From NCBI RefSeq assembly GCF_009931435.1, contig NZ_CP043414.1: a stretch of 64,000 nucleotides of DNA; one strand, 5' to 3'. The DNA is from Escherichia coli (GTDB lineage: Bacteria > Pseudomonadota > Gammaproteobacteria > Enterobacterales > Enterobacteriaceae). Both the position numbers and the translations under genes were made by a program. The notes under the pieces are model-generated. The model ran no database searches, was not told the DNA's origin, and was given only the letters and a program-made list of their open reading frames with translations. This document shows positions 1 through 64,000 of the stretch, in pieces. How positions within the stretch are numbered: position 1 is the first letter of the stretch; every line of letters starts with the position of its first letter.

Positions 1-9758: not shown

Positions 9759-10330
9759 TGAAAATAATCGACATAAAGGCGATGAAATACCTGGAAGACG
9801 GGTCTGTTTCCTGTGAAGTGTTGTTTGGAGGGCGGGCTGATTATATTCCTTATCGTGCAGTGGAAAATGATTCTGCTGCATCAGGCCAGCGGGTATGGGG
9901 AACACTGATGAGCGGTGAGTTTGGTGAAATCATCCCCTTCACTGTAACAGCAGAGATGCTGGACAAAGAAAAAGAACTGAAAAAAGAGGAAATCAGGCGC
10001 TGGCGAACAGAACAGGAGGCGCAGCCGTTCACATTCGAATGGAACAGCAGCACATGGAATGGAGGAAAATCCTCACTGGAACGCTTATTCCCGGCAGTGA
10101 TGGCAGCAAAATCTGGTGTGGCACACAATGCCACAGTATGGAGTGATGCAAATAACCAACAAATTAAATTGTCACAACAAAAGCTGGAAGAACTACTTAC
10201 GGCAATGGTGCAGGCTCAGGCTGCACGCAACGATGAGATTTACCTGCGCCAGCGTGAGATGAAAAACACGCTGGCCACACTGAATAACATTGCTGCAATT
10301 AGGGCATTTCAGGTGGGCAAAGCAGAATGA
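9758..10330 (+). CDS. tail fibre assembly chaperone for fibre 2
   Basis: 190 aa starting MKIIDIKAMKY; ATG overlaps fibre 2 stop; coiled-coil-like C-terminus. Confidence 0.5.
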   Translation: MKIIDIKAMKYLEDGSVSCEVLFGGRADYIPYRAVENDSAASGQRVWGTLMSGEFGEIIPFTVTAEMLDKEKELKKEEIRRWRTEQEAQPFTFEWNSSTWNGGKSSLERLFPAVMAAKSGVAHNATVWSDANNQQIKLSQQKLEELLTAMVQAQAARNDEIYLRQREMKNTLATLNNIAAIRAFQVGKAE

Positions 10331-11040
10331 AATGGAAAGAGGTAATTTTACGTCCGTCTGCCATAAACATTAAATGTTCTGTGGTTTGTCTTCATCCGTG
10401 GTCAGAAAATACCGGAAACATCAAACCATCGGGGCGTTATCTCAGCCCCGAAAATGCTGTATCTGCACTTTTACCCTACCTGAAAGAAAGCACAGAAAAA
10501 GACATTGTGGCGCTGTTGTTTTGCGCTCCTTCTGCTGGCGAGTTTTTATCACTCGCCAGGCAATTTTCAGGCGCATTTCCATTGCCAGAGGTGGGGCGAA
10601 TGTCCCGCATGATTTCCAGTCAACTTTCACTGGCCATCAGCAGAATGCAAATCCCCGCCAGACCGGCAACATCACTTCCGGAACCGATAATGCTGTCGAC
10701 ACAGACCACTCGCAGCATGTCGCTGGCAGCAACCATTGCACAGGCAGCCACTCCTGCCGCCACATCACCGGAAACATTGTCATCATCGCTGCATCAGTTC
10801 ATGAATGCGAGAGATAAAGCCTTACAGGAAATCGCTGATCAGCAGGCCGCACTCCGGCAAAAAGTTTGCCCGGTGTGGCGCTTTTGCTACAAGGGAGCCC
10901 TTAGCCAGGCTGCAGTGCTGATACAAAAAAACATCCCACACCCCGAGTGGGTTTTTACAGCTGTGATGCTGTTCGTCGGCGATAATCTCTCATCACTAAG
11001 GGAAGCACTACATGACCCAGATGATTGTCCTTGCGCTTGA
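10327..11040 (+). CDS. hypothetical protein (Ser/Thr/Ala-rich)
   Basis: 237-aa ORF, ATGA-coupled to the upstream gene; no family recognised. Confidence 0.4.
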   Translation: MKWKEVILRPSAINIKCSVVCLHPWSENTGNIKPSGRYLSPENAVSALLPYLKESTEKDIVALLFCAPSAGEFLSLARQFSGAFPLPEVGRMSRMISSQLSLAISRMQIPARPATSLPEPIMLSTQTTRSMSLAATIAQAATPAATSPETLSSSLHQFMNARDKALQEIADQQAALRQKVCPVWRFCYKGALSQAAVLIQKNIPHPEWVFTAVMLFVGDNLSSLREALHDPDDCPCA

Positions 11041-11587
11041 CGGGGAAGCCATTCTGCTGCGTAACATCACCGTCAGCGCCACCATGCAACTACCGGACAA
11101 AGATATGTCCGGACAGTCAACCAGCACCACGAGCGCCCAGCAGGGAAACAAGGCTAAAGAGCTGCGCGTGTCGGGGGTTATTGATTTTAACGATGAAGCT
11201 ATTCTGACCCGTATTTTTCAGCTTGCGGAGGCAACAGAAAGCAACGGTGCTAAAAAAACATATCGCATTGCTAACGCTACCGCGAAGGCAATCAATATGC
11301 GACAGGGGGTGTTTTCTGGTGGCATTGATGCCACGGAACAACAGGGAAAAATGCACTGGCAGATCACCTTTACTCTCAGGGAAAAATTAAGCGTGCCAGA
11401 GAAAGCATCCGCACGCAGCGGTTCGCAGAAAACCATCGCCAGACAGCAGACCCAGAATGGCAGCGAACAGGTACCAGACAAAGGCATGAATACGCAAAGT
11501 TCGTTCTGGAAAAAAATCAATGATGCCGTTGGCTCTGGTCTGGATGCTGTTGGCATCGGGAGCGTGAAAGAGGAAGGGAAAACATGA
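11012..11587 (+). CDS. tail protein, possibly gpU-like
   Basis: 191 aa; segment LRVSGVIDFND...MHWQITFTLRE loosely resembles the P2 gpU family as I recall it; immediately 5' of a hub-like gene, matching P2 U-D order. Confidence 0.35.
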   Translation: MTQMIVLALDGEAILLRNITVSATMQLPDKDMSGQSTSTTSAQQGNKAKELRVSGVIDFNDEAILTRIFQLAEATESNGAKKTYRIANATAKAINMRQGVFSGGIDATEQQGKMHWQITFTLREKLSVPEKASARSGSQKTIARQQTQNGSEQVPDKGMNTQSSFWKKINDAVGSGLDAVGIGSVKEEGKT

Positions 11588-13281
11588 AATTGATACAACG
11601 CTGCATGATTAATGGCGAACGGGTGGAAATTGCCGATATAAGCCTTGTTCTTACCCTGAATGCTGCCGGTCGTGGCTTCATTTCTGTTAACAATCTGTCA
11701 CCCGAACACAGCCTTGCCGGCGCAATGGTACAAATTGATCTCGGCCGTGACGGTGAAGCATGGCGCTATTTCTCCGGCTACATTGAGCGCGATCAACCTG
11801 CTGAAAATGGCTCACGTCGCCTTTTTATTCGTGAAGCGGCTGCTGTGCTGGATTTTGATTTCCCTTGCTCCATGCAACACCCGACGTTGCGGGGGGTACT
11901 CGATAATCTGGGGCGACAAAGCGGTATCGTTTTTATCACTCCGGATGCGGATTATGCCAGTATACCAACTCCCTACATCACCCACAGCGGCAGCGGAGCA
12001 CAACTGCTCAGCCAACTGGGGCGAGCATTCAGTATCAGCGATTACGTCTGGCACCCTATGCCGGACGGTTCTGTATTTGTGGGAAGCGCAGCTGATTCAC
12101 GATTTGCCAGTATTACAATGCCGGATATTCCGCAACAGTACACACTCGGGCAAAGCGGCGGAAACAGCATCGACATCATGTTTATGGAAACTGTGCGACC
12201 GGGCGTGAACCTACCGGCCGGGCGCATTACCCGTGTAGCCCTCAACAACGAGAAAATGACCCTGACATGGGAGCGCCTTACCGCCACGGGTACCCCTGTT
12301 TCCAAATCACCATTACGCAGACAAATGGAAACACAGTTCCCAGAACTGGCCAGCGGTACGCTACATACCCGGCTGGCGCGCGTCATTGCGCCAACGGAGC
12401 CCACCACCCTGGGCGACGTGGCCGACAGTTTCCGCCCACGCTACGCCGTCGATGTGCAGTTGCTTGATGAGAACGGCAACGATAAAAGCGACACGCCCGT
12501 TTACCCGGCAGTACCGCTCCCCGTCCCCATGGCTGGCAGTGAGGCGGGATGTTTTGCCTACCCACCGGCAGGCACCATCGTGGAAATATCCAACATTGAA
12601 GGACGTCCGGACAAACCCGTTATCAGGCAAATCTTACCCGCTGGCCATAACCTGCCTGATGTAAAGCCCGGCGAACAGCTGCAGCAACAGCGCGCAGAAG
12701 TGTTTCAGCGCGTCACGACTGACGGAAGCTGGCACAGAGAAACCGATCAGCAAATCAGGGAGCATTCAGCCAGACGAACCATTAACAGCGATCAGGAAGA
12801 ACGCACAACAACAACCAGAACAACAACAGTACAGGCAAACGACATAACCAGCGTTCTGGGAACCAGCAAGCTGATGACAGGCCAGACAGAACACATTACT
12901 ACTGGTCATTATGCGATCGCAGCCGGTGAGCATATCCAGATGGTAGCGCAGGATTTGCTGACTAAACTCAAAGGGGCGACATCCACGATTGAGCGCGACC
13001 TTACTGAAAACGTGGGAGGCCGCAGAACATGCCGGGCGGACGGTGGTCTGGAGTTTACAGCCCCGACAGTATTTATTGGTCGCGGTGGCTCACGGGAAAA
13101 ATCCGGACTTAATCTGCTGACGTTGTTGATTGATATTCTGGATCTGGTTCAGTTGCTGGCCACACACACTGCAAACCACACCCACAGCAACACCGGCGCA
13201 CCAACAAACAACAGCGAACTTGCCGCAGACGCCAAACAGGCTACGAGCCTGCGCGAAAAATACGGTGACCTTATCGCCTGA
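11584..13281 (+). CDS. baseplate hub protein, gpD/gp27/VgrG-like
   Basis: 565 aa; N-terminal pattern ...ISLVLTLNAAGRGF...AMVQIDLGRDGEAWRYFSGYIER is typical of Phage_GPD/VgrG N-domains; Thr-rich stretch EERTTTTRTTTVQ; last gene of the tail operon. Confidence 0.5.
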   Translation: MKLIQRCMINGERVEIADISLVLTLNAAGRGFISVNNLSPEHSLAGAMVQIDLGRDGEAWRYFSGYIERDQPAENGSRRLFIREAAAVLDFDFPCSMQHPTLRGVLDNLGRQSGIVFITPDADYASIPTPYITHSGSGAQLLSQLGRAFSISDYVWHPMPDGSVFVGSAADSRFASITMPDIPQQYTLGQSGGNSIDIMFMETVRPGVNLPAGRITRVALNNEKMTLTWERLTATGTPVSKSPLRRQMETQFPELASGTLHTRLARVIAPTEPTTLGDVADSFRPRYAVDVQLLDENGNDKSDTPVYPAVPLPVPMAGSEAGCFAYPPAGTIVEISNIEGRPDKPVIRQILPAGHNLPDVKPGEQLQQQRAEVFQRVTTDGSWHRETDQQIREHSARRTINSDQEERTTTTRTTTVQANDITSVLGTSKLMTGQTEHITTGHYAIAAGEHIQMVAQDLLTKLKGATSTIERDLTENVGGRRTCRADGGLEFTAPTVFIGRGGSREKSGLNLLTLLIDILDLVQLLATHTANHTHSNTGAPTNNSELAADAKQATSLREKYGDLIA

Positions 13282-13880
13282 TCACCGGGCATACCCCCCC
13301 ATAAACGCCCATCACGCAACGCACGGCTCCGGTCGTGCGTTTTCATATCTGCCACCTGATTAATGCGTTCTGCGTGCCATTCTGGCGCTGTATGCGCACA
13401 CCGCGTAAACGGTGTGACGTAAAGCGTGAGGTGACGTAAACCGCGCTACCCCCTCCAACCCGCGGGTTTCGTGTCGAAACAGTTTTTCAGTTTTCTGCCG
13501 TGCAAAAATGACCGCCAGCCCGCGCAGCAACTGAGGGAAAAGCGAAGATCTGAAATTTCACGCTTTGAAATTTTTTGCAGTTTTCAAAGTGGTTTTTACG
13601 ATCGCACAAATGGCCGGAGCAATAAAACCGCATGATATTAAAAGAGTTTTCATACTTTACGCGAGACAAAAAAACGATCACGAAAGGATCGCATCAAACA
13701 GCCATCAAACAAAGAAGGCAGACACGGCGCGGCCTGCACAAAATTAAGCTCCAAAATAAAACTGAAAAAAAGGATCGCAACAAGAAGAAAAGCGCGTAAA
13801 ACGATCGCTGCTGATGTGGCGTTTCTTTATACAAGCTGCTATTTGCGATATGCTGAACACATCAACCTGTGGAGTGCATT

Positions 13881-14507
13881 ATGAAACGAAAATCAAAGTC
13901 TGCTGCCATTGCTGCTATTACTACAGCTCTGACAGCATCACTGGCTCCGGTGCCAGCTAAAAGCACGATACTACCAACAACAGTTATTGAATCCGCGACA
14001 CACGCCAGAGTGGTTTCAATGCTTACATTTGAGCATCATGATGGTCAGGTGTTTCTGCCTCTCGAAGAAGCTATTGAATATATCAACGGGCTGAATGACA
14101 ACATGCGCGCCGCGCTCAATGCAGTCATTGAAGAACGACAGAACAGAGGCAAGGGAGCACTGTTTACTGACAAAACCGCAAAAATCATAAAAATATGCGA
14201 AGAGTCAATTAAGCAGCACACCCGTGTTAAAGAGGCTGTCAAAATTGTAATGGATCCGGATAACCTGGCAAAAATGTATCCGGATAGCCTGGAGCAAAGA
14301 ATCGCCTATCGCAATAAACTGGTTCGTTTTGGTCGGGCAATTGCGCAGGGAGAGTTTATCGCTCGTGATGCCATCAACACCATCAAACGAAGCACCGCAC
14401 CAGACAAAACAACCAGCCTGGGCAATACGCTGTCTGACGGAAATGTGAAAGCAATGATTATTGCCGAGCATAAAAACATGGGACTCCCGGCACCGGAGTT
14501 TTCCTGA
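13881..14507 (+). CDS. hypothetical secreted protein (signal peptide)
   Basis: MKRKSKSAAIAAITTALTASLA-PVP has an n-region, h-region and A-x-A site; about 208 aa; stop overlaps the next ATG (TGATG). Confidence 0.5.
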   Translation: MKRKSKSAAIAAITTALTASLAPVPAKSTILPTTVIESATHARVVSMLTFEHHDGQVFLPLEEAIEYINGLNDNMRAALNAVIEERQNRGKGALFTDKTAKIIKICEESIKQHTRVKEAVKIVMDPDNLAKMYPDSLEQRIAYRNKLVRFGRAIAQGEFIARDAINTIKRSTAPDKTTSLGNTLSDGNVKAMIIAEHKNMGLPAPEFS

Positions 14508-14887
14508 TGGCAAGCAAAGTAAGCATTCATAAAGATGTTGAATACCAGGACATTGCAAAAGTTTACGGAAAGGCTCTGGAAAACTGGTTAAATACCGGTG
14601 TTCTCCCTGACAGATTCGGCAATGAAGGGCAGTGGGAAGATAACGCAAGATTATGTGGTTCGTTTGTATATAAATTACACATAAGACTACCGTCAGAACC
14701 ACCATGGAAGAAAAGCAAAGCCCAAATAGACAGAACTTCAAATATCTATCTGGTTTATACAAGGCACTGGATGGATTATGACAATATACAAATCATCAGC
14801 ATCATGGCCCCAGATGCTCACGAAAAAGCCAAAACTTCTTTCATGGCTGAACTGGAAAGACGGGCTGAAGAATTCCAGAACTCATAA
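14507..14887 (+). CDS. YafO-like toxin family protein
   Basis: 126 aa; GVLPDRFG, KLHIRL, IYLVYTRHW and a C-terminal AE..RRAEEF line up with E. coli YafO as recalled from memory (GVLPDTFG, HIHL, HLVY...). Confidence 0.5.
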   Translation: MASKVSIHKDVEYQDIAKVYGKALENWLNTGVLPDRFGNEGQWEDNARLCGSFVYKLHIRLPSEPPWKKSKAQIDRTSNIYLVYTRHWMDYDNIQIISIMAPDAHEKAKTSFMAELERRAEEFQNS

Positions 14888-14906
14888 ATTGCCTGATTTT
14901 CTCTCA

Positions 14907-14940
14907 GAAACCCGCAGCGTAAAAACTGTGGGTTTTCTTT
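14907..14940 (+). terminator. rho-independent terminator after the YafO-like gene
   Basis: gaaacccgcag...ctgtgggttt hairpin followed by TTTTTC. Confidence 0.5.
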
Positions 14941-15178
14941 TTGCTACCCTGATACGTGAGGGTAGCACTCAAAGTGAGGCAATATGTAGGCAACCTATTT
15001 AATACGTAAAAATTAATGCATTAAATGGATATTTACTAGCATGGGTACTGGCTTAAAATATCACAACCCTGTTTTATAACGTACTGAATTTATTAGGTGT
15101 GACGGTTTTCCAATGGGGCTTCCGACATTACGTTCAGCTGATGCTTTTCTTATGTAACGAGAAGACATATATTGGTAA

Positions 15179-15234
15179 GCGATGAAGCGATGAAGCGATG
15201 AAGCGATGAAGCGATGAAGCGATGAAGCGATGTA
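15179..15234. repeat. 8-bp tandem repeat (GCGATGAA) x6 plus one variant copy (GCGATGTA)
   Basis: Read directly: six perfect head-to-tail units then one variant, about 95 bp upstream of the ATPase gene start. Confidence 0.95.
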
Positions 15235-15251
15235 ACGTCTGTTTGGTTATA

Positions 15252-15296
15252 AACTTCACACTAATAATTTCTAAATGAAATTATTAGTGTGAAGTT
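15252..15296. promoter_or_regulatory. perfect 20-bp-arm inverted repeat (candidate operator or RNA hairpin) upstream of the ATPase gene
   Basis: aacttcacactaataatttc (15252-15271) / gaaattattagtgtgaagtt (15277-15296), 5-nt loop; 33 bp before the ATG at 15330. Confidence 0.6.
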
Positions 15297-15329
15297 GATG
15301 TTTATTGTGATTATAACTAAGGAATTAAA

Positions 15330-16799
15330 ATGAAATTATCTCCAGCAGAATTGAAGTTAGAAAGGGGTAAGGTTCAAGATAATAAATTCAATCAATATGT
15401 TAAACGTATCACATTAAAAAATGTCAGAGGGTTTGATGAGGAAATTGTGGAGTTTAAAACACCAGTTACAGCTCTTATCGGGACTAATGGTGGAGGGAAG
15501 TCGACTATATTAGGTGCTGTAGCTCTCGCTTATAAAAATGTTAAGCCAAGCAAGTTTTTCCCTAAATCATTTTATGGGGATGATTCAATGAGTGATTGGG
15601 AAATTGGATTCGAATTGATTGACAAGCCTATTTCAAAAGATAAAAATATTAACAGGACTGCAAAATTTAAACAGATGAAATGGCGCAGAGATAATTTCCC
15701 AGAGCGAAATGTTGTATATGTAGAAATACAAAGAACTGTTCCTGCAGGCGAACTAACTAAGTTTAATAAATTTTTATCTGGCGATGCTAAACAATTTGAA
15801 GAAAAAAATCTCAACCCTGAGACAATAAAATATTGCTCTGCCGTTTTAGATAAAAAGATAGAAGATTACAGATGTATAATAAATAAGCACGATCCATCTT
15901 CAAGAATGTTTGTAGGTAAGGCAATTAATGGTTCTGGTTATTCTCAGTTCCATTTTGGTGCAGGTGAAGCATCAATAATAGATACTATTGATAGAATAGA
16001 GACTGCTGCTGATAATTCTCTTGTTTTAATTGAAGAAATTGAAAATGGACTGCATCCTGTTGCAGTGCGGTTGTTTGTTAACTATTTGACAAATGTAGCA
16101 AAGAGGAAAAAGCTGCAAATAATATTTACAACACATTCGCAGGATGCAGTAAACGAGCTAGAGCCAGAAGCTGTTTGGGCTTCTATTAACAAAAAAGTAT
16201 GGAATGGTAAACTAAGTATTGAAAGTTTACGCGCTATAACGGGACAGAAGATAAATTCGAAAGTTATATATGTTGAAGATTCTTTTGCAAAAGAGTGGGT
16301 TGAAAATGCGATGGATCGATATATTCCAGAACTAGCCTCAACAATAAAAGTCTACACGGCAGGTGGTTACCCCAGCGTGGTTAAAGTAAGTCAATATCAT
16401 AATGAGAACCCTACTATAAATTATCCATCAATCGCATTAGTTGATGGGGATATTAAAGGTAGACCCGGAACTAAAGATCTGCCTGATAATGCAATGTTCA
16501 TCGGGGATGATTATCCTGACGCTACGGTTTTTCATTATATTGCAAATAACATAGAAGAAAATGCCTCAGTTTTGAGGCAAAGATGTTTGTTAACAAGATT
16601 TGACGCTGAAAAGATTAAATCGGAAGTTGAGAGTGTGATGCATTCTGCATGTGATCACCATGTTTATTTTACTAGATTAAGTGATAAATTAGATTTTGCC
16701 TCAGAACTATTCATTCGAGCTGGTATGATAGATTTATTTAATGAGAAAAATCCAGAATTTTGGTCCCCAATTATGGACTTCATTAAAAAAGGTCTATAG
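15330..16799 (+). CDS. ABC-type ATPase fused to a Toprim/DUF4435-like domain (OLD-family or fused-PARIS-like candidate defence nuclease)
   Basis: 489 aa; Walker A GTNGGGKST (K57), signature-like SGYSQFHFGAGEAS, Walker B LVLIEE (E235/E236), H-loop FTTHS; C-terminal VIYVED (E316) and ALVDGD (D372/D374) fit Toprim Glu and DxD; strongly AT-rich; own RBS and terminator. Confidence 0.6.
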   Translation: MKLSPAELKLERGKVQDNKFNQYVKRITLKNVRGFDEEIVEFKTPVTALIGTNGGGKSTILGAVALAYKNVKPSKFFPKSFYGDDSMSDWEIGFELIDKPISKDKNINRTAKFKQMKWRRDNFPERNVVYVEIQRTVPAGELTKFNKFLSGDAKQFEEKNLNPETIKYCSAVLDKKIEDYRCIINKHDPSSRMFVGKAINGSGYSQFHFGAGEASIIDTIDRIETAADNSLVLIEEIENGLHPVAVRLFVNYLTNVAKRKKLQIIFTTHSQDAVNELEPEAVWASINKKVWNGKLSIESLRAITGQKINSKVIYVEDSFAKEWVENAMDRYIPELASTIKVYTAGGYPSVVKVSQYHNENPTINYPSIALVDGDIKGRPGTKDLPDNAMFIGDDYPDATVFHYIANNIEENASVLRQRCLLTRFDAEKIKSEVESVMHSACDHHVYFTRLSDKLDFASELFIRAGMIDLFNEKNPEFWSPIMDFIKKGL

Positions 16800-16865
16800 T
16801 AATAATGCAAAAATATAATATTTAGTTTGCGATTTATATTTTTCATAATGAATTGTTGAGAAAAT

Positions 16866-16900
16866 AAGAGAGCATCGAAAATTGAGGCTCTCTTATTTTT
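16866..16900 (+). terminator. rho-independent terminator of the ATPase gene
   Basis: aagagagc (16866-16873) / gctctctt (16887-16894) stem followed by ATTTTT. Confidence 0.6.
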
Positions 16901-17082
16901 ATGAGATATCTCTAATGTATTAATCGTTTTATTTTGGTGCTACCACCACTGATGCTAACTTGTCGATCAGACATTCGCACTATTCAATATCTTTTAGGCT
17001 CCGCAATGAAAACGCCCCCGAAGGAACAATCCCCCGTCAATCGGTTGCCAAAGGCCATTTAGGTAAATCGCCTTCGAGGTCG

Positions 17083-17346
17083 TTCGATGGCTGCATGACG
17101 TTCCCGGTTATCCCGTCAAAGAAAATGCACTCGACCGGAAAACCAGAAGAACTAATGGCGGAGTTGGTCAGGACTGCGAATAGTGGCGGAACAGTCCTTG
17201 ATCCTTTTATGGGGCCAGGGACAACGGGTGTGGCTGCACTGAAAGCAGGGCGAAAATTTATTGGTATAGAGACCAGTGATCATTATTTTGAAGTAGCAGC
17301 ACAGCGACTTCGGGGGACTATTACCACAACCATTTCGACTACATAA
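17083..17346 (+). pseudogene. C-terminal fragment of a beta-class N6A/N4C DNA methyltransferase
   Basis: ...HSTGKPEELMAELVRTANSGGTVLDPFMGPGTTGVAALKAGRKFIGIETSDHYFEVAAQRL matches the AdoMet-binding FxGxG end of N6_N4 MTases; no DPPY-containing N-terminal part upstream. Confidence 0.6.
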
Positions 17347-17446
17347 GACAAAGCCCGCATTTTTGCGGGCTTGTATATCATTAGTGATGTGGACAGTTTG
17401 TGGATGTTTACAAGAAATAAGCTAATAGAAACAATTTGTTATCTTT

Positions 17447-17474
17447 ACAAAAAACGCGCCCGAAGGCGCGTTGG
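17447..17474 (-). terminator. raiA terminator
   Basis: aaaaaacgcgcc-cgaa-ggcgcgtt hairpin 3' of raiA (minus strand), T-run on the transcribed strand. Confidence 0.6.
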
Positions 17475-17495
17475 CGATACACTCAATATAAAGGA

Positions 17496-17891
<396 letters not shown>

Positions 17892-18028
17892 TCAAAATGT
17901 GTGATGGAAATCTCATAATTTTGTCACTTTTTGTCAACGAATCTTTTTTGTGAGAAATCGCAGGAAGAGGTGTTTTTTTACTTGAGGAATATCTCAAAGC
18001 GAGCCATATTTGATGAGATCGATAGTGA

Positions 18029-18808
18029 CTAAATCGCTTCAGTTTCACAACTAACAGAATAAAAAAACGGCAGCTCAAGGCTGTAATGCCAGTCAGTTAA
18101 GCAACTGACTGGCTCTTTTTCGGGGCTGTGGGGTATTTCCAGGGCCTCTCCTTTACCACTCTCGGGAAGGCCCTTTCCCTTCTTGTCGGTAATTTCACTG
18201 GCTGTCCCATACTTGCAAGATCGCGCATCAGCTCCGGTATACGTCCCGGTGAAGCGCATGGCGTCCGTCATCGACGTCAGCAGATGGCTGGTCAGTTCCA
18301 TCTGGCAGACCATTTTGACCTGCGGGTAGAGCGCCGGGTTCCCGGCATGTGTCTGGCGGGGGAAGGCTGCATCGTTCTCTGGTGTATCCGGTGTGCGCCA
18401 GAACACACCATCGATGGCCAGCAGGGTCAGGCTGCACCAGTGCGGATGCAGCGTGGCGTTATGCCAGAGCTGCGCTGTTTTCGTGAACACGCGGCGGACA
18501 GCCTCACTTCCCAGGCGCTGGCGGGCCTGAATAACGGCACTGGGGGCAACGAAGGGGCGATTGCCCGGCAGCATGATGTCCAGGCGATTCACAATCTGGT
18601 GAAGAGGTTCTTTACGCTCAAGCGCCATGCCAACAATACACCAGACCATCATTTCGAGGGGAAGACGGCGCTTGCGTAGCGTTACAGTACCTGATTCGGC
18701 AAGGCAACGAGAGATGAGTTCGGGGTCGAGGTAATCCCCCAGAAAAGTCAGTGGGTTACGCAGAGAATCGTAACGGGATACCAAATCAAGGGCCTGTCCA
18801 ATGAGCAT
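18029..18808 (-). pseudogene. IS4 transposase (InsG-like), internal deletion with frameshifted C-terminus
   Basis: First about 178 aa (MLIGQALDLVSRYDSLRNPLTFLGDYLDPELISRCLAESG...QVKMVCQMELTSHLLT) match IS4 transposase as I recall it; then the frame jumps to out-of-frame 3'-end sequence. Confidence 0.65.
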
Positions 18809-18892
18809 AAAAAAATCCGGAAACGAGTGAGCGTTTCCGGATTCTTACACAGCCACTGAATCGGTCAACTGATCCTTAACTGATCGGCATTA
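18084..18892 (-). mobile_element. IS4, internally deleted copy with terminal inverted repeats and target-site duplication
   Basis: Ends TAATGCCAGTCAGTTAAG (18084-) and CTTAACTGATCGGCATTA (-18892); flanking direct repeat cagctcaagg(g)ctg at 18071-18083 and 18893-18906; about 0.8 kb versus about 1.4 kb for intact IS4 (from memory). Confidence 0.7.
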
Positions 18893-18930
18893 CAGCTCAA
18901 GGGCTGCCGTTTTTTTATTTCAATCTTCTG

Positions 18931-19668
18931 TTATGTATTGCTGCTGTTAGCAGCGATAATCTTCGCTACCTTTTCAGCTTGCGCATTCATCTGCATCTGA
19001 CGGTATGCATTTTCCATCAGCGGCAGCGCATCACGCGTAGCCTGGGTATCCGGATAGTCGCGCAACATGCCTTCTACGCGGTTAACGACAGCAACCCATG
19101 CACCACGTTCTGTATAATACTCGGCAACGGAGTATTCATATTTCGCCAGACGATCTTTCAGGAATACCAGACGTTTGGTGGCATCGGTGGTGTACTGACT
19201 GTTCGGATAGCCGCGCACCAGTTTGGAAAAGTCACTAAACGCAGCTCGTGCATGTTGAGGATCGCGATCGCTACGGTCAACGCCAAAGAACCCTTGCAGC
19301 GCACTGTCATCCAGCGCCATATTGGTCAGGCCACGCATGTACATGACATAATCGATATTCGGATGGGTCGGGTTAAGGCGAATAAAACGATCGATGGCAG
19401 CCTGTGCTAACGGCAAATCGGCGTTTTTATAGTAGGCGTAGATGAGATCCAGCTGCACCTGCTGCGAATACGGACCAAACGGATAGCGATTATCTAACGC
19501 TTCCAGTTGCGTTATTGCCTGTCTCCAGTTACCGTCCTGCAGCTTTTGTTGTGCAGTCGCGTAAATTTCATTTGGCGGATTATCAGGTACTTCTTCCTTT
19601 GACCCCGAGCAACCCGCCAAAAACAGGCTTAGTGTGGCGGCTGCCACCAGATATTTCATGCGCGTCAT
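18931..19668 (-). CDS. bamD: outer membrane protein assembly factor BamD
   Basis: 245 aa lipoprotein, signal + lipobox LAGCSG, TPR-like; recognised as E. coli BamD/YfiO. Confidence 0.95.
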
Positions 19669-19802
19669 GACGTTTTGACTTTCCTCAAAATGTAATACGG
19701 GAGATTCTCTGTTCCTGCTCCCGGTTAAGACCAGCTACAATAGCACACTATATTAAACGGCAAAGCCGTAAAACCCCAACGATAAACGAAGAAGCAGTAT
19801 AT

Positions 19803-20783
19803 ATGGCACAACGAGTACAGCTCACTGCAACGGTGTCCGAAAACCAACTCGGTCAACGCTTAGATCAGGCTTTGGCCGAAATGTTCCCGGATTATTCACG
19901 TTCGCGAATAAAAGAATGGATCCTCGACCAGCGCGTGCTGGTTAACGGCAAAGTTTGTGATAAGCCGAAAGAAAAAGTATTGGGTGGCGAGCAGGTGGCC
20001 ATCAACGCTGAGATTGAAGAAGAAGCGCGTTTTGAACCGCAGGATATCCCGCTGGATATCGTCTATGAAGATGAAGATATCATCGTCATTAATAAACCAC
20101 GCGACCTGGTGGTACATCCTGGCGCGGGTAACCCGGATGGCACGGTACTGAATGCGTTGCTTCATTATTATCCGCCCATTGCCGATGTACCGCGTGCGGG
20201 CATCGTCCATCGTCTGGATAAAGACACCACCGGCCTGATGGTTGTGGCAAAAACCGTTCCGGCTCAGACGCGTTTAGTCGAATCTTTGCAACGGCGTGAA
20301 ATTACTCGTGAGTATGAAGCGGTGGCAATTGGTCATATGACCGCTGGCGGTACAGTAGATGAACCAATCAGCCGCCACCCGACCAAACGTACTCACATGG
20401 CGGTGCATCCGATGGGTAAACCGGCGGTCACTCACTATCGCATCATGGAACACTTCCGTGTGCACACGCGTCTGCGGTTGCGTCTGGAAACCGGACGTAC
20501 GCACCAGATCCGCGTGCATATGGCCCATATCACTCATCCGCTGGTGGGCGATCCGGTTTATGGCGGCCGTCCGCGTCCGCCAAAAGGTGCTTCGGAAGCG
20601 TTTATCTCCACGCTGCGTAAGTTTGACCGCCAGGCGCTTCATGCAACCATGCTGCGTCTTTATCACCCGATCTCCGGCATCGAAATGGAATGGCATGCGC
20701 CTATTCCACAAGATATGGTGGAGCTGATTGAGGTGATGCGCGCCGATTTCGAAGAGCATAAGGATGAAGTGGACTGGTTATGA
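19803..20783 (+). CDS. rluD: 23S rRNA pseudouridine synthase D
   Basis: 326 aa, MAQRVQLTATVSENQLGQRLDQALAEMF..., HRLDKDTTG motif. Confidence 0.95.
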   Translation: MAQRVQLTATVSENQLGQRLDQALAEMFPDYSRSRIKEWILDQRVLVNGKVCDKPKEKVLGGEQVAINAEIEEEARFEPQDIPLDIVYEDEDIIVINKPRDLVVHPGAGNPDGTVLNALLHYYPPIADVPRAGIVHRLDKDTTGLMVVAKTVPAQTRLVESLQRREITREYEAVAIGHMTAGGTVDEPISRHPTKRTHMAVHPMGKPAVTHYRIMEHFRVHTRLRLRLETGRTHQIRVHMAHITHPLVGDPVYGGRPRPPKGASEAFISTLRKFDRQALHATMLRLYHPISGIEMEWHAPIPQDMVELIEVMRADFEEHKDEVDWL

Positions 20784-21511
20784 GTAAGCTGATTGTCCCG
20801 CAGTGGCCGCTGCCAAAAGGTGTTGCGGCCTGTAGCTCTACCCGTATCGGCGGCGTGAGCTTGCCGCCGTATGACTCGCTCAACCTCGGTGCCCATTGTG
20901 GCGATAACCCGGATTACGTCGAGGAAAATCGTAAGCGACTTTTTGCTGCGGGCAATTTGCCTTCAAAACCGGTCTGGCTTGAGCAGGTACACGGCAGAGA
21001 TGTGCTTAAGCTTACTGGCGAACCTTATGCCTCAAAACGAGCAGATGCCTCTTATAGCAATACGCCCGGCACGGTTTGCGCCGTGATGACGGCCGACTGC
21101 CTCCCCGTGCTGTTTTGCAATCGAGCGGGAACGGAAGTCGCCGCCGCTCATGCTGGCTGGCGTGGACTGTGCGCTGGCGTGCTGGAGGAGACGGTTTCCT
21201 GTTTTGCTGATAATCCGGAAAATATTCTCGCCTGGTTAGGGCCGGCAATTGGTGCACGCGCGTTTGAAGTGGGGGCGGAGGTTCGCGAGGCGTTTATGGC
21301 AGTAGACGCCAAAGCGAGTACAGCTTTCATTCAGCATGGTGATAAGTATCTGGCGGATATTTATCAGCTTGCCCGGCAGCGTCTGGCGAGCGTAGGTGTT
21401 GAGCAAATTTTCGGCGGCGACCGTTGTACATATACGGAAAATGAGACATTCTTCTCTTATCGTCGCGACAAGATCACCGGTCGTATGGCAAGTTTCATTT
21501 GGCTGATATAA
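20780..21511 (+). CDS. yfiH: YfiH/PgeF family protein (peptidoglycan editing factor / polyphenol oxidase-like)
   Basis: 243 aa; K-12 synteny rluD-yfiH-clpB. Confidence 0.9.
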   Translation: MSKLIVPQWPLPKGVAACSSTRIGGVSLPPYDSLNLGAHCGDNPDYVEENRKRLFAAGNLPSKPVWLEQVHGRDVLKLTGEPYASKRADASYSNTPGTVCAVMTADCLPVLFCNRAGTEVAAAHAGWRGLCAGVLEETVSCFADNPENILAWLGPAIGARAFEVGAEVREAFMAVDAKASTAFIQHGDKYLADIYQLARQRLASVGVEQIFGGDRCTYTENETFFSYRRDKITGRMASFIWLI

Positions 21512-21573
21512 CCTAAAGAATCAAGACGATCCGGTACGCGTGATTTTCTTTTCACATTAATCTGGTCAATAAC

Positions 21574-21602
21574 CTTGAATAATTGAGGGATGACCTCATT
21601 TA
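21574..21602 (+). promoter_or_regulatory. candidate sigma32 heat-shock promoter of clpB
   Basis: CTTGAAT ... CCTCATTTA about 40 nt before the clpB start; resembles CTTGAAA-N-CCCCATnT. Confidence 0.45.
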
Positions 21603-21640
21603 ATCTCCAGTAGCAACTTTGATCCGTTATGGGAGGAGTT

Positions 21641-24214
21641 ATGCGTCTGGATCGTCTTACTAATAAATTCCAGCTTGCTCTTGCCGATGCCCAATCACTT
21701 GCACTCGGGCACGACAACCAATTCATCGAACCTCTTCATTTAATGAGCGCCCTGCTGAATCAGGAAGGGGGTTCGGTTAGTCCTTTATTAACATCCGCCG
21801 GCATCAATGCTGGTCAGTTGCGCACAGATATCAATCAGGCATTAAATCGTTTACCGCAGGTTGAAGGCACTGGTGGCGATGTCCAGCCCTCACAGGATCT
21901 GGTGCGCGTTCTTAATCTTTGCGACAAGCTGGCGCAAAAACGTGGTGATAACTTTATCTCGTCAGAACTGTTCGTTCTGGCGGCACTTGAGTCTCGCGGC
22001 ACGCTGGCCGACATCCTGAAAGCAGCAGGGGCGACCACCGCCAACATTACTCAAGCGATTGAACAAATGCGTGGAGGTGAAAGCGTGAACGATCAAGGAG
22101 CTGAAGACCAACGTCAGGCTTTGAAAAAATACACTATCGACCTCACCGAACGAGCCGAACAAGGCAAACTCGATCCGGTGATTGGCCGTGATGAAGAAAT
22201 TCGCCGTACCATTCAGGTACTGCAACGTCGTACTAAAAATAACCCGGTGCTGATTGGTGAACCAGGTGTTGGTAAAACAGCCATCGTTGAAGGTCTGGCT
22301 CAGCGTATTATCAATGGCGAAGTACCGGAAGGGCTGAAAGGCCGCCGCGTACTGGCGCTGGATATGGGCGCGCTGGTGGCTGGGGCGAAATATCGCGGTG
22401 AGTTTGAAGAACGTTTAAAAGGCGTACTTAACGATCTTGCTAAACAGGAAGGGAACGTCATCCTGTTTATCGACGAATTACATACCATGGTCGGCGCGGG
22501 TAAAGCCGATGGCGCAATGGACGCCGGAAACATGCTGAAACCGGCGCTGGCGCGTGGTGAATTGCACTGCGTAGGTGCCACGACGCTGGACGAATATCGC
22601 CAGTACATCGAAAAAGATGCTGCGCTGGAACGTCGCTTCCAGAAAGTGTTTGTTGCCGAGCCAACCGTGGAAGACACCATTGCTATTCTGCGTGGCCTGA
22701 AAGAACGTTATGAACTGCACCACCATGTGCAAATTACTGACCCGGCAATTGTTGCAGCGGCGACGTTGTCTCATCGCTACATTGCTGACCGTCAGCTGCC
22801 GGATAAAGCCATCGACCTGATCGATGAAGCAGCATCCAGCATTCGTATGCAGATTGACTCAAAACCGGAAGAACTCGACCGACTCGATCGTCGTATCATC
22901 CAGCTCAAACTGGAACAACAGGCGTTAATGAAAGAGTCTGATGAAGCCAGTAAAAAACGCCTGGATATGCTCAACGAAGAACTGAGCGACAAAGAACGTC
23001 AGTATTCCGAGTTAGAAGAAGAGTGGAAAGCAGAGAAAGCCTCGCTCTCTGGTACGCAGACCATTAAAGCGGAACTGGAACAGGCGAAAATCGCTATTGA
23101 ACAGGCTCGCCGTGTGGGTGATCTGGCGCGGATGTCTGAACTGCAATACGGCAAAATTCCAGAACTGGAAAAGCAACTGGAAGCCGCAACGCAGCTCGAA
23201 GGCAAAACTATGCGTCTCTTGCGTAATAAAGTGACCGACGCCGAAATTGCTGAAGTGCTGGCGCGTTGGACGGGGATTCCGGTTTCTCGCATGATGGAAA
23301 GCGAGCGCGAAAAACTGCTGCGTATGGAGCAAGAGCTGCACCATCGCGTTATTGGTCAGAACGAAGCGGTTGATGCGGTATCTAACGCTATTCGTCGTAG
23401 CCGTGCGGGGCTTGCTGACCCGAATCGCCCGATTGGTTCATTCCTGTTCCTCGGCCCAACGGGTGTGGGGAAAACTGAGCTTTGTAAGGCGCTGGCGAAC
23501 TTTATGTTTGATAGCGACGAGGCGATGGTCCGTATCGATATGTCCGAGTTTATGGAGAAACACTCGGTGTCTCGTCTGGTTGGTGCGCCTCCGGGATATG
23601 TCGGTTATGAAGAAGGTGGCTACCTGACCGAAGCAGTGCGTCGTCGTCCGTATTCCGTCATCCTGCTGGATGAAGTGGAAAAAGCGCATCCGGATGTCTT
23701 CAACATTCTGTTGCAGGTACTGGATGATGGGCGTCTGACTGACGGGCAGGGGAGAACGGTCGACTTCCGTAATACGGTTGTCATTATGACCTCTAACCTC
23801 GGTTCCGATTTGATTCAGGAACGCTTCGGTGAACTGGATTATGCGCACATGAAAGAGCTGGTACTCGGTGTGGTAAGCCATAACTTCCGTCCGGAATTCA
23901 TTAACCGTATCGATGAAGTGGTGGTCTTCCATCCGCTGGGTGAACAGCACATTGCGTCGATTGCGCAGATTCAGTTGAAACGTCTGTACAAACGTCTGGA
24001 AGAACGTGGTTATGAAATCCACATTTCTGACGAGGCGCTGAAACTGCTGAGCGAGAACGGTTACGATCCGGTCTATGGTGCACGTCCTCTGAAACGTGCA
24101 ATCCAGCAGCAGATCGAAAACCCGCTGGCACAGCAAATACTGTCTGGTGAATTGGTTCCGGGTAAAGTTATTCGCCTGGAAGTTAATGAAGACAGGATTG
24201 TCGCCGTCCAGTAA
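21641..24214 (+). CDS. clpB: chaperone disaggregase ClpB
   Basis: 857 aa from [11 protein letters not shown]; two AAA+ modules ([16 protein letters not shown]); the ORF track starts 4 codons upstream. Confidence 0.95.
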
Positions 24215-24328
24215 TGATAAAACGAGTCCTTCGGGGCTCGTTTTTGTCTATAAATTAGACGGAAAAGACTATATTCAAGATGTTTTGCCTGAAAAATGAG
24301 CGAACGATAAAGTTTTTATATTTTTCGC

Positions 24329-24356
24329 TTGTCAGGCCGGAATAACTCCCTATAAT
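24329..24356 (+). promoter_or_regulatory. rRNA operon promoter P1 (with upstream A/T-rich UP element)
   Basis: TTGTCA-16 nt-TATAAT, preceded by aaagtttttatatttttcg. Confidence 0.75.
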
Positions 24357-24446
24357 GCGCCACCACTGACACGGAACAACGGCAAACACGCCGCCGGGTC
24401 AGCGAGGTTCTCCTGAGAATCTCGACAGAGAAAAGCAAAAAAATGC

Positions 24447-24474
24447 TTGACTCTGTAGCGGGAAAGCGTATTAT
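24447..24474 (+). promoter_or_regulatory. rRNA operon promoter P2
   Basis: TTGACT-16 nt-TATTAT; boxA-like TGCTCTTTAACAA follows at 24512-24524. Confidence 0.7.
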
Positions 24475-24655
24475 GCACACCCCGCGCCGCTGAGAAAAAG
24501 CGAAGCGGCACTGCTCTTTAACAATTTATCAGACAATCTGTGTGGGCACTCGAAGATACGGATTCTTAACGTCGCAAGACGAAAAATGAATACCAAGTCT
24601 CAAGAGTGAACACGTAATTCATTACGAAGTTTAATTCTTTGAGCATCAAACTTTT

Positions 24656-26197
<1,542 letters not shown>

Positions 26198-26368
26198 CCT
26201 TAAAGAAGCGTACTTTGCAGTGCTCACACAGATTGTCTGATGAAAAGTGAATAGCAAGGCGTTTACGCGTTGGGAGTGAGGCTGAAGAGAATAAGGCCGT
26301 TCGCTTTCTATTAATGAAAGCTCACCCTACACGAAAATATCACGCAGCGCGTGATAAGCAATTTTCGT

Positions 26369-26444
26369 GTCCCCTTCGTCTAGAGGCCCAGGACACCGCC
26401 CTTTCACGGCGGTAACAGGGGTTCGAATCCCCTAGGGGACGCCA
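26369..26444 (+). tRNA. gltW: tRNA-Glu (UUC) in the 16S-23S spacer
   Basis: GTCCCCTTCGTCTAGAGGCCCAGGACACCGCCCTTTCACGGCGGTAACAGGGGTTCGAATCCCCTAGGGGACGCCA, 76 nt. Confidence 0.95.
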
Positions 26445-26637
26445 CTTGCTGGTTTGTGAGTGAAAGTCACCTGCCTTAATATCTCAAAACTCATCTTCGG
26501 GTGACGTTTGAGATATTTGCTCTTTAAAAATCTGGATCAAGCTGAAAATTGAAACACTGAACAACGAAAGTTGTTCGTGAGTCTCTCAAATTTTCGCAAC
26601 ACGATGATGAATCGCAAGAAACATCTTCGGGTTGTGA

Positions 26638-29541
<2,904 letters not shown>

Positions 29542-29728
29542 TACAACGCCGAAGGTGTTTTGGCGGATTGAGAGAATTTCAGCTTGGATCCAGAGTCCGA
29601 AGGATTTTGCGCTGAGACAAGGCGGCAAATGAAGCGAAGGAAGGAGCATACTGAAGTATGTGACTGATTTTCGCGAATGCAGCCAACGCAGTATCAGCAC
29701 AAAAGACACAGGACAGAGCACAGGAATT

Positions 29729-29848
29729 TGCCTGGCGGCCTTAGCGCGGTGGTCCCACCTGACCCCATGCCGAACTCAGAAGTGAAACGCCGTAGCGCCG
29801 ATGGTAGTGTGGGGTCTCCCCATGCGAGAGTAGGGAACTGCCAGGCAT
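29729..29848 (+). rRNA. rrfG: 5S ribosomal RNA
   Basis: TGCCTGGCGGCC...GGGAACTGCCAGGCAT, 120 nt. Confidence 0.97.
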
Positions 29849-29859
29849 CAAATTAAGCA

Positions 29860-29890
29860 GAAGGCCATCCGTCAGGATGGCCTTTTTGCG
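29860..29890 (+). terminator. rRNA operon terminator
   Basis: aggccatcc-gtca-ggatggcct hairpin followed by TTTTTG directly after the 5S gene. Confidence 0.8.
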
Positions 29891-29895
29891 CTGGT

Positions 29896-29945
29896 GCGGA
29901 AAAAATGCCGGATGCGACGCTGGCTGCATCTTATCCGTCCTACGC
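29896..29945. repeat. REP-like palindromic element
   Basis: gccggatgcgacgc...cttatccgtcctacg resembles the REP consensus. Confidence 0.5.
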
Positions 29946-30178
29946 TCCCACATAAGCCAGATTCAACAGCGAATACGGCTTCCCCAAATTGCCCACTTAA
30001 ATACTTCCTCCTTACCAGAAATCTATCCTTAAGCTCCTTAATAACCATTTTCCTGCTAACTAAATTCATGGTTAAGGTTGCATAATGATGCGCAACAAAT
30101 GCATAACATTTTCTTTACCAAAAAAATAAACAACAGCGACCGACAAAAGCATCGGATTACGGCAGGAGACATAATGGC

Positions 30179-31477
30179 ATGGCTGAAAGTACTGTAACGG
30201 CAGACAGCAAACTGACAAGTAGTGATACTCGTCGCCGCATCTGGGCAATTGTGGGGGCCTCTTCAGGTAATTTGGTCGAGTGGTTCGATTTCTATGTCTA
30301 CTCGTTCTGTTCACTCTACTTCGCCCACATCTTCTTCCCTTCCGGGAACACGACGACTCAACTACTGCAAACAGCAGGTGTTTTTGCTGCGGGATTTCTG
30401 ATGCGCCCAATAGGCGGTTGGCTATTTGGCCGGATAGCCGATAAACATGGTCGCAAAAAATCGATGCTGTTATCGGTGTGTATGATGTGTTTCGGCTCAC
30501 TGGTTATCGCCTGTTTGCCAGGCTACGAAACAATCGGTACCTGGGCTCCGGCATTATTGCTTCTTGCTCGTTTATTCCAGGGATTATCCGTTGGCGGAGA
30601 ATATGGCACCAGCGCCACCTATATGAGTGAAGTTGCCGTTGAAGGGCGCAAAGGTTTTTACGCATCATTTCAGTATGTGACGTTGATCGGCGGGCAACTG
30701 CTAGCTCTACTGGTTGTCGTGGTTTTACAACACACCATGGAAGACGCTGCACTCAGAGAGTGGGGATGGCGTATTCCTTTCGCGTTAGGAGCTGTGTTAG
30801 CTGTTGTGGCGTTGTGGTTACGTCGTCAGTTAGATGAAACTTCACAACAAGAAACACGCGCTTTAAAAGAAGCTGGTTCTCTAAAAGGATTATGGCGCAA
30901 TCGCCGTGCATTCATCATGGTTCTCGGTTTTACCGCTGCAGGCTCCCTTTGTTTCTATACCTTCACCACTTATATGCAGAAGTATCTGGTAAATACTGCG
31001 GGAATGCATGCCAACGTGGCGAGTGGCATTATGACTGCCGCATTGTTTGTATTCATGCTTATTCAACCACTTATTGGCGCGCTGTCGGATAAGATTGGTC
31101 GTCGTACCTCAATGTTATGTTTCGGTTCTCTGGCAACCATTTTTACCGTTCCTATTCTCTCAGCATTGCAGAACGTTTCTTCGCCTTATGCCGCTTTTGG
31201 TCTAGTGATGTGCGCCCTGCTGATAGTGAGTTTTTATACTTCAATCAGTGGAATACTGAAGGCTGAGATGTTCCCGGCACAGGTTCGCGCATTAGGCGTT
31301 GGTCTGTCATATGCGGTCGCCAATGCTATATTTGGTGGTTCGGCGGAGTACGTAGCGTTGTCACTGAAATCAATAGGAATGGAAACAGCCTTCTTCTGGT
31401 ATGTGACCTTGATGGCCGTGGTGGCGTTTCTGGTTTCACTAACATTGCACCGTAAAGGAAAAGGGATGCGTCTTTAG
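30179..31477 (+). CDS. kgtP: alpha-ketoglutarate permease (MFS)
   Basis: 432 aa [39 protein letters not shown]...; recognised as KgtP. Confidence 0.95.
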
Positions 31478-31797
31478 TGATGCGCCAGTTGCCAGACGGT
31501 ATAGCCAGTAGTTGCACCGGCGACATCCCAGGTAAAATCTTTCCAGCTCCAGCCGCTCCCCTCGGGGCGGCTATCCCAAAGTTCTTTTGACGCGCCCAGC
31601 CCAACAGAGAACATCAGCCCGAAAGTGGCACTGCGATCGCGACTCATCCCCTGATGCTGTGAATATTCATTTCCGGCAGCGGAAAGCATCGCCGAGGCGA
31701 TAAAGTGTTGAGCTTTATCCTGCCCGCTCCAGCTATCGTTAGCCATATGGCTGCATCCAGAAAGTAACAATAGCGAACAGACAAAAAGAATACGCAA
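31474..31797 (-). CDS. yfiM: lipoprotein YfiM
   Basis: 107 aa, signal + lipobox LLSGCS. Confidence 0.9.
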
Positions 31798-31841
31798 AAC
31801 GTGGCCTCCAAAAACAAACCCCGTACAGGACGGGGTTGTGA

Positions 31842-33197
31842 TTACAGGATGCGGCTAATTAATCGGTCGATGCGGATACGGCGCAAACGGCGAATGAGTT
31901 TACGAACCTTCACCGGATAATCGGCAATACTTTGCAGATCGCGATAGTGCTTAACGATGGTGGTATGCTCGCGGATCAGCTCCAGTTCTTTCTCTCGCTG
32001 TGGCGCAAGCTCCAGTTGCGGATCGTGAATCAAAATGGCGTTTTCCAGATCCAGACGCCAGGCGCGTGGGTTCAGGTTATTGCCGGTGAGCAACATCCAC
32101 TTATCATCAACCCACATCCCTTTCAGGTGATAGGTGTTGTCGTCATCTTTCCATAACCGAACCACTAACTGGTCAGTGTTGACGTAATACTGCAAACGGC
32201 TCAGGAAACGACGCAGATTGATCTCATAGAGATAAGGCAGTGCGCCAATTATCTTGAAAGGCTCATCTTCCGGAATGTAGAAGTCATTCGCAGTTTTATC
32301 GCCAACAATAATTTCGACCTTTTTCCCTTCGCGCAGTAACTGGATGATATTACGCACAAGGATTGCTGGCAGGTTGAAATATGGTGTGCAAATGGTTAGT
32401 TTCTGCTCGGCACAAGGCATAAGATGGAAAATGGTCTTGTTCAACAGACTCGATTTCCCCAGGCCCACCAATGGCGTAACAGAAAGCTGATCGTTATCAG
32501 CATCACCCTGGAAATGATAAGCGGCATCACGCAGCTCCTGGCGGAACAGACGAATGTCATTCTTGATTTCCGGGCTTTTTGGGCGATTAACATCATCCAA
32601 ACGATTAACGCCGCGACCATTCATTATATTCTGTGTAACCCATTCGAACATAATGTCTGACATCTTGCGGTTACGAATCAGATGATAACGGTCGTAGCGG
32701 TATTTATCGTGCTGATGCAGATAAACATCGTTCAAGCTGGCACCGCTATAAAGAACGCTATCGTCGATGATAAAGCCTTTAAAGTGCAGAACACCAAGGG
32801 CCTCACGGGTATTGATTGGAACGCCATAAACTGGAACATCTACGCCCGGATTTTCCTGCGCCATGCGGCAGTACCAGTCAGCGTTAGTGTTAGATGCCGC
32901 AGCGCCAATGCGTCCACGTTGTGCACGATGCCAGTCGACCAGCACCCGCACATCCAGTTCCGGACGCTGCCGTTTAGCCTCATACAACGCGTTCAGAATG
33001 CCTTTGCCACCGTCATCCTGTTCGAGATACAGGGCGACAATGCAAATGCGCTGCTTCGCGCTGGCTATTTTTTCCAGCAGCGTCTCCCGGAAGTCGGCGG
33101 GAGCGTAAAAGAAATCGACATCATCAACTGATTGAGAAATCTTGGGTAGTTGGGCAAGGTGTTGTTGATGTTTATTACGCTTAAATTTTGACAACAT
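31842..33197 (-). CDS. pssA: phosphatidylserine synthase (CDP-diacylglycerol--serine O-phosphatidyltransferase)
   Basis: 451 aa from [17 protein letters not shown]; two PLD-type HxK motifs; the ORF track adds one upstream Met. Confidence 0.95.
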
Positions 33198-33310
33198 CAC
33201 AGTGCATTTCTTCTCTGTTCATTGAAGGGTCCTCTGTGCAATGCAGACGACATAAGCGGGCAATAATAACACCAGTCCCGATTAAGTGGTCAACATTTCC
33301 AGTACCTTAC

Positions 33311-35971
33311 TCATGATTCCTCGCGCTGGGCAAGATTTAGCGTAAGCCCAACGATCCCCTCTTCGAGCTGGATATCAACGTTAAACCCGAGCTTGCGGGC
33401 CAGCGCCACCATGCCACGATTGTTTGGCATCGTAATACCATTCAGACGTTGCAGTCCGTGATCTCGCGTATAGGTAATCAACTTTTCCATTAAGCGTCGA
33501 CCTAAGCCTAACCCTTTGAGATCCGAGCGAACCAGCACGGCAAATTCGGCATCGATGTTATCAGGGTCGGAGATCGCACGCGTGACGCCGAGGATCTCTT
33601 CCGTTTGATCAATACGTCGTACCGCTACAAATGCCATTTCCCGATCGTAGTCGATCTGCGTCATGTTGGCTAAATCTTCATGGGTAAATTCGTTGATCTC
33701 GCTAAAGTAGCGGTAATAAAGATCTTCTTTGGTGACTCGCGAAATGAACTGCTGAAGTTGTGGCTCATCTTCTGGCAAAATCGGGCGGAACAAGCAGCGT
33801 TCACCGTTTTTCAATTCTACCCATTCTTCCAGCTGATGAGGATAAGGGCGGACTGCCAGGCGACTCTCGTTATCGCCTTCAAACGGAGCGATATCCAGCG
33901 TGACATCAAGCGCGGTAAATTCATTGCCGGAAGCCAGCAAAGGATGAATATCCAGCCTCTGAATCTCCGGACAATCGACAATCAAGTTAGAAACCTGCAC
34001 CAGTAACTGGCTTAATCCCGCCACATCCAGCGGGCGTAGCGCACTACGTGCACGAATCTTTTTACTTTTGATCCCCTGAATGACCAGATAACGTGCCAGG
34101 TTCATGTTCAGCGGCGGTAGTGCGACGACGGCTTGATCTTCAGGACGCCACTCCACACCGCCTTCGCCCAGCATGATCAACGGTCCGAAAACCGGATCGT
34201 GCTCAACCACTACTCGCAACTCCTGAGCGCCAGCACGGTTAGCCATACTTTGTACCAACAGGCCGTGGATACACGCCTGCGGCCAGGCCATTTTTACGCG
34301 ATCGAAAATAGCATTTGCGGCTTGCTGGACTTCATTGGCTGTACGCAAGTAGAGCATGACGCCCTGAACTTCTGATTTATGTGGAATATCCGGCGAGCGT
34401 AATTTTAGTGCCACCGGATAACCAATCTGTTCGGCAATATGCACAGCCTCGGTGCTGTCAGTGGCAATCCAGGTGGGAAGTGTGTTCATGCCGTACGCTT
34501 GCAGGATAGGCTGAACTTCATGGGTATCGAGCGACGTTGCCCCTTCGACAATGGCCTGTTGCAACAGAAGATGCGCTTCTGCGGTATTAGAGGTCAGATT
34601 GCTGGGCAACGCCGGCGTTTCGCGTAGTTGCTTCTGATTACGCCGGTACTCCACCATATGCATAAAAGCGGTGATGGTTCCTTCCGGGGTGCGGTAGGTC
34701 GGCAGCCCGGCTTCGCTGAATAAACGTCGTGCCTCTTGCGAGGAGTGCTCGCCGCACCAGTTCGTCAGCAGAGAAACATACTTGCTGCGGGGATGATGCT
34801 TTACCGCTTCAATTAATGCATGCGCGCTTTCTGTTGCGGGAGCTGCGGCGCTGGGCGAATGAATAACCATCAGCGCATCAAAATCCTGACTGTGGAGCAG
34901 AATATCCAGCGTTTTAATATAATGCTCACTGCTGGCGTCATCGCGAAGATCGAGTGGGTTAGAGATTGCCACATGTTCTGGCAGTGCATCGCGCAATTTC
35001 TGGCAGGTTTCTTCACTGAGCGTAGCCAGCTTGCCATTGCGTGACCATAAGGCATCCAGCGCCAGTGCGGCAGGTGCTGCACCGTTGCTGATAATCATCA
35101 GCCGCTCTCCACGTAGCGGGCGCATATGGCTAAGGGTTTCGACTGCCGAAAACAGCTCGTGGGTATCCTGCACTCGCAACAAACCGGCGCGCTGAATAGC
35201 TGCATCCCAAGCAGGATCCATTCCTGCCGTGGTGTTCAGTAGTCGTTGCGCCGCCGGGCTACGTCCGCTTTTAATCACCAGAATCGGTTTATTACGTGAG
35301 GCGCTACGTGCAGCCGAAACAAAACGTCGCGCATCACTTAATTGTTCGAGGTAGAGCAGGATTGCACTAGTTTTGCTGTCGCGCGCCAGATAATCGAGCA
35401 ATTCATCAACGTCGATATCCAGACTGTCGCCGAGAGCAATAAAGTAGGAAAAGCCCATTTCCCGCTGTTGTGCCCAGTCGAGGATGGTATTGGAGACGGC
35501 GGCAGACTGCGAAATAAACGCCAGTTTGCCGCGTTTAATCGGTACAGGCGAAAAGCTGGCATTCAGGCCTTGCCAGGGGGCCAGTAATCCCAGACTGTTT
35601 GGCCCCAGCAGACGCATGTTATGGCGCAGGGCGCAGGCGCGGAGATCTTCGTGTTGCGATGCCGGGGCGGAAAGAATAATGCAGGTTTTACAGCCTTTCT
35701 CGCCGAGCTCTTCCAGAAGAGTAAGATTGCGGCTGGCATTGGTACATAAAACCGCAAGATCGGGTGTAAAGGGCAGGCTGGCAATATCCGGCCAGGCCAA
35801 CACACCCAACACCGCTTTCCAGGCAGGCGTCACCGGGAGTACCGGCCCGTTAAATCCCCCCGCCAGCAGGTTACGCATCATCAGGTAACCTGCGCGATTG
35901 GGTTTCATCGATGCGCCAATTACCGCAATCGATTTTGGTCGCAGTAGTGCTTCCAGTCCTCGCTGACTCAT
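33311..35971 (-). CDS. patZ: protein lysine acetyltransferase PatZ (Pka/YfiQ)
   Basis: 886 aa MSQRGLEALLRPKSIAVIGAS...; CoA-binding/acyl-CoA synthetase-like N-terminus, GNAT C-terminus. Confidence 0.95.
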   Translation of the reverse strand: MSQRGLEALLRPKSIAVIGASMKPNRAGYLMMRNLLAGGFNGPVLPVTPAWKAVLGVLAWPDIASLPFTPDLAVLCTNASRNLTLLEELGEKGCKTCIILSAPASQHEDLRACALRHNMRLLGPNSLGLLAPWQGLNASFSPVPIKRGKLAFISQSAAVSNTILDWAQQREMGFSYFIALGDSLDIDVDELLDYLARDSKTSAILLYLEQLSDARRFVSAARSASRNKPILVIKSGRSPAAQRLLNTTAGMDPAWDAAIQRAGLLRVQDTHELFSAVETLSHMRPLRGERLMIISNGAAPAALALDALWSRNGKLATLSEETCQKLRDALPEHVAISNPLDLRDDASSEHYIKTLDILLHSQDFDALMVIHSPSAAAPATESAHALIEAVKHHPRSKYVSLLTNWCGEHSSQEARRLFSEAGLPTYRTPEGTITAFMHMVEYRRNQKQLRETPALPSNLTSNTAEAHLLLQQAIVEGATSLDTHEVQPILQAYGMNTLPTWIATDSTEAVHIAEQIGYPVALKLRSPDIPHKSEVQGVMLYLRTANEVQQAANAIFDRVKMAWPQACIHGLLVQSMANRAGAQELRVVVEHDPVFGPLIMLGEGGVEWRPEDQAVVALPPLNMNLARYLVIQGIKSKKIRARSALRPLDVAGLSQLLVQVSNLIVDCPEIQRLDIHPLLASGNEFTALDVTLDIAPFEGDNESRLAVRPYPHQLEEWVELKNGERCLFRPILPEDEPQLQQFISRVTKEDLYYRYFSEINEFTHEDLANMTQIDYDREMAFVAVRRIDQTEEILGVTRAISDPDNIDAEFAVLVRSDLKGLGLGRRLMEKLITYTRDHGLQRLNGITMPNNRGMVALARKLGFNVDIQLEEGIVGLTLNLAQREES

Positions 35972-36002
35972 ATCGGTCTCCCGCAGAAGTGACCGAATGA
36001 TT

Positions 36003-36701
36003 TTAAACGCTTTCTAACTGTTCTGCTGTGATGCTACCCAGATGTTGCGTTTTTCCTGCCAGATAGCGTGTTTTAAAGCGGGTGAAATACTCGCCTAGAC
36101 CTGCCGCCGCTCCGGTATCGCCGGCCATATCTAACAGTGCGATGGCAACTTCGGCAGTGCAGTATTGGCCTTCAGCCTGGGCTTCACGCAGGCGATAGGC
36201 AGAAAGCCGGGAAAGATCGACGGAAATGACGGGAAGATTATCCAGATACGGACTTTTACGAAACATCTTGCGAGCTTCCGGCCAGGTACCATCGAGCATG
36301 ATAAACAGCGGTGGCTTACCAGCAGGTGGTGTAAAAATCACTTCCCGTTGCTCATCAGCATACGAGGCGGGAAAGACCACCATTGGCTGATAATCCGGGT
36401 TTTGTACCAGAGCCAGCAAATCCTGCGAGGGTTCGGTACGGGACCATTGAAACGCGACGGTATTTGGCAAGATATCGGCAATCAGACGCCCGGTGTTACT
36501 GGGCTTCATTGGCTCGGTGTCGAACATCAGCAAACAAAAGCGACTTTTAGCTTCCGCTGGAGTAATTGTCGAACAGAGACATAATTTCTCTGGCAAAAGA
36601 CAGCGTTGGCAGCGACGAACGCGATTACCGCGGGCAAGAAAAGGACGTGTTGCGCGCGCAATACGCTCGGCGCGTAACTGGAGAACAGCGTTTTCGGTCA
36701 T
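36003..36701 (-). CDS. tapT: tRNA-uridine aminocarboxypropyltransferase (DTW domain, YfiP)
   Basis: Start chosen at MTENAVLQLRAERIA (internal to the track ORF); Cys-rich CQRC..C..C N-terminus; K-12 synteny. Confidence 0.85.
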   Translation of the reverse strand: MTENAVLQLRAERIARATRPFLARGNRVRRCQRCLLPEKLCLCSTITPAEAKSRFCLLMFDTEPMKPSNTGRLIADILPNTVAFQWSRTEPSQDLLALVQNPDYQPMVVFPASYADEQREVIFTPPAGKPPLFIMLDGTWPEARKMFRKSPYLDNLPVISVDLSRLSAYRLREAQAEGQYCTAEVAIALLDMAGDTGAAAGLGEYFTRFKTRYLAGKTQHLGSITAEQLESV

Positions 36702-36769
36702 AAGAGAGCGTCGAAAAAACGCCATTGTCGCAGAGGAGAAAACGGGGCACAAGATGCACCCCGACAAGA

Positions 36770-37189
36770 TTAAAGCGATTCGTTCAGCCAGCTATCGAAA
36801 GGTGCTTTTGGTACTGCGCCATTAAGCATGTCGACAACCTGACCGTTTTTGAAAATCATGATTGTCGGAATGCTACGAATACCAAAGCGGCTGCTTAATT
36901 CACGTTCAGCTTCGGTATTCACTTTCACAAAGCGCACTTTACCGCTACGTTCTTGCGCAACATCTTCAAAAATTGGTGCGAAATTACGGCAGGGGCCGCA
37001 CCACGGCGCCCAGAAGTCGATCACCACAGGCAGATCATCTTTCAGCAATTTATCGAGCGTTTCACCGGTCGCATTAATCACCTCTCCGTCAAATAAGTCG
37101 TGACCGCAGCGTCCGCATTTTGCCGCATCTTCGATCCGATCGTCGGGAATGCGATTGATGGCCTGACAATGGGTACAAACGGTATTCAT
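36770..37189 (-). CDS. trxC: thioredoxin 2
   Basis: 139 aa, N-terminal Zn-finger CxxC..CxxC plus WCGPC active site. Confidence 0.95.
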
Positions 37190-37395
37190 AACTAACCTCG
37201 GGATGAGTAAGGAGACTTATCGGCAACGACGCCGGTATGTTTCTAATATGTTACATATTATCGGGGACATTGTTCCAGACAACAATCTGTTTTATTCAAT
37301 AGGTATGATAGTCGCAGGCTTTGGTACGAAATCATGGCGAACCGCGCGCACTTCGGGTAATCTGCGCGCTTCGCGCAGCGCTGGTGGAGAAAAGC

Positions 37396-38433
37396 ATGAA
37401 CGATGAGATGAAAGGTAAAAGCGGCAAGGTCAAAGTGATGTATGTCCGCAGTGATGATGATTCTGATAAACGTACCCATAACCCGCGTACCGGGAAAGGG
37501 GGCGGGCGTCCAGGAAAATCTCGTGCCGACGGTGGCCGTCGCCCCGCCCGCGATGACAAACAAAGTCAGCCCCGTGACCGCAAGTGGGAAGAGTCTCCGT
37601 GGCGCACGGTTTCCCGCGCGCCGGGTGATGAGACGCCGGAAAAGGCCGATCACGGTGGCATCAGTGGTAAAAGTTTTATTGATCCGGAAGTGTTGCGTCG
37701 TCAGCGTGCGGAAGAAACCCGCGTCTACGGCGAAAACGCCTGTCAGGCACTGTTCCAGAGCCGCCCCGAAGCGATTGTTCGCGCCTGGTTTATTCAGAGC
37801 GTAACGCCACGTTTTAAAGAAGCATTGCGCTGGATGGCGGCAAACCGCAAAGCGTATCATGTGGTGGATGAAGCGGAACTGACCAAAGCGTCAGGCACGG
37901 AACATCACGGCGGCGTTTGCTTCCTGATCAAAAAGCGTAACGGTACAACCGTGCAGCAGTGGGTAAGTCAGGCAGGTGCGCAGGATTGTGTACTGGCACT
38001 GGAAAACGAATCTAACCCGCATAACCTGGGTGGCATGATGCGCAGTTGCGCGCACTTCGGCGTGAAAGGCGTCGTGGTGCAGGATGCGGCGTTGCTGGAA
38101 TCCGGTGCGGCTATCCGTACCGCAGAAGGCGGTGCAGAGCATGTTCAGCCGATTACTGGCGACAACATTGTTAACGTGCTGGATGACTTCCGCCAGGCGG
38201 GTTACACCGTAGTGACCACCTCCAGCGAGCAGGGTAAACCGCTGTTCAAAACCAGTCTGCCAGAGAAAATGGTGCTAGTGCTGGGTCAGGAATATGAAGG
38301 GTTACCGGATGCCGCACGCGATCCGAACGATTTGCGCGTGAAGATTGATGGTACGGGCAACGTTGCCGGGCTAAATATCTCTGTTGCAACCGGCGTTTTG
38401 CTTGGTGAATGGTGGCGTCAGAATAAAGCCTGA
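37396..38433 (+). CDS. yfiF: SpoU/TrmH-family RNA methyltransferase YfiF
   Basis: Start at [14 protein letters not shown]; basic Arg/Gly-rich N-terminus then SpoU methylase fold; K-12 synteny. Confidence 0.9.
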
Positions 38434-38480
38434 TAAATCAGCCGGGTGGCAACGCTGCCATCCGGCGTTTTCCTGCAAAT

Positions 38481-39170
38481 TTACTCACTTTCTGCCGGTA
38501 ATACTGGCATCCAGTCAATCGGTTTCTCGCCACGTTGTTCCAGCCACTGATTTGCCAGCACAAAATGGTTGCAGCCAAAGAACCCACGATGCGCCGAAAG
38601 CGGTGATGGATGCGGCGCTTTCAGTATGTGATGGCGTTGTTTATCAATAATCGCCCCTTTCTTCTGTGCATGTGATCCCCACAACAAAAACACCACGCCT
38701 TCGCGATGCTGGTTGATCAGGCTGATGACTTTATCGGTGAAGGTCTCCCAGCCGAGGCTAGCGTGGGAATGCGCCTGACCTGCGCGAACCGTCAACACAG
38801 TATTGAGTAGCAGAACGCCCTGACGCGCCCAGCTTTCAAGATAACCATGATTAGGGCGGGTGAAACCGGGAATAGTATTTTCCAGCTCTTTATACATATT
38901 CAGCAGTGACGGCGGTGTCGCAATGCCGGGGCGAACGGAAAATGCCAGACCATGCGCCTGTCCCGGTCCGTGATAAGGATCCTGGCCGAGAATCACCACT
39001 TTAACGTCACCCAACTCTGTAAAGCGGAACGCGTTAAAGACATCCTTTTGTGGCGGATAGATAGTGACGCCGGCCTGCCGCTCGCTGGCGACGGTCTGTA
39101 GGGTATTAAGAAAATAGGGTTGCTGCTTCTCTTCAGCCAGCACGTCATGCCAGGTTAATTCGTTTGCCAT
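38481..39170 (-). CDS. ung: uracil-DNA glycosylase
   Basis: 229 aa [20 protein letters not shown]..., GQDPYH motif. Confidence 0.97.
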
Positions 39171-39474
39171 CTCGCTCTCCCGCGAATCTTCAATCCGCCT
39201 AGCTTAACTGCTTCTTTCTACAGAACAAAATCATGCTCATTTTTTAGACTTAAACGAGTGCAAAAAAATGTAAATTGGTAAAATTTCACACCTGCATAAG
39301 TTGATGTAAAACAATAAAATCCATTTGCGACCACACTTGATGTGTGGTTTTTATTGATTTAAATCAAAGAATCAAGGGTGTTTGAGGAGTATATATACAC
39401 TCAAGCAACAATGGTTTTACCAATTGGCCGCGACAGGCTAATCAAATCAAATAATTTTGCCGGGGAGGCATCAC

Positions 39475-39858
39475 ATGATTACAGGTATCCAGATTACTAA
39501 AGCTGCTAATGACGATCTGCTGAACTCTTTCTGGCTGCTGGACAGCGAAAAAGGCGAAGCGCGTTGCATCGTTGCGAAAGCAGGTTTTGCAGAAGACGAA
39601 GTGGTTGCAGTAAGCAAACTGGGTGACATTGAATACCGTGAAGTTCCAGTAGAAGTTAAACCAGAAGTTCGCGTTGAAGGTGGTCAGCACCTGAACGTAA
39701 ACGTTCTGCGTCGTGAAACTCTGGAAGATGCAGTTAAGCATCCGGAAAAATATCCGCAGCTGACCATCCGTGTATCCGGTTATGCAGTTCGCTTTAACTC
39801 TCTGACTCCGGAACAGCAGCGCGATGTTATCGCTCGTACCTTTACTGAAAGCCTGTAA
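39475..39858 (+). CDS. grcA: autonomous glycyl radical cofactor GrcA (YfiD)
   Basis: 127 aa [16 protein letters not shown]..., glycyl-radical motif RVSGYAV. Confidence 0.95.
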
Positions 39859-39879
39859 GGTTTAAGTAGCAAGTTACTA

Positions 39880-39912
39880 AGCGGAAGAGGGCGACCTCTT
39901 CCGCTTTTTTTC
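39880..39912. terminator. bidirectional terminator between grcA and eamB
   Basis: agcggaagagg-gcgacc-tcttccgct hairpin followed by TTTTTTT. Confidence 0.7.
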
Positions 39913-39913
39913 A

Positions 39914-40501
39914 TTAACAGAAAATGCGCACCGCGCAATAGACCAGCAACAACGCCAGCACGATATTTAACTGGCGACCATACTGGCGAAACAATCGCTG
40001 AAACAGATGCCCCGCCAGCGCCCAGCACACATTGCCAAAGGTCCCAATCATTGCCAGCAAAACGCTGACGCCAATCACCCAGCTTAACGCCTGCGTTTGT
40101 GGCAGGATAAATGTCGACAGTGCTGTAATGCCGTACAAAATAATTTTGACGTTCACAAACTGCAAAGCAAAGCTGGCCCAGAAGCTGATCGGTTTGGCCT
40201 GAAGTCCGTCTTCCTTGGTTGGACTGGTAGCGATTTTCCACGCCAGCCAGACAATATATGCCGCTCCTGCCCAACTCAAAAGGTGCACCGCTGCTGGGTC
40301 AATAACAGCCAGTGAAAATGAAATTCCTGCACACAGTAACATCACAATCAAAAATCCCAGACTCATCCCTGCCAGCACGTGGGTACTCCGACGAAATCCA
40401 TGCGACGTGGCAGAGCTAAGAGCGAGTATATTGTTTGGTCCTGGCGTCAGGGCGGTAATCAGGGTGTAGGTCCAAAAAGCACTTAAAAGGGTCGGTGTCA
40501 C
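39914..40501 (-). CDS. eamB: cysteine/O-acetylserine exporter (LysE family)
   Basis: 195 aa polytopic membrane protein; recognised as YfiK/EamB. Confidence 0.9.
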   Translation of the reverse strand: MTPTLLSAFWTYTLITALTPGPNNILALSSATSHGFRRSTHVLAGMSLGFLIVMLLCAGISFSLAVIDPAAVHLLSWAGAAYIVWLAWKIATSPTKEDGLQAKPISFWASFALQFVNVKIILYGITALSTFILPQTQALSWVIGVSVLLAMIGTFGNVCWALAGHLFQRLFRQYGRQLNIVLALLLVYCAVRIFC

Positions 40502-40603
40502 TTGTTATCTCCTCTGTTTTGGTAGACAGTACCCGACACAAAACATTTAAAAAAATGAATGTTTTCACATTCTAAATTCGATATTTTCGATAGGTTTGGA
40601 GTT

Positions 40604-41485
40604 ATGGATCTGCGCCGTTTTATTACGCTTAAAACCGTGGTGGAAGAGGGTTCCTTTTTGCGAGCTTCGCAAAAATTGTGTTGCACACAATCGACGGTGA
40701 CTTTTCATATTCAGCAGCTTGAACAGGAGTTCTCAGTACAATTGTTTGAGAAAATTGGCCGACGGATGTGCCTCACTCGCGAAGGCAAAAAGTTGCTGCC
40801 GCACATCTATGAACTCACCAGAGTGATGGATACGCTTCGTGAGGCTGCCAAAAAAGAGTCTGATCCGGACGGAGAACTGCGCGTTGTTTCAGGCGAAACG
40901 CTGCTCTCTTACCGAATGCCGCAGGTGTTGCAGCGTTTTCGGCAACGTGCACCAAAAGTGCGTTTATCACTGCAGTCGCTGAACTGTTACGTGATCCGTG
41001 ATGCTCTACTGAATGATGAGGCCGACGTCGGTGTTTTTTATCGCGTAGGAAATGATGATGCTCTGAATCGACGAGAATTGGGTGAACAATCGCTGGTGCT
41101 GGTGGCTTCACCGCAAATTGCAGATATCGATTTTACCCAGCCGGGAAGACATAACGCCTGTAGTTTTATTATCAACGAACCGCAATGTGTCTTCCGGCAG
41201 ATATTTGAGAGCACGCTGCGCCAGCGGCGGATCACGGTGGAAAATACCATTGAGCTTATAAGTATCGAAAGCATAAAGCGTTGTGTCGCGGCGAATATCG
41301 GAGTTAGCTATCTGCCGCGTTTTGCGGTGGCAAAAGAGTTGGAGTGCGGAGAATTAATCGAATTGCCTTTTGGCGAACAGTCGCAGACCATTACGGCAAT
41401 GTGCGCACACCATGCCGGGAAAGCGGTTAGCCCGGCGATGCACACTTTTATTCAGTGTGTTGAAGAGTGTTTTTTGCCGGGATAA
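40604..41485 (+). CDS. yfiE: LysR-family transcriptional regulator YfiE
   Basis: Start at MDLRRFITLKTVVEEGSF (HTH), LysR substrate-binding domain; the track ORF starts 15 codons upstream. Confidence 0.9.
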   Translation: MDLRRFITLKTVVEEGSFLRASQKLCCTQSTVTFHIQQLEQEFSVQLFEKIGRRMCLTREGKKLLPHIYELTRVMDTLREAAKKESDPDGELRVVSGETLLSYRMPQVLQRFRQRAPKVRLSLQSLNCYVIRDALLNDEADVGVFYRVGNDDALNRRELGEQSLVLVASPQIADIDFTQPGRHNACSFIINEPQCVFRQIFESTLRQRRITVENTIELISIESIKRCVAANIGVSYLPRFAVAKELECGELIELPFGEQSQTITAMCAHHAGKAVSPAMHTFIQCVEECFLPG

Positions 41486-41489
41486 AAAT

Positions 41490-41700
41490 AATGCCGGGCT
41501 TAAACCCGGCACCCAACTTGTCGACGAAGTGCGTTTTGTTCATGCCGGATGCGGCGTGAACGCCTTATCCGGCCTACAAGATCGTGCAAATTCAATATAT
41601 TGCATGAGCCATGTAGGCCTGATAAGCGTAGCGCATCAGGCAGTTTTGCGTTTGCCAGCACTTTTAATTCCGGGCTTAAACCCGGAATTAAGATCACTCT
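41490..41700. repeat. cluster of REP (BIME) elements
   Basis: Several copies or inversions of gccggatgcggcgtgaacgccttatccggcctac-like units between yfiE and srmB. Confidence 0.8.
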
Positions 41701-43028
41701 TCTGTCGTTTGCGGTGGTACGCCTGTTCCGCTTGGTTTGCGTCGCTTACCAATATTTTTGGTATCGCGATGGCGTTTTTTCACCCGTGGCTTCTCTTTCT
41801 CTTTAGCCTTTTTCTTCTCGGCGCGTTTTGCCAGTACTTTCTTCGATGGCTTGCCGGTCTGCTTTTCGCTTGGCGCACGCGTTTTCGGGCGTAACTCATC
41901 AATAACGCGAGCTTTAATTGGCTCTTCAATATAGCGGCCTACTTTGCCCAGCAGCAGATGGTCATGAGCTTCAACCAGTGAAATCGCGGTTCCCTTACGA
42001 CCAGCGCGAGCAGTACGTCCGATACGGTGTAAATAAGTATCGCCACTGCGTGGCATATCGAAGTTAAAGACATGGCTGACATCCGGAATGTCGATACCGC
42101 GCGCGGCAACATCGGTGGCAACCAGTACGTTTACGCGACCTTCGGTCAGACGCTTGATCGCTTCGTTACGCTTGCCTTGTACCATCTCACCTTCGAGATA
42201 GCAGTTGTTGATGCCCGCTTCGCGCAACCAGTTTGCCAGTTCATGCACACGCTCACGCTTACGCACAAATACAATTGAGCGGGTCGCTTCCGGTTGTTTT
42301 AACAGATGCACCAGTAATGCGGTTTTATGTTCCAGGTCATCGGCGCGGTAATACCACTGATGAATTTTTTTGCGCTCACGGGTGGATGGATTCGCAGAAA
42401 CTTCCACCGGATCTTCAAGCAGACGCTCGGCAAAATCCTGAATGGCATCGCCTTCAAGCGTTGCCGAGAAGAGCAGGGTCTGTTTACGCCAGCGCGTTTC
42501 GCCCGCAATATGTTCGATATCCTGAGCAAAACCCATATCCAGCATTCGGTCTGCTTCGTCGAGGATCAGCGTTTCAACCGCGCGGCAATCGAAGTTCTCT
42601 TCTTTTATGTATTGCAGCAGACGTCCGGTCGTGGCAACCACGATATCCTGGTTTTCGCTGAATACTTCCGCGTGGTTCATATAGGCTACGCCGCCGGTGA
42701 TGGTGGCGATATCCAGATGCGTATGTTTCGCCAGTTCGCGGGCATGATCGGCCACCTGCATTGCCAGTTCTCGAGTCGGGGTGAGGATCAAAATACGCGG
42801 CGGACCGGATTTCTTTCGGGGGAAATCGAGCAGGTGCTGCAACGCTGGCAGCAGATACGCCGCCGTTTTACCGGTGCCTGTCGGCGCAGAACCGAGTACA
42901 TCACGGCCATCGAGCGCAGGCGGAATGGCGGCAGCCTGAATGGCGGTCGGGCGAGTGAAACCTTTATCCTGGAGGGCTTCCAGCAGGCTTTCGTCGAGTT
43001 CAAGTTCGGAAAAAGTCGTTACAGTCAT
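41694..43028 (-). CDS. srmB: DEAD-box ATP-dependent RNA helicase SrmB
   Basis: 444 aa; Q-motif, [17 protein letters not shown] motifs; basic C-tail. Confidence 0.95.
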
Positions 43029-43159
43029 GTTCTACCTCTGTGTGGGGCGCTGATTATAGACGTTACGGCTGCAATCTTCATCTGTTTGTATGGATATCGC
43101 TTCTCGGGTATTGTTCTCACCCGGTGCTATCGCCGTTTTTCCTGCAAGGTTTTATTTTC

Positions 43160-45513
<2,354 letters not shown>

Positions 45514-45800
45514 TTAATTTACTAAACATGGTTTGGTCAGCATAGCATCATGTTGTGCAATTAAACACCTGCTATTTTAATTTTTGTTACAGAGGCTAAA
45601 CAGACCGAATCACGGCGACGAGAAAACGAGAAGTTACTGGCTGGCGAAGGATTAGGTGGTGAAATAAAAAGGCCGTTGGGTTACTCTTCAGGCAGTTAAA
45701 TGGGCATTTCTACACAGATAATGCGATGTTCAGATTCTGTAGACTTATAATGATAGATAATAATCCGTCTACAGCATGACAAACAAAAACAGATGCGTTA

Positions 45801-45828
45801 CGGAACTTTACAAAAACGAGACACTCTA
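45801..45828 (+). promoter_or_regulatory. sigmaE-dependent promoter upstream of rpoE
   Basis: GGAACTT (45801-45807)-16 nt-TCTAA (45824-45828), matching the sigmaE consensus GGAACTT-N16-TCTGA. Confidence 0.7.
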
Positions 45829-45911
45829 ACCCTTTGCTTGCTCAAATTGCAGCTAATGGAGTGGCGTTTCGATAGCGCGTGGAAATTTGGTTTGGGGAGA
45901 CTTTACCTCGG

Positions 45912-46487
45912 ATGAGCGAGCAGTTAACGGACCAGGTCCTGGTTGAACGGGTCCAGAAGGGAGATCAGAAATCCTTTAACTTACTGGTAGTGCGCTATCA
46001 GCATAAAGTGGCGAGTCTGGTTTCCCGCTATGTGCCGTCGGGTGATGTTCCCGATGTGGTACAAGAAGCTTTTATTAAAGCCTATCGTGCGCTGGATTCG
46101 TTCCGGGGAGATAGCGCTTTTTATACATGGCTGTATCGGATTGCTGTAAATACAGCGAAAAATTACCTGGTTGCTCAGGGACGCCGTCCACCTTCCAGTG
46201 ATGTGGATGCCATTGAAGCTGAAAACTTCGAAAGTGGCGGCGCGTTGAAAGAAATTTCGAACCCTGAGAACTTAATGTTGTCAGAAGAACTGAGACAGAT
46301 AGTTTTCCGAACTATTGAGTCCCTCCCGGAAGATTTACGCATGGCAATAACCTTGCGGGAGCTGGATGGCCTGAGCTATGAAGAGATAGCCGCTATCATG
46401 GATTGTCCGGTAGGTACGGTGCGTTCACGTATCTTCCGAGCGAGGGAAGCTATTGATAACAAAGTTCAACCGCTTATCAGGCGTTGA
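45912..46487 (+). CDS. rpoE: RNA polymerase sigma factor sigmaE
   Basis: 191 aa from MSEQLTDQVLVERVQKGDQKSF. Confidence 0.97.
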   Translation: MSEQLTDQVLVERVQKGDQKSFNLLVVRYQHKVASLVSRYVPSGDVPDVVQEAFIKAYRALDSFRGDSAFYTWLYRIAVNTAKNYLVAQGRRPPSSDVDAIEAENFESGGALKEISNPENLMLSEELRQIVFRTIESLPEDLRMAITLRELDGLSYEEIAAIMDCPVGTVRSRIFRAREAIDNKVQPLIRR

Positions 46488-46519
46488 CGATAGCGGGATA
46501 CTGGATAAGGGTATTAGGC

Positions 46520-47170
46520 ATGCAGAAAGAACAACTTTCCGCTTTAATGGATGGCGAAACGCTGGATAGTGAGCTGCTTAACGAACTGGCTCATAACCCA
46601 GAAATGCAGAAAACCTGGGAAAGCTATCACTTAATCCGTGACTCAATGCGGGGTGATACTCCCGAGGTGCTCCATTTCGATATCTCTTCACGCATAATGG
46701 CCGCCATTGAAGAAGAGCCAGTACGTCAACCGGCGACACTGATCCCAGAGGCCCAGCCTGCGCCGCATCAATGGCAGAAAATGCCATTCTGGCAGAAAGT
46801 ACGTCCATGGGCGGCACAGCTTACCCAAATGGGCGTAGCAGCATGCGTATCGCTTGCAGTTATCGTTGGCGTCCAGCACTATAATGGGCAATCTGAAACG
46901 TCCCAGCAGCCCGAAACGCCAGTATTTAATACACTGCCGATGATGGGTAAAGCCAGCCCGGTTAGCCTGGGAGTACCTTCTGAAGCGACTGCAAACAATG
47001 GTCAACAGCAGCAGGTACAGGAGCAGCGTCGTCGCATTAATGCAATGTTGCAGGATTACGAACTGCAACGTCGACTCCACTCTGAACAGCTTCAGTTTGA
47101 GCAGGCCCAAACACAGCAAGCCGCTGTACAGGTGCCAGGAATTCAAACTTTAGGAACGCAATCGCAGTAA
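46520..47170 (+). CDS. rseA: anti-sigmaE factor RseA
   Basis: 216 aa from MQKEQLSALMDGETLDSELLNEL; single TM segment. Confidence 0.95.
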   Translation: MQKEQLSALMDGETLDSELLNELAHNPEMQKTWESYHLIRDSMRGDTPEVLHFDISSRIMAAIEEEPVRQPATLIPEAQPAPHQWQKMPFWQKVRPWAAQLTQMGVAACVSLAVIVGVQHYNGQSETSQQPETPVFNTLPMMGKASPVSLGVPSEATANNGQQQQVQEQRRRINAMLQDYELQRRLHSEQLQFEQAQTQQAAVQVPGIQTLGTQSQ

Positions 47171-48126
47171 TGAAGCAACTTTGGTTTGCCATGTCATTAG
47201 TGACAGGTAGCCTGTTATTCTCTGCTAACGCCTCGGCCACTCCCGCGTCCGGGGCGTTATTACAGCAGATGAACCTGGCCAGTCAGTCACTGAATTACGA
47301 GCTGTCATTCATCAGCATCAATAAACAGGGTGTTGAGTCTCTGCGTTATCGACATGCACGCCTCGATAACCGTCCTCTTGCACAATTGTTGCAAATGGAT
47401 GGCCCGCGCCGGGAAGTGGTACAGCGCGGCAATGAAATCAGCTACTTTGAACCGGGCCTTGAACCGTTCACGCTTAATGGCGATTACATTGTTGATTCTC
47501 TGCCATCGCTCATCTATACCGATTTCAAACGCCTTTCTCCTTACTACGACTTTATCTCCGTGGGACGCACGCGTATTGCTGATCGTCTTTGCGAAGTCAT
47601 TCGCGTGGTGGCCCGTGATGGCACACGCTACAGCTACATCGTGTGGATGGACACCGAATCGAAATTACCGATGCGGGTTGATCTCCTTGATCGCGATGGT
47701 GAAACGCTGGAACAATTTCGCGTGATTGCTTTTAACGTTAATCAGGATATCAGCAGCAGTATGCAGACGCTGGCGAAAGCAAATCTGCCGCCGCTGCTTT
47801 CTGTTCCTGTAGGTGAAAAAGCTAAATTCAGCTGGACGCCAACCTGGTTGCCACAGGGGTTTAGTGAGGTTTCCAGCAGCCGACGTCCGTTACCGACGAT
47901 GGACAACATGCCTATCGAATCACGTCTCTATTCCGACGGATTATTCAGCTTCTCGGTAAACGTTAACCGCGCTACGCCATCGAGCACCGATCAGATGTTG
48001 CGTACCGGACGCAGAACCGTCAGTACAAGCGTACGTGATAACGCCGAAATCACCATTGTCGGCGAACTGCCGCCGCAAACGGCGAAACGCATTGCCGAGA
48101 ATATTAAGTTCGGGGCAGCGCAATGA
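47170..48126 (+). CDS. rseB: sigmaE regulatory protein RseB
   Basis: 318 aa with signal peptide; rpoE-rseA-rseB-rseC synteny. Confidence 0.95.
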   Translation: MKQLWFAMSLVTGSLLFSANASATPASGALLQQMNLASQSLNYELSFISINKQGVESLRYRHARLDNRPLAQLLQMDGPRREVVQRGNEISYFEPGLEPFTLNGDYIVDSLPSLIYTDFKRLSPYYDFISVGRTRIADRLCEVIRVVARDGTRYSYIVWMDTESKLPMRVDLLDRDGETLEQFRVIAFNVNQDISSSMQTLAKANLPPLLSVPVGEKAKFSWTPTWLPQGFSEVSSSRRPLPTMDNMPIESRLYSDGLFSFSVNVNRATPSSTDQMLRTGRRTVSTSVRDNAEITIVGELPPQTAKRIAENIKFGAAQ

Positions 48127-48602
48127 TCAAAGAGTGGGCTACGGTCGTCTCCTGGCAAAACGGGCAGGCGCTGGTCAGTTGTGATGTTAAAGCCTCATGC
48201 AGCAGCTGTGCTTCCCGTGTCGGTTGCGGTAGCCGCGTGCTGAATAAACTTGGCCCACAAACCACGCATACCATTGTCGTACCCTGTGATGAACCGTTAG
48301 TGCCGGGGCAAAAAGTGGAATTAGGAATCACCGAAGGCAGCCTGCTTAGCTCCGCATTACTGGTTTATATGTCGCCGTTGGTGGGATTATTCCTCATCGC
48401 TTCGTTATTTCAGCTACTCTTTGCTTCAGATCTTGCAGCATTATGCGGTGCGATTCTCGGCGGCGTTGGTGGATTCCTGATTGCACGCGGCTACTCGCGA
48501 AAGTTTGCTGCCCGGGCGGAATGGCAACCGATCATCTTAAGCGTGGCATTGCCGCCAGGCCTTGTGCGATTTGAAACATCTTCGGAAGACGCGAGCCAGT
48601 GA
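48123..48602 (+). CDS. rseC: sigmaE regulatory protein RseC
   Basis: 159 aa, Cys motif CSSCASRVGC, 2 TM segments. Confidence 0.95.
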   Translation: MIKEWATVVSWQNGQALVSCDVKASCSSCASRVGCGSRVLNKLGPQTTHTIVVPCDEPLVPGQKVELGITEGSLLSSALLVYMSPLVGLFLIASLFQLLFASDLAALCGAILGGVGGFLIARGYSRKFAARAEWQPIILSVALPPGLVRFETSSEDASQ

Positions 48603-48799
48603 TTTCACTGGCTTTGTTGCATTTTGCATAACAAATGCGAGGACGTTTCCAGATACCACAATCCATACGGTATGAACATTTCCTCGCCTCAATGTTGTAG
48701 TGTAGAATGCGGCGTTTCTATTAATACAGACGTTAAGCTCAGAACAGCGACTTCTAAAAGCCTGGTTAACCGGGCATTAAGGCACAATAATCATACTTT

Positions 48800-50599
<1,800 letters not shown>

Positions 50600-50614
50600 C
50601 CCTTAGGAGTTGGC

Positions 50615-51589
50615 ATGGCGAATATGTTTGCCCTCATTCTGGTGATTGCCACACTGGTGACGGGCATTTTATGGTGCGTGGATAAATTCTTTTTCGCACC
50701 TAAGCGACGGGAACGTCAGGCAGCGGCTCAAGCGGCTGCTGGTGACTCACTGGATAAAGCAACGCTGAAAAAAGTTGCGCCGAAGCCTGGCTGGCTGGAA
50801 ACCGGGGCTTCTGTTTTTCCGGTACTGGCTATTGTATTGATTGTGCGTTCGTTTATTTATGAACCGTTCCAGATCCCGTCAGGTTCGATGATGCCGACTC
50901 TGTTAATCGGTGACTTTATTCTGGTAGAAAAGTTTGCTTACGGCATTAAAGATCCTATCTACCAGAAAACGCTGATCGAAACCGGTCATCCGAAACGTGG
51001 CGATATCGTGGTCTTTAAATACCCGGAAGATCCAAAGCTTGATTACATCAAGCGTGCGGTGGGTTTACCGGGCGATAAAGTCACTTACGATCCGGTTTCA
51101 AAAGAGCTGACGATTCAGCCGGGATGCAGTTCCGGTCAGGCGTGTGAAAACGCGCTGCCGGTCACCTACTCAAACGTGGAACCGAGCGATTTCGTTCAGA
51201 CCTTCTCGCGCCGTAATGGTGGGGAAGCAACCAGCGGATTCTTTGAAGTGCCGAAAAACGAAACCAAAGAAAATGGAATTCGTCTTTCCGAGCGTAAAGA
51301 GACTCTGGGTGATGTGACGCACCGTATTCTGACAGTGCCGATTGCGCAGGATCAGGTGGGGATGTATTACCAGCAGCCAGGGCAACAACTGGCAACCTGG
51401 ATTGTTCCACCGGGCCAATACTTCATGATGGGTGACAACCGTGACAACAGCGCGGACAGCCGTTACTGGGGCTTTGTGCCGGAAGCGAATTTGGTAGGTC
51501 GGGCAACGGCTATCTGGATGAGTTTCGATAAGCAAGAAGGCGAATGGCCGACTGGTGTGCGCTTAAGTCGTATTGGCGGCATCCATTAA
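50615..51589 (+). CDS. lepB: signal peptidase I
   Basis: 324 aa, catalytic SGSMMPTL motif. Confidence 0.97.
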   Translation: MANMFALILVIATLVTGILWCVDKFFFAPKRRERQAAAQAAAGDSLDKATLKKVAPKPGWLETGASVFPVLAIVLIVRSFIYEPFQIPSGSMMPTLLIGDFILVEKFAYGIKDPIYQKTLIETGHPKRGDIVVFKYPEDPKLDYIKRAVGLPGDKVTYDPVSKELTIQPGCSSGQACENALPVTYSNVEPSDFVQTFSRRNGGEATSGFFEVPKNETKENGIRLSERKETLGDVTHRILTVPIAQDQVGMYYQQPGQQLATWIVPPGQYFMMGDNRDNSADSRYWGFVPEANLVGRATAIWMSFDKQEGEWPTGVRLSRIGGIH

Positions 51590-51603
51590 TAGCTTATCTT
51601 CGT

Positions 51604-51645
51604 TCACGTTGTCGCCGTTATGGCGACAACGTGAATTATTTATGA
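51604..51645 (+). terminator. hairpin after lepB
   Basis: tcacgttgtcgcc-gtta-tggcgacaacgtga perfect 13-bp stem followed by an A/T-rich tract. Confidence 0.5.
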
Positions 51646-51831
51646 GATAAATCCCCCGTGGCTAACGACATCCCCCGTCGTTGTGTATAGAATATTCCCC
51701 CGAAGTTTAAGGTTGGCACCTCCAGGTTGCCACGGCACACGAAACAGCGTTGGTCCCCATATACCGGTAAACTGAAACTGCAGCGAAGCAGTTAGCAGAG
51801 CCATGTATATCAGGTCTGTTTCGTGTGCTGA

Positions 51832-53444
<1,613 letters not shown>

Positions 53445-53575
53445 TTAGCATACTCTATGACTTTCGAGGTGCAGGAAGGCGGCAAGACCGTGAATCCCTG
53501 GGAGCTTACTAAAGTAAGTGACCAGGGTGAACGGGTGCAGCCAAGGCACCTGCAACTTGAAAGGCGACGAGTATG

Positions 53576-54304
53576 ATGGAAGGCTGGCAGCGCGCATTCG
53601 TATTGCATAGTCGCCCGTGGAGCGAAACCAGCCTGATGCTGGACGTCTTCACGGAGGAATCGGGTCGCGTGCGTCTGGTTGCCAAAGGCGCACGCTCTAA
53701 ACGCTCTACTCTGAAAGGTGCATTACAGCCCTTCACTCCTCTCTTGCTACGTTTTGGCGGGCGTGGCGAAGTCAAAACGCTGCGCAGTGCTGAAGCTGTC
53801 TCGCTGGCGCTGCCATTAAGCGGTATCACCCTTTACAGTGGTTTGTACATTAACGAACTTCTCTCCCGCGTGCTGGAATACGAGACGCGCTTCTCTGAAC
53901 TCTTTTTCGATTACTTGCACTGCATTCAGTCTCTTGCAGGTGCCACTGGTACGCCAGAACCCGCGCTGCGCCGCTTTGAACTGGCACTGCTCGGGCATCT
54001 GGGCTATGGCGTCAATTTTACCCATTGTGCGGGTAGCGGCGAGCCGGTAGATGACACCATGACGTATCGTTATCGCGAAGAAAAAGGGTTTATCGCAAGT
54101 GTCGTTATCGATAATAAAACGTTCACCGGAAGGCAGTTAAAAGCGTTAAACGCGCGGGAATTTCCTGACGCAGACACACTGCGCGCCGCGAAACGCTTTA
54201 CCCGCATGGCGCTAAAGCCGTATCTTGGCGGTAAACCATTAAAGAGCAGGGAACTGTTCCGGCAGTTTATGCCTAAGCGAACGGTGAAAACACATTATGA
54301 ATGA
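53576..54304 (+). CDS. recO: DNA repair protein RecO
   Basis: 242 aa from [19 protein letters not shown]. Confidence 0.95.
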
Positions 54305-54315
54305 TGAGGATTGTC

Positions 54316-55047
54316 ATGGCTGAATTACTGTTAGGCGTCAACATTGACCATATTGCAACGCTGCGTAACGCACGTGGTACTGCTTACCCGGATCCGGTGC
54401 AGGCGGCGTTTATTGCTGAGCAGGCGGGGGCGGATGGCATTACCGTGCATCTACGTGAAGATCGTCGCCACATTACCGACCGCGACGTGCGCATCCTGCG
54501 TCAGACGCTGGATACCCGCATGAATCTGGAGATGGCGGTGACCGAAGAGATGCTGGCGATCGCCGTTGAAATAAAGCCGCATTTTTGCTGCCTGGTACCT
54601 GAAAAGCGCCAGGAAGTCACAACCGAAGGTGGCCTGGACGTCGCAGGGCAGCGTGACAAAATGCGCGATGCCTGTAAACGTCTGGCGGATGCCGGGATTC
54701 AGGTTTCTCTGTTTATCGACGCCGATGAAGAGCAGATCAAAGCCGCGGCAGAGGTTGGCGCACCGTTTATTGAGATCCACACCGGTTGCTATGCCGATGC
54801 CAAAACTGACGCCGAACAGGCGCAAGAGCTGGCGCGCATTACGAAAGCCGCGACCTTTGCGGCAAGCCTCGGTCTGAAAGTTAACGCCGGACACGGTCTG
54901 ACCTATCACAACGTGAAAGCCATTGCCGCCATTCCTGAGATGCACGAACTGAATATCGGTCATGCCATTATTGGTCGTGCAGTGATGACCGGACTGAAAG
55001 ATGCGGTGGCAGAAATGAAGCGTTTGATGCTGGAAGCGCGTGGCTAA
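54316..55047 (+). CDS. pdxJ: pyridoxine 5'-phosphate synthase
   Basis: 243 aa from [21 protein letters not shown]. Confidence 0.95.
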
Positions 55048-55427
55048 TGGCAATATTAGGTTTAGGCACGGATATCGTGGAGATCGCTCGCATAGAAGCG
55101 GTGATCGCCCGATCCGGTGAGCGCCTGGCACGTCGCGTATTAAGCGATAACGAATGGGAAATCTGGAAAACGCACCACCAGCCGGTGCGTTTTCTGGCGA
55201 AACGCTTTGCCGTAAAAGAAGCCGCAGCAAAAGCGTTTGGCACCGGGATCCGCAATGGTCTGGCGTTTAATCAGTTTGAAGTATTTAACGATGAGCTTGG
55301 TAAGCCACGGCTGCGACTGTGGGGCGAGGCATTAAAACTGGCGGAAAAGCTCGGCGTTGTAAATATGCATGTAACGCTGGCAGATGAGCGCCACTATGCT
55401 TGTGCCACGGTAATTATCGAAAGTTAA
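55047..55427 (+). CDS. acpS: holo-ACP synthase
   Basis: 126 aa [19 protein letters not shown]... Confidence 0.95.
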
Positions 55428-55454
55428 AATAATATCGTTCTCTTTAAAAAGTAA

Positions 55455-55492
55455 AACCCCCGAACTGGTAAGGAACGGGGGTTTTACTTTAC
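55455..55492 (+). terminator. acpS terminator
   Basis: aaaacccccg...cgggggtttt hairpin followed by a T-rich tract. Confidence 0.7.
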
Positions 55493-55846
55493 AACTTTAA
55501 TTTTGTGCAGCACACGATTCCAACAAAAATGATTATGGATCAATTTAGTTATCCTGTACAAGCAACTTGCAATCTTTAGCATAAAAACTCGAGCCTTTAC
55601 GAAGAAATCGATATTGATGAAAAGATTAACGTGACCGCTTTTTGATAAGTACATTAGAATCGGCGTCGTTATTGGATATTTTGCTGTGTTCTACGCCATG
55701 CCACTGAATTCCCCCATTGAAACGAGTGGTGTCGTCAAAGCTCTGGTGTGGAGTGCGGCACTCGATTCCAATAACTCGCACGTTCAGTTTTGGGGAGATG
55801 TAAGGGCTAATCTGAACGGCTGCATTCCTTGTTTAAGGAAAAACGA

Positions 55847-55927
55847 ATGACTGATTGCCGATACCTGATTAAACGGGTCATTAAAGTCGTCATTGCTGTT
55901 TTACAGCTGATCCTTCTGTTCTTGTAA
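55847..55927 (+). CDS. shoB: type I toxin ShoB (26-aa membrane peptide)
   Basis: ATG at 55847; MTDCRYLIKRVIKVVIAVLQLILLFL then TAA; matches K-12 ShoB as recalled (II versus VV); lies between acpS and yfhL as in K-12. Confidence 0.7.
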   Translation: MTDCRYLIKRVIKVVIAVLQLILLFL

Positions 55928-56120
55928 CACCAGGAAACGTACTTAAGGCGCGTCAGGTTAACCAGCCAGGCGCGCCTTTAATAATTAGACGTAAGTGTCG
56001 GCGTATATATTATCGGAATTCATTTAATGAATATATTCATTAATGACATCATGGAAATGAATATGTAACTTTCGCTTTTATACGAGCAAATAAGCAATAT
56101 CCTGCTCATAGAGCAAAATA

Positions 56121-56417
<297 letters not shown>

Positions 56418-56436
56418 TTATACGCGCATTCTTTAC

Positions 56437-57285
56437 TCAAACCAGTTTTTTCACCAGCGCTTCACTATGACGAATACGTTCTGGTGCCAGTTCCAGATCC
56501 TGCTGAATCAGCGCAATGAACAGTAAATCCGTTAACATTCCCTGAGCGTGACAAGCAGAGATTGCAGCACTGTTTGTCGCTTGTTCTTCGGCAATGGTAT
56601 ACAGGCAGTGAGAAGCGCGTTGTTGCAGGGCATTGGGAGTAAAGCCGGTAATTGCCATCACTTTTCCGCCCACTCGCAGCATCTCATCTGCCGCCAGGTT
56701 TAACTCGCGTCGTACACCAGTGTAGGAAATGGCTAATAACAGATCGTCAGGGGACGACGCCTGGACTGTGGCGAGTAGCGCATGCATATCGCGCACTGCG
56801 GCGGCATTGAAGCCAATCTTCATCAGCTTCCAGGCAAAGTTTTGCGCCACCAGACCCGAAGCGCCAATACCGGTCAGAATTATCCGCCGCGCAGAGCGCA
56901 ACATTGCCACGCCTTCATGCAGTTTCTCTTCACTATTAACGTTTAGCGTTGCGTACATGGCGGCAGTATTTTCTTTAATCAGTTTTTCGCCGACCAGCCG
57001 TAACGGATCATCACCACGGATTTGGTTATGAATGGGCACAGAAGGGGATTCCGGCTGGCTTGCCAGCGCTTCACTCAACGCCAACTTCAATGCCGGAAAA
57101 CCTTTATAGCCGAGTTTTTGCGCGAACTTCACGACGCTGGACTGACTGACTCCGGCTTCGTTGGCCAGTTGCTGAGAGCTTAAATGGCGCGCCGTATCAG
57201 GTTGTAGTAGCAAATAGTCCGCCAGTTTTTTATCACTCTGGGCAAGCCCCTGGTAACGCTGACGGATACGAAGTAAGCCGTTCAT
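56437..57285 (-). CDS. yfhH: RpiR/MurR-family transcriptional regulator YfhH
   Basis: 282 aa from MNGLLRIRQRYQGLAQSDKKLADYLL; HTH plus SIS domain. Confidence 0.85.
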   Translation of the reverse strand: MNGLLRIRQRYQGLAQSDKKLADYLLLQPDTARHLSSQQLANEAGVSQSSVVKFAQKLGYKGFPALKLALSEALASQPESPSVPIHNQIRGDDPLRLVGEKLIKENTAAMYATLNVNSEEKLHEGVAMLRSARRIILTGIGASGLVAQNFAWKLMKIGFNAAAVRDMHALLATVQASSPDDLLLAISYTGVRRELNLAADEMLRVGGKVMAITGFTPNALQQRASHCLYTIAEEQATNSAAISACHAQGMLTDLLFIALIQQDLELAPERIRHSEALVKKLV

Positions 57286-57493
57286 ATCTTTCCTCGCGAT
57301 GAAATTATGGCGACAACAGGCAATATGAAACACACGCGAGTGAATTTTATATTCCATTGCTGCTAATTGCCATGAATTAAAAATTCCAGATAGCCATGAT
57401 GCAGTCGATTGTTGCCGGAAAAGTGATGATCTATCTGTTAGGCTATGTAGTAGCGAAGATTAATCAGGATGTTTCAGTCCAGAGGAGTATGGT

Positions 57494-58129
57494 TTGGCAA
57501 CTCACGAGCGTCGTGTGGTGTTTTTTGACTTAGATGGAACATTGCATCAGCAGGATATGTTCGGCAGTTTTATGCGTTATTTACTGCGTCGCCAACCGCT
57601 GAATGCATTACTTGTCCTGCCGTTGTTGCCGGTCATTGCCATCGCGTTATTGATAAAAGGTCGTGCAGCACGCTGGCCGATGAGTCTGCTTCTTTGGGGA
57701 TGCACTTTTGGTCACAGTGAAGCGCGTTTACAGGCGTTGCAGGCCGATTTTGTGCACTGGTTTCGCGACAATGTTACAGCTTTTCCGCTTGTCCAGGAGC
57801 GTTTGACTACCTACCTGTTAAGTTCCGATGCGGATATTTGGTTGATCACAGGCTCTCCGCAGCCGCTGGTTGAAGCGGTTTATTATGATACGCCCTGGTT
57901 GCCGCGGGTTAATCTTATTGCCAGTAAGATCCAGCGGGGTTATGGCGGTTGGATATTGACGATGCGTTGTCTGGGACATGAAAAGGTCGCACAACTGGAG
58001 CGCAAAATTGGCACGCCGCTGCGGCTGTACAGTGGCTATAGCGACAGTAATCAGGACAACCCGCTGCTTTATTTCTGCCAGCATCGCTGGCGGGTAACCC
58101 CGCGTGGTGAACTCCAGCAACTGGAATAG
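57494..58129 (+). CDS. pgpC: phosphatidylglycerophosphatase C (HAD family, YfhB)
   Basis: 211 aa, HAD motif FFDLDGTL. Confidence 0.9.
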   Translation: MATHERRVVFFDLDGTLHQQDMFGSFMRYLLRRQPLNALLVLPLLPVIAIALLIKGRAARWPMSLLLWGCTFGHSEARLQALQADFVHWFRDNVTAFPLVQERLTTYLLSSDADIWLITGSPQPLVEAVYYDTPWLPRVNLIASKIQRGYGGWILTMRCLGHEKVAQLERKIGTPLRLYSGYSDSNQDNPLLYFCQHRWRVTPRGELQQLE

Positions 58130-58141
58130 AGTAAAGCATAG

Positions 58142-60243
<2,102 letters not shown>

Positions 60244-60407
60244 TTAGTTAATTCTCTGTGTCGTGCGCATCCTAGCTTGAAAAAACGTAATAATAGTGAA
60301 AGGTTTACTCATAAATGAGCGGCATTTTGCGTAAACCAGCGCCAGTTGGCAACTTATTACAGCCATTGGCGGCACGCGTTGCTAATTCACGATGGTGATT
60401 TTATTTC

Positions 60408-60423
60408 CACGCAAACGGTTTCG
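60408..60423 (+). promoter_or_regulatory. PurR operator (PUR box) upstream of purL
   Basis: ACGCAAACGGTTTCGT versus consensus ACGCAAACGTTTGCGT; about 80 bp before the purL ATG. Confidence 0.7.
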
Positions 60424-60500
60424 TCAGCGCATCAGATTCTTTATAATGACGCCCGTTTCCCCCCCTTGGGTACACCGAAAGCTTAGAAGACGAGAGACTT

Positions 60501-63500
60501 ATGATGGAAATTCTGCGTGGTTCGCCTGCATTGTCGGCATTCCGAATCAACAAACTGCTGGCACGTTTTCAGGCTGCCAGGCTCCCGGTTCACAATATTT
60601 ACGCCGAGTATGTCCATTTTGCTGACCTCAATGCGCCGTTAAACGATGATGAGCACGCACAACTTGAACGCCTGCTGAAATATGGCCCGGCACTCGCCAG
60701 CCACGCCCCGCAAGGCAAACTCCTGCTGGTGACTCCGCGTCCTGGTACCATCTCTCCCTGGTCTTCGAAAGCGACCGATATCGCCCATAACTGCGGGCTG
60801 CAACAGGTAAACCGCCTTGAGCGCGGCGTTGCTTACTATATAGAAGCCGGTACGCTGACCCATCAACAATGGCAGCAGGTGACCGCTGAACTGCACGACC
60901 GCATGATGGAAACAGTCTTTTCTGCTTTAGATGATGCAGAGCAGCTGTTTGCACACCATCAACCGACTCCGGTCACCAGCGTTGATTTGCTGGGGCAGGG
61001 CCGTCAGGCGCTAATCGACGCTAACCTGCGTCTTGGCCTGGCACTGGCGGAAGATGAAATTGACTATCTGCAGGATGCGTTCACAAAGCTGGGTCGTAAC
61101 CCGAACGACATCGAGCTGTATATGTTCGCCCAGGCGAATTCTGAGCACTGCCGCCACAAAATTTTTAACGCCGACTGGATTATCGACGGAGAACAACAGC
61201 CGAAATCGCTGTTCAAGATGATCAAAAACACCTTCGAAACCACGCCGGATCACGTTCTTTCTGCTTATAAAGATAACGCCGCCGTAATGGAAGGTTCTGA
61301 AGTGGGCCGCTACTTTGCTGACCACGAAACGGGCCGCTACGATTTCCATCAGGAACCGGCGCACATTCTGATGAAAGTCGAAACCCACAACCACCCAACG
61401 GCGATTTCTCCGTGGCCGGGCGCAGCTACCGGTTCCGGCGGTGAAATCCGCGATGAAGGTGCCACCGGCCGCGGCGCGAAGCCGAAAGCTGGCCTGGTCG
61501 GTTTCTCCGTATCCAACCTGCGTATTCCTGGCTTTGAACAACCGTGGGAAGAAGATTTCGGTAAGCCTGAGCGCATTGTCACCGCGCTGGACATCATGAC
61601 AGAAGGTCCGCTGGGCGGCGCGGCATTTAACAACGAATTTGGTCGTCCGGCACTGAACGGCTACTTCCGTACCTATGAAGAAAAAGTGAACAGCCACAAC
61701 GGCGAAGAGCTGCGCGGGTATCACAAACCGATCATGCTGGCGGGTGGGATCGGCAACATTCGCGCCGATCACGTACAAAAAGGTGAGATCAACGTCGGTG
61801 CGAAACTGGTCGTTCTCGGCGGCCCGGCAATGAACATCGGTCTTGGCGGCGGCGCGGCGTCTTCCATGGCGTCTGGTCAGTCTGATGCCGACCTCGACTT
61901 TGCTTCCGTACAGCGCGATAACCCGGAGATGGAGCGTCGCTGTCAGGAAGTGATCGACCGTTGCTGGCAGCTTGGTGATGCTAACCCAATTCTGTTTATC
62001 CACGACGTCGGCGCAGGCGGTCTTTCTAATGCCATGCCGGAGCTGGTGAGCGACGGCGGACGCGGCGGTAAATTCGAACTGCGCGATATTCTGAGCGACG
62101 AACCGGGCATGAGCCCGCTGGAAATCTGGTGTAACGAATCCCAGGAACGCTACGTGCTGGCGGTTGCTGCCGATCAGTTACCGCTGTTTGACGAACTGTG
62201 TAAGCGTGAACGCGCGCCCTACGCGGTGATTGGTGAAGCGACCGAAGAACTGCATCTTTCTCTGCACGATCGTCATTTTGATAATCAGCCGATCGATCTG
62301 CCGCTGGACGTCCTGCTTGGTAAAACGCCGAAGATGACCCGCGATGTGCAAACGCTGAAAGCGAAAGGCGACGCGCTGGCCCGTGAAGGGATCACCATTG
62401 CAGACGCGGTGAAACGTGTGCTGCATCTGCCGACTGTGGCGGAAAAAACCTTCCTGGTGACCATTGGCGACCGCAGCGTAACCGGTATGGTGGCGCGCGA
62501 TCAGATGGTGGGGCCGTGGCAGGTGCCGGTCGCTAACTGCGCGGTCACTACCGCCAGCCTCGACAGCTACTACGGCGAAGCGATGGCAATTGGCGAACGT
62601 GCGCCGGTTGCACTGCTGGATTTCGCCGCCTCTGCCCGTCTGGCGGTCGGTGAAGCGTTAACCAATATTGCCGCAACGCAGATTGGCGATATCAAACGCA
62701 TTAAACTTTCCGCCAACTGGATGGCGGCGGCAGGCCACCCTGGTGAAGATGCAGGCCTGTATGAAGCCGTTAAAGCGGTGGGCGAAGAGCTTTGTCCGGC
62801 GCTGGGCCTGACGATTCCGGTGGGTAAAGACTCCATGTCGATGAAAACCCGCTGGCAGGAAGGTAGCGAAGAGCGCGAAATGACCTCGCCGCTTTCGCTG
62901 GTGATTTCTGCATTTGCCCGCGTGGAAGATGTACGTCACACCATCACGCCGCAGCTTTCTACCGAAGATAACGCACTGCTGCTGATTGATTTAGGCAAAG
63001 GCAATAACGCGCTGGGCGCAACGGCGCTGGCGCAGGTTTATCGTCAGCTTGGCGACAAGCCTGCTGATGTGCGCGACTTCGCGCAACTGAAAGGTTTCTA
63101 TGACGCGATTCAGGCACTGGTTGCACAGCGTAAGCTGCTCGCGTACCACGACCGCTCTGACGGTGGCCTGCTGGTGACGCTGGCGGAAATGGCGTTTGCC
63201 GGTCATTGCGGTATTGAAGCGGATATCGCCACTCTGGGTGACGATCGCCTGGCGGCGTTGTTTAACGAAGAACTGGGTGCGGTGATTCAGGTTCGAGCCG
63301 CTGACCGTGAAGCAGTTGAAGCGGTACTGGCACAGCATGGGCTTGCTGATTGCGTCCATTATGTTGGGCAGGCGGTTTCCGGTGACCGTTTTGTAATTAC
63401 CGCCAACGGGCAGACTGTATTCAGCGAAAGCCGCACCACGTTGCGTGTCTGGTGGGCAGAAACTACCTGGCAGATGCAGCGCCTGCGTGACAATCCGGAG

Positions 63501-64000
63501 TGTGCCGATCAGGAACATCAGGCGAAATCTAACGACGCCGATCCGGGCCTGAATGTGAAACTGTCGTTTGATATCAACGAAGATGTGGCAGCACCGTATA
63601 TTGCCACCGGTGCGCGTCCGAAAGTTGCCGTGCTGCGTGAGCAGGGGGTGAACTCGCATGTTGAAATGGCGGCAGCTTTCCACCGTGCAGGCTTCGATGC
63701 AATCGATGTGCATATGAGCGACCTGCTGGCTGGACGCACGGGCCTGGAGGATTTCCACGCTCTGGTAGCGTGCGGCGGATTCTCCTACGGTGACGTGCTG
63801 GGGGCTGGTGAAGGTTGGGCGAAGTCTATCCTGTTCAATGACCGTGTACACGATGAGTTTGCAACCTTCTTCCACCGTCCGCAAACGCTGGCGCTGGGGG
63901 TATGTAACGGTTGCCAGATGATGTCTAACCTACGCGAACTGATCCCAGGTAGCGAGTTGTGGCCACGTTTCGTGCGTAACACCTCCGATCGCTTTGAAGC
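60501..64000 (+). CDS. purL: phosphoribosylformylglycinamidine synthase (3' end outside window)
   Basis: ATG at 60501, [26 protein letters not shown]...; frame open to the window edge, so not in the ORF track. Confidence 0.95.

What the first reader, a model, noticed from the sequence alone, without database searches (positions are those of the whole stretch)
15252..15296. Perfect 20-bp-arm palindrome between the tandem repeat and the ATPase start codon
aacttcacactaataatttc / gaaattattagtgtgaagtt with a 5-nt loop is a perfect 45-bp dyad ending 33 bp before the ATG. It could be an operator for a dimeric repressor, a strong 5'-UTR hairpin that masks translation, or a terminator for upstream read-through. 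Together with the tandem repeat it suggests the gene is kept tightly silenced, as expected for a toxic defence effector.
Basis: seen in the sequence. Interest (0 to 1): 0.4.

Follow-up and report, generated by a model that had tools for sequence, protein, structure and literature searches.

The report
Perfect palindrome upstream of a defence gene
A real, perfect 45-bp palindrome sits just upstream of a prophage-borne anti-phage nuclease gene (HEC-04) in a small E. coli lineage, but relatives of the gene lack it, so it looks like a recent replication-error product that at most dampens expression, not a conserved control switch.

Summary
Arms 15252-15271 and 15277-15296 are perfectly complementary, the loop is TAAAT, and the dyad ends 33 nt before the ATG at 15330. 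It is the longest and cleanest inverted repeat in the 64-kb window. As RNA it folds at -27 kcal/mol (z about -12).

The gene is HEC-04, a published single-protein ABC-ATPase/TOPRIM defence system that is toxic when induced.

The dyad is not a conserved regulator:
- It is single-copy and found only with the near-identical E. coli allele (16 of 5,426 complete genomes).
- It is absent from the 93%-identical Salmonella-type allele, whose leader is homologous and about the same length.
- It is absent from 20 further homologue loci.

Only two variants appear in about 28 carrier loci. One breaks a pair. The other converts the single mismatch of the 23-bp extended arms into a match, as quasi-palindrome template switching would.

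The ribosome-binding site and AUG lie outside the hairpin in unusually unstructured RNA, so translation masking is not supported. The U-tail is weak. No regulator or second half-site was found. Promoter-like hexamers lie inside the dyad.

Best reading: a lineage-specific perfected quasi-palindrome, possibly acting as a leaky transcription barrier or RNase III site. Interest is low.

The parts
15252..15271 (+). Left arm of the perfect dyad (AACTTCACACTAATAATTTC). Contains a -35-like TTCACA at 15255-15260.
15272..15276 (+). 5-nt non-palindromic centre or loop, TAAAT. T15276/G15277 supply a TG in front of the -10-like hexamer. ATG 15275-15277 opens a 5-codon mini-ORF (MKLLV*) that has no SD.
   Evidence: read directly from the sequence
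15277..15296 (+). Right arm (GAAATTATTAGTGTGAAGTT). Contains a -10-like AATTAT at 15279-15284. 70% identical to the aligned Salmonella-type leader.
15249..15299 (.). Extended quasi-palindrome: 23-bp arms with one mismatch (A15251/G15297). Strain A_5 carries G15297T, which makes the 23-bp arms perfect. Strain CP057946.1 carries T15256C, which breaks one pair.
15297..15329 (+). 33-nt spacer to the ATG. It has a weak U-rich tail (GATGTTTATTGTG) and the SD AAGGA at 15319-15323. Predicted unstructured as RNA.
15330..16799 (+). HEC-04 defence gene, an ABC-ATPase fused to TOPRIM, 489 aa. Walker A K57 and TOPRIM acidic residues E316, D372 and D374 are conserved.
15177..15232 (+). Hypervariable 8-bp tandem repeat (AAGCGATG) x 7. 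It has 5-16 units in other carriers and is absent from the Salmonella-type leader.
15058..15113 (+). Remnant (ATCACAAC ... GGTGTGACGGTTTTCC) of a repeat-rich phage segment that borders the cargo slot. The HEC-04-specific leader begins after it.
14907..14936 (+). Canonical intrinsic terminator after yafO (stop at 14887). It already insulates the cassette in this context.
16861..16899 (.). 16-bp-arm hairpin downstream of the HEC-04 stop codon, a probable terminator of the cassette.

Best explanation
The dyad is a lineage-specific, 'perfected' quasi-palindrome in the AT-rich leader of a prophage-borne HEC-04 defence gene.

**Origin (inferred).** Intrastrand template switching during replication copied one arm from the other within a pre-existing, homologous, non-palindromic leader. 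That leader already carried a small hairpin at the same centre. The process is still visible in natural isolates.

**Status (shown).** It is not a conserved regulatory element of the gene family and it does not occlude the ribosome-binding site.

**Function (inferred, weak).** If the dyad is transcribed from upstream, the 20-23-bp AU-rich RNA hairpin followed by GAUGUUUAUU would act as a leaky transcription barrier. Being two helical turns of perfect duplex, it would also be a likely RNase III substrate. Both effects would lower read-through expression of a protein that is toxic when over-made. The gene's own transcripts may start from the promoter-like TTCACA-18-TGaAATTAT that lies inside the dyad. 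Those transcripts would lack the hairpin.
For: **Shown**
- The dyad is single-copy and restricted to the near-identical E. coli allele: 16 of 5,426 complete genomes and one IMG/VR contig. There is no match in the plasmid collection and no phage match that covers the dyad.
- The Salmonella-type allele (93% amino-acid identity) has a homologous leader of nearly the same length (94 vs 95-96 nt) with no dyad. The palindrome therefore arose in place, not by insertion.
- Identity to L003 is 79% before the dyad, 45% in the left arm, 70% in the right arm and 73% after it. This suggests the left arm was overwritten (Fisher p = 0.03).
- L002 and L003 carry a 7-bp hairpin (UAGUAYC...GGUAUUA) at the same centre, which could nucleate a template switch.
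- Of only two substitutions seen in 15249-15299 across about 28 carrier loci, one (G15297T, strain A_5) converts the single mismatch of the 23-bp arms into a match. Only 2 of 153 possible substitutions would do this.
- Quasi-palindromes in E. coli are template-switch hotspots that become 'perfect or more perfect' (PMC7202029).
- The same leader carries two other misalignment-type changes: a hypervariable 8-bp repeat and a deletion between direct repeats.
- The hairpin persists when the whole leader is folded. The translation initiation region is open.
- The dyad passes the simple terminator scan, and promoter-like hexamers with a TG lie inside it.
- HEC-04 is toxic on induction.
Against: - The left/right arm asymmetry is weak: p = 0.03 against L003 but 0.44 against L002.
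- The carriers differ by only about 0.3% across the cassette. Invariance of the dyad therefore says nothing for or against selection, and a selected function cannot be excluded.
- One natural variant (T15256C) breaks a pair, which fits neutrality as well as anything.
- The terminator reading is marginal. The tail score of -2.31 for the 20-bp stem fails the usual -2.5 cut-off, and the stem base is AU-rich.
- A good terminator already lies upstream in this window.
- Promoter predictions in AT-rich DNA are no better than shuffles: 4 found against 2.5 expected.
- No transcription start or RNA 3' end data were available.
Confidence: 0.45

Rival explanations
1. Neutral mutational scar. The palindrome is purely a product of template switching, has no effect on expression, and hitch-hikes with a recently spread cassette.
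For: - It is absent from all other alleles and homologues.
- Carrier cassettes differ by only about 0.3%.
- One isolate carries a pair-breaking substitution.
- The neighbouring 8-bp repeat is hypervariable, which shows relaxed constraint in this leader.
Against: A -27 kcal/mol hairpin, or a 45-bp dyad overlapping promoter-like hexamers 33 nt from a start codon, is unlikely to have no effect at all on transcription or RNA processing (inference). The allele is common: the exact protein is on record in 551 and 749 blocks of the public-assembly collection.
Confidence: 0.3
2. Promoter-embedded dyad. The HEC-04 promoter is TTCACA (15255-15260), an 18-nt spacer, then TGaAATTAT (15276-15284), starting transcription near 15291. 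Copying TGTGAA as TTCACA created the -35 element. The mRNA would carry no hairpin, and the symmetry would be incidental or would allow supercoiling-dependent cruciform extrusion.
For: - The best proximal sigma-70 match on the + strand lies inside the dyad, with a TG extension that only the + strand has.
- The resulting 39-nt leader is unstructured and has a good SD.
- The Salmonella-type leader has its best promoter-like sites in the aligned region.
Against: - The hexamers match only 9 of 12 positions and the 18-nt spacer is suboptimal.
- The number of such matches is not above the shuffle expectation.
- The same hexamers occur on the - strand by symmetry.
- There is no experimental start site.
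Confidence: 0.15
3. Operator for a dimeric DNA-binding repressor (phage- or host-encoded) that keeps the toxic gene off.
For: The dyad has perfect two-fold symmetry and overlaps the promoter-like hexamers close to the start codon. The gene product is toxic.
Against: - No regulator gene is common to the three contexts that carry the dyad. The upstream neighbours are yafO; ogr and hok; or com and a methyltransferase.
- No additional half-sites occur in the window above chance.
- The dyad is absent from close and distant homologues.
- The arms are far longer than known operator half-sites (general knowledge).
- The TGTGA/TCACA motifs are in the wrong order and spacing for a CRP site (read from the sequence).
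Confidence: 0.07
4. ToxIN-like (type III toxin-antitoxin) architecture: promoter, tandem RNA repeats, terminator, toxic gene. In this reading the dyad sets the ratio of repeat RNA to toxin mRNA.
For: The order of elements is the same: the tandem repeat at 15177-15232, then the hairpin with a weak U-tail, then a toxic gene.
Against: - The repeat unit is 8 nt, against about 36 nt in ToxI. It varies from 5 to 16 copies and is missing from the Salmonella-type allele.
- The protein is an ABC-ATPase/TOPRIM nuclease, not a ToxN/AbiQ endoribonuclease.
- Rfam has no match.
Confidence: 0.03

Closest known systems
Quasi-palindrome template-switch mutational hotspots in E. coli (Ripley model; thyA and lacZ QP reporters, Lovett laboratory; PMC7202029)
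   Same: An imperfect inverted repeat becomes perfect or more perfect through clustered changes in one arm. Here a natural isolate (A_5) shows exactly such a perfecting substitution at the only mismatch of the 23-bp arms, and the left arm is the more divergent one.
   Different: Those hotspots were defined by reporter reversion in the laboratory. Here the event is inferred from comparison of natural alleles. No rate was measured and the directional signal is statistically weak.
Rho-independent terminators and leader attenuators
   Same: A stem-loop followed by a U-containing tract between an upstream region and a gene. The dyad passes a simple terminator scan.
   Different: The stem is 20-23 bp and AU-rich (5 G-C pairs), where typical terminators have a short GC-rich stem. 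The U-tract is interrupted (GAUGUUUAUU), and the tail score is below the usual cut-off for the 20-bp stem.
RNase III processing stems in 5' leaders (for example the rnc and pnp leaders, lambda N leader, T7 early mRNAs; from general knowledge)
   Same: About two helical turns of uninterrupted double-stranded RNA in a leader.
   Different: Cleavage was not tested. Whether the dyad is transcribed at all is unknown.
ToxIN type III toxin-antitoxin loci
   Same: The order is tandem repeats, then a hairpin or terminator, then a toxic abortive-infection gene.
   Different: The repeats are 8 nt, not 36 nt, they are hypervariable and dispensable, and the toxin family is unrelated.
HEC-04 / IbfA-like ABC-ATPase-TOPRIM single-gene defence (bioRxiv 10.1101/2024.01.29.577857; PMC12111858)
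   Same: The downstream gene matches the HEC-04 profile end to end and keeps the Walker A lysine and the TOPRIM acidic residues shown there to be essential.
   Different: Those papers describe no leader palindrome. The dyad is peculiar to one E. coli allele.

Membership tests
HEC-04 (the gene downstream of the dyad) | Full-length match to the PADLOC HEC-04 profile | tested here: met
   E = 6e-204, residues 2-488 against profile positions 5-488 of 494.
HEC-04 (the gene downstream of the dyad) | Walker A lysine and the TOPRIM metal-binding E...DxD that are needed for defence (K62, E319, D375, D377 in the published protein) | tested here: met
   K57, E316, D372 and D374 are present and invariant in 22 homologues. 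The published mutants are described.
Quasi-palindrome template-switch site | An imperfect inverted repeat whose natural variants increase complementarity | tested here: met
   G15297T in strain A_5 turns the A/G mismatch of the 23-bp arms into A-T. Mechanism as described in PMC7202029.
Quasi-palindrome template-switch site | One arm carries clustered changes relative to the outgroup while the other keeps background similarity | tested here: inconclusive
   Left arm 45% against right arm 70% identity to L003 (left arm against the rest of the leader, p = 0.03). Against L002 the values are 55% and 65% (p = 0.44).
Intrinsic (Rho-independent) terminator | A stable stem-loop directly followed by a U-rich tract | tested here: inconclusive
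   It passes the simple scan. The TransTermHP-style tail score is -2.31 for the 20-bp stem and -3.24 for the 23-bp stem, against -3.44 for the yafO terminator. Only 5 of 20 pairs are G-C.
Translation-masking 5'-UTR hairpin | The SD and/or start codon are sequestered in the structure | tested here: not met
   SD 15319-15323 and AUG 15330 lie outside the stem. The RNA from 15291 to 15365 folds at -3.9 kcal/mol, z = +1.8.
Repressor operator | A cognate regulator encoded nearby or shared by all carriers, and recurrence of the half-site | tested here: not met
   The three contexts share no regulator. Half-site matches in the window (3) are no more than in shuffles (1-5). Protein binding itself cannot be tested here.
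Conserved cis-regulatory element of HEC-04 genes | Presence of a dyad or strong hairpin in the leaders of homologues | tested here: not met
   There is no perfect inverted repeat of 8 bp or more within about 115 nt of the start codon at any homologue locus lacking the E. coli-type allele. Folding shows no unusually stable (z below -3) 55-nt leader segment within about 80 nt of the start codon in 20 loci. No hit in Rfam.
Type III toxin-antitoxin (ToxIN-like) | Repeats of about 36 nt of antitoxin RNA and a ToxN/AbiQ-family endoribonuclease | tested here: not met
   The unit is 8 nt with 5-16 copies. The protein is an ABC-ATPase/TOPRIM.
REP / MITE / other dispersed palindromic element | Many copies per genome | tested here: not met
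   There is one locus per carrier genome (both strands of the same palindrome) and none in the other 5,410 E. coli genomes.
RNase III substrate | About 20 bp or more of uninterrupted double-stranded RNA | not testable with these tools
   The sequence would give 20 perfect pairs (23 in A_5) if transcribed. Neither transcription nor cleavage was measured.

The most novel reading that the evidence does not exclude
The hypervariable 8-bp repeat (5-16 copies) and the perfect dyad together form a contingency switch. In this reading the prophage tunes or phase-varies expression of a toxic HEC-04 nuclease. The dyad would serve as the promoter/cruciform or RNA-processing element, and repeat length would set the input. 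The 12-nt copy of the true start region (AAATGAAATTAT) in the loop and right arm would act as a decoy or autoregulatory site.
Probability: 0.07. Interest if true: 0.55.

Novelty: new member of a known kind. Interest (0 to 1): 0.2.

Why it matters
If the reading is right, the finding is mostly a caution. A statistically striking perfect palindrome next to a toxic defence gene need not be a designed switch. It can be a young by-product of misalignment mutagenesis in an unconstrained AT-rich leader.

It has some modest value:
- It is a natural example of quasi-palindrome perfection caught in progress, with three states among isolates: 20-bp arms, 23-bp arms, and arms broken by one substitution.
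- It offers an allelic series for testing how leader structure affects expression and toxicity of HEC-04: Salmonella-type without the dyad, E. coli-type with it, and repeat lengths of 5-16 units.

Tried and rejected
- **Rfam at permissive E-values:** only meaningless miRNA-type hairpin hits far below gathering scores.
- **Same dyad elsewhere:** only the HEC-04 locus in 16 E. coli genomes and one IMG/VR contig. There was no plasmid match, no phage match covering the dyad, and nothing new in one metagenome scan.
- **Covariation analysis:** impossible, because carriers are almost identical.
- **Family-wide leader hairpin:** not found.
- **Intermediate alleles between the E. coli type and the Salmonella type:** none in the 90% cluster.
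- **Operator regulon:** no extra half-sites.
- **CRP site:** the TCACA...TGTGA motifs are in the wrong order and 27 nt apart (read from the sequence).
- **Translation masking:** rejected.
- **ToxIN-like system:** rejected on unit length, variability and toxin family.
- **Mobile-element end or insertion:** rejected, because the leader length is unchanged relative to the Salmonella type and the dyad is single-copy.
- **Protelomerase telomere-resolution site:** considered because the tail genes loosely recall telomere phages. Rejected because the centre (TAAAT) is not symmetric and the prophage is integrated next to raiA.
- **Mini-ORF MKLLV* starting in the loop:** no SD, so not pursued.
- **Promoter placement by consensus scanning:** inconclusive, because hits are no more frequent than in shuffles.

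Full report
**1. Observation**

The sequence at 15252-15296 is AACTTCACACTAATAATTTC-TAAAT-GAAATTATTAGTGTGAAGTT, with 20 perfectly complementary positions on each side of a 5-nt centre. The repeat finder extends it to 23-nt arms (15249-15271 and 15277-15299) with one mismatch, A15251 opposite G15297. The ORF downstream starts at ATG 15330, so the dyad ends 33 nt before it.

The arm, even with three mismatches allowed, occurs nowhere else in the 64 kb, and zero matches are expected from shuffles. It is the longest and most perfect of 31 inverted repeats in the window. As RNA it folds at -27.0 kcal/mol (z = -11.9). As single-stranded DNA it folds at -19.4 kcal/mol (z = -11).

**2. Surroundings**

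The window is E. coli chromosome. Positions up to about 17.3 kb are the right end of a myovirus-type prophage inserted beside raiA-bamD-rluD-clpB. The features in order are:

- The yafO-family toxin gene (14507-14887).
- A canonical intrinsic terminator (14907-14936).
- A roughly 55-nt remnant of a repeat-rich phage segment (15058-15113).
- A tandem repeat, (AAGCGATG)x7 (15177-15232).
- The dyad.
- An SD (AAGGA, 15319-15323).
- The 489-aa ORF (15330-16799).
- A 16-bp-arm hairpin (16861-16899).
- A 3' fragment of a DNA methyltransferase gene.
- raiA.

The ORF matches the PADLOC HEC-04 profile end to end (E = 6e-204). It has Pfam AAA_15 and AAA_21 domains. It keeps the Walker A lysine and the TOPRIM acidic residues (K57, E316, D372, D374), which are invariant in 22 homologues.

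HEC-04 is a published single-protein ABC-ATPase/TOPRIM defence. It is active against T4 and T5, depends on those residues, and is toxic enough that IPTG was omitted (bioRxiv 10.1101/2024.01.29.577857). IbfA is a homologue (PMC12111858).

**3. Distribution of the dyad**

The intergenic region is present in 16-17 of 5,426 complete E. coli genomes, always on the chromosome. A 92-nt query spanning the dyad hits only those 16 genomes, once each; the two 'places' per genome are the two strands of the palindrome. An exact-pattern scan of IMG/VR finds one contig. The plasmid collection holds no match to the region, and the only phage match, outside the dyad, is described in section 8.

Carriers fall into three contexts that share no regulator:

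- The window type, with yafO upstream.
- A P2-like remnant with ogr and hok upstream.
- A P2-like remnant with ogr, hok, TM2, com and a methyltransferase upstream.

Across these contexts the cassette differs by only about 0.3%. Identity of the dyad among them therefore carries no information about selection.

**4. Relatives without the dyad**

The closest other allele is 93% identical at the amino-acid level. It is Salmonella-type and is represented by L002-L005 and the metagenome contig L032. Its leader aligns with the window and has almost the same length from TCTGTT to the ATG (94 vs 95-96 nt), but it has no dyad and no tandem repeat. The palindrome therefore arose in place, not by insertion of an element.

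Three enterobacterial homologues at 76-78% identity (L024, L026, L027) and 16 distant loci (L008-L023) show nothing comparable. None has a perfect inverted repeat of 8 bp or more within about 115 nt of the start codon. None has an unusually stable (z below -3) 55-nt leader segment within about 80 nt of it. The window's z is -8.4. The only other outliers, L011 and L014, lie 83 nt or more upstream. Rfam has nothing. The dyad is thus not a conserved cis-element of HEC-04 genes.

**5. How it probably arose**

Against L003, identity is 79% just before the dyad, 45% in the left arm, 60% in the loop, 70% in the right arm and 73% after it. The right arm looks like ordinary diverged leader and the left arm looks overwritten. 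For left arm against the rest, Fisher p is 0.03. The same comparison with L002 is not significant, at p = 0.44.

L002 and L003 carry a 7-bp hairpin (UAGUAYC N4-5 GGUAUUA, with G·U pairs) at the same centre. This could prime an intrastrand template switch.

Among about 28 E. coli-type loci the tandem repeat ranges from 5 to 16 units, while 15249-15299 shows only two substitutions:

- T15256C (CP057946.1) breaks one pair.
- G15297T (strain A_5) converts the single mismatch of the 23-bp arms into an A-T pair. Only 2 of 153 possible substitutions in that stretch would have this effect.

That is the signature of quasi-palindrome-associated template-switch mutation, which in E. coli makes imperfect inverted repeats 'perfect or more perfect' (PMC7202029).

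The same leader also shows a hypervariable short tandem repeat. It apparently also has a deletion between direct TGTGAYGGTT copies relative to the Salmonella type. Both are misalignment-type events, consistent with a weakly constrained, slippage-prone region.

**6. What it could do**

*Translation masking: rejected.* The SD and AUG lie outside the stem. The RNA from 15291 to 15365 folds at only -3.9 kcal/mol and is less structured than 199 of 200 shuffles. The 20-bp hairpin itself is robust in the context of the whole leader.

*Terminator: marginal.* The simple scan accepts it, with 20 pairs, 5 of them G-C, and the tail GATGTTTATT. A TransTermHP-style tail score is -2.31 for the 20-bp stem and -3.24 if the 23-bp stem is counted. 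The yafO terminator scores -3.44. There is no terminator-like tail on the minus strand.

*Promoter.* The best proximal sigma-70-like match on the + strand lies inside the dyad: TTCACA (15255-15260), 18 nt, then AATTAT (15279-15284) preceded by TG from the loop. It predicts a start near 15291 and a 39-nt open leader. However, such matches are no more frequent than in shuffles. The Salmonella-type leader has its best matches at a different register.

*Operator: unsupported.* The contexts share no regulator. The window holds no extra half-sites beyond chance, with 3 found against 1-5 in shuffles. The arms are much longer than known half-sites.

*ToxIN-like reading: rejected.* The architecture is repeats, then a terminator, then a toxin. 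It fails because the unit is 8 nt, is hypervariable and dispensable, and the protein is not a ToxN-type RNase.

**7. Verdict**

The best-supported account is a lineage-specific, recently perfected quasi-palindrome in the HEC-04 leader. Any function is accessory. Most plausibly it is a leaky transcription barrier and/or an RNase III-sensitive stem for read-through transcripts. The gene's own promoter possibly overlaps the dyad. A purely neutral scar is nearly as likely. Nothing supports a dedicated repressor-operator or a translational lock.

The finding is real but ordinary in kind. Its modest interest lies in being a natural example of palindrome perfection in progress, and in the allelic series it offers for testing leader effects on a toxic defence gene.

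**8. Seen in passing**

- The repeat-rich segment is bounded by 16-bp terminal inverted repeats in the Salmonella-type loci. It borders a cargo slot next to the prophage end, which holds HEC-04 in some genomes and an acyltransferase in others. Part of it also occurs in the P2-like phage ESSI2_ev239 near int.
- In one context the HEC-04 cassette lies between a full-length com-methyltransferase pair and a 3' methyltransferase fragment of about 255 nt that is 90% identical to it.
- A 12-nt direct repeat, AAATGAAATTAT, links the loop and right arm to the true start region.

Noticed in passing
window 15177-15232: The 8-bp tandem repeat AAGCGATG is hypervariable, with 5 to 16 units among about 28 E. 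coli loci carrying the same cassette. Variant units are AAGAGATG in strain A2 and AAACGATG in strain A_5. It is absent from the 93%-identical Salmonella-type leader. All three + strand frames hit TGA within the repeat, so it is non-coding on that strand.
   Followed up: partly
L003 2543-2823; remnant in window 15058-15113: A segment of about 280 bp is bounded by perfect 16-bp terminal inverted repeats (CGGAAAACCGTCACAA / TTGTGACGGTTTTCCG) and packed with TGTGAYGG / ATCACA copies. It borders a cargo slot at the prophage end next to raiA. Other E. coli genomes carry an acyltransferase there (L053). Part of it also occurs in the Peduoviridae phage ESSI2_ev239 beside O-acetyltransferase and int (L036). 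Its function is unknown; integrase arm sites, iterons or a MITE-like element are possibilities.
   Followed up: partly
window 17050-17303; L034 6037-6970 and 9131-9430: The methyltransferase fragment downstream of HEC-04 is 90% identical over about 255 nt to the 3' end, terminator included, of a full-length com-linked methyltransferase. In one context that full-length gene lies immediately upstream of the cassette. The cassette is therefore flanked by direct repeats of methyltransferase 3' sequence.
   Followed up: partly
window 15273-15284 and 15328-15339: An exact 12-nt direct repeat, AAATGAAATTAT, is shared by the dyad's loop and right arm and by the true start-codon region. The upstream copy opens a 5-codon ORF (MKLLV*) with no SD. 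By rough estimate the chance of this is about 1-2%. Its significance is unknown.
   Followed up: no
window 17838-18930: About 820 bp more lie between raiA (17496-17837, minus strand) and bamD than in strain ETEC1717. The extra sequence contains an ORF with an IS4 transposase N-terminal domain (18029-18808, minus strand).
   Followed up: no
window 13869-14887: A 212-aa ORF overlaps the start of the yafO-family toxin gene, as an antitoxin partner would. It has no Pfam hit, and RefSeq labels it 'SufA', which looks like a misannotation.
   Followed up: no
L027 (GCA_033363735.1): A 78%-identical HEC-04 gene sits between gpA and the portal gene of a P2-like phage. This corresponds to the old/tin position of P2 (from general knowledge). 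The gene therefore moves between different prophage cargo slots.
   Followed up: partly

What the first reader, a model, noticed from the sequence alone, without database searches (positions are those of the whole stretch)
15330..16799. Stand-alone ABC-ATPase + Toprim-like fusion gene in an AT-rich islet: candidate single-gene anti-phage nuclease
The 489-aa product has a full ABC/OLD-type ATPase core (Walker A GTNGGGKST with K57, signature-like SGYSQFHFGAGEAS, Walker B LVLIEE, H-loop FTTHS) and a C-terminal region with a Toprim-like Glu (VIYVED, E316) and DxD (ALVDGD, D372/D374). It is visibly far more AT-rich than the flanking prophage and core DNA, has its own RBS and terminator, and sits in cargo between a prophage tail operon and a decayed methyltransferase. 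The architecture is that of OLD-family nucleases, and of PARIS if AriA and AriB were fused. It is shorter than P2 Old (about 586 aa, from memory) and has no adjacent helicase, HNH or separate DUF4435 partner, so it does not fit two-gene Gabija, Septu or PARIS. It may be a compact or uncharacterised single-gene variant.
Basis: partly seen in the sequence, partly recalled or inferred. Interest (0 to 1): 0.8.

Follow-up and report, generated by a model that had tools for sequence, protein, structure and literature searches.

The report
Known single-gene phage-defence nuclease (HEC-04)

Summary

It matches PADLOC model HEC-04 end to end (E = 6e-204). It is 42% identical to the HEC-04 protein tested by Payne et al. 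(bioRxiv 2024).

The gene lies inside a P2-family prophage, in cargo next to attR (a 27-bp repeat over the raiA terminator). It has no conserved partner across seven different contexts.

It is neither a fused PARIS nor a close relative of P2 Old. Only the ATPase motifs align with those families.

Verdict: an already known kind of system. The nuclease substrate (tRNA or DNA) and the trigger remain unknown.

The only possibly new item is upstream of the gene: a hypermutable 8-bp repeat (7-13 copies between strains) and a perfect palindrome with 20-bp arms in the leader.

The parts
15330..16799 (+). HEC-04-family gene: 489-aa ABC ATPase fused to a Toprim nuclease. RefSeq WP_057108823.1 'ATP-dependent nuclease' is the product annotated on 99.2-99.7%-identical DNA in other strains; protein identity to it was not checked.
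   Evidence: ORF. PADLOC HEC-04 E=6e-204, residues 2-488 on model positions 5-488 of 494. 42% identity to the tested HEC-04. RefSeq annotation.
15330..16229 (+). N-terminal ABC ATPase domain (about aa 1-300). K57 is encoded at 15498-15500. The domain also holds the Q-loop Q134, the signature region at aa 204-213, Walker B E235/E236 and H-loop H269.
16242..16796 (+). C-terminal Toprim domain plus helical bundle (about aa 305-489). Metal-site codons: E316 at 16275-16277, D372 at 16443-16445, D374 at 16449-16451.
15319..15323 (+). Shine-Dalgarno AAGGA, 6 nt upstream of the ATG.
   Evidence: Sequence.
15252..15296 (+). Perfect inverted repeat with 20-bp arms and a 5-nt loop in the leader or promoter region. 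It overlaps promoter-like hexamers on both strands. As RNA, it and its flanks fold so that the Shine-Dalgarno sequence is paired.
   Evidence: Fold of -32.4 kcal/mol, z=-8.9. The half-site occurs nowhere else in the window or in the left half of the prophage. Present in all E. coli copies. Absent from the Enterobacter and Pantoea loci.
15177..15232 (+). Tandem repeat of the 8-bp unit AAGCGATG, 7 copies here. Copy number varies between strains.
   Evidence: Tandem Repeats Finder: 7.0 copies, 100% match. Copy numbers of 7, 8, 9, about 11 and 13 in other strains. 7 against 8 copies in two genomes with 0 mismatches over 42 kb.
16860..16905 (+). Intrinsic terminator of the gene.
   Evidence: Hairpin with U-run, -22 kcal/mol, z=-4.0.
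14969..17473. Segment shared by E. coli carriers whatever the prophage background, shown for the loci fetched (L003-L006; L001/L012 by their annotation): leader, gene, methyltransferase 3' remnant and attR.
   Evidence: Homology breakpoints against L003-L006. 16 of 5426 complete E. coli genomes carry it, all on the chromosome; raiA adjacency was confirmed in the six loci fetched.
17048..17346 (+). 3' fragment of a DNA methyltransferase (pseudogene) with its terminator at 17351-17372.
   Evidence: PADLOC MTase_II 1.4e-22, covering only the C-terminal part of the models. RefSeq: 'incomplete, missing N-terminus'. 90% identical to the 3' end of an intact com-linked methyltransferase in strain rl0044.
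17447..17473 (.). attR core: a 27-bp direct repeat (1 mismatch) of the attL sequence beside the integrase. It overlaps the raiA terminator.
   Evidence: with integrase-side context.

Best explanation
**What it is.** The gene is a member of the HEC-04 family. This is a single-polypeptide anti-phage defence protein made of an N-terminal ABC-type ATPase and a C-terminal OLD-type Toprim metal-dependent nuclease. It is carried as lysogenic-conversion cargo at the attR end of a P2-family prophage inserted at raiA.

**Shown here**
- Family membership.
- Both domain folds.
- Conservation of the catalytic residues.
- Location in a mobile element without a conserved partner gene.

**Taken from the literature, on a 42%-identical homologue**
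- The protein alone protects E. coli from T4, T5 and other coliphages.
- The Walker A lysine and the Toprim E/D/D site are both required.
- Over-expression is toxic.

**Inferred mechanism.** The ATPase acts as the infection sensor and switch, and holds the fused Toprim inactive. A phage cue together with ATP binding or hydrolysis licenses the nuclease. Cleavage then stops the infection at the cost of host growth, which is the abortive-infection type of defence.

**Substrate (unknown).** My split is about 50% tRNA or another RNA, as for AriB and P2 Old. About 35% is DNA nicking or cleavage, as for GajA and Vibrio class 1 OLD. About 15% is something else.

**Confidence.** The 0.8 given applies to family membership and a defence role, not to the substrate split.
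For: **Sequence and family**
- PADLOC HEC-04, E=6e-204, full length. The C-terminal 210 aa alone score 7.9e-68 against the same model.
- 42% identity over residues 14-390 to the tested HEC-04 (WP_044502283.1). K57, E316, D372 and D374 align with K62, E319, D375 and D377.
- Payne et al. report defence, loss of defence in the K62A and EDD mutants, and toxicity with IPTG.
- K57, E235/E236, H269, E316, D317, D372, G373 and D374 are invariant in 39 homologues.

**Structure**
- The AF2 model has pLDDT 84.7. Foldseek's best hits are TsOLD at 5e-13 and GajA at 1e-11.

**Context**
- The homologues sit in prophage cargo, an ICE, beside an Mrr-type enzyme, in an integrase island and beside a Peduoviridae integrase. 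None has a conserved neighbour.
- PHROG 3940, E=7e-98, shows the family occurs in phage genomes.

**Lean towards RNA as substrate**
- In the distant homologue IbfA, phage DNA replication was unaffected while late gene expression and host viability fell.
- P2 Old is now known to cut tRNA, and AriB cuts tRNA (abstracts).
Against: - This allele has not been tested. At 42% identity to the tested protein, phage range could differ.
- Pfam finds no Toprim or DUF4435 domain. The C-terminal sequence profile finds nothing in the PDB. The Toprim assignment therefore rests on predicted structure, motif conservation and one weak PADLOC hit (5.6e-4).
- The substrate, trigger and oligomeric state are not known for any HEC-04 member.
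- IbfA is only 28% identical over residues 29-320, so its phenotype may not transfer.
- The reported in vitro activities of TsOLD, BpOLD and XccOLD, and the in vivo activity of Vibrio OLD, are on DNA.
Confidence: 0.8

Rival explanations
1. [quoted passage not shown]
For: The best full-length structural matches are TsOLD and GajA. TsOLD, BpOLD and XccOLD are nonspecific DNases in vitro. A Vibrio class 1 OLD nicks DNA in defence (PMC12392090).
Against: In the distant homologue IbfA, phage DNA copy number was not significantly reduced. The top structural match of the C-terminus is AriB, a tRNase. P2 Old, long thought to be a DNase, acts on tRNA in vivo.
Confidence: 0.35
2. It is a fused PARIS system, with AriA and AriB in one polypeptide. 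It would be triggered by anti-restriction proteins such as Ocr and would kill by cleaving tRNA-Lys.
Confidence: 0.05
3. It works only together with a neighbouring gene, either the upstream 212-aa protein plus YafO-like toxin pair or the methyltransferase, as a multi-gene system.
For: In this window the pair at 13869-14887 lies about 440 bp upstream on the same strand. In strain rl0044 an intact com-methyltransferase module lies directly upstream.
Against: Copies of the segment that are 97-99% identical at the DNA level sit behind hok/ogr in ST69 and behind com-methyltransferase in rl0044, without the pair. The downstream methyltransferase is a 3' fragment. Terminator-like hairpins separate the units. 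The tested HEC-04 works as one gene. Homologues elsewhere have unrelated neighbours.
Confidence: 0.03
4. It is mainly a selfish addiction or stabilisation module, or a housekeeping RecF/SbcC-like repair ATPase, and not an immune gene.
For: Over-expression of HEC-04 is toxic. NCBIfam gives weak hits to RecF, Rad50 and SbcC.
Against: Those hits cover only the Walker A region and score far below the curated cut-offs. The gene is present in only 16 of 5426 E. coli genomes. In every locus examined it sits in a mobile-element or variable context. Anti-phage activity was measured directly for the family.
Confidence: 0.03

Closest known systems
HEC-04 (Payne et al. 2024, bioRxiv 10.1101/2024.01.29.577857; PADLOC PDLC04149)
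   Same: Same length (489 against 490 aa) and the same ABC ATPase + Toprim fusion. Full-length HMM match (E=6e-204). 42% identity to the tested protein, with identical catalytic residues. Single gene.
   Different: The tested copy is embedded in an Hma system of E. coli MOD1-EC5853. This copy is attR-proximal cargo of a P2-family prophage. This allele is untested. It has a strain-variable 8-bp repeat and a palindrome with 20-bp arms upstream, which are not seen in the Enterobacter or Pantoea homologues.
IbfA of IncI1 plasmids (R64, pUA1135; PMC12111858)
   Same: ATPase + Toprim single protein. PADLOC assigns it to HEC-04 according to that paper. It causes abortive-type interference with P22-like and other phages.
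   Different: Only 28% identity, over residues 29-320. It is 518 aa, plasmid-borne and part of an operon.
Class 1 OLD nucleases (P2 Old, Thermus scotoductus OLD 6P74)
   Same: [quoted passage not shown] Stand-alone gene. P2 Old is likewise cargo of a P2-type prophage. Best Foldseek hit (5e-13).
   Different: Sequence similarity to P2 Old is limited to the Walker A and Walker B/H-loop regions (hhalign aligns 62 columns). The protein is about 100 aa shorter than P2 Old. The predicted ATPase has only about 60 residues between the Q-loop and the signature motif, so it apparently lacks the inserted dimerisation domain of TsOLD and GajA.
PARIS (AriA + AriB)
   Different: Two proteins in PARIS against one here. 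No DUF4435 or AriB match by sequence. The best-scoring stretch of the AriA match covers only the Walker B/H-loop motifs.
Gabija GajA / retron Eco8-type ATPase-Toprim effectors
   Same: ABC ATPase + Toprim in one chain. PADLOC ATPase-Toprim_I-B is the only non-HEC-04 model that reaches the C-terminus (5.6e-4).
   Different: No GajB helicase, reverse transcriptase or msr/msd is adjacent. Bit scores are low (50-70).

Membership tests
HEC-04 (PADLOC PDLC04149) | Full-length match to the family HMM | tested here: met
   E=6e-204, 676 bits, residues 2-488 on model positions 5-488 of 494. The next best model, AriA, scores 89 bits.
HEC-04 (PADLOC PDLC04149) | N-terminal ABC ATPase with the Walker A lysine needed for defence (K62 in the tested protein) | tested here: met
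HEC-04 (PADLOC PDLC04149) | C-terminal Toprim with the metal site E319/D375/D377 | tested here: met
HEC-04 (PADLOC PDLC04149) | Acts as a single gene (no conserved partner) | tested here: met
   Neighbours differ in three E. coli prophage backgrounds and in Enterobacter, Pantoea, Xanthomonas, Brucella and phage phiE094.
HEC-04 (PADLOC PDLC04149) | Confers phage resistance | not testable with these tools
   Shown only for the 42%-identical homologue.
OLD family, class 1 | ABC ATPase + Toprim in one polypeptide, encoded as a lone gene | tested here: met
   Class definition taken from PMC10568477.
OLD family, class 1 | Sequence homology to Old/OLD models across both domains | tested here: not met
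   The PADLOC Old model scores 52 bits and its best stretch lies at the Walker B/H-loop motifs. hhalign against P2 Old aligns 62 columns, the Walker B/H-loop region only. No OLD-type Toprim Pfam hit.
OLD family, class 1 | Dimerisation domain inserted in the ATPase (TsOLD, GajA) | tested here: inconclusive
   The model shows only short elements between residues 139 and 196, and the protein is about 100 aa shorter than P2 Old. No direct superposition of that region was made.
PARIS (including fused forms) | AriB-type DUF4435 Toprim recognisable by sequence | tested here: not met
   No DUF4435 in Pfam at E<=10. The C-terminus alone hits no AriB model in PADLOC at E<=10.
PARIS (including fused forms) | AriA-type ATPase across its length | tested here: not met
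   AriA models score 58-89 bits, and their best stretches cover only residues 200-271.
PARIS (including fused forms) | Activation by Ocr-like anti-restriction proteins | not testable with these tools
   Needs an experiment.
Gabija | Adjacent GajB (UvrD-like helicase) | tested here: not met
   No helicase ORF within the cargo at 13300-17500.
Retron type I-B (Eco8-like) | Adjacent reverse transcriptase and msr/msd RNA | tested here: not met
   No reverse transcriptase ORF. Rfam finds no retron RNA in 13000-18000.

The most novel reading that the evidence does not exclude
The E. coli segment carrying the gene may have a contingency-type control region. It would consist of a hypermutable 8-bp tandem repeat (7-13 copies; 7 against 8 in two otherwise identical genomes) just upstream of a perfect leader palindrome with 20-bp arms, whose extended fold pairs the ribosome-binding site. 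Together these could set or switch the expression level of a toxic immune nuclease, giving population heterogeneity in prophage-encoded immunity. Separately, HEC-04 may turn out to be a tRNA-cutting Toprim enzyme.
Probability: 0.2. Interest if true: 0.55.

Novelty: already known. Interest (0 to 1): 0.25.

Why it matters
The result confirms that reading raw sequence can recover a real defence gene down to its catalytic residues. The family, however, is already in PADLOC and has been validated genetically.

What value remains is modest.
- It documents HEC-04 as attR-proximal cargo of P2-family prophages at raiA. The module is rare, found in 16 of 5426 complete E. coli genomes, and is shuffled between prophage backgrounds.
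- It provides a natural second allele (42% identical to the tested one) for comparing phage range.
- It points to a hypermutable repeat and a palindromic leader that could be tested as an expression switch for a toxic immune gene.

The open questions for the family (substrate, trigger, assembly) are not resolved here.

Tried and rejected
- **Pfam on the full protein** found only ATPase families and no Toprim or DUF4435. Sequence alone could therefore not settle the C-terminus.
- **PDB profile searches.** The full-length profile reached only ATPase motifs of OLD and PtuA. The C-terminal profile found nothing at E<=10.
- **Fused PARIS, Gabija, Septu and retron readings** were rejected because there are no partner genes and similarity is limited to motifs.
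- **The upstream YafO-like pair as a partner** was rejected because it is absent from two other backgrounds that carry 97-99% identical DNA copies of the gene segment.
- **A remnant lying outside the prophage** was rejected. No internal copy of the att core exists between 13000 and 17446.
- **The palindrome as a shared operator of a prophage regulator** has no support. The half-site occurs nowhere else in the window or in the left half of the prophage.
- **The upstream repeat and palindrome as a family-wide feature** was rejected. They are absent from the Enterobacter and Pantoea loci, where only the coding sequence is homologous.
- **Rfam** found nothing credible in 13000-18000. There were two hits, both far below their gathering scores.
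- **Naming the prophage** from sequenced phages failed. Only tail-fibre segments match.
- **A mechanistic follow-up on HEC-04 in the literature** was not found, apart from the IbfA paper.

Full report
**1.

The six-frame ORF list shows an ATG-initiated ORF at 15330..16799 (+) encoding 489 aa.
- GTNGGGKST, with K57.
- YSQFHFGAGE, residues 204-213.
- LVLIEE, residues 231-236.
- FTTHS, residues 266-270.
- VIYVED, with E316.
- ALVDGD, with D372 and D374.

GC content is 0.31-0.37 between 15000 and 17000, against 0.45-0.60 on both sides. An AAGGA Shine-Dalgarno sequence ends 6 nt before the ATG. A hairpin with a U-run follows the stop codon at 16860-16900 (-22 kcal/mol, z = -4.0).

The protein has 2191 database relatives with E<1e-5. 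Nearly all are about 490 aa long. This is a real gene and not a chance ORF.

**2. Identity of the protein**

Against PADLOC-DB the protein matches model PDLC04149 'HEC-04' from end to end (E = 6e-204, 676 bits). The next best models are AriA, NsnB, PDC-M07A, ATPase-Toprim_I-B, AbiLi, PtuA, GajA and Old. They score 50-89 bits, and for most of them the best-scoring stretch lies at the Walker A or Walker B/H-loop motifs.

NCBIfam has no family-level model for it. All its hits are Walker-A-level matches far below their cut-offs. Pfam reports AAA_15, AAA_21, AAA_23 and SMC_N but nothing for residues 300-489. PHROG 3940, of unknown function, matches at 7e-98, so the family is present in phage genomes.

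HEC-04 is described by Payne et al. (bioRxiv 10.1101/2024.01.29.577857). They report the following:
- A single gene from E. coli MOD1-EC5853 reduced plating of several coliphages by orders of magnitude. According to the IbfA paper these include T4 and T5 but not T7 or lambda.
- The Walker A mutant K62A and the metal-site mutant E319A/D375A/D377A lost defence.
- IPTG induction was toxic.

From their Table S2 I took the first 399 residues of the tested protein. The window protein is 42% identical to it over residues 14-390. K57, E316, D372 and D374 align with K62, E319, D375 and D377.

**3. Fold evidence**

I aligned 39 homologues at 43-78% identity (A1). The following residues are invariant:
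- K57, the YSQFHFGAGE segment, E235/E236 and H269.
- E316/D317 and D372-G373-D374.
- H357, N360, D442 and H444.

Q134 is nearly invariant.

**4. Where it sits**

The window is E. coli. raiA lies at 17496-17837 (-), bamD at 18931-19668 (-) and rluD at 19803-20783 (+).

In the 99.7%-identical locus of strain ETEC1717, a P2-family prophage fills the gap between pheL and raiA. It carries an integrase, Cox, a replication endonuclease, an ogr-like gene, portal and terminase genes, the GPO scaffold, a P2-type capsid and tail genes.

A 27-bp direct repeat with one mismatch links the integrase-side junction to window 17447-17473, over the raiA terminator. No other copy of the core exists between 13000 and 17446. 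The gene therefore lies inside the prophage, in the cargo between the last tail-type gene (a 565-aa VgrG-like protein) and attR.

Only 16 of 5426 complete E. coli genomes carry the gene, always on the chromosome. All six reference loci I fetched place it beside raiA.

The shared segment starts at window 14908-14969 and runs through attR. What lies upstream differs between strains:

| Strain | Genes immediately upstream of the segment |
|---|---|
| This window and ETEC1717 | 212-aa unknown protein plus a YafO-family toxin |
| ST69 | ogr and hok |
| rl0044 | ogr, hok, a TM2 protein, com and an intact methyltransferase |

In rl0044, 260 bp at the 3' end of the intact methyltransferase are 90% identical to the downstream fragment in the window. 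The segment is therefore reshuffled among prophages that share this att site.

Homologues in other genera show the same lack of a fixed partner:
- Alone between unrelated genes in Enterobacter.
- In an ICE in Pantoea.
- Beside an Mrr-type enzyme in Xanthomonas.
- In an integrase island in Brucella.
- Beside the integrase of the Peduoviridae phage phiE094.

No partner gene is conserved.

**5. How it most likely works**

Three things are shown here: the family, the folds, and the catalytic residues in a mobile, partner-free context. The literature on a homologue shows one-gene defence that depends on the ATPase and Toprim sites, and toxicity on over-expression.

The rest is inferred by analogy with OLD, Gabija and PARIS. 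The ABC head would sense a phage cue and couple ATP binding or hydrolysis to licensing of the fused Toprim. Its metal-dependent cleavage then arrests the infected cell.

The substrate is the real unknown, because OLD-type Toprim enzymes fall into two groups:
- **DNA.** TsOLD, BpOLD and XccOLD are reported as DNases in vitro. A Vibrio class 1 OLD nicks DNA.
- **tRNA.** AriB cuts tRNA. [quoted passage not shown]

In the distant relative IbfA, phage DNA replication was unaffected. Late gene expression, burst size and host viability all fell, without lysis. That pattern, plus AriB being the top structural neighbour, makes me lean slightly towards RNA (about 50%) over DNA (about 35%). IbfA is only 28% identical over residues 29-320, so this lean is weak.

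**6. Comparison with known families**

- **HEC-04.** The protein is a member. Every testable feature was met.
- **Class 1 OLD.** It works like one and fits the contextual definition: a lone gene with an ATPase followed by a Toprim. It is not a sequence-level member. hhalign against P2 Old (586 aa) aligns only 62 columns around Walker B and the H-loop. The predicted ATPase has little room for the inserted dimerisation domain.
- **Fused PARIS.** It is not one. There is no DUF4435 or AriB signal by sequence, and the best AriA match covers only the Walker B/H-loop motifs.
- **Gabija, Septu and retron effectors.** These are excluded because the helicase, HNH protein, reverse transcriptase and msr/msd RNA are all absent.

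**7. Upstream region (outside the finding)**

An exact tandem array of the 8-bp unit AAGCGATG lies at 15177-15232, with 7 copies. Other strains with 97-99.7% identical loci carry 8, 9, about 11 and 13 copies. ETEC1717 and ETEC1718 have no mismatch over 42 kb, yet differ by one unit (7 against 8). That indicates a high slippage rate, although an assembly artefact cannot be ruled out.

Twenty bases downstream of the array is a perfect inverted repeat with 20-bp arms (15252-15296). It overlaps promoter-like hexamers on both strands. As RNA it folds with its flanks into a structure of -32.4 kcal/mol (z = -8.9) that pairs the Shine-Dalgarno sequence.

The half-site occurs nowhere else in the prophage. 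The Enterobacter and Pantoea loci have neither feature. Whether these elements tune expression of a toxic gene is untested.

**8. Verdict**

The system is an already known kind (HEC-04), which PADLOC would label automatically. Interest is low to modest at 0.25. The open questions are those of the whole family (substrate, trigger, assembly), together with the possible repeat-based control region.

Noticed in passing
window 15177-15232: Perfect tandem repeat of the 8-bp unit AAGCGATG, 7 copies, about 100-150 bp upstream of the ATG. Copy number is 7, 8, 9, about 11 or 13 in other E. coli strains. It differs by one unit (7 against 8) between ETEC1717 and ETEC1718, which have no mismatch over 42 kb. 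It may be a contingency-type repeat. Every plus-strand frame hits TGA within the array, and the minus strand is open.
   Followed up: partly
window 15252-15296 (fold spans 15240-15323): Perfect palindrome with 20-bp arms and a 5-nt loop directly upstream of the ribosome-binding site. It overlaps promoter-like TTCACA-18-AATTAT hexamers on both strands. As RNA it extends into a fold of -32.4 kcal/mol (z=-8.9) that pairs the Shine-Dalgarno sequence. It is unique in the prophage and absent from the Enterobacter and Pantoea homologue loci.
   Followed up: partly
window 13869-14887: Two overlapping genes (ATGA junction): a 212-aa protein with no family match in Pfam, PADLOC, NCBIfam or PHROGs, which RefSeq labels 'SufA' in some strains, and a 126-aa YafO-family toxin-like protein (NCBIfam 7e-11, below the cut-off). 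This may be a toxin-antitoxin module with a novel antitoxin. It is absent from the rl0044 and ST69 versions of the locus.
   Followed up: partly
window 17048-17372; L003 1644-2461: The methyltransferase fragment and its terminator are 90% identical to the 3' end and terminator of an intact com-linked methyltransferase that lies upstream of the same gene in strain rl0044. There, the HEC-04 segment is flanked by direct repeats of about 300 bp. This is evidence of module shuffling by recombination among prophages that share the raiA att site.
   Followed up: partly
window 17447-17473; L002 10672-10698: The 27-bp att core (1 mismatch) of the P2-family prophage overlaps the raiA intrinsic terminator. 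The prophage occupies the pheL-raiA gap.
   Followed up: yes
window 18029-18808 (-): A truncated ORF between raiA and bamD, IS transposase-like in my reading of the sequence. Tool evidence: it matches the first 180 positions of a 442-residue PHROG profile of unknown function and then a separate short profile. The roughly 810-bp segment is absent from ETEC1717.
   Followed up: no
window 1-12000: The prophage has no close relative among 50,697 phage records. Only tail-fibre segments (6428-9046) match, at 83-89% identity, to phiP27, Rac-SA53 and an Actinobacillus phage, which suggests tail-fibre exchange.
   Followed up: no
L013 2328-5677 (Burkholderia phage phiE094): The phage's HEC-04 homologue (36% identity) is annotated as two CDSs, gp49 and gp48. 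This could be a frameshift or a split gene. It lies next to the integrase and is followed by a 570-aa protein with a cytidine-deaminase domain, possibly another cargo defence gene.
   Followed up: no

What the first reader, a model, noticed from the sequence alone, without database searches (positions are those of the whole stretch)
17083..17346. Methyltransferase remnant next to the defence gene: decayed companion or former restriction-modification module
Only the C-terminal AdoMet-binding part (VLDPFMGPGTTGVAALKAGRKFIGIE) of a beta-class DNA methyltransferase remains, with no catalytic DPPY region upstream. It ends at a hairpin about 150 bp from raiA. The adjacent AT-rich ATPase gene begins about 1.7 kb upstream, which suggests serial replacement of defence cargo at one hotspot, leaving this fragment behind.
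Basis: partly seen in the sequence, partly recalled or inferred. Interest (0 to 1): 0.4.

Follow-up and report, generated by a model that had tools for sequence, protein, structure and literature searches.

The report
Truncated phage methyltransferase gene stub
This is the dead last third of a phage DNA methyltransferase gene, sitting at the edge of a P2-family prophage next to raiA, and it was cut off when a defence gene was swapped into the phage's cargo slot, which is an ordinary and already annotated kind of scar.

Summary
Window 17049-17346 encodes the last 98 codons of a 268-aa beta-class N6/N4 DNA methyltransferase. The DPPY motif, the start codon and the upstream Com regulator are all missing. 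NCBI's pipeline already marks the identical locus as a pseudogene.

The stub is not a chromosomal relic and not a former restriction-modification module. It is the attP-proximal edge of a P2-family prophage integrated into the raiA/raiZ terminator (27-bp core, 17447-17473). Intact homologues in E. coli prophages and in phage Chuche sit at the same position as hok-(variable)-Com-MTase-attP-int. None has a restriction enzyme beside it.

The 5' two-thirds of the gene and com are absent, and a 2.1-kb AT-rich cassette carrying a HEC-04 (ABC ATPase-TOPRIM) defence gene lies in their place. The same breakpoint occurs in 16 of 5426 complete E. coli genomes, on two different phage backbones, so it arose once and then spread.

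The 250-bp spacer holds two more scraps: 28 codons of another gene, and a copy of the hok 3' flank. The stub and spacer diverge several times faster than the ATPase gene, and conserved motif residues have changed.

"Serial cargo replacement" is therefore supported. "Companion" and "R-M remnant" are not. This is ordinary and of low interest.

The parts
17049..17346 (+). 3' remnant (last 98 codons plus stop) of a Com-coupled beta-class N6/N4 DNA methyltransferase gene of a P2-family phage. It carries motif I (FMGPGTT) and an HSTGKP motif. It lacks motif IV (DPPY), a start codon, a ribosome-binding site and com.
   Evidence: Pfam PF01555 positions 160-220/221 only. A sharp homology boundary with the intact gene at 17049. 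tblastn 92% identity to residues 170-259. PGAP pseudogene call in the 99.6%-identical locus.
17351..17372 (.). G+C-rich hairpin directly after the methyltransferase stop codon. It is the gene's own terminator, kept with the stub.
   Evidence: Terminator scan. It is conserved in loci with the intact gene.
17347..17446 (.). Phage DNA between the stub and the att core, i.e. one arm of attP. It contains two direct TGTGGA repeats 11 bp apart (17388-17393 and 17399-17404). A similar pair lies in the other arm next to int in strain 7_33_46A.
   Evidence: K-12 homology ends at 17447. attL/attR comparison. That the repeats are integrase arm sites is my inference.
17447..17473 (.). 27-bp att core, ACAAAAAACGCGCCCGAAGGCGCGTTG. 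It is the raiA/raiZ Rho-independent terminator, and it is rebuilt at both prophage ends.
   Evidence: Repeated at the pheL-side junction in L004. There is a single copy in the window. raiZ ends here in K-12.
16800..17048 (.). Patchwork spacer made of three pieces: the ATPase terminator (about 16865-16900); a 28-codon C-terminal scrap of a minus-strand gene with an internal stop (16923-17006); and a 43-bp copy of the hok 3' flank (17008-17050) that is joined directly to the methyltransferase breakpoint.
   Evidence: tblastn 17/28 identities to the C-terminus of L005 5116-5502(-), and blastn to the hok 3' flank. The spacer is found only in the 16 genomes that carry the stub.
15330..16799 (+). 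HEC-04-type ABC ATPase-TOPRIM single-gene anti-phage defence gene (489 aa, AT-rich). This is the cargo that occupies the place of com and the 5' two-thirds of the methyltransferase gene.
   Evidence: PADLOC HEC-04 at E=6e-204 over the full length. Pfam AAA_15/AAA_21. Published single-gene activity. In complete E. coli genomes it is always followed by the stub.
14907..14971 (+). Terminator-like double hairpin that forms the left boundary of the swapped cassette. It is shared with loci that carry Com-MTase instead.
   Evidence: 83-90% matches to L002 8186-8249 and L007 5710-5751. Terminator scan.
13869..14887 (+). A second cargo module: a 212-aa hypothetical protein plus a YafO-family toxin. It sits where related prophages carry hok.
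   Evidence: Pfam YafO_toxin at 1.1e-27. The module occurs alone at other loci. The same backbone carries hok instead in L005.
17496..17837 (-). raiA, the chromosomal gene flanking the prophage's right end.
   Evidence: Annotation of homologous loci.

Best explanation
The stub is a non-functional pseudogene. It is the last 98 codons of an orphan, Com-regulated N6/N4 DNA methyltransferase that P2-family phages carry as cargo between their last late gene (ogr or a baseplate gene) and attP.

The window's prophage is integrated into the raiA/raiZ terminator, so the stub lies about 100 bp from attR.

In one ancestral phage, com and the first ~170 codons were lost at an illegitimate junction with at most 2-3 nt of microhomology, which fused codon 171 to a copy of the hok 3' flank. 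A 2.1-kb foreign cassette carrying the HEC-04 ATPase-nuclease defence gene now fills the slot.

The resulting unit, [terminator L - HEC-04 - scraps - stub - attP - int - early genes], later moved by homologous recombination onto a second phage backbone with unrelated late genes, and it spread among E. coli strains.

The stub does nothing itself. It probably persists because it lies between a selected cargo gene and the recombination arm of attP, where further deletion risks damaging integration or excision, and because it forms part of the homologous flank through which cargo is exchanged.

Shown: truncation; a single shared breakpoint; phage origin; absence of a restriction partner; faster divergence than the neighbouring gene. 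Inferred: the order of the events; the reason the stub is retained; that the stub is not expressed.
For: Location and origin
- Intact 268-aa homologues with an upstream, overlapping Com zinc-ribbon ORF sit at the same position next to raiA in strains CFS3292 and RIVM_C037134, and next to attP-int in phage Chuche.
- Homology to these begins sharply at 17049 and runs through attR into raiA.
- The att core is the raiA terminator, duplicated at the pheL side next to int. The window holds only one core copy.

A single event that spread
- The same breakpoint and the same spacer occur in a classical P2-like prophage (ST69, L006) and in the window's hybrid backbone.
- Only 16 of 5426 complete genomes carry this junction, against 150 that carry the 3' part of the gene.
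- The window-type prophage and the P2-like CFS3292 prophage share int-to-ParM at 94-97% and the stub-attR piece at 97.7%. Their late regions share no detectable DNA similarity.

The ATPase stands alone
- It is HEC-04, active as a single gene.
- Its homologues lie in the P2 gpA-portal hotspot or in chromosomal islands, without this methyltransferase.

Decay
- Remnant-lineage changes hit conserved motifs: HPTGKP to HSTGKP and FMGSGTT to FMGPGTT.
- A sister copy with the same breakpoint (L016) still has the ancestral residues, so these changes happened after truncation.
- Against L016, the stub plus spacer differ at 23 of 547 sites, while the ATPase gene differs at 10 of 1470.
Against: - All 16 complete-genome copies lie at the same chromosomal site, so mobility of the stub with the phage is inferred from the shared blocks and was not observed directly.
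- No sequenced virion genome carries the ATPase-stub junction.
- The counts of non-synonymous against synonymous changes are too small to be significant on their own: 4:3 fixed differences on the remnant side, against 4:14 among intact genes.
- The order of the scraps (minus-strand gene end, then hok flank) cannot be derived from any arrangement I observed by simple deletion. The exact history is unresolved.
- Gene callers do predict an 83-aa ATG-started product from the stub in many draft genomes, and I could not test expression.
Confidence: 0.87

Rival explanations
1. Remnant of a restriction-modification module, or a decayed methylase partner of the neighbouring ATPase defence gene. Under this view the methylase once protected the host from a cognate nuclease.
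For: The intact protein matches PADLOC 'MTase_II' models best. HEC systems were first noticed embedded in methylase-containing Hma systems. The ATPase has a TOPRIM nuclease domain.
Against: In three intact contexts the neighbours are Com, hok, a TM2 protein or a 128-aa hypothetical with no family hits, and none is a restriction enzyme. About 134 genomes carry the 3' part of the gene without the ATPase junction, and in complete E. coli genomes the ATPase occurs only beside the truncated form. ATPase homologues elsewhere have no such neighbour. HEC-04 defends as a single gene.
Confidence: 0.03
2. A chromosomal scar. An older P2-like prophage decayed in place, leaving only its last 300 bp beside raiA, and a different phage later integrated next to it. 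The stub would then be host DNA rather than part of the present prophage.
For: All copies of the junction lie at the raiA site. The present prophage's late genes are unrelated to those of classical P2-like prophages at this site.
Against: Integration beside an old scar should leave an extra att core and arm between the new prophage and the stub, but the window has a single core. The stub is contiguous with an attP arm and, across attP, with an int-early block shared between the backbones. The identical junction lies behind two different backbones, which is easier to explain by recombination between phages than by two integrations next to one scar.
Confidence: 0.06
3. The stub is kept because it functions. 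Either it is made as a small AdoMet-binding protein (83 aa from the ATG at 17095), or it acts as cis DNA, extending the attP arm or insulating raiA/raiZ from phage transcription.
For: An 83-aa ORF is called in many assemblies, with 65 variants in the cluster. The stub's own terminator is retained. The stub has survived in diverse strains.
Against: I see no Shine-Dalgarno sequence before either internal ATG (sequence). The catalytic motif and the target-recognition region are gone. There are many amino-acid variants, including changes at motif residues. The stub diverges faster than the adjacent ATPase gene. The promoter scan finds nothing upstream of the stub.
Confidence: 0.04

Closest known systems
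Com + N6/N4 DNA methylase cassettes of P2-like phages (Burkholderia phage KS5 gp21/gp20, PMC3091744; Stenotrophomonas phage Smp131; Escherichia phage Chuche PP925824)
   Same: The intact homologue is 97% identical to the Chuche gene and 46% identical to the Smp131 gene. It has the same small Com zinc-ribbon ORF immediately upstream. In Chuche the cassette also sits between hok and attP-int.
   Different: In the window only the last 98 codons remain. Com, the start codon and the catalytic half are gone. In KS5 the cassette lies among the tail genes, not at attP.
Phage Mu com-mom (a translational activator plus a DNA-modification gene)
   Same: The gene order is the same, and the Com ORF overlaps the start of the modification gene in the intact loci (56 nt in L002). 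The Pfam match is Zn_ribbon_Com, described as 'Mu-like prophage protein Com'.
   Different: The modification enzyme here is a PF01555 methyltransferase, not Mom. Regulation by Com is assumed by analogy and was not tested.
[quoted passage not shown]
   Same: The stub lies in the tail/ogr-attP-int-CI interval. Cargo there differs between otherwise near-identical phages. Small pseudogene scraps in such loci have been reported.
   Different: The 2026 study reports that defence genes are usually swapped without leaving pseudogenes. Here the scar is from a methyltransferase that likely protects the phage's own DNA, i.e. a counter-defence rather than a defence gene, and three scraps are stacked within 550 bp.
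HEC-04 / IbfA ABC ATPase-TOPRIM single-gene defence (bioRxiv 10.1101/2024.01.29.577857; PMC12111858)
   Same: The neighbouring 489-aa gene matches the HEC-04 model end to end.
   Different: This describes the neighbour, not the finding itself. No functional link to the methyltransferase was found.
Type II restriction-modification systems with beta-class methylases
   Same: The methylase fold and motif order are the same.
   Different: No restriction enzyme is present in any intact locus I examined.

Membership tests
Beta-class N6/N4 DNA methyltransferase (Pfam PF01555) | Catalytic motif IV (DPPY/DPPF) in the N-terminal half | tested here: not met
   It is absent from the stub and from the whole window. 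It is present as DPPY at residues 51-54 of the intact homologue.
Beta-class N6/N4 DNA methyltransferase (Pfam PF01555) | AdoMet-binding motif I (FxGxG) in the C-terminal part | tested here: met
   The stub has FMGPGTT. All intact genes examined have FMGSGTT.
Beta-class N6/N4 DNA methyltransferase (Pfam PF01555) | Full-length domain match | tested here: not met
   Only profile positions 160-220 of 221 are matched.
Type II restriction-modification module | A restriction endonuclease gene adjacent to the methylase in intact loci | tested here: not met
   The neighbours in L002, L005 and L007 are Com, hok, a TM2 protein and a 128-aa hypothetical with no Pfam, PADLOC or NCBIfam hits.
Com-coupled phage orphan methyltransferase | A Com zinc-ribbon ORF directly upstream of, and overlapping, the methylase start | tested here: not met
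   This is met in the intact homologues (PF10122 at 9.5e-12; overlap 8492-8547 in L002). In the window it is deleted, with no Com anywhere. The stub therefore descends from this family but is no longer a working member.
Cargo hotspot of P2-family prophages (tail/ogr-attP interval) | Located between the last late gene and the att site of a prophage that has P2-type int, cox, gpA, portal and capsid genes | tested here: met
   The full prophage in the 99.6%-identical strain runs from int next to pheL to the stub next to raiA. The att core was identified.
Cargo hotspot of P2-family prophages (tail/ogr-attP interval) | Different cargo between conserved flanks in related elements | tested here: met
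   Five arrangements were seen: hok-TM2-Com-MTase; hok-hypothetical-Com-MTase; hok-Com-MTase; hok-HEC-04-stub; YafO module-HEC-04-stub. There is also an IS66-disrupted copy.
Pseudogene (non-functional remnant) | Loss of the start codon and catalytic region, and relaxed constraint relative to neighbouring genes | tested here: met
   Truncation at codon ~171. Divergence from L016 is 3.7% in the stub and 4.8% in the spacer, against 0.7% in the ATPase gene. Motif residues changed after the truncation. Expression itself was not testable.
HEC-04 defence system (the neighbouring gene) | [quoted passage not shown] | tested here: met
   PADLOC PDLC04149 at E=6e-204, residues 2-488 on profile positions 5-488 of 494. 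Anti-phage activity of this allele was not testable.

The most novel reading that the evidence does not exclude
The stub is not just debris. It may be a retained cis element: an outward extension of the attP arm, or a transcriptional insulator whose terminator shields raiA/raiZ from read-through out of the defence cargo. Alternatively its 83-aa AdoMet-binding fragment may be expressed and may modulate methylation or SAM-dependent defence. Under either reading, cargo swaps at this hotspot would be forced to stop at codon 171.
Probability: 0.04. Interest if true: 0.35.

Novelty: already known. Interest (0 to 1): 0.1.

Why it matters
It matters little in itself. It is a clean worked example of how cargo is exchanged at the attP-proximal hotspot of P2-family phages. 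A methyltransferase that likely protects the phage's own DNA was displaced by a single-gene defence system (HEC-04). The junction was made once and then carried onto a second phage backbone by recombination through shared flanks. The stacked scraps record at least three rearrangements. This is a small counter-example to the reported rule that swaps in P2 hotspots leave few recognisable pseudogenes. It also warns annotators that the 83-aa 'site-specific DNA-methyltransferase' entries in many E. coli drafts are fragments.

Tried and rejected
- A scan of genome contigs with peptide patterns from the ATPase found no confirmed relative. I used the protein search and contig look-ups instead.
- A megablast of the ATPase-stub region against 50,697 phage records found nothing, so no sequenced virion carries this junction.
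- An Rfam search of 13000-19000 gave only two matches far below threshold, MicC-like and BSnc120. I rejected both as chance.
- A pattern search for the paired TGTGGA repeats was mis-spaced and found nothing. The repeats are reported from direct reading only.
- A distant-mode search for other contexts of the 149-bp spacer found only the 16 junction-bearing genomes and no intermediate states.
- I considered whether the ORF 16960-17346 could be an intact gene with a new N-terminus. I rejected this because the extension consists of scraps, starts with TTG, and is absent from the protein collection.
- I considered tandem-prophage decay. I rejected it because the window has only one att core.
- Counts of non-synonymous against synonymous changes were too small to give a significant test on their own.

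Full report
**1. Where we are.** The window is E. coli chromosome. Compared with K-12 it has the order clpB-yfiH-rluD-bamD-raiA. Homology to K-12 stops at window 17447, exactly at the end of the raiA 3' sRNA raiZ; in K-12 pheL follows. Everything to the left of 17447 is inserted DNA.

In strain 7_33_46A, which is 99.6% identical to window 7816-18083, the insertion is a ~40.5-kb prophage that runs from a tyrosine integrase next to pheL to the stub next to raiA. It has P2-type int, C, cox, gpA, portal, terminase, scaffold and capsid genes, but a different tail module.

The att core is the 27-bp raiA/raiZ terminator, ACAAAAAACGCGCCCGAAGGCGCGTTG (window 17447-17473). It is repeated at the pheL-side junction and occurs once in the window.

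**2. The observation.** The + strand ORF 16960-17346 contains the quoted peptide. It matches Pfam N6_N4_Mtase at E=1.7e-18, but only the last 60 profile positions.

An intact 268-aa homologue (WP_000215751.1) lies at the same place next to raiA in strain CFS3292. It has DPPY at residues 51-54 and FMGSGTT near residue 224, which is the beta-class order.

DNA alignment shows unrelated sequence up to window 17048. From 17049 there is 96-98% identity through the stop codon, the hairpin (17351-17372), the attP arm and attR, into raiA. The remnant is therefore codons ~171-268.

No other part of the gene, no com and no hok exist in the window. PGAP already labels the locus 'DNA methyltransferase, incomplete, missing N-terminus'. 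The 83-aa ATG-started piece is deposited many times as 'site-specific DNA-methyltransferase'.

**3. What the intact gene is.** In three intact contexts a small Com zinc-ribbon ORF (PF10122, E=9.5e-12) precedes the gene and overlaps its start. The gene is the last one before the att site.

- CFS3292: D-ogr-hok-TM2-Com-MTase-attR.
- RIVM_C037134, which has the same tail type as the window: baseplate-hok-(minus-strand 128-aa gene)-Com-MTase-attR.
- Isolated phage Chuche: ogr-hok-Com-MTase-attP-int-C-cox.

No restriction enzyme is nearby. Com-plus-N4/N6-methylase cassettes are already described in P2-like phages of Burkholderia (PMC3091744) and are annotated in Smp131. By analogy with Mu com-mom, which is established knowledge and was not tested here, Com probably controls translation of the methylase. 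A phage-borne orphan methylase is generally taken to protect phage DNA from host restriction.

**4. What replaced it.** In the window the slot holds a 2.1-kb cassette of 33-37% GC. On the left it is bounded by a terminator-like double hairpin (14907-14971), which in CFS3292 and Chuche lies just upstream of com.

The cassette's gene (15330-16799) matches PADLOC HEC-04 over its full length (E=6e-204). HEC-04 is an ABC ATPase fused to a TOPRIM nuclease. It protects E. coli against T4, T5 and other coliphages as a single gene, and it is related to IbfA.

I looked at three homologues that are 76-78% identical. One lies in the classical P2 gpA-portal hotspot. The others lie in a chromosomal region and in a defence island. 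None has this methyltransferase beside it. The 'companion' idea is therefore not supported.

**5. One event, then spread.** Of 5426 complete E. coli genomes, 150 carry the 3' 300 bp. Only 16 carry it joined to the ATPase spacer.

In complete genomes the ATPase gene is always followed by the stub. The breakpoint is identical in a classical P2-like prophage (ST69: D-ogr-hok-HEC-04-stub) and in the window's hybrid backbone (YafO module-HEC-04-stub).

The window-type prophage and the CFS3292 P2-like prophage share the int-to-ParM early block at 94-97% identity and the stub-attR piece at 97.7%. Their late regions share nothing detectable at the DNA level. In the circular phage genome, stub-attP-int-early genes form one contiguous shared block. 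The stub is thus best read as the edge of a phage module that moves by homologous recombination. It is not best read as a piece left behind in the chromosome.

**6. More scraps.** The 250-bp spacer (16800-17048) contains three pieces:

- the ATPase terminator;
- a 28-codon scrap on the minus strand (16923-17006), 61% identical to the C-terminus of the 128-aa gene seen in RIVM_C037134, with an internal stop;
- a 43-bp copy of the sequence that follows hok (17008-17050), whose last bases are fused to methylase codon 171 with at most 2-3 nt of microhomology.

ST69 also keeps the normal hok flank copy upstream, so that sequence is duplicated there. The order of the scraps cannot be produced from any observed arrangement by one deletion. 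At least three junctions are stacked here.

Another strain shows an independent way of killing the same gene, by IS66 insertion.

**7. Is the stub decaying?** Remnant copies share G->R and P->S changes near the breakpoint. Most also carry HPTGKP->HSTGKP and FMGSGTT->FMGPGTT.

A sister copy with the same breakpoint (L016) still has the ancestral P and S and carries its own changes (L->P, A->V, T->I). The motif changes therefore arose after the truncation.

Against L016, the stub and spacer differ from the window at 23 of 547 sites, while the ATPase gene differs at 10 of 1470. Against ST69 the figures are 8 of 547 and 6 of 1470.

The counts of non-synonymous against synonymous changes (4:3 fixed on the remnant side, 4:14 among intact genes) point the same way, but they are too small to stand alone. 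I see no Shine-Dalgarno sequence before either internal ATG, and the scan finds no promoter-like site just upstream of the stub.

**8. Why it persists (inference).** The 100 bp between the stub and the att core hold paired TGTGGA repeats, like those in the other arm next to int. I take these to be integrase arm sites. Deletions or swaps that reached further right would damage attP, so the stub is tolerated buffer DNA and part of the right-hand homology used in cargo exchange.

**9. [quoted passage not shown] Rapid cargo swapping and small pseudogene scraps in P2 and P4 hotspots have already been described.

The finding is real, correctly read as a truncated beta-class methylase, and correctly linked to cargo turnover. 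It is a phage cargo scar, not an R-M relic or a decayed partner of the ATPase. It is already annotated. Interest is low.

Noticed in passing
window 18084-18892: An 809-bp internally deleted IS4 copy is inserted in the hairpin between bamD and raiA. It has both terminal inverted repeats (TAATGCC...), an N-terminal transposase fragment (Pfam Nterm_IS4), and a ~13-bp target duplication. The insertion is absent from K-12 and from strains 7_33_46A and CFS3292. Only one complete genome (2020CK-00188) matches the query, which spans both junctions, end to end at 100%.
   Followed up: partly
window 15179-15226 and 15252-15296: An 8-bp tandem repeat (GCGATGAA) lies about 100 bp upstream of the HEC-04 gene. 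It has 6 copies here and 8 in strains 7_33_46A and ST69. A 20-bp-stem inverted repeat follows it, directly before the start codon. Variable repeat number in a defence gene's leader could change its expression. This was not tested.
   Followed up: partly
window 17447-17473: The prophage att core is the Rho-independent terminator of raiA and of the 3'-derived sRNA RaiZ. Integration rebuilds the terminator on both sides, so raiA/raiZ should stay intact. However, pheL-pheA ends up about 40 kb away from raiA.
   Followed up: partly
window 13869-14887: A YafO-family toxin gene is preceded by a 212-aa protein with no Pfam, NCBIfam or PADLOC family. It is presumably an unusual antitoxin, since YafN is much smaller. 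The pair also occurs alone at other chromosomal sites in E. coli. Here it sits where sister prophages carry hok.
   Followed up: partly
window 13282-13776: A ~495-bp stretch with no annotated gene lies downstream of the last baseplate gene. It is conserved at 90-96% in many prophages of this tail type, whatever cargo follows. Its function is unknown, and Rfam gave no match.
   Followed up: no
L005 5116-5502 (minus strand); scrap at window 16923-17006: A 128-aa cargo protein (WP_192514684.1) lies between hok and Com in strain RIVM_C037134. It has no hit in Pfam, NCBIfam or PADLOC. Only its last 28 codons survive in the window.
   Followed up: partly
L013 (GCA_018966785.1) 2592-6252: In another E. 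coli strain the same Com-methyltransferase gene next to raiA is interrupted by an IS66-family element. This is an independent inactivation of the gene at the same locus.
   Followed up: no
L004 (NZ_CP074819.1) 22314-45060; window 1-13281: The window's prophage is a mosaic. It combines P2-type early, head and packaging genes with a tail and baseplate module (DUF2586 sheath-like protein, two tail-fibre genes, 565-aa baseplate protein phrog_2258) that shares no detectable DNA similarity with the tail module of the classical P2-like prophage at the same att site. Its ogr-like gene sits next to the portal gene.
   Followed up: partly

What the first reader, a model, noticed from the sequence alone, without database searches (positions are those of the whole stretch)
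18061..18919. Internally deleted IS4 inserted in the loop of the bamD-raiA terminator hairpin
Joining the flanks reconstructs a perfect hairpin, aaaaaaacggcagc-tcaagg-gctgccgttttttt. The element carries IS4-like terminal inverted repeats and a 13/14-bp target-site duplication (cagctcaagg(g)ctg). The transposase frame matches IS4 InsG (as I recall it) for about 178 aa, then jumps to out-of-frame 3'-end sequence, so roughly 0.6 kb is missing and the copy is immobile on its own. The insertion separates the bamD terminator halves and lies about 250 bp upstream of the raiA start, so it may alter raiA expression or bamD 3' end formation.
Basis: partly seen in the sequence, partly recalled or inferred. 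Interest (0 to 1): 0.45.

Follow-up and report, generated by a model that had tools for sequence, protein, structure and literature searches.

The report
Decayed IS4 relic in bamD terminator
This is a dead, twice-deleted copy of the well-known E. coli insertion sequence IS4, sitting in the terminator hairpin after bamD. That hairpin is a site IS4 hits repeatedly in other strains, so the feature is real but ordinary.

Summary
Window 18084-18892 is an 809-bp remnant of the 1426-bp IS4. It is 98.6% identical to the K-12-type element over what is left. Its 18-bp terminal inverted repeats are intact, and it is flanked by a 13/14-bp target duplication (18071-18083 and 18893-18906).

Strains without the element, K-12 MG1655 and O104:H4, carry that 14-mer once, inside a perfect A-run/GC-stem/T-run hairpin 12 nt after the bamD stop codon.

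The missing 617 bp are two deletions, not one:
- 336 bp, in frame, between 14-bp direct repeats.
- 281 bp, out of frame, between imperfect 12-bp repeats.

They remove two of the three catalytic residues, D209 and E314.

In 5426 complete E. coli genomes:
- The same hairpin holds IS4 in this orientation in 335 genomes and in the opposite orientation in 70.
- The double-deletion form is in 18 genomes. Eight of the ones listed also have a nested IS200.
- EPEC E2348/69 keeps a one-deletion intermediate at this site.

IS4 targets such hairpins generally: six of the eight loci I reconstructed are of this type.

RefSeq already annotates the identical sequence as a frameshifted IS4 transposase pseudogene. 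Effects on bamD and raiA transcription are inferred only. IS4 carries its own hairpin plus U7, which probably takes over bamD termination.

The parts
18084..18892 (-). IS4 relic, 809 bp (the reference IS4 is 1426 bp). The transposase sense is on the minus strand, co-directional with bamD and raiA.
   Evidence: It aligns to K-12-type IS4 in three collinear blocks with 11 mismatches in 809 positions, 98.64%. RefSeq annotates the identical sequence in strain 2020CK-00188 as 'IS4 family transposase, frameshifted'.
18084..18101 (.). Left terminal inverted repeat, TAATGCCAGTCAGTTAAG.
   Evidence: (I1). It is identical to the left end of intact IS4 copies.
18875..18892 (.). Right terminal inverted repeat, CTTAACTGATCGGCATTA.
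   Evidence: (I1). It matches the left repeat at 16 of 18 positions, as in intact IS4.
18071..18083 (.). Left copy of the target-site duplication, CAGCTCAAGGCTG (13 nt).
   Evidence: (D6). Other genomes with the double-deletion form have this exact 13-mer on both sides.
18893..18906 (.). Right copy of the target-site duplication, CAGCTCAAGGGCTG (14 nt, one extra G).
   Evidence: The extra G travels with a diverged bamD-side flank that is found in only 10 of 5426 genomes.
18061..18070 (-). Outer half of the bamD terminator on the raiA side: an A7 run (the U7 tract of the bamD transcript) plus CGG.
   Evidence: 17-nt perfect inverted repeat with 18903-18919 (I2); empty-site alignment.
18907..18916 (-). 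Outer half of the bamD terminator on the bamD side: CCG plus a T7 run.
   Evidence: (I2).
18275..18288 (.). Junction of the 336-bp in-frame deletion (IS4 positions 487-822, or the equivalent in register). It sits at a 14-bp direct repeat, CGTCAGCAGATGGC, which encodes the two SHLLT/CHLLT motifs of InsG.
18251..18257 (.). Junction of the 281-bp frameshifting deletion (IS4 positions 175-455). It sits at the microhomology GAAGCGC inside the imperfect 12-bp repeat CCGGTGAAGCGC / CCGGGGAAGCGC.
18029..18808 (-). 259-aa pseudo-ORF. It is InsG 1-178, then InsG 291-298, then a frameshifted tail that runs 55 nt beyond the IS end into the flank.
   Evidence: Pfam finds Nterm_IS4 only and no DDE domain.
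18097..18250 (-). Out-of-frame remnant of the InsG C-terminus (residues about 392-442, SPGRIPELMRDLASMGQ...KKSQSVA).
   Evidence: Frame 1 of the translation; ORF 18097-18228.
18804..18846 (-). IS4-borne hairpin (AAUCCGGAAACG / CGUUUCCGGAUU) followed by U7, ending immediately before the transposase ATG (18808). It is a candidate substitute terminator for bamD transcripts.
   Evidence: Folds at -21.8 kcal/mol with z = -6.2. The same structure is present in consensus IS4 at -22.3 kcal/mol. Function is inferred, not shown.
18841..18868 (-). Promoter-like match TTGACC-16-AAGAAT with an upstream TG, overlapping the 5' arm of the hairpin.
   Evidence: This is a consensus match only; 2 sites were found in the region against 1.9 expected by chance.
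18088..18113 (.). 11-bp hairpin at the left end of IS4, overlapping the inverted repeat and the end of the transposase gene.
   Evidence: (I4). It reads as terminator-like only on the plus strand.
18931..19668 (-). bamD, the upstream gene whose terminator was split.
   Evidence: ORF; RefSeq annotation of identical loci.
17496..17837 (-). raiA, the downstream gene. Its 246-nt upstream region (17838-18083) matches K-12 at all but 3 positions.

Best explanation
The feature is a non-autonomous, decaying relic of insertion sequence IS4. An IS4 copy transposed into the intrinsic terminator hairpin just downstream of bamD. The cuts were symmetric inside the stem, so the loop and inner stem (13 bp) were duplicated. 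This is IS4's normal target choice, which favours an A-run, a GC hairpin and a T-run.

The copy then lost 336 bp by slippage or illegitimate recombination between 14-bp direct repeats. That state still exists at this locus in EPEC E2348/69. It later lost a further 281 bp between imperfect 12-bp repeats. Together the deletions removed D209 and the E314/K321 motif and shifted the frame. What remains encodes no transposase, and in the closest genomes it is the only IS4 sequence present, so it is frozen in place and evolving neutrally.

Inferred, not shown:
- bamD transcripts now terminate at IS4's own hairpin plus U7 (18846-18804) rather than at the split native terminator.
- raiA keeps its own 246-nt upstream region. 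At most it receives weak read-through from the IS4 end, because only a 4-bp mini-hairpin plus U7 remains between the relic and raiA.
For: Identity with IS4:
- Three collinear blocks at 98.6% identity to the 1426-bp reference.
- Intact inverted repeats.
- Nterm_IS4 domain, E = 2.5e-33.

It is an insertion:
- K-12 and O104:H4 have an uninterrupted hairpin that contains the duplicated sequence once.
- Intact IS4 occupies the same site in the same orientation with a 14-bp duplication (L001).

Target preference:
- Six of eight reconstructed IS4 loci are A-run/GC-hairpin/T-run sites with the duplication centred on the dyad: bamD-raiA (both orientations), tdk-adhE, rraA-zapB, galP-metK, pdxK-crr and gspK-glcA.
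- De Palmenaer et al. [quoted passage not shown]

Hot spot:
- 335 of 5426 genomes carry IS4 here in this orientation.
- 70 carry it in the opposite orientation.

Deletions:
- Both junctions lie on direct repeats of the parent element.
- An intermediate with only the 336-bp deletion, the same 13-bp duplication and the same marker SNPs is present in E2348/69.
- The double-deletion junction is in 18 genomes.

Loss of function:
- D133 is kept; D209 and Y307-K321 are deleted.
- No DDE_Tnp_1 match, whereas intact InsG matches at 3e-31.
- The relic is the only matching place in the listed double-deletion genomes checked: H31 and H111.

Neutral decay:
- 4 nonsynonymous against 2 synonymous changes in the retained 178 codons.
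- Copies of the relic differ by about 0.9%, and one has a shifted tail.
- IS200 is inserted between the hairpin and the ATG in 8 genomes.

Substitute terminator:
- Hairpin plus U7 at -21.8 kcal/mol, z = -6.2, conserved in consensus IS4.
- The residual half-terminator next to raiA folds no better than shuffled sequence (-4.8 kcal/mol, z = +0.4).
Against: - Nothing contradicts the identity or the history.
- The order of the two deletions rests on one intermediate genome type.
- The same 281-bp deletion exists in 1042 genomes; the five examined are all at tdk-adhE. These copies share marker SNPs with the window copy, so gene conversion or trans-mobilisation cannot be fully excluded. However, the crossover differs at IS4 position 167 (T here, G there), which favours independent deletion.
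- All transcriptional statements are predictions from folding and consensus scans. The scanning tool itself did not flag the IS4 hairpin.
- I could not find a mapped raiA transcription start site.
Confidence: 0.9

Rival explanations
1. The relic is a still-mobilisable, MITE-like non-autonomous IS4 derivative. It reached, or can leave, this site by using transposase supplied in trans by an intact IS4.
For: - Both 18-bp inverted repeats are intact.
- Deletion derivatives of the same old IS4 lineage sit at more than one locus. The form with the 336-bp deletion is at bamD-raiA (L024) and inside a prophage tail region (L025). The form with the 281-bp deletion is at tdk-adhE. All share marker SNPs 1318A, 1338A and 1359G.
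Against: - Every double-deletion copy I could place is at bamD-raiA: 15 of the 18 appear among the bamD-raiA rows. The five sequenced here (L005, L015-L018) carry the same left 13-mer, and three of them (L016-L018) have it on both sides.
- The closest genomes contain no other IS4 sequence, so no helper transposase is available.
- The 281-bp deletions at the two loci have different crossover points, which suggests recurrent deletion rather than movement.
- L025 lacks a clean duplication.
Confidence: 0.07
2. The relic has been co-opted. Either the truncated InsG N-terminal DNA-binding protein (259-aa ORF) acts as a regulator or transposition inhibitor, or the IS end provides a new promoter or terminator that beneficially changes raiA or bamD expression.
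For: - The 259-aa ORF is open in 5 of 6 copies examined, and the Nterm_IS4 domain is complete.
- A promoter-like match and a strong hairpin plus U7 lie between bamD and the ORF.
- The allele has persisted long enough to accumulate about 0.9% divergence between copies.
Against: - It is rare: 18 of 5426 genomes.
- Substitutions are mostly nonsynonymous: 4 against 2 in the window copy and 3 against 3 in L016.
- The ORF tail is frameshifted sequence that runs into flanking DNA and differs in L017.
- IS200 separates the ORF from its upstream region in 8 genomes.
- Intact IS4 in either orientation, and empty sites, are all common, so no particular configuration appears to be required.
Confidence: 0.04
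3. The double-deletion copy arose by gene conversion or recombination between a bamD-raiA copy carrying the 336-bp deletion and the tdk-adhE copy carrying the 281-bp deletion, rather than by a second independent deletion in place.
For: - E2348/69-type genomes have two IS4-related places.
- The window copy shares positions 116T and 117G, besides the deletion, with the tdk-adhE copies.
Against: - The junction differs at IS4 position 167 (T against G).
- The bamD-raiA copy of E2348/69, which has only the 336-bp deletion, also carries 116T and 117G, so these are lineage markers rather than evidence of transfer.
- Only about 24 bp of homology lies between the two deletions, which is too little to resolve a conversion tract.
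Confidence: 0.08

Closest known systems
IS4 of Escherichia coli (the insG element of K-12; the founding member of the IS4 family and IS4 subgroup)
   Same: - Same terminal inverted repeats.
- 98.6% nucleotide identity over all retained sequence.
- Same N-terminal transposase domain.
- Same internal hairpin plus U7 upstream of the start codon.
- Same class of target site and same duplication length.
   Different: - 617 bp shorter, through two internal deletions.
- Lacks D209 and the Y-R-E-K block that includes catalytic E314, and is frameshifted.
- Belongs to an older sequence variant marked by 1318A, 1338A and 1359G.
IS4 pseudogenes at bamD-raiA in other E. coli: RefSeq 'IS4 family transposase, frameshifted' in 2020CK-00188, 2013C-4282 and others, and the one-deletion form in EPEC E2348/69
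   Same: - 2020CK-00188 is 100% identical over window 17840-19000.
- 18 genomes share both deletion junctions.
- E2348/69 shares the site, the orientation, the 13-bp duplication and the 336-bp deletion.
   Different: - The window and 9-10 genomes have one extra G in the right duplicate and a diverged bamD-side flank.
- Only the window combines the relic with a prophage inserted next to raiA.
The 1145-bp IS4 pseudogene with the 281-bp deletion at tdk-adhE, found in UTI89, ATCC 25922, EC958 and other strains
   Same: - Same pair of repeats used for the 281-bp deletion.
- Same old IS4 variant lineage.
- Also inserted in an A-run/hairpin/T-run terminator.
   Different: - Different locus.
- Retains the 336 bp that the window copy has lost.
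- The crossover lies on the other side of the repeat mismatch (G, not T, at position 167).
Rho-independent (intrinsic) terminator of bamD
   Same: The joined flanks restore a GC-rich 8-bp stem, a 6-nt loop and a U7 tract on the bamD sense strand, 12 nt after the stop codon.
   Different: In this window the two halves are 822 bp apart, so the native structure cannot form. Only 4-bp mini-hairpins remain in each duplicate.

Membership tests
IS4 (the element itself; IS4 family, IS4 subgroup) | Imperfect terminal inverted repeats of about 18 bp, beginning TAATGCC | tested here: met
   18084-18101 and 18875-18892 match at 16 of 18 positions and are identical to the ends of intact copies.
IS4 (the element itself; IS4 family, IS4 subgroup) | High nucleotide identity to the 1426-bp reference element | tested here: met
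   98.64% over the 809 retained bases, in three collinear blocks.
IS4 (the element itself; IS4 family, IS4 subgroup) | Target-site duplication of about one helical turn. For IS4 I recall 11-13 bp; the family figure of 'about 10 bp' is given in PMC2266710. | tested here: met
   13 nt on the left and 14 nt on the right. There is a perfect 13-bp duplication in sister genomes and a 14-bp one around an intact copy at this site. Across eight loci the range is 11-14 bp.
IS4 (the element itself; IS4 family, IS4 subgroup) | Single-ORF transposase with an Nterm_IS4 domain | tested here: met
   PF13006 matched with E = 2.5e-33 over residues 18-109.
IS4 (the element itself; IS4 family, IS4 subgroup) | DDE catalytic triad and Y(2)R(3)E(6)K motif, required for an autonomous member | tested here: not met
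   D133 is retained. D209 (MDKGYY) and Y307-K321 (YSHRWEIELGYREIK) are deleted. There is no PF01609 match, whereas intact InsG matches at 3e-31. The element is therefore an IS4 derivative or pseudogene, not a functional IS.
IS4 (the element itself; IS4 family, IS4 subgroup) | Target specificity for symmetric A...T arms. I recall the consensus as AAA-N20-TTT and could not find it in the held literature. | tested here: met
   The site reads AAA-CGGCAGCTCAAGGGCTGCCG-TTT, with exactly 20 nt between the arms. Six of eight reconstructed loci are A-run/hairpin/T-run sites and two more have AAA...TTT arms. Qualitative support comes from PMC2266710.
Intrinsic (Rho-independent) terminator, applied to the interrupted target | GC-rich hairpin immediately followed by a U-tract, downstream of a gene | tested here: met
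   The empty-site hairpin folds at -18 kcal/mol with z = -5.05, has U7 on the bamD sense strand, and lies 12 nt after the stop codon.
Intrinsic (Rho-independent) terminator, applied to the interrupted target | Demonstrated termination of transcription | not testable with these tools
   This needs 3'-end mapping.
MITE-like or non-autonomous mobilisable IS derivative | The same deleted element present at several independent loci, each with its own duplication | tested here: not met
   The double-deletion form was seen only at bamD-raiA. One-deletion forms occur at two loci each, but with different crossover points or without a clean duplication.

The most novel reading that the evidence does not exclude
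The relic rewires local transcription in this lineage. bamD mRNA would acquire an IS4-derived 3' UTR of about 100 nt ending at the IS4 hairpin plus U7. raiA, which encodes a ribosome hibernation factor, would gain constitutive read-through from the IS4 end, because the native insulator between bamD and raiA is destroyed.

More generally, the natural allelic series at this one hairpin would make a ready-made system for studying how IS4 recognises terminator hairpins and how the duplication length (13 against 14 bp) follows loop length. The series comprises the empty site, intact IS4 in both orientations, the one-deletion form, the double-deletion form and the form with nested IS200.
Probability: 0.15. 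Interest if true: 0.3.

Novelty: already known. Interest (0 to 1): 0.12.

Why it matters
It matters little beyond annotation. The relic marks a small E. coli lineage: 18 of 5426 complete genomes, and only 10 with this exact flank.

It illustrates three textbook points in one locus:
- IS4 is drawn to symmetric terminator hairpins. The bamD terminator is occupied in about 7.5% of complete genomes, in both orientations.
- Dead IS copies shrink by slippage between short internal repeats.
- An IS that carries its own terminator can replace the one it destroys.

If the transcriptional prediction held, raiA or bamD expression could differ slightly in carriers. Nothing here suggests selection for that.

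Tried and rejected
- A left-junction query (window 18040-18130) was meant to count occupied sites. It failed because other IS4 target terminators, such as tdk-adhE, resemble the bamD flank closely enough to reach 80% coverage. The 966 genomes it returned are not a count for this locus, so I used the 1161-bp and 1926-bp queries instead.
- A synthetic 'empty site with the window-type flank' query cannot see empty sites, because BLAST's low-complexity filter masks the A and T runs. It shows only that the window-type bamD flank occurs in 10 genomes, all with the relic.
- A literature search for the recalled IS4 consensus 'AAAN20TTT' found nothing, and the Mahillon and Chandler review (PMC98933) is not held. 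I reconstructed target sites from genomes instead.
- Searches for a mapped raiA promoter or transcription start site gave only regulation by cAMP-CRP, ppGpp, FNR and CsrA, with no coordinates.
- An Rfam scan of 17300-19800 found no credible RNA family. The only hit was MicC-like at 31.8 bits against a gathering score of 90.
- I first favoured the idea that the window copy is a transposed version of the tdk-adhE element with the 281-bp deletion, on the basis of the shared SNPs. I then downgraded it, because E2348/69 has the same SNPs at bamD-raiA without that deletion and the crossover points differ.
- The synonymous/nonsynonymous counts for L017 and L018 are artefacts of an indel offset and were ignored.
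Full report
**1. What is in the window**

On the plus strand the region reads as follows:
- raiA, 17496-17837, minus strand.
- A 246-nt spacer.
- The element.
- bamD, 18931-19668, minus strand.
- rluD, 19803-20783, plus strand.

The element runs from 18084 to 18892 (809 bp). It begins TAATGCCAGTCAGTTAAG and ends CTTAACTGATCGGCATTA, an imperfect inverted repeat matching at 16 of 18 positions.

It is flanked by CAGCTCAAGGCTG (18071-18083) and CAGCTCAAGGGCTG (18893-18906). Outside these lie AATAAAAAAACGG and CCGTTTTTTTATT, which are perfectly complementary (17 nt counting the first stem bases, I2).

**2. Is it an insertion, and into what**

K-12 MG1655 and O104:H4 have an uninterrupted AATAAAAAAACGGCAGCTCAAGGGCTGCCGTTTTGT at this position, 12 nt after the bamD stop. 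The 14-mer occurs once there, so the flanking repeat is a genuine target-site duplication.

The empty-site sequence folds into an 8-bp GC stem with a 6-nt loop. On the bamD sense strand it is followed by U7. The fold is -18 kcal/mol, z = -5.05, and 0 of 200 shuffles do as well. This is a canonical intrinsic terminator, flanked symmetrically by an A-run.

The duplicated segment is the loop plus four stem base pairs on each side. IS4 therefore cut inside the stem, and each flank keeps a 4-bp mini-hairpin plus one outer half-stem.

**3. Identity**

Against a K-12-type IS4 (1426 bp; L003 304-1729) the element aligns in three collinear blocks. In the coordinates of the reference locus L003, where IS4 starts at 304:
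- Window 18081-18257 matches L003 301-477.
- Window 18246-18288 matches L003 747-789.
- Window 18275-18892 matches L003 1112-1729.

There are 11 mismatches in 809 compared positions, which is 98.64% identity.

Pfam finds the Nterm_IS4 domain (E = 2.5e-33) but no DDE_Tnp_1 domain. Intact InsG has both.

RefSeq annotates the identical sequence in strain 2020CK-00188 as 'IS4 family transposase, frameshifted'.

**4. The deletions**

Both junctions sit on direct repeats of the parent element.

*The 336-bp deletion.* It joins two copies of CGTCAGCAGATGGC, 14 of 14 identical. On the coding strand these encode the SHLLT (residue 174) and CHLLT (residue 286) motifs. The deletion is in frame and removes InsG residues 179-290, including D209 in MDKGYY.

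*The 281-bp deletion.* It joins CCGGTGAAGCGC and CCGGGGAAGCGC, with the crossover in GAAGCGC. It removes residues from 299 onward, including YSHRWEIELGYREIK (Y307, R310, E314, K321). It also shifts the frame, so the InsG C-terminus (about residues 392-442) is present but out of frame.

The 259-aa ORF (18029-18808, minus strand) is therefore InsG 1-178, then 291-298, then nonsense that runs 55 nt past the IS end. Of the catalytic triad only D133 remains.

**5. Population context (5426 complete E. coli genomes)**

| Feature | Genomes |
|---|---|
| IS4 in any form at bamD-raiA, window orientation | 335 |
| Intact IS4 at bamD-raiA, opposite orientation | 70 |
| Double-deletion junction | 18 |
| 336-bp deletion junction | 33 |
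| 281-bp deletion junction | 1042 |

- All double-deletion copies listed are at bamD-raiA, and 8 of them carry a nested IS200/IS605 element.
- The five copies with the 281-bp deletion that I examined are all in the tdk-adhE terminator of strains such as UTI89, ATCC 25922 and EC958.
- EPEC E2348/69 carries, at bamD-raiA and in the same orientation, a 1089-bp copy with only the 336-bp deletion. It has the same perfect 13-bp duplication and the same marker SNPs as the window copy: 116T, 117G, 1318A, 1338A and 1359G.
- Intact copies at this site (L001, L013) have the K-12 consensus sequence, and one has a 14-bp duplication. They are most simply separate, more recent insertions.
- The 281-bp deletions at tdk-adhE and bamD-raiA use the same repeat pair but differ at the repeat mismatch: G against T at IS4 position 167. 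This favours independent, recurrent slippage over movement or conversion, though a later point change cannot be excluded.

The best-supported history is: an old IS4 variant inserts (13-bp duplication), loses 336 bp, loses 281 bp to give the window state, and in some genomes acquires IS200.

**6. Why this hairpin**

I reconstructed empty sites for IS4 copies at eight loci.
- Six are an A-run, a GC hairpin and a T-run, with the 11-14-bp duplication centred on the dyad. These are bamD-raiA (both orientations), tdk-adhE, rraA-zapB, galP-metK, pdxK-crr and gspK-glcA.
- The K-12 insG site and yicI have AAA...TTT arms without a hairpin.
- nfsA has neither.

The bamD site reads AAA-N20-TTT exactly. 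This agrees with my recollection of the published IS4 target consensus, which I could not retrieve here. [quoted passage not shown]

The duplication is 13 bp where the loop variant is TCAAG and 14 bp where it is TCAAGG. The cut positions therefore track the arms.

**7. The imperfect duplication in the window**

Sister double-deletion genomes (L016-L018) have CAGCTCAAGGCTG on both sides. The window, 2020CK-00188 and the IS200-bearing genomes have an extra G on the bamD side. They also have a diverged flank, TTTTTTTATTTCAATCTTCTG in place of TTTTGTGTTTCAGGTTTCTG. That flank occurs in only 10 of 5426 genomes, always with the relic. The mismatch is therefore a later change or import on the bamD side, not a property of the insertion.

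**8. Is it doing anything**

*Decay.*
- Against consensus, the retained 178 codons carry 4 nonsynonymous and 2 synonymous changes.
- Relic copies differ from one another by about 0.9%.
- One copy has a different ORF tail.
- IS200 sits between the upstream hairpin and the ATG in 8 genomes.
- In the listed double-deletion genomes checked (H31, H111) the relic is the only IS4-related place, so no helper transposase is present.

This is the pattern of a neutral relic. The numbers are too small for a formal test.

*Transcription (inference only).*
- On the bamD sense strand, the first strong structure after the split terminator is IS4's own hairpin AAUCCGGAAACG/CGUUUCCGGAUU followed by U7 (18846-18804). 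It folds at -21.8 kcal/mol, z = -6.2, and is conserved in consensus IS4 at -22.3 kcal/mol.
- It lies about 85-125 nt after the bamD stop and is a plausible replacement terminator.
- A promoter-like match (TTGACC-16-AAGAAT) overlaps its 5' arm, but it is no more than chance would give.
- Between the relic and raiA only a 4-bp mini-hairpin plus U7 remains. It folds at -4.8 kcal/mol, z = +0.4. Any transcription leaving the IS end could therefore reach raiA.
- The 246 nt upstream of raiA differ from K-12 at only 3 positions. They include a TTGACA hexamer (17896-17891) and a CRP-like TGTGA-N6-TCTCA (17899-17914), both read directly from the sequence. raiA is reported to be under cAMP-CRP, ppGpp and FNR control (PMC8778775). 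I found no mapped start site.

**9. Verdict**

The feature is a known kind of object at a known kind of site and is already annotated as such in RefSeq.

The modest additions here are:
- The bamD terminator is a recurrent IS4 hot spot, hit in both orientations.
- A natural decay series exists at this locus.
- The same repeat-mediated deletions recur in different copies.

Interest is low.

Noticed in passing
window 1-17446, boundary at 17446/17447: The DNA on the other side of raiA is not pheL-pheA, as it is in most E. coli. It is the end of a prophage or island that abuts the A-run of the raiA/RaiZ terminator. It carries tail genes, a YafO-family toxin, a 489-aa OLD-like ATPase at 15330-16799 (PADLOC candidate defence gene HEC-04, E = 6e-204; Pfam AAA_15 and AAA_21) and a truncated N6/N4 DNA methyltransferase at 16960-17346. 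Only 6 of 5426 genomes share at least 80% of window 13000-17500. The best match (7_33_46A) has an empty bamD-raiA site.
   Followed up: partly
L002 1501-2667 and L022 (tdk-adhE copies carrying the 281-bp deletion), compared with L019: In some strains with the 281-bp-deleted copy at tdk-adhE, such as ATCC 25922, the right inverted repeat plus flank (CTTAACTGACTGGCATTA-CCCCTTCTGGGGCCGTTT) is the exact reverse complement of the left flank plus repeat. The 'duplication' is therefore inverted (loop AGAA against TTCT). L019 has the normal direct 12-bp duplication. This looks like palindromisation by template switching or conversion between the two ends.
   Followed up: partly
L015 about 1570-2290, equivalent to window about 18802-18818: In 8 genomes an IS200/IS605-family element is nested in the relic. 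It sits in the A-run between the IS4 hairpin and the transposase ATG.
   Followed up: partly
NZ_CM128605.1 (strain E200086), hits H221 and H248: The relic's deletion junction (record position 1145954) and the window-type bamD flank (1283052) lie about 137 kb apart and on opposite strands. This suggests a rearrangement with a breakpoint in or next to the relic or its nested IS200.
   Followed up: no
L025 (NZ_CP069677.1 855108-859566): A second copy of the form with only the 336-bp deletion (1091 bp, same old variant lineage) lies in a degraded prophage tail-fibre region next to an IS66 element. It has no clean target duplication and is annotated only as 'transposase domain-containing protein'.
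   Followed up: partly
window 18893-19000: The bamD-side flank, including the 3' end of bamD, is only 90.7% identical to O104:H4 over 108 bp (9 mismatches and 1 gap), while the raiA side is 98.8% identical. The BamD protein accession in the identical strain 2020CK-00188 is the same as in other strains. This allele is found in 10 of 5426 genomes, so a small recombinational import or a local mutation cluster is likely.
   Followed up: partly
window 17335-17458, minus strand: There is a weak full-length Rfam hit to MicC (31.8 bits against a gathering score of 90, E = 0.036). It spans the prophage end and the raiA/RaiZ terminator and is most likely chance. K-12 annotates the sRNA RaiZ over the raiA 3' end, which corresponds to about window 17450-17611.
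   Followed up: no
bamD terminator loop, window 18079-18080 compared with 18901-18903, and L013, L016, L001: The terminator loop is polymorphic among E. coli (TCAAG against TCAAGG). The IS4 duplication length follows it, at 13 against 14 bp. The 14-bp case is one more than the 11-13 bp I recall being quoted for IS4.
   Followed up: partly

Follow-up and report, generated by a model that had tools for sequence, protein, structure and literature searches.

The window analysed here is a 64,000-nucleotide stretch of an Escherichia coli genome (contig NZ_CP043414.1), and the gene of interest in it is clpB, located between yfiH and an rRNA operon. The same placement of clpB was found in 5,425 of 5,426 complete E. 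coli genomes. By direct reading, the gene starts with ATG at 21641-21643, ends with TAA at 24212-24214 and comprises 857 codons. The features at and around clpB are as follows:

21522 to 21660, plus strand: RyfD sRNA element (Rfam RF02768), overlapping the leader of clpB and 20 nt at the start of its coding sequence
21574 to 21601, plus strand: putative sigma-32 heat-shock promoter, CTTGAA-N14-CCTCATTT, read by eye and identical to K-12
21631 to 21638, plus strand: primary Shine-Dalgarno (SD) sequence GGGAGGAG for the full-length start, -10.2 kcal/mol, in a leader identical to K-12
21641 to 24214, plus strand: full-length clpB coding sequence (ClpB95), 857 aa, 95.6 kDa predicted, matching NF008118
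21641 to 22084, plus strand: segment belonging to the long form only, N-terminal domain with residues 1-148 and two Clp_N repeats (Pfam PF02861, PDB 1KHY)
22067 to 22069, plus strand: ATG of Met143, a decoy start six codons upstream of GTG149 and without an SD of its own
22073 to 22079, plus strand: predicted internal SD GGAGGTG, encoded by Gly145 (GGA), Gly146 (GGT) and the first base of Glu147
22085 to 22087, plus strand: predicted internal initiation codon GTG, Val149 in the long form and fMet in the short form
22085 to 24214, plus strand: predicted nested in-frame coding sequence of ClpB80, 709 aa, 79.9 kDa predicted, at the same offset as YP_010051194.1
26369 to 26444: tRNA-Glu of the rRNA operon downstream of clpB

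The identity of the gene product was assessed with protein family models. The NCBIfam equivalog model for ClpB, NF008118, matched with 1926.3 bits (cutoff 1417), residues 1-857 aligning with positions 1-857 of the 857-position model, and TIGR03346 matched with 1470.9 bits (cutoff 1232.1). The models for ClpA, ClpV, ClpK and ClpG each scored under their own cutoff with this protein. Pfam domains followed each other in the order expected for ClpB, with the best stretches at residues 17-68 for Clp_N (two stretches), 203-336 for AAA, 342-442 for AAA_lid_9, 596-760 for AAA_2 and 766-845 for ClpB_D2-small. Model match and domain order both place the product among the class 1 Hsp100/Clp AAA+ disaggregases. 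From the 856 of 857 residues that it shares with K-12 ClpB, we infer that it would act as a disaggregase together with DnaK/DnaJ/GrpE.

The mechanical list of open reading frames opens the clpB frame at ATG 21629 (MGGV-), four codons before 21641. This ATG was rejected as the gene start because it overlaps GGGAGGAG, the SD of ATG 21641, and because the K-12 annotation starts at the equivalent of 21641. The 160 nt upstream of the latter ATG are identical to K-12. They include the putative promoter element at 21574-21601, which resembles the sigma-32 consensus (CTTGAA / CCCCATNT). The RyfD match scored 125.3 bits against a gathering threshold of 42, and ryfD is annotated at the equivalent place in K-12. 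The RyfD element begins upstream of the putative sigma-32 promoter; it belongs to the context of the gene and lies outside the internal start.

A sequence-only reading of this DNA had proposed that codon 149 of clpB, at 22085-22087, is the GTG from which E. coli starts the short isoform ClpB-80, and that this codon is conserved here. Counting from the first base of the gene (21641 + 148*3 = 22085), the bases 22085-22087 indeed read GTG in frame, within the context cgt gga ggt gaa agc GTG aac gat caa, which encodes RGGESVNDQ. Both the coordinates and the codon number were correct, since the annotated K-12 start corresponds to 21641. The codon is preceded by GGAGGTG, all seven bases of which are complementary to the 3' end of the 16S rRNA. 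A spacer of 5 nt (AAAGC) separates GGAGGTG from the GTG, and 7 nt lie between its GGAGG core and the GTG.

We then compared this site with the other potential start codons of the gene, by pairing the -17 to -4 region of all 48 in-frame ATG, GTG and TTG codons of clpB with the anti-SD sequence. Codon 149 reached -10.6 kcal/mol, the top value among the 48 codons, compared with -10.2 kcal/mol for the annotated start and -6.4 kcal/mol for the next internal codon. Without GGA as the codon of Gly145 there would be no GGAGG core, and GGA is the rarest glycine codon in clpB (4 of 63 glycine codons). The region from -30 to +20 around codon 149 had a minimum free energy of -6.6 kcal/mol, a mildly weak structure that lies in the least-structured 11% of such segments of the gene (gene-wide mean -10.5 kcal/mol, sd 3.35); unpaired probabilities over 20 nt around the codon were uninformative. 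When the synonymous codons of clpB were shuffled, a GTG with an equally strong SD appeared at codon 149 in 2.7% of the trials, and an equally strong internal site appeared anywhere in the gene in 20% of them. The signal in this one clpB sequence is thus moderately above chance, which is suggestive, not decisive. The case for an internal start rests on comparison with the verified site of K-12 and Salmonella and on the invariance of the core within E. coli.

In a further step, the window was compared with E. coli K-12. The two clpB genes (b2592 in K-12, with products NP_417083.1 and YP_010051194.1) share the synteny rluD-yfiH-clpB-rrn operon. They differ at 69 of 2,574 bases (97.3% identity), 68 of these differences being synonymous and the sole amino acid change being S342T; a functional effect of these differences is not expected from the sequences. 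Codons 120-152 (99 nt, SD included) are identical, which bears out the proposed conservation of GTG149, and the codon number, the GTG, the GGAGGTG and the spacer are all as in K-12. The nearest difference is a GGT to GGA change in codon 153 (22099), 12 nt downstream of the GTG. Moreover, the K-12 RefSeq record annotates a coding sequence named ClpB80 at this very codon (YP_010051194.1, 2731600-2733729 on the minus strand), beginning 444 nt after the clpB ATG, and the literature documents initiation there; codon 149 is therefore the known E. coli start that the sequence-only reading took it to be.

Conservation of the site within the species was nearly complete. A 32-nt core, which begins with the CAA of Gln142, takes in Met143 and the SD and ends 8 nt after the GTG, was found exactly in 5,416 of 5,426 complete E. 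coli genomes (99.8%). With 71 nt around the site, the K-12 version was exact in 5,355 of 5,425 E. coli genomes and the variant of the window in 18. Outside the genus, Citrobacter werkmanii has the 32 bases from Ile140 to Asn150 (ATTGAACAAATGCGTGGAGGTGAAAGCGTGAA) unchanged, with synonymous changes on either side of them.

The internal GTG start of clpB is a textbook feature that was already known, is annotated in K-12 and was repeatedly verified by experiment. According to bioRxiv 10.1101/520783, the internal starts of clpB, infB and mrcB had all been characterized before, that of clpB by Park et al. 1993. Ribo-RET in E. coli gave a specific ribosome peak at the verified internal site of clpB (bioRxiv 10.1101/520783), and PMC6168691 gives the alternate start of E. 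coli as the GUG at position 149 and the N-terminal domain as residues 1-148. In Salmonella Typhimurium, ClpB with a C-terminal HiBiT tag was detected as two bands (PMC11005335). These correspond to ClpB-L and ClpB-S, the latter starting at an internal GTG at nt 445 (Val149) that is likewise preceded, six codons upstream, by a decoy ATG at Met143 (PMC11005335). Salmonella is another genus, and its likeness to the window is taken from PMC11005335; the enteric DNA comparator used here was C. werkmanii.

The ATG of Met143 (22067-22069) was considered as the start of the short isoform, since ATG is the preferred start codon and an automated Ribo-RET caller placed the internal clpB site of Salmonella at this position (PMC11005335). 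However, Met143 has no preceding SD and was not among the 12 best SD-preceded codons of the 48 in-frame NTG codons scored, and the K-12 RefSeq ClpB80 is annotated from codon 149. Moreover, both ClpB bands remained in Salmonella when the ATG of Met143 was mutated, whereas the short form disappeared when GTG445 was changed to CTT on the chromosome (PMC11005335); this result refutes a start at Met143 for Salmonella. We therefore regard a start at Met143 in the window as very unlikely.

The same mutants bear on the origin of the 80-kDa form by other routes, namely transcription of a shorter mRNA from an internal promoter, or loss of the N-terminal domain by proteolysis. Proteolysis would not predict that a point mutation in a start codon abolishes the short form (PMC11005335). 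An internal promoter has a precedent in the clpB of Leptospira, for which transcription starts upstream of the internal start were reported when the gene was placed in E. coli (PMC6941012). However, a scan inside clpB upstream of GTG149 with the sigma-70 consensus gave no candidate promoter, and in PMC11005335 the alternative start sites lay within annotated or detected transcripts and the differential expression of isoform pairs came mainly from translation. An origin of the short form from a second transcript or from proteolysis is thus extremely unlikely.

Initiation at GTG149 also agrees with the architecture of the protein. The isolated N-terminal domain of ClpB in PDB 1KHY is a chain of 148 residues that aligns to residues 1-148, and a start at codon 149 would therefore drop exactly one folded domain and leave the rest intact; the first AAA domain match begins at residue 203, downstream of codon 149. 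The predicted masses of 95.6 and 79.9 kDa agree with the names ClpB95 and ClpB80. The predicted ClpB80 still matched NF008118 over the ClpB equivalog cutoff of 1417, with 1617 bits over model positions 150-857.

The window thus holds the features of the dual-start clpB gene of K-12, namely an in-frame GTG at codon 149, an SD at functional distance, a surrounding region identical to K-12 and a position at a domain boundary. These were observed here, and other groups have demonstrated initiation at the codon in laboratory strains of E. coli and in Salmonella. Nothing in the window speaks against such a start. We consider it highly probable (about 0.95) that GTG 22085-22087 is a second in-frame initiation site that is used likewise in the strain of the window, and from the identity with K-12 we infer that ClpB80 would be made from it. 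In the mechanism that we propose, a single heat-shock mRNA carrying both starts would be transcribed, probably driven by the putative sigma-32 element at 21574-21601. Ribosomes would bind this mRNA at the 5' site (GGGAGGAG and ATG 21641) and produce ClpB95 with 857 aa, and ribosomes entering independently at the internal site (GGAGGTG, 5-nt spacer, GTG 22085) would produce ClpB80 in the same frame. By the account in PMC6941012, ClpB95 and ClpB80 assemble into hetero-oligomers (mixed hexamers) that surpass each single form in reactivating aggregates, and PMC6941012 and PMC11005335 report that the isoform ratio changes under heat and infection-like conditions. The practical consequence for the window is limited to annotation: automatic pipelines of the PGAP type annotate a single clpB coding sequence and the curated K-12 record has the nested ClpB80; a nested ClpB80 coding sequence (22085-24214) could be added for the strain of the window.

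We then investigated how far conservation of the codon reaches beyond enterics. The survey covered the best 80 of at least 600 matches, clpB loci of Gamma- and Betaproteobacteria (66-97% identity at the protein level); it includes only one member of the Enterobacteriaceae, and one of its search patterns (NDQGAEDQ) is located just downstream of the site. Among these best 80 of at least 600 matches, residue 149 was Val in 73, Ile in 4 and Met in 3. The codons were GTG in 33 and ATG in 3 of the best 80, and GTC in 27, GTT in 8, GTA in 5 and ATT in 4, so that codon 149 was start-capable in 36 of the 80 loci and non-initiating in 44. GTG was not enriched at position 149 of these best 80 loci: it was observed in 33 of them, where the valine codon usage of each gene predicts 36.3 (P = 0.83). 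A strong SD did not co-occur with a start codon in this set either, as it was present in 8 of the 36 loci with a start codon and in 8 of the 44 without (Fisher P = 0.43), and SD strength was alike in start-capable and non-start loci (Mann-Whitney P = 0.12).

Since strong SD-like DNA was equally frequent beside non-start codons, such DNA tends to arise simply from coding for the RGGE peptide. Within codons 11-390 of the best 80 of at least 600 matches, 8 of 26 strong start-like sites fell into codons 140-149, the linker, and this clustering is not a clean sign of selection because the conserved RGGE peptide encodes SD-like DNA. The absence of GTG enrichment and the similar SD strengths in the best 80 would fit an explanation in which GTG149 of the window is merely a valine codon and GGAGGTG a by-product of Arg-Gly-Gly-Glu, with no meaningful initiation. 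In the window, however, the whole initiation region is identical to that of K-12, where initiation was shown directly, the GGAGG core is built with a rare GGA codon, and the 32-nt core does not vary among 99.8% of the E. coli genomes. Because the site is identical to a verified one, a plain valine codon is a very improbable account of it, and initiation at GTG149 remains the preferred reading for the window.

Some loci of the survey carried potential starts close to the site. A strong SD with an in-frame start no more than 9 codons away was found in 9 of the best 80 of at least 600 matches, among them Citrobacter, Rodentibacter, Marinobacter, Alcanivorax and one Thiomicrorhabdus. In Thiomicrorhabdus sp. 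ZW0627 (L036:1027-1032), the homologue of codon 149 is GTA, the next codon is ATG, and GGAGGGG precedes them (-9.8 kcal/mol); judging from this sequence, the internal start may have shifted one codon downstream in that organism. Another match of the survey, among otherwise proteobacterial ones, is a clpB whose product shares 70% identity with E. coli ClpB. It is located on a 1.3-Mb scaffold (JAMPER010000001.1) that bears the label 'MAG: Alistipes senegalensis' (Bacteroidota); the assembly may be mislabelled or mis-binned, or the gene may have been transferred.

Because the start codon is often absent, GTG is not enriched and the SD does not co-occur with a start codon, the start appears conserved in the enteric lineage and not generally. 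It is conserved in Escherichia, in Citrobacter and, by the literature, in Salmonella. At somewhat less than even odds, the internal start could be a trait restricted to enterics and a scatter of further lineages, instead of belonging to ClpB in general. Published claims that GTG149 is 'highly conserved' are based on protein alignments, in which it is Val149 that is seen. A protein alignment in which Val149 is conserved does not show that the start codon is, and this distinction is what a survey at the codon level adds. If the restriction is true, many proteobacteria may make no ClpB80, or may use a different site or another route to it; the question is about genomes other than that of the window.

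Short forms of ClpB are nevertheless on record from non-enterics. Mycobacterium tuberculosis, Leptospira interrogans and Synechococcus each have full-length ClpB and a form of ~80 kDa without the N-terminal domain (PMC6168691; PMC6941012), and the short form of these three organisms was ascribed to internal initiation at the boundary of that domain (PMC6168691; PMC6941012). Their start codon and SD vary by organism, as in Leptospira, which has ATG with AGGGAA. Since the exact codon was often not start-capable in the 80-species sample, the non-enteric isoforms may be independent or shifted solutions. Two further E. coli genes, infB (IF2-alpha/beta) and mrcB (PBP1b), also have one mRNA with two in-frame starts that yield N-terminal proteoforms, as seen by Ribo-RET (10.1101/520783). 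The proteins of infB and mrcB are unrelated to ClpB; in contrast to them, clpB loses a whole folded domain in its short form, and both of its forms mix in one hexamer.

The clpB gene of the window is uncommon within E. coli, as genes at least 99% identical to it were found in only 10 of 5,425 genomes. Together with the 97.3% identity to K-12, this rarity of close matches points to an uncommon E. coli lineage or a recombinant segment. Upstream of clpB, positions 1-17400 of the window (~17.4 kb) hold the lysis, tail and baseplate end of a prophage, which adjoins raiA. The features in this part of the window are the following:

1216 to 3312: tape measure gene of the prophage
15330 to 16799: ATP-dependent nuclease of the prophage
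within 1 to 17400: baseplate J/gp47, tail fibres and assembly proteins, a YafO-family toxin and a truncated DNA methyltransferase
18029 to 18808, minus strand: ORF of 259 aa between raiA and bamD, a remnant of an IS4-family transposase

At least 80% of the prophage region was covered in only 9 of 5,426 complete E. coli genomes, the best being that of the bovine strain 7_33_46A (99.5%). The genome closest to the window at clpB has pheA/pheL in place of the prophage. In strain 2020CK-00188 the IS4-family remnant is annotated as a pseudogene with a frameshift; strain 7_33_46A lacks it, and the gap between raiA and bamD measures ~270 nt there. The window thus shares a feature with each of its two closest genomes, the IS remnant with 2020CK-00188 and the prophage with 7_33_46A. 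Downstream of clpB, the spacer between the 16S rRNA gene and tRNA-Glu (26263-26368) has ~106 nt that are unaligned with ~20 nt in strain 2020CK-00188, which is otherwise 99.7% identical; this difference is presumably intergenic spacer heterogeneity in the rRNA operon.

What the first reader, a model, noticed from the sequence alone, without database searches (positions are those of the whole stretch)
55700..55930. shoB type I toxin (and expected antisense ohsC region) present with two conservative substitutions
The 26-aa peptide differs from K-12 ShoB as I recall it only at KIII versus KVVI. The locus between acpS and yfhL is otherwise conserved, so the antisense sRNA ohsC should be encoded on the opposite strand just upstream. 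It is absent from the ORF track because it is shorter than 60 aa.
Basis: established knowledge. Interest (0 to 1): 0.2.

Follow-up and report, generated by a model that had tools for sequence, protein, structure and literature searches.

The report
Known shoB/ohsC toxin-antitoxin locus, rare allele
This is the well-known E. coli shoB toxin gene with its OhsC antitoxin RNA, intact and ordinary. It carries a rare allele in which the short stretch where the two RNAs pair differs from K-12 on both partners in a matching way.

Summary
Window 55847-55927 (+) encodes MTDCRYLIKRVIKVVIAVLQLILLFL, which is K-12 ShoB with I14V and I15V. There is no frameshift, the SD is intact, and both promoters are recognisable.

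ohsC is present (Rfam RF02495, 101.7 bits against a cut-off of 50). It is transcribed divergently and does not overlap shoB.

"Otherwise conserved" is too generous. The intergenic DNA is 87.7% identical to K-12, against about 95-97% for the flanking genes.

The 20-nt OhsC/shoB pairing site belongs to a different class from K-12. Seven positions differ, and they changed on both partners. Five pairs are compensated and one U·U mismatch remains.

Among 5,426 complete E. coli genomes this "A" class holds about 31% and the K-12 "B" class about 68%, with the two sides almost perfectly linked. Both classes also occur in E. albertii.

The window's ohsC-to-5'UTR segment is 98-100% identical to an E. 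albertii allele, while the flanks are 88-93% identical. That suggests exchange between the species.

The VV peptide occurs in 18 of 5,426 genomes and is already named ShoB in RefSeq. This is a known system and of low interest. The compensated dimorphism is a modest extra.

The parts
55448..55524 (-). ohsC, the 77-nt antitoxin sRNA. The 5' 20 nt (55505-55524) form the pairing segment GUUGGAAUCGUGUGCUGCAC. The 3' part is a 15-bp G+C-rich terminator hairpin followed by a U tract. The hairpin is palindromic, so it probably also terminates acpS.
   Evidence: Rfam RF02495: 101.7 bits (gathering 50), E = 7.4e-17, model positions 1-77 of 77. Fold. A sub-threshold + strand hit (36.9 bits) comes from the palindromic terminator, the same effect noted in PMC11264685.
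55532..55561 (-). ohsC promoter: -35 TTGTAC (55561-55556) and -10 CATAAT (55537-55532). The predicted start at 55524 is 7 nt after the -10.
   Evidence: Consensus scan. The hexamers match those tabulated for E. coli in PMC11264685: -10 CATAAT in 100% of genomes, -35 TTGTAC in 33.1% and TTGTAA in 66.8%.
55631..55660 (+). shoB promoter: -35 GTGACC (55631-55636), 18-nt spacer, -10 TAGAAT (55655-55660; K-12 has TAAAAT).
   Evidence: Scan, alignment, hexamers as in PMC11264685. Among the loci sampled, TAGAAT occurs only in the window, three E. coli genomes and four E. albertii genomes.
55667..55846 (+). shoB 5' UTR, about 180 nt. The start is inferred from the -10 (+/- 2 nt) and has not been mapped for this allele.
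   Evidence: Inference from the promoter position. A long structured 5' UTR is reported for K-12 shoB (PMC5066626, PMC7708055).
55668..55698 (+). Predicted 5' arm. It base-pairs with 55744-55775 and so buries most of the OhsC target in the full-length mRNA. The +40/+41 processing reported for K-12 would remove it.
   Evidence: MFE fold (z = -4.27) and the RNAalifold consensus of 15 haplotypes give the same helices. All 4 window-specific substitutions inside them keep a pair (U25·G, C27-G, G31·U, U21·G93). This is a prediction only.
55753..55772 (+). OhsC target in the shoB 5' UTR, GUGCGGCACUCGAUUCCAAU. The class-defining variable patch is 55761-55768. It falls mostly in the predicted internal loop, except its last base (55768), which pairs in the flanking helix.
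   Evidence: Duplex with the OhsC 5' end: 17 Watson-Crick pairs, 2 G·U and 1 U·U over 20 positions, -33.5 kcal/mol. Pair counts on 7 haplotypes: 98.6% paired, 5 pairs changed on both sides.
55825..55840 (+). Shine-Dalgarno hairpin: anti-SD UUCCUU (55825-55830) paired with SD AAGGAA (55835-55840).
   Evidence: Predicted. The SD AAGGAA is unchanged in all 15 haplotypes, and the hairpin pairs vary in only one of them (E. albertii, one anti-SD base). RBS AAGGAA is 100% conserved in PMC11264685.
55847..55927 (+). shoB ORF, 26 aa plus stop: MTDCRYLIKRVIKVVIAVLQLILLFL (I14V and I15V relative to K-12).
55945..55978 (+). Probable shoB terminator hairpin (AAGGCGCG...CGCGCCUU followed by UAAUAAUU).
   Evidence: Hairpin in the fold. 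Relative to K-12, one stem pair changed on both sides (U-A to C-G) (read by eye). The consensus terminator scan did not call it, because the U tract is weak.

Best explanation
This is an intact chromosomal shoB-ohsC type I toxin-antitoxin locus of Escherichia coli. shoB (55847-55927) encodes a 26-aa hydrophobic membrane toxin, here the V14/V15 variant. It is transcribed from a sigma-70 promoter (-10 at 55655-55660) with a ~180-nt 5' UTR. OhsC (55448-55524, minus strand) is transcribed divergently. Its single-stranded 5' end pairs with 55753-55772 of the shoB leader, about 75-95 nt upstream of the start codon. From K-12 work and the analogy with tisB/istR-1, zorO/orzO and dinQ/agrB, the likely mechanism runs as follows. 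The full-length mRNA is translationally inert, because its 5' ~35 nt pair with the target region and the SD is closed in a hairpin. Removal of about 40 nt from the 5' end activates it. OhsC binding to the exposed upstream site blocks standby or structure-dependent ribosome loading and creates an RNase III substrate. Shown here: both genes, the promoters, the SD, the terminators and the complementarity are all present. Inferred: expression, processing, repression and toxicity of this allele. The window carries the 'A' pairing class (also in O157:H7; about 31% of E. coli), not the K-12 'B' class. It is a rare sub-allele whose ohsC-to-5'UTR segment is nearly identical to an E. albertii allele.
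For: ORF and peptide. The exact peptide is named ShoB in RefSeq/UniRef. ohsC has a full-length Rfam hit at 101.7 bits. Synteny is acpS-ohsC-shoB-yfhL. Promoter hexamers and the RBS match those catalogued in more than 2,000 E. coli (PMC11264685). The cognate duplex is -33.5 kcal/mol against -21.5 to -23 for cross-class pairs. On 7 haplotypes, 98.6% of duplex cells are paired and 5 pairs are compensated, against 23-53% paired when the partner is slid. Census: shoB-side A 1689 and ohsC-side A 1692 genomes; shoB-side B 3694 and ohsC-side B 3078+506. E. albertii carries both classes, each matched. Literature: 19-nt pairing through the 5' end of OhsC (PMC3919570); an RNase III cut in the shoB/OhsC duplex (PMC6212723); an inactive full-length mRNA and an active +40/+41 mRNA, with pairing far upstream of the RBS (PMC7708055, PMC5066626). 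The predicted long-range helix and SD hairpin recur in the MFE and in the 15-haplotype consensus.
Against: Nothing here shows transcription, processing or toxicity of this allele. The class-A duplex has a central U·U mismatch, and in the window an extra G·U. It is about 7-8 kcal/mol weaker than the K-12 duplex. The -10 hexamer differs from the 99.6% consensus. The 5' UTR structure rests on predictions with almost no double-sided covariation. The truncated-leader fold is no more stable than shuffles (z = -1.03). The transcription start is inferred, not mapped. No Pfam or NCBIfam model exists for ShoB, so protein membership rests on identity.
Confidence: 0.9

Rival explanations
1. The locus is present, but this allele is regulated differently or is leaky. 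The U·U mismatch plus the extra G·U weaken OhsC pairing, and the TAGAAT -10 changes shoB transcription. The toxin/antitoxin balance would then differ from K-12.
For: The cognate duplex is -33.5 kcal/mol against -41.4 for K-12. The mismatch is fixed in all class-A loci. TAGAAT is rare.
Against: Class A with the same U·U mismatch is carried by about 31% of E. coli, including O157:H7, so it is evidently tolerated. The G·U change also keeps the intramolecular pair U21·G93. Two uninterrupted runs of 9 and 10 pairs (Watson-Crick or G·U) remain, and 18 nt was sufficient in the related zorO/OrzO system (PMC3919570). Position 3 of the -10 hexamer is the least constrained (established knowledge of sigma-70 promoters).
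Confidence: 0.1
2. The matched differences in ohsC and the shoB leader do not reflect selection for pairing. They are one linked block, or one gene-conversion event between two direct repeats 248 bp apart, that hitch-hiked as a haplotype. On this view the 'covariation' is a single event and says little about function.
For: Only two major classes exist, so the five compensated pairs may trace to one event; the tool counts cells, not events. The two sites are about 20-bp direct repeats on the same DNA strand, which is a possible substrate for template switching. They sit within about 250 bp, so linkage is expected.
Against: Recombination breakpoints do occur inside the locus. The VV ORF is found with both class A and class B leaders, and spacer types reshuffle. 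Even so, the two patches matched in every one of the 33 loci where both could be read, and the genome counts differ by only 3 of about 1,690. Independent stepwise changes at OhsC nt 12 (A-U, G·U, G-C) also keep the pair in E. coli B1, B2 and E. albertii. Variation is concentrated in the patch while its flanks are invariant.
Confidence: 0.25
3. The 26-codon ORF is a decaying remnant or a chance ORF that is no longer functional in this lineage.
For: The ORF is very short. ORFs of 20 aa or more are common: 21 overlap this 1.1-kb stretch.
Against: It has 24/26 identity to ShoB with only conservative I>V changes, and 2 of the 4 nucleotide differences are synonymous. The SD, promoter, terminator and partner sRNA are all intact. 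The same VV peptide is kept in E. whittamii and another Escherichia lineage, and VI in E. albertii.
Confidence: 0.03

Closest known systems
E. coli K-12 shoB-ohsC (ShoB, UniProt SHOB_ECOLI; OhsC, Rfam RF02495; formerly ryfB/ryfC)
   Same: Same position between acpS and yfhL. Same divergent arrangement, 26-aa peptide (24/26 identical), -35 GTGACC, SD AAGGAA and ohsC -10 CATAAT. The OhsC terminator is identical. The 5' end of OhsC pairs with the shoB leader about 80-95 nt upstream of the ATG.
   Different: I14V and I15V in the peptide. shoB -10 is TAGAAT rather than TAAAAT, and ohsC -35 is TTGTAC rather than TTGTAA. The pairing patch differs at 7 of 20 positions on both partners (class A against class B) and leaves one U·U mismatch. 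The intergenic DNA is only 87.7% identical.
E. coli O157:H7-type and other class-A shoB-ohsC alleles (e.g. strains 2014C-3075, MA11)
   Same: Same class-A OhsC 5' end (GUUGGAAUCGUGUGCUGCAC), same class-A target and same U·U mismatch. The ohsC -35 is TTGTAC.
   Different: Those alleles have the K-12 peptide (KIII), the TAAAAT -10 and an A instead of G at 55757. They are 93-95% identical to the window over ohsC-shoB.
E. albertii shoB-ohsC allele (e.g. CP117606.1, locus L024)
   Same: ohsC is 98.1% identical, the promoter block 134/134 and the 5' UTR 98.3%. All the window-specific features are shared: TAGAAT, G at 55757 and the 5'-arm substitutions.
   Different: The peptide is KVII rather than KVVI. 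The flanking genes are only 88-93% identical, which is the species-level distance. The downstream spacer also differs.
tisB/istR-1, zorO/orzO and dinQ/agrB (divergent type I toxin-antitoxin loci of E. coli)
   Same: They work alike: a divergent sRNA with 18-21 nt of 5'-end complementarity to a long toxin 5' UTR far upstream of a sequestered RBS, an inactive primary transcript activated by 5' trimming, and RNase III cleavage of the duplex.
   Different: There is no sequence homology to them. For shoB, the standby or structure-switch mechanism is a proposal in the literature, not a demonstrated result.

Membership tests
ShoB type I toxin | A 26-aa peptide with a charged N-terminus (MTDCRYLIKR) and a hydrophobic C-terminal helix, closely similar to SHOB_ECOLI | tested here: met
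   24/26 identical, with only I14V and I15V. The exact sequence is named ShoB in RefSeq/UniRef.
ShoB type I toxin | Chromosomal position between acpS and yfhL | tested here: met
   acpS 55047-55427 (+) and yfhL 56121-56381 (-). The gene order is the same in annotated genomes.
ShoB type I toxin | Own promoter (-35 GTGACC, -10 TAAAAT) and RBS AAGGAA | tested here: met
   GTGACC and AAGGAA are identical. The -10 is TAGAAT, one change at hexamer position 3.
ShoB type I toxin | Match to a curated protein-family model | tested here: inconclusive
   Neither K-12 ShoB nor the window peptide hits any NCBIfam model, and the window peptide, the only one scanned against Pfam, hits no Pfam model for ShoB. 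No such model exists, so the test is uninformative.
ShoB type I toxin | Toxic and membrane-depolarising when overproduced | not testable with these tools
   This needs an expression experiment with the VV variant.
OhsC sRNA (Rfam RF02495) | Covariance-model score at or above the gathering threshold over the full length | tested here: met
   101.7 bits against 50, model positions 1-77 of 77, E = 7.4e-17.
OhsC sRNA (Rfam RF02495) | Divergent from shoB, with its own promoter and an intrinsic terminator | tested here: met
   Minus strand. -35 TTGTAC and -10 CATAAT lie 7 nt before position 55524. A 15-bp hairpin plus U tract is present.
OhsC sRNA (Rfam RF02495) | About 19 nt of complementarity between the 5' end of OhsC and the shoB 5' UTR | tested here: met
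   20 positions: 17 Watson-Crick, 2 G·U and 1 U·U, at -33.5 kcal/mol. K-12 has 19 perfect pairs plus 1 G·U.
OhsC sRNA (Rfam RF02495) | Represses ShoB synthesis in vivo | not testable with these tools
   This needs a rescue or reporter assay.
5'-processing / standby-controlled type I toxin mRNAs (tisB, zorO, dinQ type) | The 5' end of the primary transcript sequesters the sRNA target or standby region, and the SD is closed in a hairpin | tested here: inconclusive
   Both features are predicted consistently by the MFE and by the 15-haplotype consensus. Support comes only from invariant or one-sided changes; no pair changed on both sides by the tool's count.
5'-processing / standby-controlled type I toxin mRNAs (tisB, zorO, dinQ type) | A 5'-truncated (+40/+41) mRNA is the translatable form | not testable with these tools
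   Reported for K-12. It cannot be tested for this allele here.

The most novel reading that the evidence does not exclude
The OhsC/shoB interaction site exists as two mutually mismatched 'specificity' classes. Class A is GGAAUCGUG pairing with CUCGAUUCC. Class B is GAGGGUGCA pairing with UGCACCCUC. They are kept at about 31% and 68% in E. coli, and both are also present in E. albertii. The variable patch sits in the exposed loop of the leader. Recombination shuffles the rest of the locus but essentially never separates the two patches. This would be a selection-maintained, trans-species (or repeatedly exchanged) polymorphism of antitoxin specificity, with discordant recombinants removed because the toxin is de-repressed. 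The window's allele would be an E. albertii-type segment introgressed into E. coli. The 2024 population survey noted the variability but stated that pairing potential had not been validated (PMC11264685).
Probability: 0.3. Interest if true: 0.4.

Novelty: already known. Interest (0 to 1): 0.2.

Why it matters
For annotation, this adds a short toxin gene and its sRNA, which ORF tracks with a 60-aa floor miss. It also places ohsC correctly. Biologically the locus is textbook. The one point of wider use is natural covariation evidence, drawn from about 5,400 genomes and a second species, that the predicted 20-nt OhsC-shoB duplex is under constraint. A recent survey listed that question as unresolved. 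The two pairing classes also provide a ready-made orthogonal pair for testing how OhsC represses shoB.

Tried and rejected
Fozo et al. 2008, the primary shoB/ohsC paper (PMC2597788), is not held. The mapped 5' ends were therefore taken second-hand from PMC5066626 and PMC7708055.

NCBIfam and Pfam scans of the peptide found no ShoB model. The only hit was a meaningless 9-bit match to Tmemb_cc2.

I looked for the E. albertii B-like target (CACGCAUCCUC) in E. coli genomes and found none.

The genome-contig loci for E. albertii and E. whittamii were cut before ohsC. I got round this for E. albertii by an exact-protein look-up of its YfhL. The same trick with the E. whittamii YfhL returned ordinary E. 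coli genomes, because that protein is shared, so the E. whittamii ohsC was not seen.

Folding the leader truncated at about +41 gave a structure no better than shuffled sequence (z = -1.03). I do not claim a specific active conformation or pseudoknot.

The CpxR boxes CB1 and CB2 could not be placed, because neither paper gives their sequences in the text.

Small upstream ORFs inside the leader (for example 55686-55850 and 55717-55803) were considered as leader peptides. I did not pursue them, because nothing supports them.

I considered whether the window comes from a cryptic Escherichia clade. It does not: the flanks are 95-97% identical to K-12 and the best matches are E. coli genomes.

Full report
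**1. What is in the sequence**

Window 55847-55927 (+) is an ATG ORF of 26 codons plus a stop. It encodes MTDCRYLIKRVIKVVIAVLQLILLFL. The syntenic ORF of K-12 strain C600 encodes MTDCRYLIKRVIKIIIAVLQLILLFL.

Four of the 81 bases differ from K-12, and two of those changes are synonymous. The ORF lies between acpS (55047-55427, +) and yfhL (56121-56381, -), as in K-12.

The exact peptide is already in public databases as [quoted passage not shown] and as UniRef A0A0L7ANW0. PGAP annotates it as shoB (WP_000128779.1) in E. coli 2020CK-00188, whose intergenic region is 100% identical to the window.

**2. ohsC**

A full-length match to Rfam RF02495 (ohsC_RNA) lies at 55448-55524 on the minus strand. 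It scores 101.7 bits against a gathering score of 50, with E = 7e-17.

- It lies outside the stated 55700-55930. Its 5' end is 323 nt from the shoB ATG.
- It does not overlap shoB. It is a divergently transcribed sRNA with limited complementarity, as the literature describes.
- Its promoter is recognisable: -35 TTGTAC and -10 CATAAT, ending 7 nt before 55524.
- Its terminator is a 15-bp G+C-rich palindromic hairpin. The palindrome produces a sub-threshold hit on the + strand, the same artefact noted in PMC11264685.

**3. shoB expression signals**

- The -35 GTGACC (55631-55636) and SD AAGGAA (55835-55840) are identical to K-12.
- The -10 is TAGAAT (55655-55660) instead of TAAAAT, which a survey of more than 2,000 E. 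coli found in 99.6% of loci. The change is at the third hexamer position. By established knowledge of sigma-70 promoters this is not a promoter loss.
- A hairpin at 55945-55978 probably terminates the transcript, which would then be about 310 nt long.

**4. "Otherwise conserved" is only partly true**

| Region | Identity to K-12 |
|---|---|
| Whole intergenic region | 87.7% |
| ohsC through shoB | 90.6% |
| shoB-yfhL spacer | 75.5% |
| Flanking genes | 93.9-96.8% |

Only 2 of 5,425 E. coli genomes are at least 99% identical to the window across this region, and only 14 are at least 95% identical.

**5. The pairing site has changed on both partners**

In K-12 the OhsC 5' end is GUUGAGGGUGCAUGCUGCAC and the leader target is GUGCAGCAUGCACCCUCAAU. 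They give 19 perfect pairs plus one G·U. This matches the 19 nt quoted in PMC3919570.

In the window OhsC begins GUUGGAAUCGUGUGCUGCAC (55524-55505, -) and the target is GUGCGGCACUCGAUUCCAAU (55753-55772, +). Seven positions of the target patch (55761-55768) differ from K-12, and the ohsC side carries the matching changes.

- The cognate window duplex has 17 Watson-Crick pairs, 2 G·U and 1 U·U, at -33.5 kcal/mol.
- The K-12 cognate duplex is -41.4 kcal/mol. Cross-class combinations are -21.5 to -23 kcal/mol.
- On seven distinct haplotypes, 98.6% of duplex cells are paired and five adjacent pairs changed on both sides. When the partner is slid by 1-3 columns, only 23-53% of cells pair.

**6. Population picture**

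Class-specific queries can hit only if the patch itself matches. They gave these counts among 5,426 complete E. coli genomes:

| Class | shoB-side target | ohsC side |
|---|---|---|
| A | 1,689 | 1,692 |
| B | 3,694 | 3,078 (A at OhsC nt 12) + 506 (G at nt 12, giving G·U) |

Class A, which includes O157:H7, is thus a major allele at about 31%, and the two sides are almost perfectly linked. In all 33 loci where I could read both sides, the classes matched.

Recombination does occur inside the locus:

- The VV ORF is found behind a class-A leader in Z0117EC0005, which is identical to the window over 55428-55987.
- It is also found behind class-B leaders in 2013C-4282 and MFDS1022581.
- Spacer types reshuffle as well.

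[quoted passage not shown] The counts above address that point.

One caveat applies. With two main classes, the five compensated pairs may descend from one event. The two sites are direct repeats 248 bp apart, so gene conversion is a possible route.

**7. Other species**

A degenerate ShoB pattern found the locus only in Escherichia: E. coli lineages, E. albertii, E. whittamii and two unnamed species. This agrees with the narrow distribution reported in PMC2887945.

- ShoB is KVVI in E. whittamii and in the 'E69' lineage.
- In E. albertii it is KVII in six of the seven genomes read; one, L025, has KIII.
- V at these positions may therefore be ancestral.

Six complete or draft E. albertii genomes were fetched through their exact YfhL protein. 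Their flanks are 99.2-99.5% identical to the E. albertii type strain and about 89.5% identical to the window. They carry both classes:

- Four have class A with exactly the window's private features (TAGAAT, G at 55757 and the 5'-arm substitutions).
- Two have a B-like pair (OhsC GUUGAGGGUGCGUGCUGCAC with target GUGCAGCACGCAUCCUCAAU) that is fully paired at -40.2 kcal/mol.

At OhsC nt 12 the series A-U (K-12), G·U (E. coli B2) and G-C (E. albertii) is a stepwise compensatory path.

Against E. albertii L024, the window's ohsC is 98.1% identical, the promoter block 134/134 and the 5' UTR 98.3%. The flanking genes are 88-93% identical. This points to inter-species exchange of about 420 bp, or to an old shared allele. 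The direction is unknown.

**8. Mechanism (inferred)**

The literature reports the following for K-12:

- Full-length shoB mRNA is translationally inactive, and a form shortened by about 40-41 nt is active.
- OhsC pairs far upstream of the RBS, so a standby-type or dinQ-type structural switch has been proposed (PMC7708055, PMC5066626).
- RNase III cuts in the duplex region (PMC6212723).

The window's leader folds consistently with this.

- In the MFE (z = -4.27) and in the RNAalifold consensus of 15 haplotypes, 55668-55675 and 55682-55698 pair with 55744-55760 and 55768-55775. The MFE adds one further pair, 55676 with 55767.
- That pairing buries both ends of the OhsC target. The variable patch is left, apart from its last base (55768), in an internal loop.
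- The SD is closed by UUCCUU (55825-55830).
- All four window-specific substitutions inside these helices keep a pair. Because they are transitions, this is weak evidence.
- Pair 11/104 occurs as G-C, A-U and G·U.
- In a leader truncated at about +41, the stretch UCGAUUCCAAU is predicted to be single-stranded. That fold is not better than shuffled sequence.

I therefore regard the architecture as conserved and the detailed switch as unproven.

**9. Verdict**

This is a real, intact and already-named locus. The VV peptide is rare in E. coli (18 of 5,426 genomes) but is catalogued.

Interest is low. The compensated two-class pairing site shared with E. albertii is a modest addition that the tools could document but not explain.

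Noticed in passing
window 56382-56436 (yfhL-yfhH junction); L022 2600-15150: E. coli 2020CK-00188 has the only intergenic region 100% identical to the window. It carries a ~12.5-kb island between yfhL and yfhH. The island holds a tyrosine integrase, DEAD/DEAH helicase, VRR-NUC, DNA polymerase, DUF2815/DUF2800, tail-fibre assembly and serine acetyltransferase genes. The window lacks it, and yfhH follows yfhL directly. The two BLAST pieces overlap by about 38 bp, which may be the attachment-site repeat.
   Followed up: partly
L021 (E. coli EC96) 1501-2500: In this genome an IS1 element sits between ohsC and yfhL, and shoB is gone. It is an 'antitoxin-only' locus of the kind reported as rare in PMC11264685.
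   Followed up: no
L009 (E. coli R32_14_1F) 818-898: This is the second-closest allele (99.4%). Its ShoB has an extra L7Q change (MTDCRYQIKR...), and PGAP calls it 'hypothetical protein' although the gene name is shoB. A polar residue in a conserved N-terminal position might impair the toxin.
   Followed up: no
window 55928-56120: The shoB-yfhL spacer is by far the most variable part of the region: 75.5% identical to K-12, with at least three unrelated-looking versions among E. coli. It is AT-rich, with repeated ATGAAT/ATTCAT motifs. Its function is unknown. It may hold the yfhL terminator (a terminator-like hairpin at 56095-56123, minus strand).
   Followed up: no
window 55945-55978: The probable shoB terminator hairpin differs from K-12 at several stem positions. 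One is a clean compensatory U-A to C-G exchange and one position became an A/A mismatch.
   Followed up: partly
window 21522-21660, 24656-29846, 41578-41620, 48087-48918, 51702-51916: Other Rfam matches above gathering score in the window are RyfD, a complete rRNA operon (16S, a tRNA, 23S, 5S) with StyR-44, ES036, AsrC (antisense to rseC) and the rncO leader. This is consistent with the rrnG-rseABC-lepA-rnc-era-recO-pdxJ-acpS region of E. coli.
   Followed up: no
window 52430-59000: Core genes flanking the locus are only about 94-97% identical to K-12 at DNA level. The window therefore comes from an E. coli lineage fairly distant from K-12. The phylogroup was not determined.
   Followed up: no
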